From contig CALHIP010000012.1 in assembly GCA_938030745.1 (NCBI GenBank), forward strand, positions 1-45,690: DNA of 45,690 nucleotides, written 5' to 3'. Origin of the DNA: an uncultured Patescibacteria group bacterium (GTDB lineage Bacteria > Patescibacteriota > Patescibacteriia > UBA2591 > CALHIP01). The notes below the pieces were generated by a model, which saw only the letters and a list, made by a program, of their open reading frames with translations, was not told the origin of the DNA and did no database searches. Position numbers and translations under genes: made by a program. This document shows, piece by piece, positions 1-45,690 of the stretch. Numbering within the stretch: position 1 is the stretch's first letter; each line of letters starts with the position of its first letter.

Positions 1-399
1 ATCTCTTTCAGCAAAAACAATTATTCTTGAATTTTCTGGCATTTTCATTTCAAAAATATCTTGGTCATCAAAATCAATTAATTGTAAAGAGTTATAATTA
101 GATAAATGTTTTAATTGATTAAGCAAAGGGCTGGAAATATCTCTTTTAATTTCCAAAAAGATCCATTTACTTTCTTTAAGGGCATTAATGATTTTTCTAA
201 TTATATCTTCATCAATGGCCGATTGGTCATAAACAATCCTTTCAATATCAAGTTTGTTTTTTAATTCTTCAAAGATTATTTCTGGCTTTGCTTTACTATT
301 TGGTTCTTTAACAATTAAACCTAAATCAAAGAGGTTTTTCGGTACTCTTTTGACCTTTTTAAGAAGTTGAATAAATGTTTGTAATTCTTCTTTGCCCAT
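1..399 (-). CDS. Hypothetical protein, runs off the window edge; possibly a degenerate AAA_5/MoxR-like domain
   Basis: Manual translation from ATG at 399 gives MGKEELQTFIQLLKK...IINALKESKWIFLEI...MKMPENSRIIVFAERD, open to position 1. Not in the ORF track because its stop lies outside the window. Confidence 0.7.
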   Translation of the reverse strand, partial: MGKEELQTFIQLLKKVKRVPKNLFDLGLIVKEPNSKAKPEIIFEELKNKLDIERIVYDQSAIDEDIIRKIINALKESKWIFLEIKRDISSPLLNQLKHLSNYNSLQLIDFDDQDIFEMKMPENSRIIVFAERD

Positions 400-451
400 A
401 ATTATTTAAAGTTTACCATAAAATTTAGTTTTAGTCAATACCTATTTTTAT

Positions 452-2845
452 TTAATACTTTCCTGGATGTTTAATCATATCTTCTAATAATTCAGCTAAG
501 GCTTCGGCAAAATCTTTTTTGCCTTGGCGACGTTCTTCTTCAGTGACTTTTATTTTTGGAAGAGAAAAAGCCGCTTTATAGAAATCTTTTACAAATTCTG
601 TGTCGGGTCCTAATCCTATCCCGAATAATCTTACTTTCTTTTCTTTTGTAATTTTGTTTAAAACTTTTTTGAGACTTTTTGAATCATCTGGTTTTCCATC
701 AGTTAAAGTAATAAGGAAATTGTCCTTGCCTAAATTCTTGAGGAAACTTTTATAAGTTTCATTTGTTGCTTCAGTCGTATTTGTACCTCCGCCACCCCAA
801 GATTTCATTGCCGCCAGCCTATCTCTTACTTTTTTGTTTAATTTTTCTTTCCATCTTTTAAAAGTTTTTACCGAGTCACTAAAGCCAATAATCTCATATT
901 GAATTCCTAATTTTTCTAATACTTCAGCCAATACTACCAATCCTTTAAATGTTTCTTCTATTTTTTCTCCTTTCATTGAACCTGAAAGGTCAACTAAAAT
1001 AGAAAATCGATAATCAAACTTGTGGGGAATGGTTTTTCTTTCCCAGATTTTTCCCAAATATCTTTTATCAGCTTCAGCCTGCATTGCCATTTCTAAATCA
1101 ACTCTTGAACCAGTTGGATAACCCTTTTTCCATTTGGGATGGCGTTCTGGTAAGAAAAATCGCTTGAGCCGAATATAAAGAGAATTAATAATATCAGCCA
1201 CTTCTTCATAAGTTTTATCATATTCAGTCATTTTTTCTTTACGCATTTGTTCTAATTTTTTTTCTAATTCTTTTCTCTCTTTCTCTGTTTTTTCCCTCTC
1301 TTCCTCTGCTTTTTTTTCTTTTTCTTCTCTTTCTCTTCTTTCTTTATGACTTTCAGGTTTATCTTCGTTTAATTTTCCTTCCATTGCTTTATTAACTGCG
1401 TCTTCAAAATCTTCAAGTGTTTCTTGAGCTTTTTCTTTTAACTCTTCTTGTTTTTTTCTTGGTAATTTTTTAAAGAGTTTATCCAGTTCCTGTTTTGTTT
1501 TATCAGATAATTTATCTTCTGGGTAAGGCATTTCTTCACCTGATTCTATTTGCTCTAATGAATCTTGGATATTTTTGAGTTCTTCTTCGGCTTGCTTTTG
1601 CTTCATTTCTTGAGACAGTTTTTCTGCTTTCTTTTCTTGAAGTTGCTTTTCTAATTCTTCTTTTTCTTTGCCGCTGGCTTTTTCTGTTTTTTCTTCTAAT
1701 TCTTTGATTTCTTTCTCTAATTCTTCTTGTCTTTGTCTTGCCCCTTCAATTTGTTTTTCCTTTTCTTCAATCTCTTGATTTAATCTTTCAATTGCTTCTC
1801 TGATTGCTTTATCAATTTGTTCCTGAAGTTCTTTTCTAACATCTTCTGGCAATCCGTTAAATGGATCTAATTCTTTTTCTAAACCTTCAATTTCTTTTTG
1901 AAGTTCTTCTTCTCTTTTTTGGTCTCCTTGATCTCTAGCTTGTTTCAATTCTTCTCTTTTTTGTTCTATTTCTTTTTGTTTTTGCCTAAACTCTTTCATC
2001 ATCTGTCTTTGTTCTTCAGTATGCAAATCCATTTCTACCAATTTTTTCACTTCTGGCCAGATATAATCATGGTATTGTTTAAAGCATTTTTGAGCTATTT
2101 CTATCACCTCTTTTTCTTCAAGACTCCTGTCGGTCGGCGGGATATTGTTTTGATACTCAATAGCGTCTTTTTGGACCCTTTGCAAAAATTTGTGTATTTC
2201 CGGTTTTAGATTTTTGCTGTACACTCCCTTATGCCAAAGACGCACAAGTTCGGAGGCGGCTTCGGCATAACGAGGATATCGACCCAATTTAGAAATTATC
2301 AAATTAACCTCCGGCGCAATAAACTGAGCGTTTTCTTCCTTTAATTGTTCATCATAAAGTTCTTTATTTAATTCGATAAGGGCGGGGAATTTTCGCGTAT
2401 CCCAGTTGTTTACCCTCGGATCTTCCAAACCGATATTTCTGAAAGAATGAAATCCTATATATTCCGACGAGGAAAGTTTTTTGACCTGCTCTTTTGATAA
2501 GCCTATTTCGTGTTCCCCCCTAGTAATCGCCCGATGGCTTCCTTCGTGTGCCGCAATTCTTTTCGCCTTTCGCGGATTTTCTTTTACAAATAAAGGATTA
2601 AAAGTAATACTTCTTTCTGCTACATTTTCAAAAGCAACATAAGGAATTTTTTCTTCCTGGCCGGTTAAAGGATTTATCTCTTTAAGATACGGGGGGCCCT
2701 GTTCAACTTTCATTCCAAAATCACCACCCACTCTTTTGGCAATAATTTCCAAGATTTCCCATTCTTCTTTTGGGATTTCAATTTTTACCTCTTCTTCAGG
2801 CTTTTTGACTTCTTGACTATGAATTTTTTCAAATTCTTCTGACAT
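452..2845 (-). CDS. VWA-domain protein with N-terminal HExxH metallopeptidase-like domain and long coiled coil (CobT/NorD-like architecture)
   Basis: 797 aa. AAHEGSH plus downstream LEDPRVN; E/K/Q-rich central coiled coil; C-terminal MIDAS motifs LVDLSGSM, GGGTNT, ITLTDG. Confidence 0.85.
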   Translation of the reverse strand: MSEEFEKIHSQEVKKPEEEVKIEIPKEEWEILEIIAKRVGGDFGMKVEQGPPYLKEINPLTGQEEKIPYVAFENVAERSITFNPLFVKENPRKAKRIAAHEGSHRAITRGEHEIGLSKEQVKKLSSSEYIGFHSFRNIGLEDPRVNNWDTRKFPALIELNKELYDEQLKEENAQFIAPEVNLIISKLGRYPRYAEAASELVRLWHKGVYSKNLKPEIHKFLQRVQKDAIEYQNNIPPTDRSLEEKEVIEIAQKCFKQYHDYIWPEVKKLVEMDLHTEEQRQMMKEFRQKQKEIEQKREELKQARDQGDQKREEELQKEIEGLEKELDPFNGLPEDVRKELQEQIDKAIREAIERLNQEIEEKEKQIEGARQRQEELEKEIKELEEKTEKASGKEKEELEKQLQEKKAEKLSQEMKQKQAEEELKNIQDSLEQIESGEEMPYPEDKLSDKTKQELDKLFKKLPRKKQEELKEKAQETLEDFEDAVNKAMEGKLNEDKPESHKERREREEKEKKAEEEREKTEKERKELEKKLEQMRKEKMTEYDKTYEEVADIINSLYIRLKRFFLPERHPKWKKGYPTGSRVDLEMAMQAEADKRYLGKIWERKTIPHKFDYRFSILVDLSGSMKGEKIEETFKGLVVLAEVLEKLGIQYEIIGFSDSVKTFKRWKEKLNKKVRDRLAAMKSWGGGGTNTTEATNETYKSFLKNLGKDNFLITLTDGKPDDSKSLKKVLNKITKEKKVRLFGIGLGPDTEFVKDFYKAAFSLPKIKVTEEERRQGKKDFAEALAELLEDMIKHPGKY

Positions 2846-2851
2846 AATTAT

Positions 2852-2860
2852 ATTATAGCA
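2852..2860 (-). promoter_or_regulatory. Extended -10 promoter (TGCTATAAT), probably leaderless
   Basis: Plus-strand attatagca; the -10 hexamer is separated by 6 nt from the ATG at 2845. Confidence 0.6.
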
Positions 2861-3257
2861 ATATGTTTAGAAAAAGGAACTGATATATCTTAAGTTATAC
2901 TATTCAGGATTTGTCAAAGGCTGCAAAAGGTTGTTTGTTAAATAAATGAAGTAAAATTCAATAATATTAATTTTAGCCTGATTTTTGGAAAAATAGAATT
3001 GGAAATAAAGGTGATTTCCATTTTTATTTTTATACTCCTGATCATTTTTAACCTTCCGCGTTTTTGTCCGCTAAAAATGAATTGTCTGAGCAACAGACCG
3101 CCGCGAATGGCGAGCAGGCTTCAATGTTTGGCGCCGATAAAGAAAAATTAATTTCTCTTAAAAATAGTGAGTTTGAAGCGAATAATGCTGCTGTCTATCC
3201 TGAATAAAATCCGAACTTTTTTCCACGAAAATCCCGACGCTGAATTTTGATAATTTT

Positions 3258-3320
3258 CGCTCGGGCGGGCAAAAGAGAAGAGGTTGGGGGGAAGGAATTT
3301 TTACCCGCCATCGCTTTCGC
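3258..3320 (+). repeat. Left arm of GC-rich imperfect inverted repeat
   Basis: cgctcgggcgggcaaaagagaagaggttggggggaaggaatttttacccgccatcgctttcgc, similar to the reverse complement of 4761-4823. Contains an internal stem ggcgggcaaaa/ttttacccgcc. Confidence 0.8.
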
Positions 3321-3360
3321 CGCCGAATTTCGTGCTAACGAAGTTGGTGCGCCATATCTG

Positions 3361-4470
3361 TTATTTTAATCCATTTCCAAAATTTATTCCAACAAAAATT
3401 TTTAATTTATAGCCGAGTGAAACATGCTTTTTCAAAACACTAACATCGGCTTTTAGCTTTTCGTACTTTGTATTCAGATTATTGCCAGCGACACGGATTT
3501 TTTCTTCATACTGCTTAATTGTGTTAAAAAGACTTTCGTTGTAATGATTTAGATTTTGAACGAAATTGTTAAATTGTTTTAGCTCATTTTCAGTTTGACG
3601 AACCGTTTGCTCAAATTCGTCTATATATCCTACCTGATGAAAAGTTGATATTTTGTGTCCGTCTTCTTGGGACATTTTACGGTTTAAATTTTTATCAACA
3701 TATTGAAGATATTTTTGGAAGTAGACCATCATTTTTTTATTCTTTTTCAATTTTTTAGTCAATTCTTTAATCTCGCTGATTAGTTTTTCCTTTGCTTGTT
3801 TATACCTGTTTAGTATTTCCTGAATTTTATTAAAAGCAAAATTAAAATTTTCGTCCGACAAATATCCATAAGTAGTAGTTTCGATTGTAGTTGTCGTCAT
3901 ATTAGATAAAAACCCGTAATCGGTTGAACTATTTGTTTTAATAACTTTCCTTCCGTTTTTTATGACATTGGAAAACCCCAACATCATAGCCGTAATGTCT
4001 GTATAAATTTCGTTATCTTTTTCTTTATGCCAAAGTGAGTGCAAAACAATATGCGAAAGCTCATGAGCCATTACGGCTATAAAGGTCGCTGGATTATCTG
4101 CGCAATCTTCACTAACCCTTACACTTATCGGAAAATTATTTAACCCAGAAGTGCCATACATTGGCAAATATCCAGGTATAGAAACTTGAGCGATTATACC
4201 TTCGCTTCCCCTTCCTCTCCAATCGGTCTTTACCAGATGTGTGCTATGAAAGGCATTCGTATTGCCGGGGTGATAACCCTTCGGCACATACGAAAGATTT
4301 ATTTCTATTGGTAACTTCAAATATTTAGCAATTTCTTTTATGCCTTCCTTAACTTTTCCTTGGCGAATAAGAGATATTATTTTTTGATCGTCTACATTAT
4401 CTTTAATGCCGATCAAATCAGAGAGTGTTTTAATGGCTTCTTCTATGTAATCTTTGCTTATGTTTTCCAT
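3361..4470 (-). CDS. Hypothetical HExxH zinc-metallopeptidase-like protein with C-terminal coiled coil
   Basis: 369 aa. VMAHELSHIVL followed by DNEIYTDITAMMLGF and YGYL; helical C-terminal third. Confidence 0.75.
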   Translation of the reverse strand: MENISKDYIEEAIKTLSDLIGIKDNVDDQKIISLIRQGKVKEGIKEIAKYLKLPIEINLSYVPKGYHPGNTNAFHSTHLVKTDWRGRGSEGIIAQVSIPGYLPMYGTSGLNNFPISVRVSEDCADNPATFIAVMAHELSHIVLHSLWHKEKDNEIYTDITAMMLGFSNVIKNGRKVIKTNSSTDYGFLSNMTTTTIETTTYGYLSDENFNFAFNKIQEILNRYKQAKEKLISEIKELTKKLKKNKKMMVYFQKYLQYVDKNLNRKMSQEDGHKISTFHQVGYIDEFEQTVRQTENELKQFNNFVQNLNHYNESLFNTIKQYEEKIRVAGNNLNTKYEKLKADVSVLKKHVSLGYKLKIFVGINFGNGLK

Positions 4471-4477
4471 AAAAGTT

Positions 4478-4683
4478 TTATTTCAATAATTCATCAGCCG
4501 AAACTCCAAGAGCTTCAGCTAATTTTTGAATTGTCGCAAGGGTTGGATTTTTTTCCCGTTTTCAATTCCGCTAATATAAGCTCGGTGAACTTCTAATTTG
4601 CGAGATATTGCGCCTTGCAACAATTTTTTAACGGTTCTTATCCGCTTTAAGTTTTTGCCGAGTTTTGTTGATATTTCCGCTGA
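4478..4683 (-). pseudogene. XRE-family helix-turn-helix regulator, frameshifted and lacking a clear start codon
   Basis: AEISTKLGKNLKRIR...LEVHRAYISGIENGKK, then after a -1 shift at the A7 run (T7 at 4548-4554) NPTLATIQKLAEALGVSADELLK*, a canonical XRE C-terminus. Stop at 4478-4480. Confidence 0.85.
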
Positions 4684-4760
4684 ACAAAGGGAGTAAAATT
4701 GTTGGGTGTGTACGGATGGGTGGGGCAAACACAACCCCATATTTTTCCGCGGAGCATTTC

Positions 4761-4823
4761 GCAAAGCGAGGGTGGGGGTGGAAAGTTCTTTTTCCCAAAC
4801 CCCTTTTCCTTCCCGCCCGAGCG
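4761..4823 (-). repeat. Right arm of GC-rich imperfect inverted repeat
   Basis: Reverse complement reads cgctcgggcgggaaggaaaaggggtttgggaaaaagaactttccacccccaccctcgctttgc; the first 12 nt are identical to 3258-3269. Confidence 0.8.
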
Positions 4824-4849
4824 AGGTAGGAAACCAAAACTTTATAAAT

Positions 4850-4923
4850 TGGCTGCGGGGCTTGGACTCGAACCAAGATAAGAAGCTCCAAAGGCTTCTG
4901 TCCTACCATTAGACGACCCCGCA
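4850..4923 (-). tRNA. tRNA-Gln(TTG) with encoded CCA
   Basis: TGCGGGG/CCCCGCA acceptor stem, anticodon arm GAAGC-CT TTG GA-GCTTC, GGTTCGAGTCC T arm, 3' GCCA. Confidence 0.97.
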
Positions 4924-4962
4924 ATTTCTATCTAATAATGATAACAAATTTTTGTAATTTTT

Positions 4963-5862
4963 TCAAGAAAAAATGGTTAAAATAAAAAGACCAAGACAGA
5001 TTGAAAAAATACCGAAGATTTTTTGAATAATAACTCTCTTTTCTAACTCCTCTTTAAAAAGATAAGGAAATTTAAAAGAAATTAATAAACTTAAAATAAA
5101 AACAAAAACATATTGGATACCAATTAAAGCATTAATTAAAGCAACGTTGCCTAAAGAAATAGCTGAATTTAAAAGAAAAAAAGCAATAGCTGAAAATCCT
5201 TGATTTGATAGGAAAAGAAAAGAAATTTTTTTTTCAGTTTTTTTCAAAGAATTTAAAATAATTTTTCTTGATTGATTAAAAATTAAAAATCCTAAAGCGA
5301 AAAGGAAACTTCCTAGTCTTATCCAAATAAATCCATTAATAAATGATAATTGCTGATAAACAACCTTAGTTAAAATAAAAAAGAGACTAAAGAGAAAAGA
5401 ACATAAAACAATTAAGGGCCAGTCTTTGATAAAAAATTTTTTCTTTTTTTCTTTAATGACAGTCATTAAAAATCCACCAGAAAGAAGAAAGAAAATAGCA
5501 ATGAGAATTAAAGGAGAAAATTTTTCTTTTAAAATAAGATAACTTAAAGGGATGGAAAAAACAGAAGTAAAACTACCAATTAGAGGAATAACTCGAGAAG
5601 CTTCATTGATTTTTAAGGAAGAAAAAAATAATAAGAGAGCAGCAACAGATAATCCACCAGTAAAGAAAGAAATTATTAAATAATTAAATGATGGTAAGAC
5701 AAAATTGTCAGCAAAAATAAGAAGTAGAGAAAAAATACTAAGAATACTAATATAGAAGGTATAAACAATTGGTTGTGGAATTTTTTTTGAGACTAAAAAT
5801 TTATCAATTAAGACAACGACAGCGCTAAAAAAATAAGAGAGAATAGTAAGAATAAGCCACAT
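4963..5862 (-). CDS. EamA/DMT family transporter
   Basis: 299 aa, about 10 hydrophobic segments in two repeats; EASRVIPL and ILKEKFS motifs. Confidence 0.85.
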   Translation of the reverse strand: MWLILTILSYFFSAVVVLIDKFLVSKKIPQPIVYTFYISILSIFSLLLIFADNFVLPSFNYLIISFFTGGLSVAALLLFFSSLKINEASRVIPLIGSFTSVFSIPLSYLILKEKFSPLILIAIFFLLSGGFLMTVIKEKKKKFFIKDWPLIVLCSFLFSLFFILTKVVYQQLSFINGFIWIRLGSFLFALGFLIFNQSRKIILNSLKKTEKKISFLFLSNQGFSAIAFFLLNSAISLGNVALINALIGIQYVFVFILSLLISFKFPYLFKEELEKRVIIQKIFGIFSICLGLFILTIFS

Positions 5863-5866
5863 ATTT

Positions 5867-6676
5867 TTAATTTTTTGGTTTATAAAATTTCCACTTTAAA
5901 AAATATTTAATAGCACTTAAAATGTGAATCCAGGTGATCTTAGAAAATAGGGCAAAAATTCCTTCTTGGTCAGCTGATGCTCTTTGATAATAATGGACCA
6001 TACAAGAATCGGGAAAATAAAAAATTTTCCAGCCAGCATTTTTAGCTCTTCGACATAAGTCAACATCTTCAAAATAAAGAAAGAATCTCTCATCAAAAAA
6101 ACCGATCTCATCTAATGTTTTTCTTCTAATCATTAAACAAGCGCCTAAAAGCCAATCAACCTCTTTTTTCTCTAAATGATTAAAATCAGCCATTAAATAT
6201 TCATTAATTTTCTTTTTCGCCCAAGAAAATTTTCTTACAAATGTTCTTCTTAAAATTGGTGTATACCATTTTGGAAAACGAAAACAAGATGGTTGAATAC
6301 TTTTATCAGGATTGATTAATTTTGGCCCACAAATTCCAACTTTTTCATTCTCTTCCATAAACTGATAGAGTTTTTCAATTGAATTCTCTAAGACAACAAT
6401 GTCAGGGTTTAAAATAAGAATGTATTTACCTAAAGAATTTTTAATTCCTAAATTGTTAGCTTTAGCAAATCCTAAATTTTTATTGTTTAAAATAATCTTT
6501 AATTTTTCATTTTTATTTTTTAATTGGCGTAAAAAATCAGGACTACTATCAGCTGAATTGTTATCAACAACAATTATTTCATAGTCTAATTTTGGTTTAA
6601 CTAAATCAATTCCTTTAAGAGATTGTTTTAAAAGATTTTTTTGATTGTAATTAACAATAATAATAGATAAATCCAT
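5867..6676 (-). CDS. Glycosyltransferase family 2 (WbbL-like)
   Basis: DLSIIIVNYN, VVDNNS, NLGFAKANN, LNPD, FDERFFLYFEDVDLC. Confidence 0.93.
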   Translation of the reverse strand: MDLSIIIVNYNQKNLLKQSLKGIDLVKPKLDYEIIVVDNNSADSSPDFLRQLKNKNEKLKIILNNKNLGFAKANNLGIKNSLGKYILILNPDIVVLENSIEKLYQFMEENEKVGICGPKLINPDKSIQPSCFRFPKWYTPILRRTFVRKFSWAKKKINEYLMADFNHLEKKEVDWLLGACLMIRRKTLDEIGFFDERFFLYFEDVDLCRRAKNAGWKIFYFPDSCMVHYYQRASADQEGIFALFSKITWIHILSAIKYFLKWKFYKPKN

Positions 6677-6680
6677 ATTT

Positions 6681-7703
6681 TTAGTGATAAAATTTTCTTA
6701 TTTCATTTGAAGTAATCAATCTATTTTTCATAATATACTTTCTTTTTTTAAGCATTTGAGGCAATTTTTTAATAATCTCTAAAATTGCTTTTAATGTTGA
6801 TTGTTCAAAAAATAAAATATAAAAAAATTTTTTTAATTCGTAGAAAAAAATAAATGGCAAATCTTTTAAAAAATTTTCAAACGATTCATTTTTAATTAAA
6901 GAAAAAAGATGGTTCCGATAAGAAAGATAATTAATTAATGGTGATTTTTCTCTTCTTCTTTTAATTATCTCTTTAATTTTAAATTTTGTGCCAAAAATTT
7001 GACGATAATGATAAGCAATAGCATTTGGTAAATAAATTATCTTCCAACCACGCCATCTTAAACGATAAGAAAGATCAAAATCTTCTTTATAAGCAAAAAA
7101 ATCTTCATCAAAATATTCATAATACGATCTTAAGTCTTTAGAAATCTTTATATCTTCAAGAGCTTGACGTCGAAAAAGAACACAAGCACCGGAAAGGCCA
7201 AAAACTTCTTCGACTTTATCATATTGTCCTTTATCTAATTCTCCTTCACCTCGATTAATGACTCTTCTTGATTTGAAAATTTTTAGACCAGTTGAATCAA
7301 TAATTTTTGTTTTTACTCTCTCTTCTATTTCTGGCTCAGATGTATAAATTTTTAAAATTTTACCAGAAATTGCTCCAATTTTTTCATCTTTTTCTATTTC
7401 TGATAAAATTTTCTCTAAAAAATCTTCTTTTAAAATAATATCTGGATTTAAAATTAAAACAAATTCAGACTTGGTTAAATTAATTCCCTGATTGTGCGCT
7501 TTAGCAAAACCTAAATTTTTATTATTTTTAAAAATTTTAACTTCTGGAAAATTTTTTTGAAGAAATTCTATTGTTCCATCATTTGATGCATTATCAATTA
7601 CTAAAACAGAAAAATTTTTATATGTCTGAGAAAAAATCGATTTTAAGCAATCAGGCAAAAATTTTAAAGAATTCCAGCTGACAATATGAATAGAGACTTT
7701 CAT
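6681..7703 (-). CDS. Glycosyltransferase family 2
   Basis: VIDNASNDGT, NLGFAKAHN, LNPD, FDEDFFAYKEDFDL. Confidence 0.93.
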   Translation of the reverse strand: MKVSIHIVSWNSLKFLPDCLKSIFSQTYKNFSVLVIDNASNDGTIEFLQKNFPEVKIFKNNKNLGFAKAHNQGINLTKSEFVLILNPDIILKEDFLEKILSEIEKDEKIGAISGKILKIYTSEPEIEERVKTKIIDSTGLKIFKSRRVINRGEGELDKGQYDKVEEVFGLSGACVLFRRQALEDIKISKDLRSYYEYFDEDFFAYKEDFDLSYRLRWRGWKIIYLPNAIAYHYRQIFGTKFKIKEIIKRRREKSPLINYLSYRNHLFSLIKNESFENFLKDLPFIFFYELKKFFYILFFEQSTLKAILEIIKKLPQMLKKRKYIMKNRLITSNEIRKFYH

Positions 7704-9157
7704 CGTTTTAAGTTATCAATTTTTTGATTAAAAATTATAACACAAAGAATTAGATAACCAATACCTAAAGGATGGTTAAGATAGGGAGAAGTAAAATGAG
7801 TAACAACTAAAGCAATTAAGCCAAACAATAAACCAAGAATTAAAGATTTTTTAAATTTATTTTTCTCAGACGTTAAAGGAATTTTTTCAATCGCCTTCCA
7901 TCCAGATTTAAAAATTTTCCAAATTAAAAATAAGAAAATGAAAAGTCCAACCAGGCCTATTTTTAGCCATAAATCAAGATATCCCCATTCAAAAGCATAG
8001 GTTGTATAATAACCTAAAATTCTTGGATCATTAGAAAAATAAGTAACTGTTTTACCGAAACCGGAGCCAAAAAATGGTTTTTTTAAAATTGAATTAAGTA
8101 AAGAAGGAAGTTGTAAAATTCTTGAAGAAGCTGCTGGTTCTTCTAGTTCCATTCTTTTTCCAATTAAACTGCCAAAATCAATAACTACTTTTGGTGGAAG
8201 TTTCAAAGAAAGCCAGATAAAGAAAAAAGAAATAAGAAGAACAAAAAGAATGATAAGAAATTTTTTAAATATTTCAAAAAAAGAAAATTTTTCTTTTATT
8301 TTTAGAAAAATAAGAAAGGTCAATAAAGTAAGAATAAAACTTAACCAATAACTTCGAGAGAAACTAATTATTAAAGGAAATATTGGTATAAGAAGATAAT
8401 AAAAGTTTTTGTTTTTTTTAAGGAAGACAATTAATGAAAGAATAACAAAAAAGCCAATAAGAGAATAAATTTGTGATTGAAAAAAAACTCGATAGAAAGA
8501 ATCAAGAGCAGTAATCTCGCCTAACCCTCTTGTTCTAATCCAATAATAAAGGTCTATTATTACTACTTTAATTTGGTGAGTAAAAAGGAAAAAAACAATA
8601 AATGTTTTAATAGCCAACCAAGAAAGAGAGGCTGTTAAGATTTTAAGAATATTTTCAATTATCTTTTCTTTAATAATTAAATCAAAAAGTGGAAAAATTA
8701 ATAAAAAATAAAGCCAAGCATTAGCATCAAAAAAGATTAAATCTTTTTGATTTTTATAAATAAATCCAGCTAGAACACCCCAAATTAAAAAAATAAAAAA
8801 TAAAAAATAAAAAATAAAAAATTTTGATTTAATAAAAGATAATTTATATTTTCTGGAAAGTAAACCAATAAACCAAACAAGCATTATCACTGTAAATAAA
8901 ACCATTCTGATAGAAATTCTTATTGAACCTATTTCAAAAAAGAAAAGATGACCTTTTGAACCAATAAAAAGTTCAGCCAGTAAAACATAAATTCCATATT
9001 CTAAATTGATCAAACAAAGGATTAAGAAAGCAACAGTAATAATAAAAAAAGAAAAAGTATTAACAAAAGGAACAAGAAATCCTAAAAAGGAAAGAAGATC
9101 AAATAAAATAATTAATAGCAAAAAAATTCGAAATTGTTTTTGAAAAAGAAAATTCAT
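7700..9157 (-). CDS. O-antigen ligase/polymerase family membrane protein
   Basis: 485 aa polytopic protein; SFSRSYW, PFFGSGFG, GYLDLWLKIGLVG; glycan-cluster context. Confidence 0.85.
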   Translation of the reverse strand: MNFLFQKQFRIFLLLIILFDLLSFLGFLVPFVNTFSFFIITVAFLILCLINLEYGIYVLLAELFIGSKGHLFFFEIGSIRISIRMVLFTVIMLVWFIGLLSRKYKLSFIKSKFFIFYFLFFIFLIWGVLAGFIYKNQKDLIFFDANAWLYFLLIFPLFDLIIKEKIIENILKILTASLSWLAIKTFIVFFLFTHQIKVVIIDLYYWIRTRGLGEITALDSFYRVFFQSQIYSLIGFFVILSLIVFLKKNKNFYYLLIPIFPLIISFSRSYWLSFILTLLTFLIFLKIKEKFSFFEIFKKFLIILFVLLISFFFIWLSLKLPPKVVIDFGSLIGKRMELEEPAASSRILQLPSLLNSILKKPFFGSGFGKTVTYFSNDPRILGYYTTYAFEWGYLDLWLKIGLVGLFIFLFLIWKIFKSGWKAIEKIPLTSEKNKFKKSLILGLLFGLIALVVTHFTSPYLNHPLGIGYLILCVIIFNQKIDNLKR

Positions 9158-9624
9158 TAGAGACCTATAAAAAGAAGAAAAAGACCTAAAATTAAACTAA
9201 GAGAAAGAATAAAGCCGGCGATTCTTACTAGTTTTACCTTTGGTTCAATTGAGTATTTTGAAAGGGCATAGATTTCTTTTAGATACTCTCGAGCAATTTT
9301 TTCTTGAGAATTTAACTCCTCTTTTATAATTCTTTCATATTCGTCCTTTCTTAATCCTTTAAAACCAGACCAACAAAGAAGACTAAAAACTCTCTTTTTA
9401 GTTCTATGGAAGGGAAAACTTACTGCCCAAACAGAAAGAATAAGAGATACCAAAGCAAAAATAGCAATAACAAGAAAACCAACTTTTTCTATTCGGTTAA
9501 CACTTAAAGCAAAGATAATGCCTGAAACACCGACTAAGAAAGATGCTTTATTATCAAAAATCGTCCTTTGCTCCCTCTGATGAAGATAGGCGTCACGAAT
9601 AAAGTTTAATTGTTCATTAGTCAT
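9157..9624 (-). CDS. Small 3-TM protein resembling the Pycsar transmembrane effector family (DUF5706/PycTM-like)
   Basis: DNKASFLVG before TM1, two TMs ending in P, SLLCWSGF loop, IY..S....K...VR before the final TM. Confidence 0.6.
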   Translation of the reverse strand: MTNEQLNFIRDAYLHQREQRTIFDNKASFLVGVSGIIFALSVNRIEKVGFLVIAIFALVSLILSVWAVSFPFHRTKKRVFSLLCWSGFKGLRKDEYERIIKEELNSQEKIAREYLKEIYALSKYSIEPKVKLVRIAGFILSLSLILGLFLLFIGL

Positions 9625-9643
9625 ATTGGTGAATTACAAGAAG

Positions 9644-10516
9644 TTATAGTTTCTTAAATTTTCTAATCAAAGGAAAAATTGAGACAATAGCAGACAAAAT
9701 TAAGCTAAAAGGAGAAATAATCAAAAGAATAAGATAGCTTAAAAAAGAATGATTTTTCTTAAAATAATATAGCAAAGATTTATTAAATTGCCATTGATTC
9801 TTAAAAGGTGAAACCTGAGAAAAGCTACCTGCTTTTTGGTGAATGACCTCAGTTTCTGGATAATAAAAAATTTGCCAACCTTTATTTTTTACTCTTTTAC
9901 AAAAATCAACTTCTTCAAACCAAAGGAAAAAATTTTCATCAAATTGACCAACTTCATCGATGACTTTCTTTCTGATCATAAAAAAAGAACCCATCACCTG
10001 TTCAACTTCTTGAGTTTTTCTATAATCAAAATCTAAAGCAAAATATCTTTTAATTGGCAAAAAATTTTTAAAGAAATGGTGTAATTTCAATAAAACAAAA
10101 ATCTGTGAGATAAGATCAGGAAATTTTCTAACTGAAAGTTGAATTGAACCATCAGGATTTAGAATTTTGCCACCAACAATTCCAACTTTAGGATTTTCTT
10201 CCATAAAATCAATCATTTTTCTTAAGGTATTTTCTTTAATTTCAATATCTGGATTAAGAAGTAAAATATATCTGCCATTAGCTAATCTAATTCCTTGATT
10301 AACAGCTTTAGCAAAACCATTATTTTGATTATTTAAAATAACAGAAGATTTATCATGAGTAAATCCTAATAAAAATTCTTTGCTTGAATCAGTTGAATTA
10401 TTATCAATGATAATTAATTCATAATCAACATTTTTTCCATATCGAAAAATTGATTCAAGACATTTTTTAAGTAAATTTTTTGTTTGCCAATTGACAATAA
10501 TGATTGATAAATCCAT
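9644..10516 (-). CDS. Glycosyltransferase family 2 (WbbL-like)
   Basis: DLSIIIVNW, IIDNNSTD, NNGFAKAVN, LNPD, FDENFFLWFEEVDFC. Confidence 0.93.
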   Translation of the reverse strand: MDLSIIIVNWQTKNLLKKCLESIFRYGKNVDYELIIIDNNSTDSSKEFLLGFTHDKSSVILNNQNNGFAKAVNQGIRLANGRYILLLNPDIEIKENTLRKMIDFMEENPKVGIVGGKILNPDGSIQLSVRKFPDLISQIFVLLKLHHFFKNFLPIKRYFALDFDYRKTQEVEQVMGSFFMIRKKVIDEVGQFDENFFLWFEEVDFCKRVKNKGWQIFYYPETEVIHQKAGSFSQVSPFKNQWQFNKSLLYYFKKNHSFLSYLILLIISPFSLILSAIVSIFPLIRKFKKL

Positions 10517-10518
10517 AA
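10490..10518 (+). repeat. 29 bp direct repeat, copy 1 (5' end of the GT2 gene)
   Basis: attgacaataatgattgataaatccataa; one mismatch to 11380-11408. Confidence 0.9.
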
Positions 10519-10525
10519 ATTATTT

Positions 10526-10575
10526 ATTCTATCATAAAAAATACTCTTGACAAGTTTCAGAAAATGTGTTAAAAA
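10526..10575. promoter_or_regulatory. Overlapping divergent sigma70-type promoters
   Basis: Plus strand: TTGACA 10547-10552, 17 nt, then TGtTAAAAA. Minus strand: TTGTCA, 16 nt, then TGaTAGAAT (10526-10534) upstream of the GT2 ATG. Confidence 0.55.
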
Positions 10576-10596
10576 CAGAATTAAAAAGGAGGAACA

Positions 10597-11277
10597 ATGC
10601 GTTTGTTTAAATTTAAGACTTTATTGATTTTAGTAGCTATACAGTTATTAGCTGTATTCCTATTCGCCCTTCTTGAAATCTCGATCGAAGGAATAAAACC
10701 ATGGGGAGCTGGATTGCCTTCTCAATTTGGTAAACAACAAACTGTTTGGATTTTGACTCAATACCATGTTCTTAAAGATTTATTTATTCTCATCTTAGTT
10801 ATAACAGGTATTTTTCTTGGCACAACTGGTACGACAGGAAAAATTTACTTCAATTGGAGACTACTGATGGTTTTATTTTCTTTTATTATTCTAATTTGGG
10901 TTGGTGAGGACTTCTGGTGGAATATTTTGCATCCTTGTTGGAATTGGGCTTTATACAGGTTAACTTATCAAACAAAGTTTATTAGGAATTGTTGGATAGG
11001 TTCTATTCCGGCTGACTATATCGCTGGTTTGATATTAATATTTCTTTTTCATTTTCTTAGTGGTATCGGAAAAAAAGAATTATTTTATCAAGCTATAAGA
11101 AATGGTGGAGTAACCATTCTCGGATTAATTGTAATAACTTTTTTTCTCATCTTAGTAACAGGTTTTCATACCAGAAAACTCGAACCAGCAACAACTAAAG
11201 AAATTCTTAATCTTTTTTATCCTCAAGAATCGAATGAAATCATGAGGCAGCTACTAGAAAAAGGATTATTAAAATAA
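10597..11277 (+). CDS. Hypothetical membrane protein
   Basis: 226 aa, about 5 TM segments, EISIEG..WGAGLP, YH, EDFWW motifs; AGGAGG at 10587-10592; followed by a terminator. Confidence 0.85.
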   Translation: MRLFKFKTLLILVAIQLLAVFLFALLEISIEGIKPWGAGLPSQFGKQQTVWILTQYHVLKDLFILILVITGIFLGTTGTTGKIYFNWRLLMVLFSFIILIWVGEDFWWNILHPCWNWALYRLTYQTKFIRNCWIGSIPADYIAGLILIFLFHFLSGIGKKELFYQAIRNGGVTILGLIVITFFLILVTGFHTRKLEPATTKEILNLFYPQESNEIMRQLLEKGLLK

Positions 11278-11283
11278 TCAAGA

Positions 11284-11334
11284 CCGGCGGCAATTAATTT
11301 CTAATATTTTAAAATAGTTGCCGCCGGATTTTTT
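11284..11334 (+). terminator. Rho-independent terminator
   Basis: ccggcggcaatta / tagttgccgccgg stem followed by atttttt. Confidence 0.85.
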
Positions 11335-11379
11335 ATAAAACCAATTAGGCAAAATTCCTTTAGGTTTTCAATTTTTCTT

Positions 11380-11408
11380 ATTGACAATAATAATTGATAA
11401 ATCCATAA
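11380..11408 (+). repeat. 29 bp direct repeat, copy 2 (stranded GT2 start, MDLSIIIVNKKN*)
   Basis: attgacaataataattgataaatccataa; its minus-strand ATG at 11406 lies 2 nt after the flippase stop. Confidence 0.9.
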
Positions 11409-12890
11409 TTATTCTCTCATTTTTTCTTCAATAACTTTATCAGTTTTTATACCTAAAGATGATTTGATTAAAGATTGAATTTCTTTTATATCTTCTTTTT
11501 TTATCCCACCGATTAAGTAAAGAGTAAGGAAATAAGAAATTATCCCTAACAAAAAGGAAAAAAGAAGATGAATTTTCTCTTTAAAAATATAGATTAAAAT
11601 ACTCATCACTAAAGATGAAAAAATAACTGAAAATATTTTCTTTAATATCCTTGAAAATTTTATTCTAATTAACATTGAAACTAAATTAACTTGAATAATA
11701 AAAAAAATAAGCCAACCAATGACGAAAGCAATAGCTCCTCCTAAATAAGTAAATTTTGGAATAAGGAGAAAACAAAATAAAATGTTGACTGTCAACCCTA
11801 TTCCTCGAGCAATTGCATTTTGAATTTGTTTATCAAAAGCAGTCAATAAAGAACTAAAAAGAAAATCTAAGAAAGTAAGAGCAAGGGTTCCAATTAAAAT
11901 TTTAAAGGGAACAATAGCGGCAATAAATTCAGGGCCATAAACAAAATGAATTATTTTTTCTCCTTCTATAATCCCACCAAAAATAAGGGGTATTGAGATT
12001 AAAATAAGAGAAAAAAATACTTTTTCAAAAATATAAGAAAGTTTTTCTTTATTCTCTTCTTTAACTAAATAACTGAAAACAGGGAAAATTGACGCGCCAA
12101 AAGCAGCAGGAAGAAAAAGAAGAGCCATTGGAATTCTAAAAGCAGCAGAAAAGATACCGGCTGAATAATCAGATGAAAGATATGAAACAAGAACAGTGTT
12201 AATATAGTTAAAAAGCATAAAGAAAACACTTCCAAAAAATAAAGGTAAAGAGATTTTAAAGAAAAAAGAAATGATTTTTTTATCAAGAACTGGTTTGAAA
12301 ACAAAAATTTCTCTTAAGGGAAGAAAAGAATAAATAAGATACAATAACCCGCCAATAATTAATGGAATAGCAAAAGCAATTAAATGAAGTTTTAAAAAAA
12401 TAAAAAGAAAACCAAGTAAAACATAAGAAAATTTGTTAAGGATAAGACCTATTGATTCATAACGAAGATTCTGCCAGCCCCTGATTGAAGCATAAAAAGT
12501 TGATCCAAATGATTCAAGAATTATCCAAAGAGTTGCTAAATAAACAAAAAAACGAGTAGAGAAAGGATAGTTTAAAAAATTGATTACTAAAACAATAAGA
12601 AGAATGGTAAAGAAAGTAGTAATAAATTTAAAAGTCAAAAGATTATTTAAGTAATCTGTCATTTTTTCTTTGGCTTTAGCTGTTTCTCTAACTAAAGCAG
12701 TAGAAAAACCAAAATCTAAAAAAACTGAAAAAATAGCGACAAAAGAAATAGCAAATGAATAAATGCCAAATTTTTCTGGACCTAAATAACGAGCTAAAAA
12801 AATGAAATAAAAAAAGACGAGTAATTTCTCGACAATATAAGCTATCATTAAATAAAGGGTGTTTTGGGAAAAAGGATAGGACTTAATCAT
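11409..12890 (-). CDS. Wzx-type polysaccharide flippase
   Basis: 493 aa; LARYLGPEKFGIYS, DFGFS, GIFSAAFRI, LIPKFTYLGGAIA. Confidence 0.92.
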   Translation of the reverse strand: MIKSYPFSQNTLYLMIAYIVEKLLVFFYFIFLARYLGPEKFGIYSFAISFVAIFSVFLDFGFSTALVRETAKAKEKMTDYLNNLLTFKFITTFFTILLIVLVINFLNYPFSTRFFVYLATLWIILESFGSTFYASIRGWQNLRYESIGLILNKFSYVLLGFLFIFLKLHLIAFAIPLIIGGLLYLIYSFLPLREIFVFKPVLDKKIISFFFKISLPLFFGSVFFMLFNYINTVLVSYLSSDYSAGIFSAAFRIPMALLFLPAAFGASIFPVFSYLVKEENKEKLSYIFEKVFFSLILISIPLIFGGIIEGEKIIHFVYGPEFIAAIVPFKILIGTLALTFLDFLFSSLLTAFDKQIQNAIARGIGLTVNILFCFLLIPKFTYLGGAIAFVIGWLIFFIIQVNLVSMLIRIKFSRILKKIFSVIFSSLVMSILIYIFKEKIHLLFSFLLGIISYFLTLYLIGGIKKEDIKEIQSLIKSSLGIKTDKVIEEKMRE

Positions 12891-12899
12891 AATAAATTA

Positions 12900-13331
12900 T
12901 TATCGTTTCTGCCATTGAGGTGCTCGACGAGCTCTTTTTAAACCTGGTTTTTTTCTTTCTTTTATTCTTGGATCACGAGTTAAAAAACCGGCTGATTTTA
13001 AAATCGGTCTTAATTCAGGATTATATTTTACTAATGCTCTTGAAATACCTAAACGAATACTTTCTGCTTGGGCATTAACACCACCACCTTTAACTTTAAC
13101 TTCAATATCAAAATTTTTAAAATCAGTAAGAGTTAATGGATCAGTAACTATTTTTTGCCAAACAAAAAATGGAAAATATTCTTTAAAATCTTTTTTATTA
13201 ACAATAATTCTTCCTTCACCTTCAGGCAAAAATTTTATTTGAGCAATAGCAGTTTTCCTTTTTCCTGTTGCAGAAATATATTCTTTAGTTTCTTTAATTT
13301 TTTTATTTTCTAATTTTTCTTTTTTTGCCAT
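12900..13331 (-). CDS. rpsI: 30S ribosomal protein S9
   Basis: TGKRKTAIA, GGG.NAQAESIR, TRDPRIKERKKPGL...APQWQKR. Confidence 0.98.
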   Translation of the reverse strand: MAKKEKLENKKIKETKEYISATGKRKTAIAQIKFLPEGEGRIIVNKKDFKEYFPFFVWQKIVTDPLTLTDFKNFDIEVKVKGGGVNAQAESIRLGISRALVKYNPELRPILKSAGFLTRDPRIKERKKPGLKRARRAPQWQKR

Positions 13332-13335
13332 AATT

Positions 13336-13683
13336 TTATTCTATTTTTAATTTTTTCATTCTTAATTTCCTCAATTTATTTTTTGGCAGCATATGATAAA
13401 CTGCTCTTTTTAAAACTTCCTTTGGATTTTTTTCAAACAAATCCTTAAGCCTTCTTATCTTTAAACCACCAGGATAACCAGAATGATGGTAATATTTCTT
13501 TTGTTGAAGTTTGCTTCCGGTAAATTTTATCTTATCAACATTTTTTACAATAACTAAATCGCCAGTATCTTTATAAGGAAGAAAATCTGGTTTATGTTTA
13601 CCTATTAAAATTTTAGCAATCTCTGAAGATAATCTTCCTAATGGTTTTCCTGTTGCATCAATAATGTAGGTTTTTCTTTCCAT
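13336..13683 (-). CDS. rplM: 50S ribosomal protein L13 (short form; start probably 13683 rather than 13701)
   Basis: IIDATGKPLGRL, GKHKP, YYHHSGYPGGL, MLPKNKL. Confidence 0.97.
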   Translation of the reverse strand: MERKTYIIDATGKPLGRLSSEIAKILIGKHKPDFLPYKDTGDLVIVKNVDKIKFTGSKLQQKKYYHHSGYPGGLKIRRLKDLFEKNPKEVLKRAVYHMLPKNKLRKLRMKKLKIE

Positions 13684-13693
13684 AGATTTATAA

Positions 13694-14044
13694 TTAAACA
13701 AATTTTATCACGGCCATCTTTGCTCCATCATTTTTTCTTATCCTTGTTTTTATAATTTTTGTATAACCACCCTTTCTCTCTAAATAACGAGGGGACAACT
13801 CGTTTAAAATTTTTTTTACCAAATCTCTATTTTGGAAAAATGCCATTAATCTCCTGTATGTTGAAAGATTATTTTTTTTCCCAATAGTAATAAGTTTTTC
13901 TATTTTTGGCTGTAAAAATTTTGCTTTAGCAAGAGTTGTTTCTATTTTTTCATGTTTAACTAAAGAAGAAGCAAGATTTCTTAAAAGTTGTTTTCTTTGA
14001 TCTTTATTTCTATCTAAAATTTTTTTCTTTTTCCGATGTCTCAT
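13694..14044 (-). CDS. rplQ: 50S ribosomal protein L17
   Basis: MRHR, IETTLAKAK, RKGGYTKI, DGAKMAVI. Confidence 0.98.
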   Translation of the reverse strand: MRHRKKKKILDRNKDQRKQLLRNLASSLVKHEKIETTLAKAKFLQPKIEKLITIGKKNNLSTYRRLMAFFQNRDLVKKILNELSPRYLERKGGYTKIIKTRIRKNDGAKMAVIKFV

Positions 14045-14106
14045 AAATATTTCCCTAAAATTAAAAATTTAAATATAAAATCTTTTAAAAATTAGTTATT
14101 AATTTT

Positions 14107-14880
14107 TTATTTCTTCTTAGATCTACCCTTTTTCTTTTTTTCTTTCTTCTCTTTCTCTTCTTTTTTTTCTTCCTCTGGTTTAAGTGAGATCCCTTTATCT
14201 GTTAAATAAGAGAATTGATCTTTCAACATTTCAGCAGCTTTGATAAATGCTTCCAATGGAGTAATTGTTTTATCTGTCTCAATAGAAAGTGTTAAGCGAT
14301 CAAAATTTGTTTTCTCTCCAACCCGGACATTTTCTATTCTCATCCCTACTCTTTTTATCGGAGAAAAAACAGAATCAATTAGAATCTTGCCTATTTCTCT
14401 TGCTTCGCCTCTTCTTTCTTCAACTGGAACATACCCTCTTCCTTTTTTAACAAAAATTTCCATCTCTAAATCTGCCTTTTTATCAGTTAAAGTAGCAATC
14501 AATAAATCGGGATTCACTATTTCAACCAAAGCATTTTTTTCTATATCTTTAGCATAAACTTTTTTCTCTCCTTTTGCCTTTAGACTGAGTCTGATTTCTT
14601 CATCAGTAAAGATTTTCATTCTTAATTGTTTTAAATTTAAAATAATTTCTAAAACATCCTCTTTAACAAAAGGAATTGTGGAGAATTCATGTTTAACGCC
14701 TTTTATTTTCACTGCTGTCACTGCTGCTCCTTCCAGTGAAGAAAGAAGTACTCTCCTTAAAGCATTTCCCCAAGTGGTTCCATAACCAGGATAACATGGC
14801 TCAATAACGATCGTTCCTTTATTTTTTTCTTCTTTATCTTCTTGGTATTCAATTTTTGTTGGTAAAAGAATTGGTTCCAT
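14107..14880 (-). CDS. rpoA: RNA polymerase subunit alpha, N-terminal domain only
   Basis: EPCYPGYGTTWGNALRRVLLSSL, HEFSTI, GRGYVP, IDSVFSP; 257 aa ending in a K/E-rich tail. Confidence 0.97.
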   Translation of the reverse strand: MEPILLPTKIEYQEDKEEKNKGTIVIEPCYPGYGTTWGNALRRVLLSSLEGAAVTAVKIKGVKHEFSTIPFVKEDVLEIILNLKQLRMKIFTDEEIRLSLKAKGEKKVYAKDIEKNALVEIVNPDLLIATLTDKKADLEMEIFVKKGRGYVPVEERRGEAREIGKILIDSVFSPIKRVGMRIENVRVGEKTNFDRLTLSIETDKTITPLEAFIKAAEMLKDQFSYLTDKGISLKPEEEKKEEKEKKEKKKKGRSKKK

Positions 14881-14905
14881 AAAATTTACTTAAATAATTA
14901 TAATT

Positions 14906-15535
14906 TTATCGACTATAAAATTCAATGATTAATTTAAGATTAATATCTTTTGGTAAATCATCAGCCTCTGGTTTTCTTAAAACTTTAATTAATAATTTAT
15001 CTTTGTCAACTGAAAGCCAGCTCGGTACTATTTTTCCCTCTTTCTTAATTGAATTGAGTTGATTTCTTACTTTTTCTATCATCTTACTTGTCGGTTTTAA
15101 AGTAATCTCATCACCTGGTTTAACCTGAAAAGATGGAATATCAACTCTTCTTCCATTCACTCTGATATGACCATGATTAACTAATTGTCGAGCAGAAGAA
15201 AGAGATGGAGTAAATCCTGATTTAAAAACAACATTATCTAATCTCTGTTCTAATAATTTTAATAAATTTTCTTCAGCGTTGCCTTTTAATCTAATTGCTT
15301 TTCGATAATAAATTTTTAATTGTCTTTCTAAAACACCGTAGATTCTTTTTAATTTTTGTTTTTCTCTTAATTGAATACCATATTCAGTCAGTTTTGGATA
15401 ACCTTTTGGTCCATGAATTCCGGGTGGATATTTTCTTTTAATCAAAGGACATTTGGAGGAATAACATTTTTCTCCCTTTAAAAAAAGTTTTACTCCTTCT
15501 CTTCGACAAATTTTACATTTTGGACCTTTTTTCAT
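14906..15535 (-). CDS. rpsD: 30S ribosomal protein S4 (zinc-binding type)
   Basis: CKICRREGVKLFLKGEKC...KC, QLREKQK, LEQRLDN, ARQLVNHGH. Confidence 0.98.
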   Translation of the reverse strand: MKKGPKCKICRREGVKLFLKGEKCYSSKCPLIKRKYPPGIHGPKGYPKLTEYGIQLREKQKLKRIYGVLERQLKIYYRKAIRLKGNAEENLLKLLEQRLDNVVFKSGFTPSLSSARQLVNHGHIRVNGRRVDIPSFQVKPGDEITLKPTSKMIEKVRNQLNSIKKEGKIVPSWLSVDKDKLLIKVLRKPEADDLPKDINLKLIIEFYSR

Positions 15536-15539
15536 AAAA

Positions 15540-15941
15540 TTATACTCTTCTTACTTTAGGTGGTCGACAACCATTATGAGGAATAGGAGTAATATCTTTA
15601 ATCGAAACAATATTTAAACCAGAATAAGCAATTGTCCTTAAAGCTGTATCTCGGCCAGTACCTATTCCTTTAACAAAAATTTTTACTTCTTTAAGATTAA
15701 ATTTTTTTATTTTTTCTAAAACATCATTGGCAATAATCCCAGCTGCATGAGGAGTTGCTTTTTTTGGACCAGAGAAACCCATTTTTCCAGCACTTGAAGA
15801 AGCAATTACGTTGCCATTCTCATCAGTTGCTGTGATTATTGTATTATTGTAAGTTGAATAAATATAAATCCTACCTTTTGGAACTTCCTTGTAGACTTTT
15901 TGTTTTTTTTCTGTTTTTGTTTTACTAACTTCTTTTGCCAT
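15540..15941 (-). CDS. rpsK: 30S ribosomal protein S11
   Basis: STYNNTIIT, DITPIPHNGCRPPKVRRV. Confidence 0.98.
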   Translation of the reverse strand: MAKEVSKTKTEKKQKVYKEVPKGRIYIYSTYNNTIITATDENGNVIASSSAGKMGFSGPKKATPHAAGIIANDVLEKIKKFNLKEVKIFVKGIGTGRDTALRTIAYSGLNIVSIKDITPIPHNGCRPPKVRRV

Positions 15942-15951
15942 ACATCTAAAA

Positions 15952-16341
15952 TTATACTTTCTTTGGCGCTGGTCTTCGGCCAGAACCTAAGGTTTTACGA
16001 ACATTACCTCGAACAGTTCTTGAATTTGTTCTTGTTCTTTGACCTCTGACTGGTAGTCTTTTAATATGTCTTATTCCTCGATAGCAACCAATTTCTTTAA
16101 GTCTTCTAATATTAGCCATAATTTCTCGACGTAGTTCTCCTTCAACTTTATATTCTTTCTCAATGATATTTTTTAAAATGTCTACTTCTTTAGGAGTCAA
16201 ATCTTTCACTCTTTTATTTGGATCAATTTCTGCTTCTCTTAAAATTTTATTAGAAAGAGTTTTGCCAATACCAAAAATGTAGGTCAATCCTATTTCGACC
16301 CTTTTATTAGGAGGTAAATTTATTCCAGCGATTCGAGCCAT
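15952..16341 (-). CDS. rpsM: 30S ribosomal protein S13
   Basis: [32 protein letters not shown]. Confidence 0.98.
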
Positions 16342-16361
16342 AAATTTTATTATAATAAAAA

Positions 16362-16475
16362 TTATCCTTGACGTTGTTTATGTTTTGGGTTTTTACAAAT
16401 AACGTAGATTCGTTTTTTCCGGCGAACAATTTTACAAAACCGGCAAATTTTTTTAACTGAAGAACGTACTTTCAT
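16362..16475 (-). CDS. rpmJ: 50S ribosomal protein L36 (missing from ORF track)
   Basis: Manual translation [37 protein letters not shown]; lies between infA and rpsM. Confidence 0.97.
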
Positions 16476-16505
16476 AAGATCTCTGACTAAATCTTTTATT
16501 TTTTA

Positions 16506-16724
16506 TTAATATCTATAAATAATTCTTCCTTTTGTTAAATCATAAGGACTTATCTCTACTTTCACCCGATCTCCTGGTAAAATCTTAATTTTATTTAGTC
16601 TCATTTTTCCACAAAGATAAGCAAAAATTAATCTTCCCTCATCTAATCTTACCCTAAAAGTAGCGGATGGTAAGAGCTCTTCAACAATCCCATCAACAAG
16701 AATAAAGTCCTTCTTCTTTACCAT
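16506..16724 (-). CDS. infA: Translation initiation factor IF-1
   Basis: [14 protein letters not shown]...[25 protein letters not shown]. Confidence 0.98.
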
Positions 16725-16743
16725 ATTTACTTTAAAACTTTAA

Positions 16744-16804
16744 ATTTTAGCAAAAAGAAGTAACAAAGTCAAGATTTGACTTATTGATATTTAAGAGTTA
16801 ATAT
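16744..16804. promoter_or_regulatory. Back-to-back divergent sigma70 promoters
   Basis: Minus strand: TTGACT(16772-16767)-N17-TAAAAT with TG extension. Plus strand: TTGACT(16776-16781)-N17-TAATAT. The two -35 boxes form the palindrome aagtcaa-gat-ttgactt. Confidence 0.75.
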
Positions 16805-16825
16805 TATAACAAAAGGAGGTGAAAA

Positions 16826-17266
16826 ATGAAAATTGAAGAAATTAAGGAAATATTAGAAATAATAAATAATTATTTCAACAAACAAAAAGATAAAACAGAA
16901 ATTCGGATTAAAATTTTTATTCTTGGAATAAAACTGGAAATTGTTGGTCAAAGTCTTTCTCCAGCAGAAGAAATGGAGGTCAAACAGGTCAAACAAACAG
17001 ATTTATACCTGCCAAAACAACAGGGAAAGGAAACACCAGAAGGAGAGTTAGTGATTATTAGATCATCGGAAGTAGGACAATTTACTTCATTTGTAAAAAT
17101 TGAAGAAAAAGTGAAAAAAGGTGAAAAAATCGGACTTCTTGAAGTTCTCAGTTTAAAAATGGAGATTGTTTCTCCCTGTGATGGAGAAATTATTTATTGT
17201 ATAACATCGGAAGAAAAGATTCCGGTCGAATTTGGCGAGATTCTTTTTAAAATTAAAATGATTTGA
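16826..17266 (+). CDS. Biotin/lipoyl-attachment-domain (BCCP-like) protein without the canonical biotin lysine
   Basis: IRSSEVGQF, VKKGEKIGLLEV, EIVSPCDGEI, PVEFGEILFKI match the BCCP fold; AAGGAGGTGA at 16813-16822. Confidence 0.75.
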   Translation: MKIEEIKEILEIINNYFNKQKDKTEIRIKIFILGIKLEIVGQSLSPAEEMEVKQVKQTDLYLPKQQGKETPEGELVIIRSSEVGQFTSFVKIEEKVKKGEKIGLLEVLSLKMEIVSPCDGEIIYCITSEEKIPVEFGEILFKIKMI

Positions 17267-17297
17267 AGTCCGCCAATTAAAATAAGGGCGGGCTTCA
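17264..17297. terminator. Hairpin between convergent genes
   Basis: tgaagtccgcc / ggcgggcttca stem that includes both stop codons; no long U tract. Confidence 0.6.
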
Positions 17298-18035
17298 ACA
17301 TTTTAACAAATTTTTTAATTCTAAAGCATTTTCAACTGCATAACCATAAGCATCATTATCGAAATAAACATAAACCGATTCTCCTGTTTTTAAAAATTTA
17401 TTTATTTTCTTAGCGTAATCTTCTAATTGTTTTTTTGTGTATTTTGAAGCATAGAGTTGTTGATGACCATGCAGACGGAGATAAAGATAATCAGCAGTCA
17501 CAACTTCTTGATATGGATAACAAGGGGTATCAGCCCAGCAAAGAGCTAGATTATAATTCTTTAAAATTTTATAAATTGATTTATCAAACCAACTCTGATG
17601 CCGAAATTCAAAGCCAGCTGGTTGGTCTTCTCCTACTAGTTTTCTAAAATTTTTGCAAAATTTTTCTAAGCGTTTCTTATTATTTTTAAAACTTGGTGGA
17701 AATTGAAAGAGTAGAGGCCCCAATTTTTCCTTTAAAACTAAACATCTCTGCCAAAAAGTTTTTAAATCTTCTTCAATCTGATTTAATTTTTTCAAATGGG
17801 TAATCCGACGCCAAACTTTAATAGAAAATAAAAAATTTTGTGGGACTTTTTCTTGCCAATTTAAAAATGTTGTTTCTCGAGGTAGATGATAAAAAGAAGA
17901 ATTAATTTCTACTGTAGAAAAATATTTAGTATAATAAGAAAGCAATTCAGAAGATTTTAAATCTTGAGGATAAAAAACTCCTTTCCAATGATAATAATTC
18001 CAACCGGATGTGCCAATGAAAATTTTATTTTTCAT
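17295..18035 (-). CDS. DUF72 (YecE-like) protein; start probably 18035
   Basis: IGTSGWNY, VEINSSFY, LGPLLFQFPPSF, EFRH.SW, YLRLHG, YVYFDND. Confidence 0.93.
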   Translation of the reverse strand: MKNKIFIGTSGWNYYHWKGVFYPQDLKSSELLSYYTKYFSTVEINSSFYHLPRETTFLNWQEKVPQNFLFSIKVWRRITHLKKLNQIEEDLKTFWQRCLVLKEKLGPLLFQFPPSFKNNKKRLEKFCKNFRKLVGEDQPAGFEFRHQSWFDKSIYKILKNYNLALCWADTPCYPYQEVVTADYLYLRLHGHQQLYASKYTKKQLEDYAKKINKFLKTGESVYVYFDNDAYGYAVENALELKNLLKC

Positions 18036-18106
18036 CTTCTTATATATTATCATCTTTAGATGAACTATCAACTTTACTCATTTTTAAAATAAAATAAAAT
18101 AATAAT

Positions 18107-19483
18107 ATGATTATTAAACTCTTCAATTCTCTTACTCGTCGAAAAGAAATTTTTAAACCTATAAAAGATAAAATAGTTAGTCTTTATACTTGTGGACCAA
18201 CTGTTTATAATTATCCTCATTTGGGTAATTTAAGAACTTATATTTTTGAAGATATTTTGAAACGAGTTTTAATCGCTAATGGCTATAAGGTAAAACATGT
18301 CATGAACATTACTGATGTTGGTCATTTAACCTCAGATGCTGATACTGGCCAAGATAAAATTGAAGAAGCAGCAAAACGGGAGAAAAAAACTGCCTGGGAA
18401 ATTGCTAATTTTTATACCAAAGAATTCAAAAGAAATCTTAAAGCATTAAACATTTTATTTCCAAATCGATGGGTTAAGGCTACCAAAACGATTAAAGACC
18501 AAATCGAATTTATCAAAAAATTAGAGAAAAAGGGGTTTACCTATCTTATTGAAGACGGTGTTTATTTTGATACTTCGAAATTACCAACTTATGGAAAACT
18601 TTCAACTTTAAAAAAGGAGGAAATTTTACCGGGAGCAAGAATAGATGTCAAGGGAAAGAAAAATCCAACTGATTTTGCTCTTTGGAAATTTTCGCCTAAA
18701 GGAATTAAAAGACAGATGGAATGGAATTCTCCGTGGGGAGTTGGTTTTCCTGGTTGGCATACTGAATGTGTAGTTATGAGTATAAAAAATTTAGGTATTC
18801 CATTTGATATTCACTGTGGTGGTGTTGATCATCTTTCAATTCATCACCCAAATGAAATTGCTCAAGCAGAAGCGGTTTATCAAAAACCATTAGCTAATTT
18901 TTGGCTCCATGGCGAATTTCTTAATTTCGGTCAAGAAAAAATGGCTAAATCAACTGGTAGATTTATTATCTTGAAAGATTTAATCGAAAAAGGTTATGAT
19001 CCACTCGCTTTTCGCTATCTTTGTCTGACAACTCATTATCGATCAAAATTAAATTTTACCTGGTCATCGCTTAAAGCAAGTCAAAATGCTTTAAAAAAGA
19101 TTTATCAGAAAATCTCAGGTTTTAAAAAGGGGAAAGTTGGTTGTGCTGATTATGAAGAAAAATTTTTAGCGGCAGTTAATGATGATTTAAATTTACCAAA
19201 AGCTTTAGCTATAACTTGGAATTTAATTGATTCAAATTTACCAGATCAAGTAAAATTAGTTTCTCTTTTTAAATTCGATCAAATTTTAGGCCTTTCTTTT
19301 GAAAAAATTTGGCATCAGAGTCAAAGAATTCCTTATAAAATTAAAAGATTAGTTGAACAAAGAGAGAAATTAAGGCAAGAAAAAAAATGGTCTGAGGCTG
19401 ATGAGATTCGTGAAGAGATAAAAAAACTTGGCTACCAAATTGAAGATACAAAAGAAGGTCCGATAATTAAGAAGATATTTTAA
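18107..19483 (+). CDS. cysS: Cysteine--tRNA ligase
   Basis: [40 protein letters not shown]. Confidence 0.98.
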
Positions 19484-20838
19484 AACTCTTCTTTAGTTGG
19501 CAAAGCAAACGGTGGTTCGCCTTTTTTTGAACCTGTTTTTTTCACTAAAGGTGCCTCAACTGTTACTACTGGAAAATGATAAATTGTTGCTAATTCTTCA
19601 ATATTTAAAATATAACCGTTTGTCCCTCTTCTGAAACTCCTTTCTTTATATGCCTTTAAAATTTCATTTTGTTTTTTAATAATTTGGCGATTGGGAGTAA
19701 GACAGAAACCTGATGGCATTGTCTTTACATGATCATCTGGTTTAAAACCATTCATATCTAAAGTATTGAACTGATTAAGTGCTCCTAAAATCCCTGGTAT
19801 CGCTCGATGAACATCATAAACATCCTTTTTTGCTAAATAAATAATTCTAATTTTTGTTCGAAAACCAATTTTAGAAATTTTTCTTTGAATAGCAGCTACC
19901 ACTTCTTTTTCACCTGGCGAAAGGAAGGAAATTAAAGATGGTGGTTCTTCTTTTTCAATTGCTTTTGTCTCACCGCCGGTAATTGTTTCACCAAAGAATA
20001 TCTCGTAAATAAAATTAGATAAAGCTCCAAAAATTTTTGGAATTAAACTGCTTAAAAAATCGCTAAGTCCTCCTCCAGTTTTTTCTTTTGGTTTAGCACC
20101 AATTAATTTATTAACTAATTCTTCACCTCTTTTTTTCCAAGTTAAACCACCGAAAGTAATAAGAATTTGAATCCATATTTGTTCTCCTTCACGAATTTTA
20201 TTTAAAACTTCTAAAAGATTTGAAATTGGATCTTTAAATTCGCCAGATAAAGAGTGTTCAAAAGAAGGATAGGTCCTAATTGGATAAGCTTCTTTGTTAT
20301 AAAGAACAATTTCTGTTCCCCAAAGATTGTATTCTGGATGAGGAAATCTATCAGGAGCATCTTTTGTATAATCTTCGACTTCATAAATTTCAATGTTTGG
20401 ATATTCTCCGTAAAAGGCTGCTTCAACTAGGTTTCGATATTCCAATGGCGTCCGGACTAAAAATTGGATATTTCCTTCTTTACTAATGATTTCAAAAGAA
20501 AAACGCGGTCGGTTAAAAATTGAAGAATCTTGGACAAAACCACGAGCTGAACCAGCAGTCGCTAAATGAGCAAATAATCGCTCTGTGACCTCTGGACCAT
20601 GAGGATTGTCTCTTGGCACATCAAGGGCTAAAAGCACATATTTAGTATTCTTTTCTTTAATTATTTCAGATCGATAATTAAGAATTTGAGTTATACCCCA
20701 GATAATTAAAAAAACAAAAATCAGCCAACCACCATTTGTTATCAAACGCCAAATAAGAGCAAAAAATGGTAAATTTGCCCAATTCAATATTTCTTCTAAA
20801 TTAATGGTAAATTTTGGAATATTTATTTCCAAAGGCAT
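19480..20838 (-). CDS. Conserved hypothetical membrane-anchored protein (CPR type)
   Basis: 452 aa, N-terminal TM; [36 protein letters not shown] motifs. Confidence 0.75.
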
Positions 20839-20844
20839 ATTATT

Positions 20845-21981
20845 TTATAATCCTTCTTTTTCAAGTTCTTCTAATAATTTTCTTTGTTTTTTTGTCAAAA
20901 CTTTAGGTATTTTTATATTGATAGTTACTAATTGATCTCCTCTTCCTTTTGTTCTTAAATATGGAACACCTTTGCCTTTTAATCTGAAAACTTGGCCAGA
21001 ACGAGTTCCGGGAGGGATTTTTAAAATCACCTCTCCTTCTAATGTTTTAACTCTTAATTTTCCACCTAAAACTGCTGTTGAAATAGGGATTTCTTCTTCA
21101 GATAAAATATCATGACCTTTCCTTTTAAAAAATGGATCTGGTTTAATATGAAAAGTTAAATATAAATCTCCTGCTTGACCTCCCTTTATTCCTGCCTCAC
21201 CTTGACCTCTTAAAACAATTGTTTCTTTTTCATCAATACCAGCAGGAATTTTGACTTTTAAAGTTTTTCTTTCGAAAATCCTTCCTTCGCCGGCACATCT
21301 TAAACATTTTTTCTCTGGAACCTTCCCCTCACCTCCACATTTAGGACAAGTTATTGTTGTTCTAATTTGACCGAAAAAAGTTGATCGAACTTTTAAAATT
21401 TGACCAGAACCACGGCAGTTTGAACAAGTAATAAATTTAGAATCTTTAGCTACTCCACTGCCATTACATTCTGGACAAATAACAAGTTTATCTAAAGAAA
21501 TTTCTTTCTCACCACCAAAGATTGCCTGACGAAAGTCTAAAGTTACATTAAGATGAAGATCTCGACCTCGCTTGGCTCTTGGTTTGGCTCTTGTTTTTAT
21601 TCCAAAAAAGTCTTCAAAAAGATCCTCTAAATTAGTAAAACCCCATTCTCCCTCTTCAGAAAAATCACCAAAAATATCTTTCATTGCCTCAGCATAATTC
21701 ACCCAATCTCTAAATCCTTCAAAGCCAGCAAAACCGCCAGCTGCTTGCGCCTGTTCGAAGGCCGAACCATACTGATCATAAAGCCTTCTTTTTTCTGGAT
21801 CAGAAAGAACTTGATAAGCCTCGTTAATTTTTTTAAATTTTTCGTTCATTTCTTTGTATTCTGGTTTGCCATAAAATTTATCCGGATGATACTTTTGAAC
21901 CAATTCCCTGTAAGCCCGCTTAATCTCTTCTGGCGAGGCATCTCTTTTTACACCTAAAATTTTATAATAATCTTCACTCAT
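20845..21981 (-). CDS. dnaJ: Chaperone DnaJ
   Basis: J domain with HPD, G/F region, four CxxCxGxG repeats. Confidence 0.98.
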   Translation of the reverse strand: MSEDYYKILGVKRDASPEEIKRAYRELVQKYHPDKFYGKPEYKEMNEKFKKINEAYQVLSDPEKRRLYDQYGSAFEQAQAAGGFAGFEGFRDWVNYAEAMKDIFGDFSEEGEWGFTNLEDLFEDFFGIKTRAKPRAKRGRDLHLNVTLDFRQAIFGGEKEISLDKLVICPECNGSGVAKDSKFITCSNCRGSGQILKVRSTFFGQIRTTITCPKCGGEGKVPEKKCLRCAGEGRIFERKTLKVKIPAGIDEKETIVLRGQGEAGIKGGQAGDLYLTFHIKPDPFFKRKGHDILSEEEIPISTAVLGGKLRVKTLEGEVILKIPPGTRSGQVFRLKGKGVPYLRTKGRGDQLVTINIKIPKVLTKKQRKLLEELEKEGL

Positions 21982-21985
21982 ATTT

Positions 21986-22414
21986 TTATAAATCTTCTTC
22001 AGAAAATATTTTGATTTTTTTCTTTTTTAACAATTTAGTTGTTATCCCATTTCCTTCAATTAGTTTACCTGAGAAAGTGCCATCATAAATTTTGCCATAA
22101 CCACAAGATGGACTTTTTTGTTTTAAAATAGCTTCTTTGATACCAAAAAATTTAACAATCTTTAAAACTTCTTTTGCACCTTTTAAAAAATATTTTGTTA
22201 CATCTTTACCAGATTTTGTAAATACTTTATTTCCTTTCTGCTCAGCTGGTTCTCTTGGTGTTGGTAATCCACCAAATTGTTCTGGACAAACTGGAATTAA
22301 AATTGCTTTTTTTGTCAAATCCAAAACCTTTTTATTTAGATTATTCTTACCATCATATCGACAGTTTATTCCTAGTAAACAGGCACTACAAATAATTATA
22401 TTTTTATTTTTCAT
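21986..22414 (-). CDS. DUF523 / 2-thiouracil desulfurase-family Fe-S protein
   Basis: SACLLGINCRYDG, PVCPEQFGGLPTPR, LKQKSPSCG. Confidence 0.92.
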   Translation of the reverse strand: MKNKNIIICSACLLGINCRYDGKNNLNKKVLDLTKKAILIPVCPEQFGGLPTPREPAEQKGNKVFTKSGKDVTKYFLKGAKEVLKIVKFFGIKEAILKQKSPSCGYGKIYDGTFSGKLIEGNGITTKLLKKKKIKIFSEEDL

Positions 22415-23451
22415 ATCGAAATATCCTCTCCCTCTTTCATTACTTTTTCTATTCGAACAAAATGGAAAAGAATAAGAATTTGAAAGATCAAAAGAGAGAA
22501 AAATAAAACAAGCCAGGAAAATGGAATAAAAATGATTCTTAGAACAAAGAAAACAAAAATTGCAGAAATAATCGGCAGATATTTAAGATAAGGACCAAAT
22601 AATCTAGTTAATTGTTTATTAGCTAATTTATTAATTACTTCAGCAATTTTTTCATTACCTTTTAATTCAATTCCTAAATTTTTTGCCAATTCATTTCTCT
22701 TTTGAGCTAAATCTTTTGGGTCAATATTTTCTGCCTGTTTTTTTACTAGATTGTTAATTTCTGGATCTTTTAAAAGTTCATCAAAATTAATTTCTTTTAG
22801 ATTCTTGCCTTGAAACTTTTTATTTTTAATTATTTCTGGTGAAAGGTTATCAAGATCAATCTTTTCTAAGGCTAAATTTATTTTTACCATCTCATCAATT
22901 GTCATTTCTAACTCAAAAAATGGCAAAACTTTAACAATTGTTCTTTTCAATGGCTTTAAAATCATTTCTAAAATCTGAGGTGATAAATTTATTCCTTCTT
23001 TATCAATTTTTGTTAATGGATAAAAATAACTAATCAAAGCAAAGAAAAAAGCTAAGAATGTTGTCATCAATGGCATCCCTTTTTTAAAGATCATTATTAA
23101 TGAAATTTTTAATCTTTCATTTCTTTCTTTTTGCATCAAGGATCGAGACAGAATGAAAATCAAAAAGAGAATGACCAAGCCAATTAAAAGATAGTAATGA
23201 AATTTAAAAAATAAAAAGAAAATCGCTAAGCTAAAAAAATAGGTAATTATAGCAATAGATTTTGGAACTAACAGAGAAAAGATTAACCAGAAAACTAGAA
23301 AAAGGAAAAGCCAGATACCTAACCAAATTAAAGATCGCCAAGAAAAATCTTGTTTAAGAAAAGTATGATTCAATTTTTGCCAAAGTAAGAAGGTAATTGC
23401 CAATATTAAAACAGAGAGAATAAATACTTTTATTGTTTTAGAACTTGGCAT
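22411..23451 (-). CDS. Hypothetical membrane protein
   Basis: 346 aa, five N-terminal TMs, a soluble domain and a C-terminal TM; co-oriented inside the dnaK operon. Confidence 0.8.
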   Translation of the reverse strand: MPSSKTIKVFILSVLILAITFLLWQKLNHTFLKQDFSWRSLIWLGIWLFLFLVFWLIFSLLVPKSIAIITYFFSLAIFFLFFKFHYYLLIGLVILFLIFILSRSLMQKERNERLKISLIMIFKKGMPLMTTFLAFFFALISYFYPLTKIDKEGINLSPQILEMILKPLKRTIVKVLPFFELEMTIDEMVKINLALEKIDLDNLSPEIIKNKKFQGKNLKEINFDELLKDPEINNLVKKQAENIDPKDLAQKRNELAKNLGIELKGNEKIAEVINKLANKQLTRLFGPYLKYLPIISAIFVFFVLRIIFIPFSWLVLFFSLLIFQILILFHFVRIEKVMKEGEDISI

Positions 23452-23468
23452 GTCAATTTTTTAATTTA

Positions 23469-25298
23469 CTATTTTTCCTCCGTATATTCTCCTTCTATCG
23501 GCTCTTCTTTATCTTTATTTTTTTCTGAAGATTTCTGTTCTTGTTGGCGATATAATTCTGCCCCAATTTTCTGAATTTCTTGTGATAGTGCTTCCATTCC
23601 TTTTTTAATTAAATCAGCATCATTACCAGTTATGCTCTTTTTTAATTCGGCAATTTTTTCTTCAATTACTTTTTTATCTTCATCTTTAATTTTATCAGCA
23701 AAATCTTTTAATGTTTTTTCAGAACTATAAATCAAAGCATCAGCTTGATTTTTTAATTCAGCTAATTCTCTCTTTTTTCTATCTTCTTCAGCAAATTTCT
23801 CTGCTTCTTTTCTCATTCTTTCAATTTCTTCTTTTGAGAGTGCTTTTGAATCACGAATAACAATATGCTGTTCTTTTCCAGTAGCTTTATCTTTTGCTCT
23901 AACTGTTAAAATACCATCAGCATCAATATCAAAAGTAACTTCAATTTGAGGAACACCTCGAGGAGCTGGTGGAATTCCATCTAAAATAAATCTACCAAGT
24001 GTTCGATTATCTGCTGCCATAGGTCTTTCACCTTGAAGAACATGAATTTCAACTGATGTCTGATTATCACTCGCAGTAGAAAAAATCTGAGTTTTTGAAG
24101 TTGGAATAGTTGTATTTCTTTCGATCAATGGCGTCATTATTCCACCTAGAGTTTCAATTCCTAAAGTCAATGGTGTAACATCTAACAATTGAACTTCTCT
24201 CACTTCAGTGTCACCAGCTAAAATAGCTGCTTGAATAGCTGCACCCATCGCTACACATTCCATTGGATCAATACCTCTTTCAATTTTTGGTCCAAAATAG
24301 TCTTCTAAAAATTTCTGAACAATCGGCATCCGTGTTGGTCCGCCAACTAATATAATTTTTTCAATATCAGCTGGAGTTAATTTAGCGTCAGCAAGAGCTC
24401 TTTCTATTGGACCACGACATCTTTCAATTACTGGTTTAACTAAATTTTCTAATTTAGCCCTAGTTATTTTCATTAGTAAATGTTTTGGACCTTCTGAAGT
24501 AGCAGTAATAAATGGAAGATTAATTTCTGTCTCTAAAACAGAAGAAAGCTCAATTTTTGCTTTTTCTGCTGCCTCGCGAATTCTTTGCATTGCCATTTTA
24601 TCTTTCCTTAAGTCAATCCCTTCTGATTTTTTGAATTCTTCAATAATATAATCAATCAAAATGTTATCCATATCTGTTCCGCCAAGTTGGGTATCGCCAG
24701 CAGTTGAGAGAACTTCAAAAACACCACCGCCAAAATTCATAATTGTTACATCTAAAGTTCCTCCACCAAAATCAAAAACTAAAACTTGCTGATCTTTTTC
24801 TTGAATTTTATCAAGACCATAAGCTAAACAAGCAGCAGTTGGTTCATTAATAATTCTAATCACTTCTAAACCAGCAATAGCACCTGCATCTTTCGTTGCT
24901 TGCCTTTGAGCATCGTCAAAATAAGCTGGAACTGTAATAACTGCTTTTTCAACTTTATCACCTAAATATAACTCAGCATCTCTTTTAATTTTCTGTAAAA
25001 TAAAAGCTGAAATTTGTTGAGGAGTATATTCTTTACCAAAAATCTTATACTTAAAATCAGTACCCATTTTTCTTTTCACGCCAGTAATTGTTCCTTCTGG
25101 ATTAGCTACTGCTTGACGTCGAGCTGGTTCGCCAACAAGTAATTCGCCATCTTTAGTAAAAGCAACATAAGACGGAAAAGCCTTACCGCCAACTAAAGTT
25201 GTTCCTTCTGCTGAAGGAATCATTTTCGGTCGACCAGCCTCAACATAGGCTGCAGCTGAGTTTGATGTACCAAGATCTATACCAATGATCTTAGGCAT
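23469..25298 (-). CDS. dnaK: Chaperone DnaK; start probably 25298 (MPKIIG)
   Basis: [52 protein letters not shown]. Confidence 0.98.
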
Positions 25299-25374
25299 AT
25301 GGGTTATGTTAATAAATTCTAAATCTTTTATCCTAATTCTAATATCCAAATTTAAAGAATTTAGATATTAGAAT

Positions 25375-25842
25375 TTAGGATTTTTTTGATTTCTTTACTT
25401 TGATTTTTATTTTTTTCGCCTTAGCTACTGGTGCCTTGGGAATAACAATTTTTAAAAGTCCATCTTCATAAGTAGCCTGAGCCTTATCGCCAATTACTTT
25501 AGTTGGCAAACCTACTACTCGATAAAAGCTTCCATAACGAACTTCTTTACGGTAATAATCTTTTTCTTCAACTTCTGATTTTTTCTCACTTTTTCCTTTT
25601 AAGATCAATTTATCATCCTCTACTGAAATATCAACTTTTTCTGGCTCAATTCCAGGAACTTGTGTTTCAACAATAACATTATCTCCTTTTTCATAAACAT
25701 CAACTGGAGGAATAAATTCAGCTTCTTTTATTTCTGGCCATTCTCTTTCAATCAATTTATACCATCGATCAATCCATTTATCAACTTCCTCCCAATCTTC
25801 CCAAGGTCGCCAAAGCCAAGGTCGCCAAGGAATAAGTGGCAT
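25375..25842 (-). CDS. Hsp20/alpha-crystallin small heat shock protein
   Basis: PPVDVYE, PGI, YGSFYR, ATYEDGLLKIVIPK. Confidence 0.95.
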   Translation of the reverse strand: MPLIPWRPWLWRPWEDWEEVDKWIDRWYKLIEREWPEIKEAEFIPPVDVYEKGDNVIVETQVPGIEPEKVDISVEDDKLILKGKSEKKSEVEEKDYYRKEVRYGSFYRVVGLPTKVIGDKAQATYEDGLLKIVIPKAPVAKAKKIKIKVKKSKKS

Positions 25843-25898
25843 ATGTTTTAAATTAAAATCTTATCTAAAAATTTTCGACCTTTTGTTTAAAAAGTTTT

Positions 25899-26384
25899 TT
25901 ATTTTACTATAACCTTAGCCACTTTTATTACTTTGCCATTCATTTTATACCCAGTACTTACTTCTTCCACGATTTCATCACTTTCTCCTCTTTTTTCAAC
26001 AGCTTCATGTAACTCAGGATTGAATTTTTCACCAAGAGTCTTTATTTTTTCTATTCCTAGATCTTTTAAAAACTCATCAAATTGTTTTTTTATTTGTTTT
26101 AGTCCTTCTATTAGTGCCTCTTTCTGAGTTTCTTGATACTCTAATGATTTATTTAGATTTTCATAAATTGGCAAAATTTTTAAAACTAAATCTTTAGTTG
26201 CAAATTCTATCCATTCACTTTTTTCCTTTTCAATTTCTCTTTCTCGATTAATATAATCTGCCTTAGCCCTTTTCCAACCATCTAAATATTCTTTATTCTG
26301 TTTTTTTAATTCTTCAATTTCCTTCTTTAACTGATTTATTTCTTCTTTTAACTTATTAATATCTTCTTTTTTTCCGAAAATCAT
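25899..26384 (-). CDS. grpE: Nucleotide exchange factor GrpE
   Basis: RAKADYIN, GEKFNPELHEAV, GYKMNGKVIKVAKV. Confidence 0.96.
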   Translation of the reverse strand: MIFGKKEDINKLKEEINQLKKEIEELKKQNKEYLDGWKRAKADYINREREIEKEKSEWIEFATKDLVLKILPIYENLNKSLEYQETQKEALIEGLKQIKKQFDEFLKDLGIEKIKTLGEKFNPELHEAVEKRGESDEIVEEVSTGYKMNGKVIKVAKVIVK

Positions 26385-27061
26385 ATAATTTTTTTAATAG
26401 ATTTTATTAAACTCAGATTTTTATTATAATCCATTCTTATTGGACCTAATAAACCAATAACAATTTTTTCATTATCTATTTCAATTTTATCAAATATTGT
26501 TGCACATTTATCACCGAAAGGATTTTCATCACCAATTAAAATTTTTACTTCATTTATCTTATCAAAAATATTTCTCATTGTCTCGTCTAGATGGTCAATT
26601 ATTTCAGAGAAATTTTTGACTAAAGATAAATCTTTAAATTCTGGTTGATGGAAAAGATAAGAAAGACCAGTATAATAAAAATCTTCTTTTGAGAATGCTA
26701 CTACTACTGCCTCTTTTGAAAGTTCAGCTAATTTTTTAGCTAAATTTTTCACTCTTTCTCTTTTTCCTTTCTTTTTATTATCGATTTCAAAGAACTTCTC
26801 TATCAAGAAATTATCTTCTTCTTTTAAAAAATTATCAAGAAAAAATTTAAAACCTTTAAGGGTAGGAATTCTTCCGGCTGAAGTATGAGGTTGAAAAAGC
26901 AAACCCATTTTTGTTAAATCAAGCATCTCATTACGAAGAGTTGCTGAACTTAATTTCGGGAAATCTTTTTTTGCTAACATTCTAGAACTAATTGGTTTTG
27001 CTTTCTTAATATATTCTTCAATTACTTTTTTTAAAACTTTCTTTTTTCTTTGAGTAAGCAT
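26381..27061 (-). CDS. hrcA: Heat-inducible repressor HrcA (short form); start probably 27061
   Basis: SSATLRNEM, QPHTSAGRIPT, IGDEN, LGPIRMDY. Confidence 0.95.
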   Translation of the reverse strand: MLTQRKKKVLKKVIEEYIKKAKPISSRMLAKKDFPKLSSATLRNEMLDLTKMGLLFQPHTSAGRIPTLKGFKFFLDNFLKEEDNFLIEKFFEIDNKKKGKRERVKNLAKKLAELSKEAVVVAFSKEDFYYTGLSYLFHQPEFKDLSLVKNFSEIIDHLDETMRNIFDKINEVKILIGDENPFGDKCATIFDKIEIDNEKIVIGLLGPIRMDYNKNLSLIKSIKKII

Positions 27062-27093
27062 AGGTTTTATTTTATATTCCAATTTTATCAAAA

Positions 27094-27120
27094 TTAGCAC
27101 TCTTGTGTCAAGAGTGCTAA
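27094..27120. promoter_or_regulatory. CIRCE operator overlapping the hrcA promoter
   Basis: Perfect TTAGCACTC-N9-GAGTGCTAA. Minus-strand TTGACA (27111-27106) lies in the spacer, with TGaTAAAAT about 18 nt downstream. Confidence 0.97.
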
Positions 27121-27122
27121 CC

Positions 27123-27131
27123 TGTGGATAA
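27123..27131 (-). promoter_or_regulatory. Consensus DnaA box (TTATCCACA)
   Basis: Plus-strand tgtggataa, 2 bp from CIRCE. Confidence 0.5.
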
Positions 27132-27139
27132 CTTAAGTT

Positions 27140-28123
27140 TTATCTATCGAACCCTTTTGGATAATTCTGATAAAATTGCCAAGCGGTTTTAATGATTGTT
27201 TCTAAATCAGAGTATTTTGGTTGCCAGCCAAGCTCTTTTTTTATTTTATTCGAGCTGGCAATTAAAATTGGTGGATCACCGATTCTTCTTGGTTTTATTT
27301 TAGCTGGAATTTTCTTGCTAGTGATCTTTCTTGCCATTTCTAAAACTTCTTTAACAGAAAATCCTTTTTCTGAACCCAAATTATAAATTTTTGATTTTTT
27401 ATTTTTTAATAAAAATTTTAGAGCTAAAATATGGGCATTTGCTAAATCACTAACATGAATATAATCTCTGATACAAGTTCCATCTTTAGTTGGATAATCA
27501 TTACCATAAATTTCTAAATATTTTTTTTGAGAAAGAGCAACTTTCAAAATGTTAGGAATCAAATGAGTTTCTGGCCGATGGTCTTCACCAATTAAGCCAG
27601 ATAAATCAGCACCGGCAGCATTAAAATAACGAAGAGAAATAAATTTTAAACCGTAATTTTTGTCAAAATATTCTAATAATTTTTCAAAAAGATATTTTGT
27701 TTGGCCATAAACGTTGAATGGTTTTAAAGGAGAATCTTCTTTTAATGGAAATTTTTGTGGCTGATAAACTGCTGCTGATGAAGAAAAAATAATATATTTA
27801 ATTTTATTTTTGATCATTGCTTCAAGTAAATTTATCCCATTTAAAACATTATTTTTGAAATATTTTTCTGGTTTTTTCATTGACTCCTCTGCCTCAATAA
27901 AACTAGCTAAATGAATAATAACTTTTGGCTTATATCTTTTAAAAACTTGATTAAGTTTATTTTTATCTTCTAAATCACCTTTAATAAAAAAACCACCTAA
28001 AACTGCTTGGCGATGACCAGAAGATAAATTGTCATAAACAAAAATTTGATGATTTTTTTTAAGTAATTCTTTAACAACATGAGAACCAATATATCCAGCG
28101 CCACCAGTAATAAAAATACGCAT
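27140..28123 (-). CDS. galE: UDP-glucose 4-epimerase
   Basis: ITGGAGYIGSH, FSSSAAVY, YGQTK, LRYFNAAGA, DGTCIRDYIHV. Confidence 0.97.
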   Translation of the reverse strand: MRIFITGGAGYIGSHVVKELLKKNHQIFVYDNLSSGHRQAVLGGFFIKGDLEDKNKLNQVFKRYKPKVIIHLASFIEAEESMKKPEKYFKNNVLNGINLLEAMIKNKIKYIIFSSSAAVYQPQKFPLKEDSPLKPFNVYGQTKYLFEKLLEYFDKNYGLKFISLRYFNAAGADLSGLIGEDHRPETHLIPNILKVALSQKKYLEIYGNDYPTKDGTCIRDYIHVSDLANAHILALKFLLKNKKSKIYNLGSEKGFSVKEVLEMARKITSKKIPAKIKPRRIGDPPILIASSNKIKKELGWQPKYSDLETIIKTAWQFYQNYPKGFDR

Positions 28124-28158
28124 ATTAGTTATAAATATAAAATTGTAGATTAAAAAGT

Positions 28159-29051
28159 CTATTCTTTCAAAGATTCAATTTCTTCTGCAATACGGTCAAG
28201 ATAAGAATAGTCTGATTTTTCTTTTATTTTTTTTGGAATAATCACATCTTTGATAAGTGTGATTAGTCCCATCTTCCAATCTTTTTTAGATTCTTCATCA
28301 CCTCCCATAGTCTCAATAATAGGAATTTTTTTTCTCTCGCATATTCCAATATTTGCTTCAATTTCATTCCATGATGACCTAAAGAAGTAACAATTACTGT
28401 AGGCACTTTCTTCAATTCTTCTAAAATTTTTATTCCTGGTGTATTTTCTCTAAGTTTTTTATCAATTTCTTTTTGCAAATCATCTTCAGGTATTATTTCT
28501 AAAAGAGAACTATATTTTCTTATAAGTGCCAACTCATCTTCTTCAGAAACGTCCTTTAATTCTTCTTCTATAGTTCTCTCTCCTATTTTTAATCCTGAGA
28601 TTATCGAGAAAAATTCTTTCAATTCTTCAAGAATTCTTTTTTTCTTTTCTTTATCGGTTTCACTAAGAAATTTCATTAAAAGTTGGGAAGGGTGATTTTC
28701 TTCAAACTCTTTTTGTTTTTCTTTGTCAAAGGGATGAAGTGTTGTTCTTCCTTTCCATTTATAAATCTTTTCAAATTCTCCCATCATCCCTAATTTTTTT
28801 TCATCTTCTGGTATAAAAACATCAACTAAAACACCAGACCACCCCTCTTTTTTCTTCTCTTCAAATTCTTTCATATTCTTTACCTTTTCAAAAATAATCG
28901 GTAAATTTAGTGTTTTAATTTTTTCCTCTAATTTCTCGAAGTCTTTAATATATTCTTGATTATCTTCAATGACCAAAATCTTAATTAAAAATTCTTTTTC
29001 TTTTTCTTCTCTTGATGGTATCCCTTCCTTTGATAGAAATCCAAATGGCAT
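28159..29051 (-). pseudogene. Receiver-domain-like protein with helical insertion, split by a frameshift at an A8 run
   Basis: KILVIEDN, GVLVDVFIP, PGIKIL..VPTVIVTS. A -1 shift at T8 (28326-28333) continues IPIIETMGG..SKKDW...ESLKE* to 28159; the unshifted ORF stops at 28263. Confidence 0.65.
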
Positions 29052-29106
29052 AAATTTAAAAATAATAAAATTTATAATAAAATTTCGACCTTTAAAAATT
29101 TCTTTT

Positions 29107-29310
29107 TTAACTATTCAATTTTTCAATTTTCCCACATCCTATTTTATGGCCGCATTTAGGACAAATCTTCCCTTTTTCAATTGTTTCCATCGCCTCTAAT
29201 ATATCTCCCACCTCTTCTCTATAGCCACATTTATTACAGACCAACAGAACCTTTTCTTTTTTTTCTGGTTCTGGAATCTTTAAAGATTCTTTACTTTCTT
29301 TTCCACTCAT
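29107..29310 (-). CDS. Small zinc-ribbon protein
   Basis: CNKCG...CPKCG; upstream TTGACC-N17-TATTAT (29347-29319). Confidence 0.75.
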   Translation of the reverse strand: MSGKESKESLKIPEPEKKEKVLLVCNKCGYREEVGDILEAMETIEKGKICPKCGHKIGCGKIEKLNS

Positions 29311-29501
29311 ATCATTAAATAATAAACTTTTTTAAAAAATTGGTCAAGTGAAGTTTTATCACATTACCGCCAAGAGAGCTAAACTAAATGGTCTTTGTTT
29401 TCTCAATTCTTTTAGACTGTACCAATCTTTCAATAAAGCTAGAGCTTTAAAAACTTTTGGCTAAAGATTTTTCTCTTGAAGAAATCTTTCTCTTTTAAAT
29501 T

Positions 29502-29535
29502 AAAAAAGGGGTGGAAAGAAAGCCACCCCTTTTTA
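29502..29535 (-). terminator. Rho-independent terminator (potentially bidirectional)
   Basis: aaaaaggggtgg / ccacccctttt stem just after the 29540 stop. Confidence 0.85.
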
Positions 29536-29539
29536 GTTT

Positions 29540-29752
29540 TTAATAATCCATTTTTAATAATCCATGATAAATTTCTCGCTGAACTAGATTGTCCATTGAC
29601 GCCTGCAAACTCTCTTTTATTAAATCATTGTAGATTTCATCTAATCCTCGTATCAGTTCGGGATTCTCCGAAATAATTTCTGAAAGTGATTTTCCTTTTC
29701 CTAATAATTCCCTAATTTTCTTTGCTGCTTCTTCTGGAGTTAAATTATTCAT
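29540..29752 (-). CDS. Small acidic helical hypothetical protein
   Basis: 70 aa; AAGGAGGTGA at 29765-29756; followed by a terminator. Confidence 0.8.
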   Translation of the reverse strand: MNNLTPEEAAKKIRELLGKGKSLSEIISENPELIRGLDEIYNDLIKESLQASMDNLVQREIYHGLLKMDY

Positions 29753-29764
29753 ATTTCACCTCCT

Positions 29765-31366
29765 TTAGAAATTATAAATTTTTTTTAATTTCTTCAATGA
29801 TTTTAAAATTTTCAGAGTTTTAAGAACTTGTGGATGTGGGAACTCTTCTTTATTAAGAACTTCTAAGCATTTTTCAGCAAATGAAGAAAGTTTACTTTCT
29901 TGAGGAAAATTCTTACTTATTTTATCTATTACCGCAAGTAAAACATTCGCTAAGGCCATCTGGAAAAATCCAACCTGAGCTAACTCTTCAGTAAATTCGA
30001 ATGTCTTAAAATATCCTATCGCTGTATCACTTATTGCTCCCCAACCTACTGAGAATAAAGGATTTATCACTTCAAGGACTGGATGAACTATTTCACCCCT
30101 TTCTCTGGCTTTATCAAACCAATCGAATATTTTAAAATAACCTACATAATGATACAAAGTAATAATTTCTTCAATAGCTCGTTTTAATCCATTTTCTTTT
30201 ATAAACAATAATAATTCGGATGAATCATTTTTAGAGGAGATAAAAGCGCGAATAATGGCATCTGATTCGCTTAATTCATAAAGTAGATTAACTAGCTGGG
30301 AAGAATTTTGAGTTTCCTTTAATTTCATTTCAATATTTTGAGACTGCTTTAACAAATTTTGGAATTCTTTAATTTTATTTTTGAGTTGGTTATCAAGACT
30401 GCTACTCTTTAAAAGAAGAGATAAACCTGGATAAGTCTTGTTATATTTTTGAAGGAGTGTATCTATCTTTTTCATCTGTTTTTGCATATCCGAAGGTAAT
30501 ATCCCCCAGCTTATTCCGTATGGATCAATTAAAATCCAGTCACCATCTGAAAGTTGAACAAGTAAACAAGTATGAAATCCGAGTTCTTTTTCTAATCTGA
30601 TTTCTGCTACCTCTTTATTTATTTTAAGACTCTGCTCAAAAGCTTCATCATTCTTAATTTCTCGCTCTGAAAGATCGTTATTGATAATTTTATTTAGAAA
30701 CAAGGTAAGATTACATTCAATTTCTGTAAGTGATTTTAGGACGAAAGCACTATAAAATTTGGCTGAACACCGAGAAAAGAATGAAGCTAACTGAATTTCT
30801 TTACCTAGACAATTTAACTCAGAACCGGATTTTTTAATCTGCCTTGGAAGAAATCGGGTAATACCTTGTTTGACATTGAATTCTTCTTCAAACTTTTTCA
30901 ATTCCTGAAGCCCTTCTTTCGTTGTCGGAATAAGTTTTTGTGCTTTTGAACGAAGGAGTAAGAAAAGGGATTCCACTACCTTGATCTGATTTTCTTTGTC
31001 TCCACTTTTCCATTGTTTAACTAAATTTTCTAATTTTGGAAGTAATTCTTTTCCCGCTTTAATTAACTCATAACCAATGGTTTCTATTAATATGGAGAGT
31101 TGCCATTTCTTCAGAGAGAAAGGGAAGGAAGATTCTGTTATTTTACTAATTGCTTCTTCATCATTGTTGTATTTCCGCAAGATTCTTCCTAAGGAAAAAA
31201 GATCAGGGAATATATTCCCATATTCATCGATTGAAGGAAAATTATCACCTCCTATGCGCTTTCTCCAATACTTCGAAGAAAAAATCTTTTCAAGAGAGAG
31301 AGAAGGATTGATACCTTCTTGTAAAACAAAGTCTATTATTTCGTTAAGATTCTTTTTTTTGTCCAT
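29765..31366 (-). CDS. Hypothetical protein with a possible transglutaminase-like Cys-His-Asp triad
   Basis: 533 aa; LNCLG ... FHTCLLVQL...WILIDP; AAAGGAGG at 31378-31371. Confidence 0.65.
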   Translation of the reverse strand: MDKKKNLNEIIDFVLQEGINPSLSLEKIFSSKYWRKRIGGDNFPSIDEYGNIFPDLFSLGRILRKYNNDEEAISKITESSFPFSLKKWQLSILIETIGYELIKAGKELLPKLENLVKQWKSGDKENQIKVVESLFLLLRSKAQKLIPTTKEGLQELKKFEEEFNVKQGITRFLPRQIKKSGSELNCLGKEIQLASFFSRCSAKFYSAFVLKSLTEIECNLTLFLNKIINNDLSEREIKNDEAFEQSLKINKEVAEIRLEKELGFHTCLLVQLSDGDWILIDPYGISWGILPSDMQKQMKKIDTLLQKYNKTYPGLSLLLKSSSLDNQLKNKIKEFQNLLKQSQNIEMKLKETQNSSQLVNLLYELSESDAIIRAFISSKNDSSELLLFIKENGLKRAIEEIITLYHYVGYFKIFDWFDKARERGEIVHPVLEVINPLFSVGWGAISDTAIGYFKTFEFTEELAQVGFFQMALANVLLAVIDKISKNFPQESKLSSFAEKCLEVLNKEEFPHPQVLKTLKILKSLKKLKKIYNF

Positions 31367-31468
31367 TTTTCCTCCTTTGAAGGGTGGTTTAAAATCCCTT
31401 CATTATAAGGATAATTTATTTTTTAAAATTTGTCAATAATTAATGTGTTAACACCTTGAAACAGATTT

Positions 31469-31945
31469 TTATCCGCCTTGTTGAACGAAATTTGGCCAAC
31501 GAAATGGAATTTTTTCAGTATTCCAAGGTATTCGATATTCATCTGGCTTCTTATAGTTATAAGTTTTTGTCGGAATATTTAAAATTTTTGCTCCTTTTTT
31601 TGTTAAGGCAGTAAAACCATGAACAACGCCTTTAGGAATTTTTAAAACTATATGCTCTCCCCTTTCCTCTGGTGCTGATAAGATAAATTTAGCTGTCTTA
31701 CCATAAGTTTTTGATTTTTTTCTTGCATCATAAAGCCCGATCAAGGCTTTTCCATCAAGACAGACAAAATAATCATCTTGTAATTTATGATAATGCCAAG
31801 CCTTAGCTATCCCGTATTTGCAGAAAGTTATATAAACTTGACCAAATTTTTTAAAAATTTTGTCATCAGAACGTAAAATTTCCATCAAAAAACCGCGACT
31901 ATCTTTAATAACTTTTAATTTTTTTATTTTTACTCCTTCAATCAT
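31469..31945 (-). CDS. dTDP-4-dehydrorhamnose 3,5-epimerase-like cupin (RmlC family)
   Basis: DSRGFLMEILR, KAWHYH, IPKGVVHGF, PDEYR. Confidence 0.88.
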   Translation of the reverse strand: MIEGVKIKKLKVIKDSRGFLMEILRSDDKIFKKFGQVYITFCKYGIAKAWHYHKLQDDYFVCLDGKALIGLYDARKKSKTYGKTAKFILSAPEERGEHIVLKIPKGVVHGFTALTKKGAKILNIPTKTYNYKKPDEYRIPWNTEKIPFRWPNFVQQGG

Positions 31946-31949
31946 AAAA

Positions 31950-33350
31950 TTATCTTAATTTATCAATTATTTTATAAATATCACCAGCACCCATAATTAA
32001 TAAAACATCATCATCTTGTAAATTTTCTAAAATAAATTTTTTTGTTTCTTTTAAATCTTTAGCATAAATAATTTTTTTACCAGTCCTTTTAATAATCTCT
32101 TTAACAAGATCTTTTGAACTAATATCTTGATCTTTTTTTTCTTCCCTTCCAGCTACACTATAAATCTCTGAAATAATAGCTAAATCTACATCGTCAAAAC
32201 TTTTGACGAATTCGTTAAAAAGTGTTTTCGTCCGATGGTGATGATGTGGTTGAAAAACAACAAAAATTCTTTTTTTAGGATAAAATTCTTTAGCGGCAAC
32301 AATGGTATTTTTAACAGCAGTTGGATGATGGGCATAATCTGAAACAATTTTTAATTTTAAATTTTTAATTTTTAAATCATGAACTTCAAATCTTCGCCAA
32401 ACGCCGGAAAAGTTTTCTAAAACATCTTTAATAATTTTTGGATTAACACCTAAAGCTAAAGCACAAGTTGAGGCAGCTAAAAAATTATAAATATTAAAAA
32501 TTCCAGGGATTTTTGAATTCAAATTATTAATTTTTAATTTTAGATCATAAAAATTTGAGTCAGCAACTAAATCAAATTTTTGAAAACCAGCACCAATTTT
32601 AATATTTTTTGCCATAACATCAGCTGGTTTTTTAATACCATAACTAATAACCTTCCGATGGGGTAAAAGTTTTTTTAATAAATTTTCATCATCAATATTT
32701 AAAATTATTTTGCCATCAATTGGTAATTTATCAATATATTTTTGAAAATGAAAAATAATATCATTAAGATCTTTATAATAATCTAAGTGATCTTGTTCTA
32801 AATTCGTTAAAACAATAATTTTTGGCTTAAGTTTTAACATATGAGCCCGCCATTCACAACCTTCAACAATCAAATATTTACTTTGACCAAAACGAAGGTT
32901 TCCGTAAGAAAAATTTTTTACTAATGAACCGACAATAACAGTTGGATCAAGACCTGCTTTTTCTAAAATTAATCCAATCAAAGCAGTAGTTGTTGTCTTA
33001 CCATGGGTACCGGAAACAGTAATAGTAAAATAATTTTTTGATATTTCACCTAAAAATTCTGGATAAGAAAATTGAGGAATTTTTAATTTTTTTGCTTTTT
33101 CTCTTTCTGGATTATTTTTGGGAACAGCTGGCGAATAAATCACTAAATCAACATCTTTTTTTAAATTTTTCTTTTGATGACCAATAAAAATTTTTGCTCC
33201 TTTCTTTTTTAAATCATTAGTAATTTCTGAGGATACTAAATCAGAACCGGAAACTTTTTTATTTAATAAAATCATCATCTTTGCAATAGCAGAAACGCCA
33301 ATTCCGCCAATACCAATAAAATGAATTTTTTTTATTTTATTTAAATTCAT
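31950..33350 (-). CDS. murC: UDP-N-acetylmuramate--L-alanine ligase
   Basis: HFIGIGGIGVS, GTHGKTTT, DHLDY, DYAHHP, VFQPH, MGAGDI. Confidence 0.97.
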   Translation of the reverse strand: MNLNKIKKIHFIGIGGIGVSAIAKMMILLNKKVSGSDLVSSEITNDLKKKGAKIFIGHQKKNLKKDVDLVIYSPAVPKNNPEREKAKKLKIPQFSYPEFLGEISKNYFTITVSGTHGKTTTTALIGLILEKAGLDPTVIVGSLVKNFSYGNLRFGQSKYLIVEGCEWRAHMLKLKPKIIVLTNLEQDHLDYYKDLNDIIFHFQKYIDKLPIDGKIILNIDDENLLKKLLPHRKVISYGIKKPADVMAKNIKIGAGFQKFDLVADSNFYDLKLKINNLNSKIPGIFNIYNFLAASTCALALGVNPKIIKDVLENFSGVWRRFEVHDLKIKNLKLKIVSDYAHHPTAVKNTIVAAKEFYPKKRIFVVFQPHHHHRTKTLFNEFVKSFDDVDLAIISEIYSVAGREEKKDQDISSKDLVKEIIKRTGKKIIYAKDLKETKKFILENLQDDDVLLIMGAGDIYKIIDKLR

Positions 33351-33357
33351 AAAATCC

Positions 33358-34437
33358 TTAAATTTGACAAATTTTTAGAATTTCTTTAACAATCTTCTCT
33401 TTAGCATCGAAAGGAATAATTTTTTTAATATTCTCTTGAAGTTGATTTTTTAATTTTTCATCAAAGATCAATTTCCTAATTTCATTTAATAATTTTTGAC
33501 TAGTTAATTCTTTTTGATTTAAAACTATAACTGCATTTTTCCCGGCAAAATATTTTGCGTTTGCTTCTTGATGAGAATCTGGAATAGGAATAATAATTGC
33601 TGGTTTACCTAAAACAGCTAATTCAGATAAAACATTCATTCCAGCTCGTGAGATAACTAAATCAGCAACCGCATAGGCATCAGCTATCTCTTCAGTTAAA
33701 AATTCATAAAGATGGTATCGATAATTAATTTCTGATTTCCAATTTCTAATTTCTAATTTTCCTTTTCCAGTAAGATGAATTATCTGACAAAAATCAAGTA
33801 ATTGATCAAGGCTTTGCCAAACTAAATTATTAAGAAAAGCTGCTCCTGTTCCACCACCTAAAATAAAAACAACTGGTAAATTTTTTTCTAAATCAAACCT
33901 TTCTCTTGCTCTCTCCTTATCGCCTTTAAATATAACCTCTCTAACTGGATTGCCAACCAAAACTGTTTTCTTTTTTGGAAAATCATTAAGAGATTTTTCG
34001 AAAGTAACAGTAATTTTTTTAGCAAAAGGAGCTAAAATTTTATTGCTTAGGCTTGGAATAATATCTTGTTGATGAATTAAAGATGGAATTTTTAAAAGCC
34101 AACCAGCTAAAACTACTGGAACAGAAACATAACTACCAGCACTAATAATTATTTGAGGACGAAATTTTATTAACAAAAAAATTGATTGGAAAAAACCTAA
34201 TAAAATAAAAATTGGGTCGATAAAATTTTGCCAAGAAAAATAACGACGAAGCTTGCCAGAAAAAATTTGTTTAAAATGAAAATTATAATCTTTAATCATT
34301 TCTTTTTCTGGCTGACCCTTTTTTGTTCCAATAAAAATAAATTCAGCTTCTGGTTTTTTCTTCTTAATCTCTTCGGCAATAGCTAAAAGAGGAGCAACTG
34401 AACCACCAGTACCACCGCCAACTAAAAATACTTTCAT
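33358..34437 (-). CDS. murG: Peptidoglycan lipid II GlcNAc transferase
   Basis: GGGTGGSVAP, SGKLRRY, GNPVR, DLVISRAG, HQEANA. Confidence 0.96.
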   Translation of the reverse strand: MKVFLVGGGTGGSVAPLLAIAEEIKKKKPEAEFIFIGTKKGQPEKEMIKDYNFHFKQIFSGKLRRYFSWQNFIDPIFILLGFFQSIFLLIKFRPQIIISAGSYVSVPVVLAGWLLKIPSLIHQQDIIPSLSNKILAPFAKKITVTFEKSLNDFPKKKTVLVGNPVREVIFKGDKERARERFDLEKNLPVVFILGGGTGAAFLNNLVWQSLDQLLDFCQIIHLTGKGKLEIRNWKSEINYRYHLYEFLTEEIADAYAVADLVISRAGMNVLSELAVLGKPAIIIPIPDSHQEANAKYFAGKNAVIVLNQKELTSQKLLNEIRKLIFDEKLKNQLQENIKKIIPFDAKEKIVKEILKICQI

Positions 34438-34447
34438 AAGTTATAAA

Positions 34448-35542
34448 TTAAGAAATATACTTTGAAATATTAATCAAAAGTCCAAGAGCAGCTAAATTCA
34501 TACTCATTGCACTACCACCATAGCTAATTAAAGGTAAAGGAACACCAGTTAAAGGCAAAATTCCTAACATCGAACCAAGGTGAATAAAAAATTGAAAACC
34601 AAACCAAGAAACAATTCCAACTATTACTAATTGAGAAAATAAATCAGGAGAATTTTTTGCTAGTTTAAGTCCTCGAAAAATAAAAAGAAAAAATAAAAAA
34701 ATAATTAATGTTGCACCAATAAAACCTAATTCTTCGGCAATGATTGAAAAAATTGAATCACTAAAAACCTCAGGTAAATAGAAAAACTTTTGACCGGAAA
34801 GACCTAATCCTCGACCAAAAAGACCGCCTGAACCAATAGCAATTAATGATTGTTGAAGATGATAAGAAATTCCTTTTGGTTCTATTTGTGGATAAAGAAC
34901 TGCTTTCAATCGGTTTTCTAAATAAGGAAATTTTTGGATAAAAAGTGGAAGAAGAAGGCAAATGATTAATAAGAATAAAAACAAATAAATTAAGTTTCCG
35001 CCAGCGACGAAATAGATCGTTAAAGCAATTAAAATTACCATTATTAGCCCACTAAAATTTGGTTGAAGAATAATTAAAAAAGAAATAAAACCTAAAATTA
35101 AAATAAATGGTAAAAAGGTTAAAGAAAAACTTTTTATTTCTTTTTCTTTCTTAACAAAAAAATTAGCTAAAAATAAAATCAGAGCAAATTTTAAAAATTC
35201 AATAGGTTGAAAAGAAAAGAATTTAAAATCAAGCCAGCGACGAACTGGTCCAGCTGTTTTAAAAGGTGGAAGAAAAACAGCAATTAATAAAATTAAAGAA
35301 AAAATAAAAATAAAAGAACTTAATTTTTGCCATGATTTGTAATTAATAAAGAAAAAAAGGAAGAAAAAGATCAAACCAGGAATTAGTCCATTTAAAACTT
35401 GATGTTTAAGATAGTAATAAGGATCTTTAAAATTTTTATAGCCAAGTGGTGCACTAGCTGAATTAAGAAAAATTAAGCCAATAATTAAAAGAAAAAAAAC
35501 AAGAGTAAGAAGAAAATAATCTGGTTGATGAACCTTCTTCAT
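34448..35542 (-). CDS. ftsW: SEDS family protein FtsW
   Basis: RRWL, FQPIEFLK, QSLIAIGSGGLFGRG, SDSIFSIIAEELG, GVPLPLISYGGS; located between murD and murG. Confidence 0.93.
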   Translation of the reverse strand: MKKVHQPDYFLLTLVFFLLIIGLIFLNSASAPLGYKNFKDPYYYLKHQVLNGLIPGLIFFFLFFFINYKSWQKLSSFIFIFSLILLIAVFLPPFKTAGPVRRWLDFKFFSFQPIEFLKFALILFLANFFVKKEKEIKSFSLTFLPFILILGFISFLIILQPNFSGLIMVILIALTIYFVAGGNLIYLFLFLLIICLLLPLFIQKFPYLENRLKAVLYPQIEPKGISYHLQQSLIAIGSGGLFGRGLGLSGQKFFYLPEVFSDSIFSIIAEELGFIGATLIIFLFFLFIFRGLKLAKNSPDLFSQLVIVGIVSWFGFQFFIHLGSMLGILPLTGVPLPLISYGGSAMSMNLAALGLLINISKYIS

Positions 35543-35544
35543 AT

Positions 35545-36864
35545 TTATTTTATTAATTTAACACATTGAATAAATTGATTAGCACGATCGTAGGCATTCT
35601 TGAAAAGACCAAAGCTAGCACAACCAGGTGAAAGTAAGACAATATCTCCTTGCTGAGCTTCTGCTGTTGCTAATCTGACAGCCTGTTTCATTGTTTTAGC
35701 AAAAATTATTGGTGAATTATAACCACTCATTAATAACTGGCGATGGATTTTTCTTGTTGCCGTCCCAGGTAAAAGAATTACTGCTTTACATTTTTCTTTT
35801 ATTTTTTTAGCCATTTTTAAAAAATCAAGTTTCTTATCAGCTCCACCAGAAATTAAAATAATATTTTTCCTTGAATTAAAAGAATTAAGAGCTAAAATTG
35901 TTGATTGAGGAACAGTCGAAGCGGAATCATTATAATATCTAATACCATTTTTTTCTCCGATAAATTCCAAACGATTAGGTAAACCATGAAAGGTTTTTAT
36001 TGCCTTCTTAACAATTGAAGATGGAATTTTTAAAACTGAAGCAATAGCGGCAGCAGCTAAAATATTTGTTTTGATCATTTTTCCTTTAATCTTTTCATGA
36101 CTTAAGAACTTATAAGGAGGTGATTCCTGAGAAAAATATATAATTTTACTTTTTGCTTCTTTAGCAAATTTTCTAGTTATCGGATCATCAGCGTTTAAAA
36201 TTAAAAAATCTTTTTTTGTTTGCCATTTAAAAATAAGTTTTTTAGATTTTACATATTCATTAAAATTTTTATAACGATCGAGGTGATCAGGAAAAACTGT
36301 TGTAATACAAGCAATATTTGGACTTTTTTTTAAATGGGCCATATCTTCTAATTGCCAAGAAGAAATTTCTAAAATTGCTAATTGATAATTTTTATCTAAA
36401 TAATTCAATGGTGATTGACCAATGTTGCCACCAAAAATAAATTTTTTCTTGGCGGTTCTTAAAATATGAGAGATAAGACTTACAGTCGTTGATTTACCCT
36501 TAGTTCCCGTGACTCCAACAATTTTACCTTTAAATAATCTAAAAAAAATTGAAAGATCACTTTCGATTGGAATTTTGTTTTTTTTAGCAATTTTAAGATA
36601 CTTTGAGTCGCGTGGAACAGCTGGGTTTTTAATTATCAAATCAGCCTGGGCAAAATCCTTTTCTCTATGTTTTCCTAGGACATATTTAACTGGTAGATGT
36701 TTTAATTTATTTAAAGAATCTTTTAACTCTTTTTTTGTTTTTAAATCAGTAACTAAAACATGAGCACCTTTTTTAACTAACCATTTCACCGTTTCAACTC
36801 CACCACCTAACAAACCTAAGCCCATTACCACTACTTTTTTGTTTTTAAGATTTTGAAAATCCAT
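35545..36864 (-). CDS. murD: UDP-N-acetylmuramoyl-L-alanine--D-glutamate ligase
   Basis: GVTGTKGKSTT, LEISSWQL, DHLDRY, YNDSAST, LLSPGCASF. Confidence 0.96.
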   Translation of the reverse strand: MDFQNLKNKKVVVMGLGLLGGGVETVKWLVKKGAHVLVTDLKTKKELKDSLNKLKHLPVKYVLGKHREKDFAQADLIIKNPAVPRDSKYLKIAKKNKIPIESDLSIFFRLFKGKIVGVTGTKGKSTTVSLISHILRTAKKKFIFGGNIGQSPLNYLDKNYQLAILEISSWQLEDMAHLKKSPNIACITTVFPDHLDRYKNFNEYVKSKKLIFKWQTKKDFLILNADDPITRKFAKEAKSKIIYFSQESPPYKFLSHEKIKGKMIKTNILAAAAIASVLKIPSSIVKKAIKTFHGLPNRLEFIGEKNGIRYYNDSASTVPQSTILALNSFNSRKNIILISGGADKKLDFLKMAKKIKEKCKAVILLPGTATRKIHRQLLMSGYNSPIIFAKTMKQAVRLATAEAQQGDIVLLSPGCASFGLFKNAYDRANQFIQCVKLIK

Positions 36865-36891
36865 TTTAAAGTATAATTTTATCTTTTTCTT

Positions 36892-37941
36892 TTAAATAAA
36901 TAGTTTTTCAATCAGAAAGATCATTAAGCCAAAAGCAGCTGAAAGGCCACCAATCAACCAAAAACGCATCACAATTTTTGGTTCTTCTAATCCTTTTGCT
37001 TCAAAATGATGATGGAGTGGTGTAGAAAGAAAAATTTTGCGATGGAAAATTTTTTTAGAAATAATTTGAATAATAACTGAGAGAGATTCTATCACAAATG
37101 GAAAACAAATAATTGGTAATAAAATAACAGTGTTTGTCAGCATCGCCATCACTCCTAAGGTTACACCCAATCCCATTGCTCCTGTATCTCCCATAAAAAA
37201 TTTTGCCGGATAGATATTGTGCCACAAAAAAGCAATTAAAGCACCAACAATTACACCAGAAAAAGCAGCTAAATTTGTTTTTCCTTGAAGAAAAGCAATA
37301 ACTCCATAACTGACAAAAGCAATTAGTAAAAGCCCGCCAGCCAAACCATCAAGGCCATCAGTTTCATTAACAGAAAAAGCAGTAGCAACAATAACAAAAA
37401 TAAAAAGTGGAACATACCACCAACCAATTTCAAAATCACCAAGAAAAGGAATATGAATGATACTCCATTCTAATTTCCAGAAAAACCACCAGGCACCGAT
37501 AATCGCAATTAAAGTATAAAGAATTAAACGTTCGCGAATTTTAAGACCACCTCTACCTAATTCACCTTTTCTAATATCGACTAAATCATCAATTAAACCA
37601 ATGATAGCTGAACCAATTAAAACGCCTAAAGGTAAAAATGTTTCTTTTCGGACCAAAAAATTTAAAATTTTAAAAATCTCATGGCCAGTAATTTGCCAAA
37701 GAAAAAAAATAGCTAAAATTAAAAAAAGAGTTGTCAACCAAACAAGTAAACCACCCATTGTTGGTGTTCCCTCTTTTTTCTTATGAATTTGAGTATAAAT
37801 AGGAGTAGTTCCATTATTTCTGATTTTTTTACCTAATTTATATTTATAAAGAAAACGAACTAAAAATGGCAACCAACTAATAGCTAAAAGAAAAGAAATA
37901 ATAGTAAGAAAAATAATTTTGATGATAGCAAGCAGTTCCAT
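36892..37941 (-). CDS. mraY: Phospho-N-acetylmuramoyl-pentapeptide transferase
   Basis: KEGTPTMGG, IDD, NETDGLDGL, FMGDTG, PLHHHFE. Confidence 0.97.
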   Translation of the reverse strand: MELLAIIKIIFLTIISFLLAISWLPFLVRFLYKYKLGKKIRNNGTTPIYTQIHKKKEGTPTMGGLLVWLTTLFLILAIFFLWQITGHEIFKILNFLVRKETFLPLGVLIGSAIIGLIDDLVDIRKGELGRGGLKIRERLILYTLIAIIGAWWFFWKLEWSIIHIPFLGDFEIGWWYVPLFIFVIVATAFSVNETDGLDGLAGGLLLIAFVSYGVIAFLQGKTNLAAFSGVIVGALIAFLWHNIYPAKFFMGDTGAMGLGVTLGVMAMLTNTVILLPIICFPFVIESLSVIIQIISKKIFHRKIFLSTPLHHHFEAKGLEEPKIVMRFWLIGGLSAAFGLMIFLIEKLFI

Positions 37942-37956
37942 ATCGCTAATTAATCG

Positions 37957-38955
37957 TTATATTTTTGAAGCAATATATTCGGTCATCTCAACTAAACGAC
38001 AAGCATAGCCCCATTCATTATCATACCAGGCAACAACTTTTATTAAATCATCAATAACCATTGTTAAAGAAAGATCGATAATAGCCGAATGAGAATTTCC
38101 TTTTAAATCAGTTGAAACAACTGGTTCATCGGTTACTTCTAAAATTCCTTTTAATCTTCCTTGAGATTCTTTTTTAAATAAATCATTTAATTCTTCTTTG
38201 CTTGTCTTTTTTTCAACCTGACAGATAAAATCTAAAAGACTAACAGTTGGAGTTGGTACTCTTAATGAAATTCCATCCAATTTTCCTTTCATTTCTGGTA
38301 TAACTTGAGAAATTGATTTTGCTGCACCTGTTGAAGTTGGAATAATTGAAAGAAGAGCTGCTCTGGCTCTCCTTAAATCTTTATGGGGAAGATCTAACAA
38401 TCTTTGGTCATTAGTATAAGCATGAGTAGTGGTAAAAAATCCTTTTTTGATTCCAAAATTTTCATAAATAATCTTAACAATTGGTGCTAGACAATTAGTA
38501 GTACAAGAAGAATTAGAAATAATCAGATCTTTTTTTGGATCAAATTTTTCTTCATTAACACCTAAAATATAAGTTGGAATTTCTGGATCTTTTGGTGGAG
38601 CAGAAATAATAACTCTTTTTGCGCCTGCTTTCAAGTGTTTTTTTGCTCCTTCTTTATCAGTAAAAACACCTGAAGATTCTATCACAATGTCAATTTTTAA
38701 TTCTTGCCAAGGTAAATTAATCGGATCTTTTTCAGCAAAAACTCTAATCTTTTTGCCATTAATAATCAAATTTTCTTCATCAAAACTAACCTCTTTTTCA
38801 TATTTTCCATAAAGAGAATCATACTTTAAAAGATGAGCTAAAGTTTTTGTGTCAGTTAAATCATTAATTGCAACAATGTCAAGACCTTTTTCTAAAGCAA
38901 TTTTAAATGTTGGTCGGCCAATCCGACCGAAACCATTGATTGCTATTTTTACCAT
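37957..38955 (-). CDS. gap: Glyceraldehyde-3-phosphate dehydrogenase, type I
   Basis: INGFGRIGR, SSCTTNCLAP, STGAAK, RVPTP, WYDNEWGY. Confidence 0.98.
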   Translation of the reverse strand: MVKIAINGFGRIGRPTFKIALEKGLDIVAINDLTDTKTLAHLLKYDSLYGKYEKEVSFDEENLIINGKKIRVFAEKDPINLPWQELKIDIVIESSGVFTDKEGAKKHLKAGAKRVIISAPPKDPEIPTYILGVNEEKFDPKKDLIISNSSCTTNCLAPIVKIIYENFGIKKGFFTTTHAYTNDQRLLDLPHKDLRRARAALLSIIPTSTGAAKSISQVIPEMKGKLDGISLRVPTPTVSLLDFICQVEKKTSKEELNDLFKKESQGRLKGILEVTDEPVVSTDLKGNSHSAIIDLSLTMVIDDLIKVVAWYDNEWGYACRLVEMTEYIASKI

Positions 38956-38959
38956 AATT

Positions 38960-39760
38960 TTAAGTTTTAATTTTTAATTCTTTTAATGGTACTTTTATAA
39001 TTGTATCTTCATCTATTTTTAAATCAACTGTTTCTTCTAAAATATGCCAACCAACAACCTCGCCTGATTTGTCTTTTGTTTCAACTTTTGTGCCAATCGA
39101 AGGAAATGATTTTGTTAATTCTTTATAAAGATCTATTTCAAAAGAAAGACAACATTTAAGTCGACCACAAGGACCAGAAAGTCGATCTATCCCTCGATGG
39201 GTAAGTTGCTGTTCTTCTATCAGATCGGTAGAAACCCCACCCAAAATCTTAAGAAAAGAAAGACAACAAAGCCTTCTTCCGCAAGGACCGATACCAGAAA
39301 AAATTCTCATCTCTTCTCGAGGATTGATTTGGTGAAGCCGAATTGAACGATGAAATTCTTGAGAGAGTTTTTTTACTAATTCTCTAAAATCAACTCTTTT
39401 TGGAGAAATAAAAGCAAAAACAATTTGACCACCATCAAGAGAAAGATGAGCATCAACTAATTTCATTGGTAAAGAAGAATCTTTAACAATTTCGATTGCC
39501 CTCTTTAAAAACTCATTTTTTCTTTTTTCTTTTCTTTCCATTTTTTTGAGGTCTTCTTTAGTTGCTTTTCTAAGAATAATAACTTTTTCATTCCTTTTAT
39601 CTTTATCTGGTTTTTCTAAAAGATTGATAATTTTAGCTAAATCAGTATGAGAATCAATTCTGACAACAAGGTCCTCTCCAATTTTATATTGAGTTTTTTT
39701 ATTCTTTGTTTCAGCTTCAAAAATTTTATCCCAATGAGCAATTTTTAGTTGGATGATCAT
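38960..39760 (-). CDS. PSP1-domain Fe-S protein (RicT/YaaT family)
   Basis: RVDFRELVK, GIGPCGRRLCC, LSGPCGRLKCCLSFE. Confidence 0.92.
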   Translation of the reverse strand: MIIQLKIAHWDKIFEAETKNKKTQYKIGEDLVVRIDSHTDLAKIINLLEKPDKDKRNEKVIILRKATKEDLKKMERKEKRKNEFLKRAIEIVKDSSLPMKLVDAHLSLDGGQIVFAFISPKRVDFRELVKKLSQEFHRSIRLHQINPREEMRIFSGIGPCGRRLCCLSFLKILGGVSTDLIEEQQLTHRGIDRLSGPCGRLKCCLSFEIDLYKELTKSFPSIGTKVETKDKSGEVVGWHILEETVDLKIDEDTIIKVPLKELKIKT

Positions 39761-40338
39761 ATTTCAAATCTGATAAATCTTTTTACTTGAATATTTTCTC
39801 TCAATTTAGTAATTTTTGATTGGATTAAATCTTCAATTTTGATATTTTGATCTTTAATAAATGGTTGTTTTAAAAGACAAACATTTTCATAAAATTTTTC
39901 TAATTTCCCTTCAATAATTTTTTCTATAATATGAGGTGGTTTTTTCTCTTGAGCCATTTCTTTTCGGTAAATCTCTTTTTCTTTTTCTAAAACCTCTTCT
40001 GGAATATCTTCAGGCTTTAAATATAAAGGATTTGTTGCTGCTACCTGCATAGCTAAATCATGAGCTAAATCCTTAAATTCTTGGTTGCGAGCGACAAAAT
40101 CTGTTTCACAATGAAGTTCTACTAAGGCAGCAATTTTTTCATTAGAATGAATATAAAAACCAATCACTCCAGCCTTTGTTTCTCTATTAGATTTAGTTTC
40201 AACAATTTTTTTTCCTTTTTTTCTTAAAATCTCAATTGCTTTTTCTAAATCACCTTTTGCTTCTTCTAAAGCCTTCTGACAATCAACAAAGCCAGCACCA
40301 GTTTTTTCTCGGAGTTTTTTAATAAGTTCAATGTTCAT
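39757..40338 (-). CDS. tsf: Elongation factor Ts (short form)
   Basis: LREKTGAG..DC.KAL, CETDFVA, LAMQVAA, LLKQPFIKD. Confidence 0.97.
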   Translation of the reverse strand: MNIELIKKLREKTGAGFVDCQKALEEAKGDLEKAIEILRKKGKKIVETKSNRETKAGVIGFYIHSNEKIAALVELHCETDFVARNQEFKDLAHDLAMQVAATNPLYLKPEDIPEEVLEKEKEIYRKEMAQEKKPPHIIEKIIEGKLEKFYENVCLLKQPFIKDQNIKIEDLIQSKITKLRENIQVKRFIRFEI

Positions 40339-40346
40339 AAAATTAT

Positions 40347-41663
40347 TTAAAAAGGCAGATTTTCTTTAATAAGCTTAATAGTTGATTTATCAAATTCATT
40401 TTTTACTCTAACAATTGGTTTATTAGATTTAATTAAAAAATTAAGATTAGCTGAAGTAACAGCTAAAACTGAATCACATTTTGCTCGATTAATTGTTTTT
40501 TCTAAATCATTAATCTGTTTTTTGCTATAACCCATTGTTGGAATAACTTGAAGATATGGATATTTTTCTAAAGTTTTTTTAATCTCGCCTATTGCTACTT
40601 TTTGAGGTTCAATAATTTTTTTGGCTTTAAATTTCTTAGCTAAGAAAATTCCATAACTTTTTGCTTCGCCATGAGTTACTGTTGGCGCATCTTCAACGAT
40701 AAGAATTGTTTTTCCTTTTATTAATTCAGGTTGAGAAACTGTTGAAAGAGATTTGGCTTTAATAATCTTTGCTTTTTTATTAAATAACCGAATATTTTGA
40801 ATTATTTTTTTGATTGATTCTTTTGGAGCGGTTCCAGTTTTTGAAATAATAATTAAGTCACTTAATAAAAGATTAATTACACTTGGCCAATATGAAATTT
40901 CATCGCCAACCCGATGCGGATCAGCAACTGTAATATAAAAATCTGCTTTAATAAAAGAAAAATCATTGTTACCACCATCCCACAAAATAATTTCTGAATC
41001 TTTTTCTGCTTCTCTTAAAATTTTTTGATAATCAACACCAGCATAGATTGAAGCACCAATTTCTAAATATGGTTCGTATTCTTCTCTTTCCTCAATTGTC
41101 GCTCGATATTTTTCCAAATCACTGAAATTAGAAAATTTCTGGATTTCTTGAATTTTTAAATTCGGATCATATGGCATCGGATGACGGATAGCATTAATTT
41201 TATAACCCTTTTCTTTTAAAATTTTTAAAATTGTTTTTGAAACCATTGATTTACCAGCTCCAGTTCTGGTAGCACAAATAGCAATAACTTTTCTTTTTGA
41301 TTTTAGCATCGTCTGATTTGGTCCTAACAATCTTAAACTAGCTCCAGCTGCCATTGCAGAAGAAGCAAGATTCATTAAATATTGATAAGAAACATCAGAA
41401 TAAGAAAAAACAATTTCATCAACTTTGAATTTTTTAATTAGTTTAACTAAATCTTTTTCTGGATAAATAGGAATACCTTTTGGATAAAATTTGCCAGCTA
41501 AAGAAGCAGGATATTTTCTTTTTTCAATCCCTGGAATTTGAGCACCGGTAAAGCAAACAACTCGATATTCAGGATTATCTTTAAAATAAATCAAGAAATT
41601 ATGGAAATCCCTTCCTGCTGCACCAACAATAATTACTTTTTTAATTTTTTTAATCTTCTCCAT
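40347..41663 (-). CDS. COG2403 P-loop protein (cyclic 2,3-diphosphoglycerate synthetase / arginine synthetase ArcE-like)
   Basis: GAAGRDFHNF, QIPGI, RTGAGKS, IRHPMPY, TIEEREEYEP, AGVDY, WDGGNNDF, VEDAPTVTHG. Confidence 0.85.
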   Translation of the reverse strand: MEKIKKIKKVIIVGAAGRDFHNFLIYFKDNPEYRVVCFTGAQIPGIEKRKYPASLAGKFYPKGIPIYPEKDLVKLIKKFKVDEIVFSYSDVSYQYLMNLASSAMAAGASLRLLGPNQTMLKSKRKVIAICATRTGAGKSMVSKTILKILKEKGYKINAIRHPMPYDPNLKIQEIQKFSNFSDLEKYRATIEEREEYEPYLEIGASIYAGVDYQKILREAEKDSEIILWDGGNNDFSFIKADFYITVADPHRVGDEISYWPSVINLLLSDLIIISKTGTAPKESIKKIIQNIRLFNKKAKIIKAKSLSTVSQPELIKGKTILIVEDAPTVTHGEAKSYGIFLAKKFKAKKIIEPQKVAIGEIKKTLEKYPYLQVIPTMGYSKKQINDLEKTINRAKCDSVLAVTSANLNFLIKSNKPIVRVKNEFDKSTIKLIKENLPF

Positions 41664-41668
41664 AATTT

Positions 41669-42358
41669 TTATTTTTTATTTTGTCCTTCTTTAATTGCCT
41701 CAACCAATGTTTTCGTAATTATCTCAATAGAGGCAATGGCATCATCATTACCTGGAATAGGATAATCAACTAAATTTGGATTACAATTTACATCAACCAA
41801 ACCTACAGTTTTTATTTTTTTCATTCTTGCTTCTTTAACAGCTGTTTTTTCTTTTCTTAAATCGACAATATAAATTGCCTCAGGAATTTTCTCCAAATTT
41901 TCTATCCCGCCAACCAAACTATTTAATCTATCTAGTTCTTTTTCTAGATTTAGTTTCTCTTTTTTTGGATATTTCTCCCATTCTCCTTTCGCTTTTTCTT
42001 CTTTCATCTTTTTTAATTTTTTTATTAACTCAAAGATAACAGAAAAATTTGTTAAGGTTCCACCAACCCATCTTTCAACAACATATGGCATATTAACCTC
42101 TTGAGCATATTTTTTAATAACCTCTTGAGCAGATGGTTTTGTTCCAACAAATAAAATCTTTCCTCCGTTTGCGACTGTTTCTTTAACAAAATCAGCTGCT
42201 TTTTGAAGACAATCCCTTGTTTTTTCCAAATCGATTAAATAAACGTTATTTCTTATTGAATGAAGGTATGGCTCCATTTTTGGATGGCGTTTGCCAACTT
42301 GATGGCCAAAATAAACCATCGCCTCAAATAATTCTTCGGTTGAAGGAATATACACCAT
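41669..42358 (-). CDS. rpsB: 30S ribosomal protein S2
   Basis: FGHQ, LFVGTK, RWVGGTLTNF, IPGNDDAI. Confidence 0.98.
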   Translation of the reverse strand: MVYIPSTEELFEAMVYFGHQVGKRHPKMEPYLHSIRNNVYLIDLEKTRDCLQKAADFVKETVANGGKILFVGTKPSAQEVIKKYAQEVNMPYVVERWVGGTLTNFSVIFELIKKLKKMKEEKAKGEWEKYPKKEKLNLEKELDRLNSLVGGIENLEKIPEAIYIVDLRKEKTAVKEARMKKIKTVGLVDVNCNPNLVDYPIPGNDDAIASIEIITKTLVEAIKEGQNKK

Positions 42359-42369
42359 AAGATTGAGTT

Positions 42370-42419
42370 ATTATAACTTAAATTAAAAGACTTGTCAAAA
42401 AAGGTAAATAGAGTATAAT
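42370..42419. promoter_or_regulatory. Overlapping divergent promoters for rpsB and rpmE
   Basis: Minus strand: TTGACA(42398-42393)-N17-TATAAT(42375-42370), full consensus. Plus strand: TTGTCA(42392-42397)-N16-TATAAT(42414-42419). Confidence 0.85.
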
Positions 42420-42427
42420 AAAAATAT

Positions 42428-42688
42428 ATGGCTAAGAAAAATAAAGAAAAAATTCCATACTATCCTTATCCTGAAGCAAAGATTATCTGTAGTTGTGGTA
42501 ATATAATGAAGGTTGGTTCAACAGTTAAAGAGATGTTTGTTGAAATTTGTTCGAAATGTCATCCTTTCTTTACTGGTGCTCAAAAATTAATTGATACTCA
42601 TGGTCGATTAGAAAGATTCAAAGAAAGATTAGCAAAGAAAATGGAAATAGATGCGAAAAAAAAGAAAAATAAGAAATCATCTGATTAA
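42428..42688 (+). CDS. rpmE: 50S ribosomal protein L31 (zinc-binding type)
   Basis: [27 protein letters not shown]. Confidence 0.97.
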
Positions 42689-42695
42689 TAATCAT

Positions 42696-43577
42696 ATGGA
42701 TGTTGAAGAATTAAAAAATAGATTGAAAGAAATAGAAAAGGATTTCTCTAATCCAGAAATTTTTAATTTTCCAGAAAAGTTAAAAGAACTACAAAAAGAG
42801 TATCATTTGATTAAAAAAGAGTTAGCAAAGGCAAAATCATCCTTTAATGATAAAGAAAACAATAAAAATATAATAATGGAAATTCGAGCTGGAACAGGTG
42901 GTGAAGAAGCAGCTCTTTTCGCTGCTGATTTATTTAGAATGTATTCAAAATTTGCTGAAAAAAAGGGTTGGTCAACTGAATTACTTTCTGCTAGTCGAAC
43001 TGATCTCGGTGGTTTAAAAGAAATTATTTTTAAAATCTCTGGTAAAGATGTTTTAAAAACTTTAAAGAATGAAGCTGGTGTTCATCGCGTCCAAAGAATT
43101 CCAGTTACAGAGAAATCTGGTCGAATTCACACATCTACTGCATCAGTCGCAGTTTTACCAGAAGCAACAGAGACAGAAATTAAAATTAGGCCAGAGGATT
43201 TAAAAATTGAAACTTTTCGCGCCTCATCGAAAGGAGGTCAGAATGTCCAAAAAGTTGAAACAGCAGTAAGAATTACCCATTTACCAACCAATTTGGTTGT
43301 TTCTTGTCAAGAGGAAAGATCGCAAGCACGAAATAAAGAAAAAGCATTAAAAATTTTAATGGCTCGACTTCTTGCTCTCGAGAGAGAAAAAAAAGAAAAA
43401 GAATTAATTGAAACGAGAAGGTCTCAAATAAAAAAAGCTGAAAGGGCAGATAAAATCAGAACTTATAATTTTCCACAGAACCGAGTTACTGATCACCGTC
43501 TTAACAAATCCTGGTATAATCTTTCTGAAATTATGGAAGGAAAATTAGATGAAATTGTTGAAAGTTTCAATCAATAA
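42696..43577 (+). CDS. prfA: Peptide chain release factor 1 (shortened N-domain); start probably 42696
   Basis: EIRAGTGGEEAALF, HRVQRIPVTE (PxT motif), GGQ, IRTYNFPQNRVTDHR. Confidence 0.96.
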   Translation: MDVEELKNRLKEIEKDFSNPEIFNFPEKLKELQKEYHLIKKELAKAKSSFNDKENNKNIIMEIRAGTGGEEAALFAADLFRMYSKFAEKKGWSTELLSASRTDLGGLKEIIFKISGKDVLKTLKNEAGVHRVQRIPVTEKSGRIHTSTASVAVLPEATETEIKIRPEDLKIETFRASSKGGQNVQKVETAVRITHLPTNLVVSCQEERSQARNKEKALKILMARLLALEREKKEKELIETRRSQIKKAERADKIRTYNFPQNRVTDHRLNKSWYNLSEIMEGKLDEIVESFNQ

Positions 43578-43594
43578 TTTTTGAGTGAATATAT

Positions 43595-43625
43595 AAAAAG
43601 AGGGATTTTATCTCCCTCTTTTTTT
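43595..43625. terminator. Bidirectional Rho-independent terminator
   Basis: aaaaagaggga / tccctcttttttt downstream of prfA. Confidence 0.8.
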
Positions 43626-43749
43626 CTTTTACCTCAATAGCTACAGTGACTATGTGGTCACCCACAAACTTTAGCTCCTTGATCCAATCATATGGTTTAC
43701 TTCCTTTGACGATATAATCATTTTTTAAAAGTCAAGTGAAAAGTTTTAA

Positions 43750-44787
43750 TCAATAATAATTAACCAGATTTTTATTAGAAATTAGAGCAATCCAGGTTTT
43801 GCCAGAAAGAAGTTTTATTTCTTCACCATTTTCATTATAGAAACGTGTTCGGCCGGCTTCTTTCAACCATTTTCCCTTGATAACTTGACCATTTTGAAAA
43901 ATTAAAGCTTCTCCTTGACCAGTTAGATTAATTTTTCTTCGACCAATCTCATCAATAATATTTATTTTTGTTATTTGAACAATTAAATTTTTTACTCTTA
44001 ATTCTTGGCCTTCTTTATCTTTAAAAATCCGAGCGTTTTGCCAATATTGATATTCATTATTTTGGAAGTCGTATTGCCATTTTGTTTGATAAAACTGGGA
44101 AAATGTTACTTCGATTTTCTTCGCTGAAATCTTAGCCAAAGGAGATATATCAACTTTCTCACTAAAAAGCCAAGGTTCAAATTCTGCTTTCTGACTAATT
44201 TTTCGATCATTTAAGAACTTCTCAATTGATTCTTTTTTAATATAAAGATTATGAGGAGCTGGTTCATCACTCCGATAAAAATATTTACCCATCCAACTAA
44301 TCTCATCTAGATCAAATAATTGATAAAAACCTTGTTTTAGTTTAAAAAGAACATCATTTGAACCACCAGCATGAATAAAAAGTGATTTATATTCTTCAGC
44401 AATTTCAGCAAAATATGAACGAGCTGAACGAAGAGGTCCTAAATTTTTCGGCAATTCTTCTAAATCAAAAATTCCTAAAAATCTAGTAAAACCGCCTTCA
44501 ACTGGTGCTTCATAAATAATTGAAGCTTTAGCTATTGTTGGCTTCGGAGCGCTGGTTAAATTTTCTAAAACAACTGCAATTGGTAATAAATTTTCTTTCC
44601 CTTTTTCTACTATTGATCCATCTAAAAAACGAGTTGTTTTTTCTTTTTTAACTTCCTGATTAATTATTAACTCTTCATTTTCTAATTTTTCTTTATTGTT
44701 CAAAAAAACTGGTTTCTGCTCTGATCGACAACCGGTAAGTAAAAAAAGAAGAAAAATTGCTAAAATGAAAAGAAAAAATTTTTTCAT
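43750..44787 (-). CDS. DUF3048-family lipoprotein
   Basis: Lipobox LTGC; IYEAPVEGGFTRF, GPLRSARSYF, HAGGS, APHNLY, GKTWI. Confidence 0.9.
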   Translation of the reverse strand: MKKFFLFILAIFLLFLLTGCRSEQKPVFLNNKEKLENEELIINQEVKKEKTTRFLDGSIVEKGKENLLPIAVVLENLTSAPKPTIAKASIIYEAPVEGGFTRFLGIFDLEELPKNLGPLRSARSYFAEIAEEYKSLFIHAGGSNDVLFKLKQGFYQLFDLDEISWMGKYFYRSDEPAPHNLYIKKESIEKFLNDRKISQKAEFEPWLFSEKVDISPLAKISAKKIEVTFSQFYQTKWQYDFQNNEYQYWQNARIFKDKEGQELRVKNLIVQITKINIIDEIGRRKINLTGQGEALIFQNGQVIKGKWLKEAGRTRFYNENGEEIKLLSGKTWIALISNKNLVNYY

Positions 44788-44792
44788 ATCTT

Positions 44793-45413
44793 TTATTCTT
44801 CTTTTTTACTTGATTCTTCTGGCTTAACTTCAGCTGGTTTTTCCTCGATTTTTATTTCTTCTTCAATTTTTGGCGCTGAAATACTAACTACTACATCTTC
44901 TAAATCATGAAGAACTTTAATCTGATGAGGTATTTTAAGATCTTTCACTCTAATTAAATCATTAAATTCTTTTAACGAAGAGAGATCAACCTCTATCTGA
45001 TGGATCAAATCTTTTGGTAAACATTCTATTTTAATTTTTGTTAAATTATAGATAAGAATCCCACCTTTTTCTTTAACAACTGGTGCTTCATTAATAAATT
45101 TTAATTCTACCTCAGCTGTCAATTTCTCTTTTTCTTTGATTTGATAAAAATCAACATGAATAATGTCGTCTTTTATAGGGTCACGTTGGACATCGTGAAT
45201 TAAAACTTTTATTGGTTTTTTATCAACGATTAACTCAATAATAGTCGATTCACCAGCTTCCTGGAAAATTTTTTCAAAACTTTTTCTTTCAATCTCAATA
45301 CTTTCTGAAGGAATGTTATGGCCATAAATGACGGCTGGAATTATACCTTTCTTTCTCAATTTTTTAACTTTTTTACCTAAAATTGTTCTTTTTTTTGCTT
45401 TGAGTTGAAGCAT
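44793..45413 (-). CDS. rplY: 50S ribosomal protein L25/Ctc
   Basis: LRKKGIIPAVIYG, VQRDP...IIHVDFY, C-terminal Ctc beta domain. Confidence 0.96.
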   Translation of the reverse strand: MLQLKAKKRTILGKKVKKLRKKGIIPAVIYGHNIPSESIEIERKSFEKIFQEAGESTIIELIVDKKPIKVLIHDVQRDPIKDDIIHVDFYQIKEKEKLTAEVELKFINEAPVVKEKGGILIYNLTKIKIECLPKDLIHQIEVDLSSLKEFNDLIRVKDLKIPHQIKVLHDLEDVVVSISAPKIEEEIKIEEKPAEVKPEESSKKEE

Positions 45414-45431
45414 AAAAGGCTTAAGTTTTGG

Positions 45432-45690
45432 CTATAAATTTAATTTATAAATCTTTATTTCATTATTCGGCAATTTGTATTGAAGCTCAGAATCAGAAAT
45501 CCATTCTGCTTCAAACCACCACAATGGTTCATCAGTTTCAGCAATAAGGATTTTTTCTTTGGTAAAGAGATTGTAGATATAAAGAGATGATTTTTTACCT
45601 TCTTTTCGATATTTTTCTTTTAATTCTTCTTCGATGTCAGAAAATCCTGTCCATATTTGACCAGGTTGAATTGTTAGATAACCAGTGTTG
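45432..45690 (-). CDS. 3' end of a hypothetical protein entering from beyond the window
   Basis: Open frame ...GYLTIQPGQIWTGFSD...LYIYNLFTKEKILIA...WISDSELQYKLPNNEIKIYKLNL*, stop at 45432-45434. Confidence 0.7.
   Translation of the reverse strand, partial: NTGYLTIQPGQIWTGFSDIEEELKEKYRKEGKKSSLYIYNLFTKEKILIAETDEPLWWFEAEWISDSELQYKLPNNEIKIYKLNL

Follow-up and report, generated by a model that had tools for sequence, protein, structure and literature searches.

We conclude that positions 3184-4923 of the window (the whole 45,690-nt stretch of DNA analyzed here) very probably hold a small integrative island that has decayed and lacks a recombinase, and that belongs to a family widespread in Patescibacteria. 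The two GC-rich repeats in this region are the core hairpins of a mobile island's two arms, which flank a cargo gene and a broken regulator next to a tRNA gene. The features are as follows.

3052-3204, plus strand: short open frame, somewhat G+C-richer, outside the left arm (ORF list)
About 3184-3253, plus strand: outer module of the left arm (module A); relatives match the window at 3184-3251 (alignment)
3254-3360, plus strand: left arm, far (alpha) type (model R1, 95.6 bits, E 4e-21; alignments)
3258-3320, plus strand: core hairpin, within the left arm
About 3334-3352, plus strand: second hairpin, within the left arm
3361-4470, minus strand: intact cargo gene, 369 aa (ORF list)
4480-4701, minus strand: XRE-family helix-turn-helix pseudogene (three-frame translations; Pfam HTH_3, E 6e-5, for the first part)
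4712-4827, minus strand: right arm, XRE-side (beta) type, degenerate (model R1, 61.3 bits, E 1.2e-12)
4761-4823, minus strand: core hairpin of the right arm, then remnants of the beta hairpin and of a third hairpin
4824-4849, minus strand: 26-nt spacer from the tRNA 3' end to the right arm (sequence; comparison with other arms)
4850-4923, minus strand: tRNA-Gln, anticodon UUG, CCA end encoded (ARAGORN; Rfam tRNA, 61.4 bits)
4966-4938, minus strand: promoter-like site just upstream of tRNA-Gln (promoter-like site scan)

The preliminary description of this DNA had pointed to two similar inverted repeats that share an exact outer 12-mer, and the pair stands well above controls. The 12-mer, CGCTCGGGCGGG, lies at 3258-3269 on the plus strand and at 4812-4823 on the minus strand, with no third site in the window and no further occurrence across the whole 760,600-base assembly; the chance expectation is 0.01, and two matches were found in 0 of 100 shuffles. 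Exact identity between the arms extends over 13 nt (3257-3269 versus 4824-4812). When 3258-3320 is aligned globally with the reverse complement of 4761-4823, 49 of 66 columns match (74%) with a score of 73, compared with a best score of 35 among 6,449 other 63-nt windows of the stretch and a top score of 42 in 2,000 shuffles of the right arm. The compositional contrast described earlier is also real (59% G+C in each arm versus 29.3% for the window). The repeats are inverted as described, but their length of about 60 bp was an underestimate, as the covariance model finds the homologous arms to be longer.

Arms of this family recur in other genomes. Model R1 places them in 29 of the 55 genomes of the same order (1 to 6 matches apiece), whereas the covariance model and 12-mer search gave no additional copy within the window's own 35-contig assembly. 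A pattern scan returned at least 120 stretches; among the matches listed, 76 carry the family loop and 36 share one identical 56-mer, in metagenome-assembled genomes labeled as many different Patescibacteria lineages. The phage and plasmid collections INPHARED and PLSDB contained no arm match. Five IMG/VR matches were attributed to chance, as their contigs have 65-71% G+C and lack the family loop. Literature searches returned no description of, and no published name for, such islands with a large serine recombinase (LSR) and paired inverted arms.

The layout of the family was surveyed in 89 loci holding 107 cores. All 18 loci with two cores have them facing inward (18/18), at spacings of 1,172-4,541 nt, the same orientation as in the window. 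In 12 of these 18 loci, an XRE ORF adjoins one arm in the sense direction. Across the survey, a same-strand XRE start lies within 600 nt of 29 of the 107 cores, and the other 78 have no XRE within that distance. By regex type, the 29 XRE-adjacent arms comprise 23 beta, 1 alpha, and 5 other, counts confined to this set because the split is unreliable outside it. Full arms measure 170-440 nt and partly copy the 3' end of the recombinase gene. Module A, which in full elements comes after that copy, is conserved among relatives, in some ahead of a different hairpin, and is absent from the window's right arm.

Two further points raised in the preliminary description, an exchangeable cassette and possible enrichment next to tRNA genes, are borne out. 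The same arm family brackets unrelated genes, which in 10 pairs annotated with Pfam include McrBC, a Tsp45I restriction-modification pair, an Eco57I-like methylase, a serpin, HisRS paralogues, and an Ltp lipoprotein, and the window's own cargo recurs at other arms and tRNAs. Of the 107 cores, 13 have a tRNA gene no more than 400 nt away on their outer side, where about 2.2 are expected, compared with 1 on the inner side. In the window, tRNA-Gln lies outside the right arm, at a distance of 26 nt and in the same orientation as the arm.

A complete member consists of an LSR gene, an arm at the start of that gene, an XRE gene with its own promoter, variable cargo, and a second, inverted arm. The arm at the LSR start is itself composed of a copy of the LSR 3' end, the outer module, the core hairpin with its G-rich loop, and further hairpins. 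This layout is documented in only about 10 loci because many loci are short or end at an arm. At least 7 of the 107 cores have, within 900 nt on their outer side, a divergent LSR ORF that is 250 aa or longer, a lower bound since 28 cores sit 150 nt or less from the locus end; most cores surveyed have no LSR in the available flanking DNA. Eight LSR-like fragments adjoin cores in 7 loci, and in L081 the outer flank repeats the end of that locus's own LSR gene. In all four loci examined (L071, L081, L092, and L097), the 3' end of the LSR gene overlaps a tRNA gene on the opposite strand.

The recombinase domains are ordered Resolvase, Recombinase, Zn_ribbon_recom, as in phage-type large serine integrases and the enzymes of SCC cassettes (phiC31, Bxb1, and CcrAB). 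Those systems integrate site specifically at a short site, and their att sites are about 40-50 bp. The LSR would insert the circular element at the 3' end of the tRNA. In the circle, the far arm would come after the LSR gene and form the attP side, and the XRE-side arm would be a mirrored second copy of the far arm. We infer this assignment of attachment sites from a few loci compared by eye, and the suggested origin of the mirrored arm and any role of the core hairpin are likewise inferences. We know of no mirrored second attP-side copy beside the integrase gene in phage-type or SCC systems. Long, near-identical arms common to many elements could permit cargo to be swapped or flipped by recombination.

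The preliminary description had also offered comparisons with integron attC sites and MITEs. It is extremely improbable that the arms are the terminal inverted repeats of a derivative of a DDE-type transposon (a MITE or mobile insertion cassette) or attC sites. Inverted terminal repeats around passenger genes with no transposase inside, together with hairpin potential in the arms, are what invited the comparison. However, the flanks of the shared 13-mer differ, inspection by eye of the flanks of 10 pairs revealed no target duplication, and the sole transposase-like gene in the cargo of the 10 pairs annotated with Pfam is a nested rve-family gene in L117, so there is no constant transposase, and the neighbor that does recur, where one is present, is an LSR; the arms, at 170-440 nt, are also long and are adjoined by fragments resembling LSR 3' ends. 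The attC comparison fails on orientation, as all 18 pairs are inverted, unlike integron cassettes, which are direct, and on the enzyme, as the linked recombinase is of the serine rather than the tyrosine type.

The hairpins are conserved in the family. The self-pairing of the left arm noted earlier (ggcgggcaaaa/ttttacccgcc) is present and is the conserved stem of the arm family, and the loop of the arm hairpin is nearly invariant in sequence. The folding energy of the single sequences is not exceptional relative to shuffles (for the two arms, each on both strands, z was -0.14, -0.52, 0.07, and -0.39); the case for structure is made by covariation among relatives. Compensatory changes were found at 11 of 22 pairs in 14 sequences. 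In 113 distinct sequences, in an alignment that had been fitted to the model's own structure, 97.7% of cells were paired and double changes occurred at 19 of the 22 pairs, compared with 5-12 pairs in a slid-partner control. The earlier suggestion of a structured element is upheld by hairpins maintained through compensatory changes.

It is possible, though we do not favor it, that the arms are chiefly structured RNA, serving as the XRE operon leader, as a small RNA, or as a 3'-untranslated element in the recombinase transcript. Pairing around cargo would then reflect where the RNAs are needed, and this explanation is compatible with that of an island. The compensatory changes and the near-invariant loop are consistent with it, as is the second hairpin, in which G-U cells far exceed A-C cells (91 versus 7) when the G-rich strand is read, which has the same sense as the downstream XRE gene; however, the 91 G-U cells stem largely from a single column, and the core hairpin, with about as many G-U as A-C cells (22 versus 20), gives no strand signal. 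The fitting of the 113-sequence alignment to the model structure weakens the covariation as evidence for RNA. A search of 2500-5500 with Rfam 15, at E up to 10, matched only the tRNA and neither arm. Moreover, intact copies have the AT-rich promoter region of the XRE gene downstream of the arm, the far arm runs antisense into the cargo end, and promoter-like sites in the region are not in excess (6 versus 7.1 in shuffles).

Returning to the integrative island, the window's cassette is itself mobile between sites. Two metagenome contigs (L180 and L181) match window positions 4680-3379 at 90.6% nucleotide identity over 1,303 nt, and these and L182 have both arms, the XRE-side one complete, and encode an intact XRE protein of 68 aa. 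The contigs of L181 and L182 end within an LSR gene fragment just outside the XRE-side arm. Other relatives, at 81-91% identity, follow tRNA-Gly (L185/186), tRNA-Pro (L187/L203), and tRNA-Lys (L183/184), and the cassette always has the orientation of the tRNA; the members of L180-182, L185/186, and L183/184 are kin or near-identical contigs and not independent. Losses in these copies and in the window are nested and start at the tRNA end, with junctions at tRNA-Gly, -Gln, -Pro, and -Lys that cut successively deeper.

The window copy is a relic: no LSR was found, the right arm is truncated, the XRE gene is broken, and the arms are only 74% alike. Relative to L180, the right arm lacks the outer module, the short GC-rich hairpin that many copies carry ahead of the core, and 4 nt of the 5' stem, and about 40 nt are deleted from its interior, between two copies of a short direct repeat. 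The window also lacks some 66 nt found in L180, and so the XRE gene has neither a start codon (in alignment with the intact 68-aa XRE of L180) nor its own promoter; it is also frameshifted by the loss of 1 nt in a run of seven A residues at 4548-4554, where relatives in runs X2 and X3 have one extra base at 4550. The window copy is probably stuck and no longer mobile. The cargo gene alone is undamaged, and its transcription may now come from read-through from the tRNA-Gln promoter.

In the window's assembly (35 contigs), neither tblastn with two LSRs nor the profiles PF00239 and PF07508 recovered a serine recombinase, although an LSR copy might have been lost in assembly. As no LSR lies beside the arm, we class the window copy as a recombinase-less derivative and not as a complete member. 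Nor does the window contain a recognizable LSR remnant or a repeat of the tRNA-Gln 3' end that could mark a far border; with up to 2 mismatches, the sole other 14-mer match lies at 37330. Lacking these marks, the left limit of the island is undefined. The 26-nt spacer at 4824-4849 occupies the place of the outer module or the recombinase gene in relatives, and by eye it may be a remnant of a recombinase tail. The open frame at 3052-3204, considered as such a remnant, gave no significant match to a profile of 9 full-length recombinases (E 0.86). A same-genus genome (G001) has this tRNA-Gln but neither an encoded CCA nor the cassette, on a contig that stops about 670 nt beyond the tRNA; neither it nor a second genome of the genus (G002) has DNA in common with window positions 1-2900.

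The arms could alternatively be inverted sites of a reversible switch, in which the LSR or homologous recombination flips the cassette and alters expression. We consider this distinctly unlikely. It is true that the recombinase is located beyond the inverted pair, an arrangement shared with some invertase systems, that the two core stem variants have opposite positions relative to the cargo in the window and in L180, and that both orientations relative to the LSR occur in the family, in at least 8 loci versus 1 (XRE adjoins the LSR-side arm in L011, L081, L097, L118, L155, L156, L159, and L181/182 and the far arm in L148). However, where both arms are alike, inversion would alter nothing locally, and in the window the arms are 74% identical with a longest shared run of 13 bases, in an assembly in which no recombinase was found. 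The sole X1 contig that spans 2985-4882 has the orientation of the window, and Logan contigs, which miss rare forms, contain no supported inversion or circle joint; a joint of 3388 to 5068 was judged too short, with only 21 letters on one side.

A more elaborate explanation, which we hold only tentatively and think rather unlikely in its full form, is that the paired arms constitute a platform for cassettes based on a serine recombinase, analogous to the integron on a different enzyme. One arm would be the island's mirrored copy of the attachment side, and the recombinase, or recombination between near-identical arms of different islands, would invert, delete, or exchange the regulator together with its cargo. 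That reaction would depend on the invariant hairpin, with its G-rich loop, as a cis-acting site in the form of cruciform DNA or RNA, and the nested losses at tRNA ends would be footprints of recombination activity rather than random decay.

Several described systems resemble the integrative islands in part. As far as the text available for the Dehalococcoides ssrA islands goes, they carry a CcrB-like serine integrase, DsiB, and have a 20-bp direct ssrA repeat at their borders (PMC3146451). The Patescibacteria units are like them in being small, in having a serine recombinase of about 540 aa beside a site at the 3' end of a small-RNA gene, and in separating a conserved integration module from variable cargo, with some members that are no longer mobile (McMurdie et al. 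2011, PMC3146451). They differ in their long inverted hairpin arms, their many target tRNAs, and their much smaller size (1.2-4.5 kb between arms); the window has no direct repeat of the tRNA end, and the text of that paper nowhere uses the phrase "inverted repeat" (PMC3146451).

Tycheposons of Prochlorococcus, described in the passages available as having a tyrosine recombinase in 910 of 937 cases and in many cases replication genes, are similar in that cargo elements at tRNA genes remodel tRNA-side islands in streamlined genomes without classical mobile elements, and a minority carry a large serine recombinase (Hackl et al., bioRxiv 10.1101/2020.12.28.424599). Those passages do not mention paired inverted arms or a mirrored attachment region (10.1101/2020.12.28.424599). 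Restriction-modification (RM) units can likewise lie between long inverted repeats, and one with an integrase homologue sat integrated in a tRNA gene, according to the portions consulted of Furuta, Abe and Kobayashi 2010 (PMC2853133). In those portions the repeats are diverse and locus specific, whereas a single conserved arm family spans the Patescibacteria radiation, and some RM units have short target duplications, none of which was seen for 10 pairs of Patescibacteria arms inspected by eye (PMC2853133).

Patescibacteria have tiny genomes in which few mobile elements have been described. The arm family apparently marks one of the main vehicles that move accessory and defense genes between distant lineages of the group; one 56-mer recurs in metagenome-assembled genomes labeled as many different candidate phyla, and one cassette is found at five tRNAs. 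Searching for the arms is a simple way to locate islands and their cargo, and the arms also help to explain contig breaks in such assemblies. New site-specific integrases might be sought among the recombinases, each of which seems to be adapted to a tRNA end. The result for the window itself is modest, a fossil copy that illustrates how an island decays while its cargo gene is retained.

That cargo gene encodes a protein of 369 aa with an HELSH (HExxH) motif at residues 136-140 and a C-terminal coiled coil. Neither Pfam nor NCBIfam has a family above the cutoff, with M48 as the best peptidase match (E 0.064), and PADLOC gives weak matches, mainly to the coiled coil. There are 354 homologues, all unnamed or annotated as hypothetical apart from a few automatic labels, and residues H136, E137, and H140 are invariant in 20 of the 20 that were aligned.

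We conclude that the two GC-rich inverted repeats of the window are the arms of a fossil member of a widespread, apparently undescribed family of island cassettes, which is associated with large serine recombinases (LSRs) and located beside tRNA genes. The idea of an exchangeable cassette, put forward in the preliminary description, holds; the attC-like and MITE-like identities offered along with it do not. Full-text literature searches turned up no account of islands of this kind in Patescibacteria and no match for "Patescibacteria" with "large serine recombinase." The closest systems, going by the parts of the papers that present them, are the islands at ssrA in Dehalococcoides, which have a CcrB-like serine integrase (PMC3146451), tycheposons (bioRxiv 10.1101/2020.12.28.424599), and restriction-modification units between long inverted repeats (PMC2853133).

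The shared outer 12-mer and the similarity of the arms, from which the preliminary description started, are real. The 12-mer CGCTCGGGCGGG occurs at 3258-3269 (plus strand) and 4812-4823 (minus strand), with no third copy in the window (0.01 expected) and none in the remainder of the 760,600-base assembly (35 contigs, 29.8% G+C). The aligned 63-nt arms are identical in 49 of 66 columns and score 73, compared to a maximum of 35 among 6,449 control windows and 42 among 2,000 shuffles. The left arm was also said to fold on itself; each arm can indeed fold, yet not better than shuffled sequence, so arm structure is not arguable from the window alone. A 1,898-nt contig from sequencing run X1, covering 2985-4882, departs from the window sequence at 8 positions, all in the left arm and the conserved module outside it (3174-3354). 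Either the sample holds two arm variants, or arm copies were mixed in one of the two assemblies. The genes around the arms all lie on the minus strand, and the features are as follows.

4850-4923, minus strand: tRNA-Gln, adjoining the right arm across a 26-nt spacer
Between the right arm and the cargo gene, minus strand: XRE-type helix-turn-helix frame, with no start codon and a frameshift at a seven-A run
3361-4470, minus strand: intact cargo gene for a 369-aa protein with an HExxH motif and a coiled coil
Beyond the 369-aa gene, antisense to the genes: left arm
About 3184-3253: conserved outer module of the left arm, outside it

Farther left are the gene for a 797-aa protein (452-2845, minus strand) that combines a long, acidic coiled coil with a von Willebrand A domain at the C terminus (VWA E value, 6.6e-15) and then, at the contig start, a partial open reading frame (ORF; 1-399, minus strand). 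The variable region may reach left of the cassette, as neither stretch has a DNA match in the same-genus genomes. The island's far border is unmarked: the tRNA end is not repeated, and no recombinase remnant reached significance.

A DNA search with 3184-3354 returned many matches among 61 related genomes; a genome often holds several, and they frequently lie at contig ends or form inverted pairs. Fourteen aligned copies reveal a core hairpin, whose G-rich loop hardly varies, plus a second hairpin; compensatory changes occur at 11 of the 22 predicted pairs, among them those that give the inner stem two alternative versions. Further copies and covariation, both proposed for checking, were found: a covariance model recovered one to six copies in each of 29 of the 55 genomes of the order, and none in either of the two same-genus genomes (98% and 94% complete). 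Across 113 distinct copies, in an alignment that had been fitted to the structure of this model, 97.7% of cells are paired and double changes occur at 19 of 22 pairs, versus 5 to 12 in slid controls. G-U and A-C are about equal in the core (22 to 20); in the second hairpin G-U outnumbers A-C by 91 to 7, but mainly from one column. A pattern scan, run on a single genome from each species, matched at least 120 stretches; among the matches listed, 76 have the family loop, 44 are chance matches from high-G+C genomes, and 36 share an identical 56-mer, and the record titles name many Patescibacteria lineages and a few MAGs labelled otherwise. The hairpin arms have no match in Rfam, collections of phages, plasmids, and viral contigs yielded no member of the family, and promoter-like sites are not enriched around the arms.

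The outer module also precedes a different hairpin, near position 2404 of locus L014 and as an inverted pair in L012 (2321-2600 and 8800-9074), where it encloses 6.5 kb and adjoins a 511-aa serine recombinase; outer module and core are therefore separable parts. The core inner stem and loop are flipped within a normally oriented outer stem in L185 and L186 (about 5111-5261, the arm distant from XRE) and L128 (about 1007-1066), placing the C-rich version on the sense strand of the arm. The arrangement resembles a trace left by recombination inside the stem of the hairpin itself.

The layout was surveyed in 89 loci with 107 cores. All 18 two-core loci have their cores facing inward, spaced 1,172 to 4,541 nt apart, which bears out the paired inverted orientation. 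In these loci, an XRE ORF adjoins one arm in sense orientation in 12, lies elsewhere inside in 2, and was not found in 4. Same-strand XRE starts lie within 600 nt of 29 of the 107 cores, and the second hairpin of these XRE-adjacent arms is the "beta" version in 23, "alpha" in 1, and variant or deleted in 5. The suggested cargo diversity is also apparent, with content that varies by locus and includes McrBC, a Tsp45I restriction-modification pair, an Eco57I-like methylase, serpin, HisRS paralogues, Ltp lipoprotein, and several unknowns. Inspection of the flanks of 10 pairs disclosed no target duplication. In L117, an rve-family (IS-type) transposase gene (3026-4141) is nested within the cassette, beside the Tsp45I pair; thus, other mobile elements can land in cassettes.

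In some loci, the gene directly outside one arm, directed away from it, encodes Resolvase, Recombinase, and Zn_ribbon_recom domains and is therefore an LSR gene. Such ORFs of at least 250 aa lie within 900 nt of at least 7 of 107 cores, a lower bound because 28 cores are 150 nt or less from the end of their locus; in addition, eight LSR-like fragments adjoin cores in seven loci. In all four loci examined, the 3' end of the LSR gene overlaps an opposite-strand tRNA gene, and several LSR C termini are encoded by the antisense of a tRNA T-arm. In L081, the outer flank of an arm repeats the end of the locus's own recombinase gene. Arms are also enriched next to tRNAs, a point that had been proposed for testing: 13 of 107 cores have a tRNA gene no more than 400 nt away on their outer side, versus about 2.2 expected from the tRNA density of the window's genome, and 1 has one on its inner side. 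The arm adjoining the recombinase may duplicate, as a spare and in mirrored form, the attachment-side region of the element, a reading from sequence comparison that fits the LSR, tRNA, and layout observations. Searches of the window's assembly detected no serine recombinase.

The window's cargo protein has 354 homologues, chiefly on short contigs; H136, E137, and H140 are invariant in all 20 that were aligned. Among 39 metagenome loci encoding a cargo relative, 6 have arms; a tRNA gene is present in 7 and invariably lies upstream, on the cargo strand. Over 1,303 nt, L180 and L181 are 90.6% identical to window 4680-3379. In L180 to L182, the XRE-side arm is complete, the 68-aa XRE is intact and has its AT-rich promoter region, and an extra ORF and a far arm are present; L181 and L182 also terminate in a recombinase gene fragment. 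The extra ORF, small and between cargo gene and far arm (L180 1769-2200), is not present in the window. L185/186 have the order tRNA-Gly, 38 nt, arm, XRE, cargo, arm; in L187/L203, tRNA-Pro is fused to the final ~50 nt of XRE, followed by cargo; in L183/184, which lack arms, tRNA-Lys lies 14 nt ahead of the cargo start codon. (L180 to L182, L185/186, and L183/184 are near-identical contigs, and members of each group are not independent.) Together with the window, these loci place one cassette behind four tRNAs (Gln, Gly, Pro, and Lys), and across these contexts its loss deepens progressively from the tRNA side. In L198, a cargo relative of 55% identity follows a fifth, tRNA-Val. Runs X2 to X4, from three other studies, yielded contigs with cargo at about 90 to 94% identity, and the arms are present there at very high summed depth.

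The lesions of the window copy were read by comparison with L180, whose cassette is intact. The tRNA-side arm of the window is missing the outer module and 4 nt of the 5' stem, carries many substitutions, and has a deletion of ~40 nt flanked by the two copies of a short direct repeat. XRE is missing ~66 nt comprising the promoter region and ATG, and the A run at 4548-4554 is one base short, the extra base being present in relatives from X2 and X3. In a second relative (G011:C100), XRE is likewise broken, by an in-frame stop.

The CCA end of tRNA-Gln (4850-4852) is encoded in the window and in the same-family genome G003, where the gene is also adjoined by an arm relic, and not in the cassette-free same-genus locus L006 (G001:C14). 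This pattern agrees with a crossover at the extreme 3' end of tRNA-Gln. In G003 (L024, contig C41, about 2440-2560), a short palindrome, almost perfect, comes after tRNA-Gln: the tRNA end makes up one half, and the other continues into the outer module and then a core that has collapsed. The stretch is the relic of a solo arm at that same tRNA.
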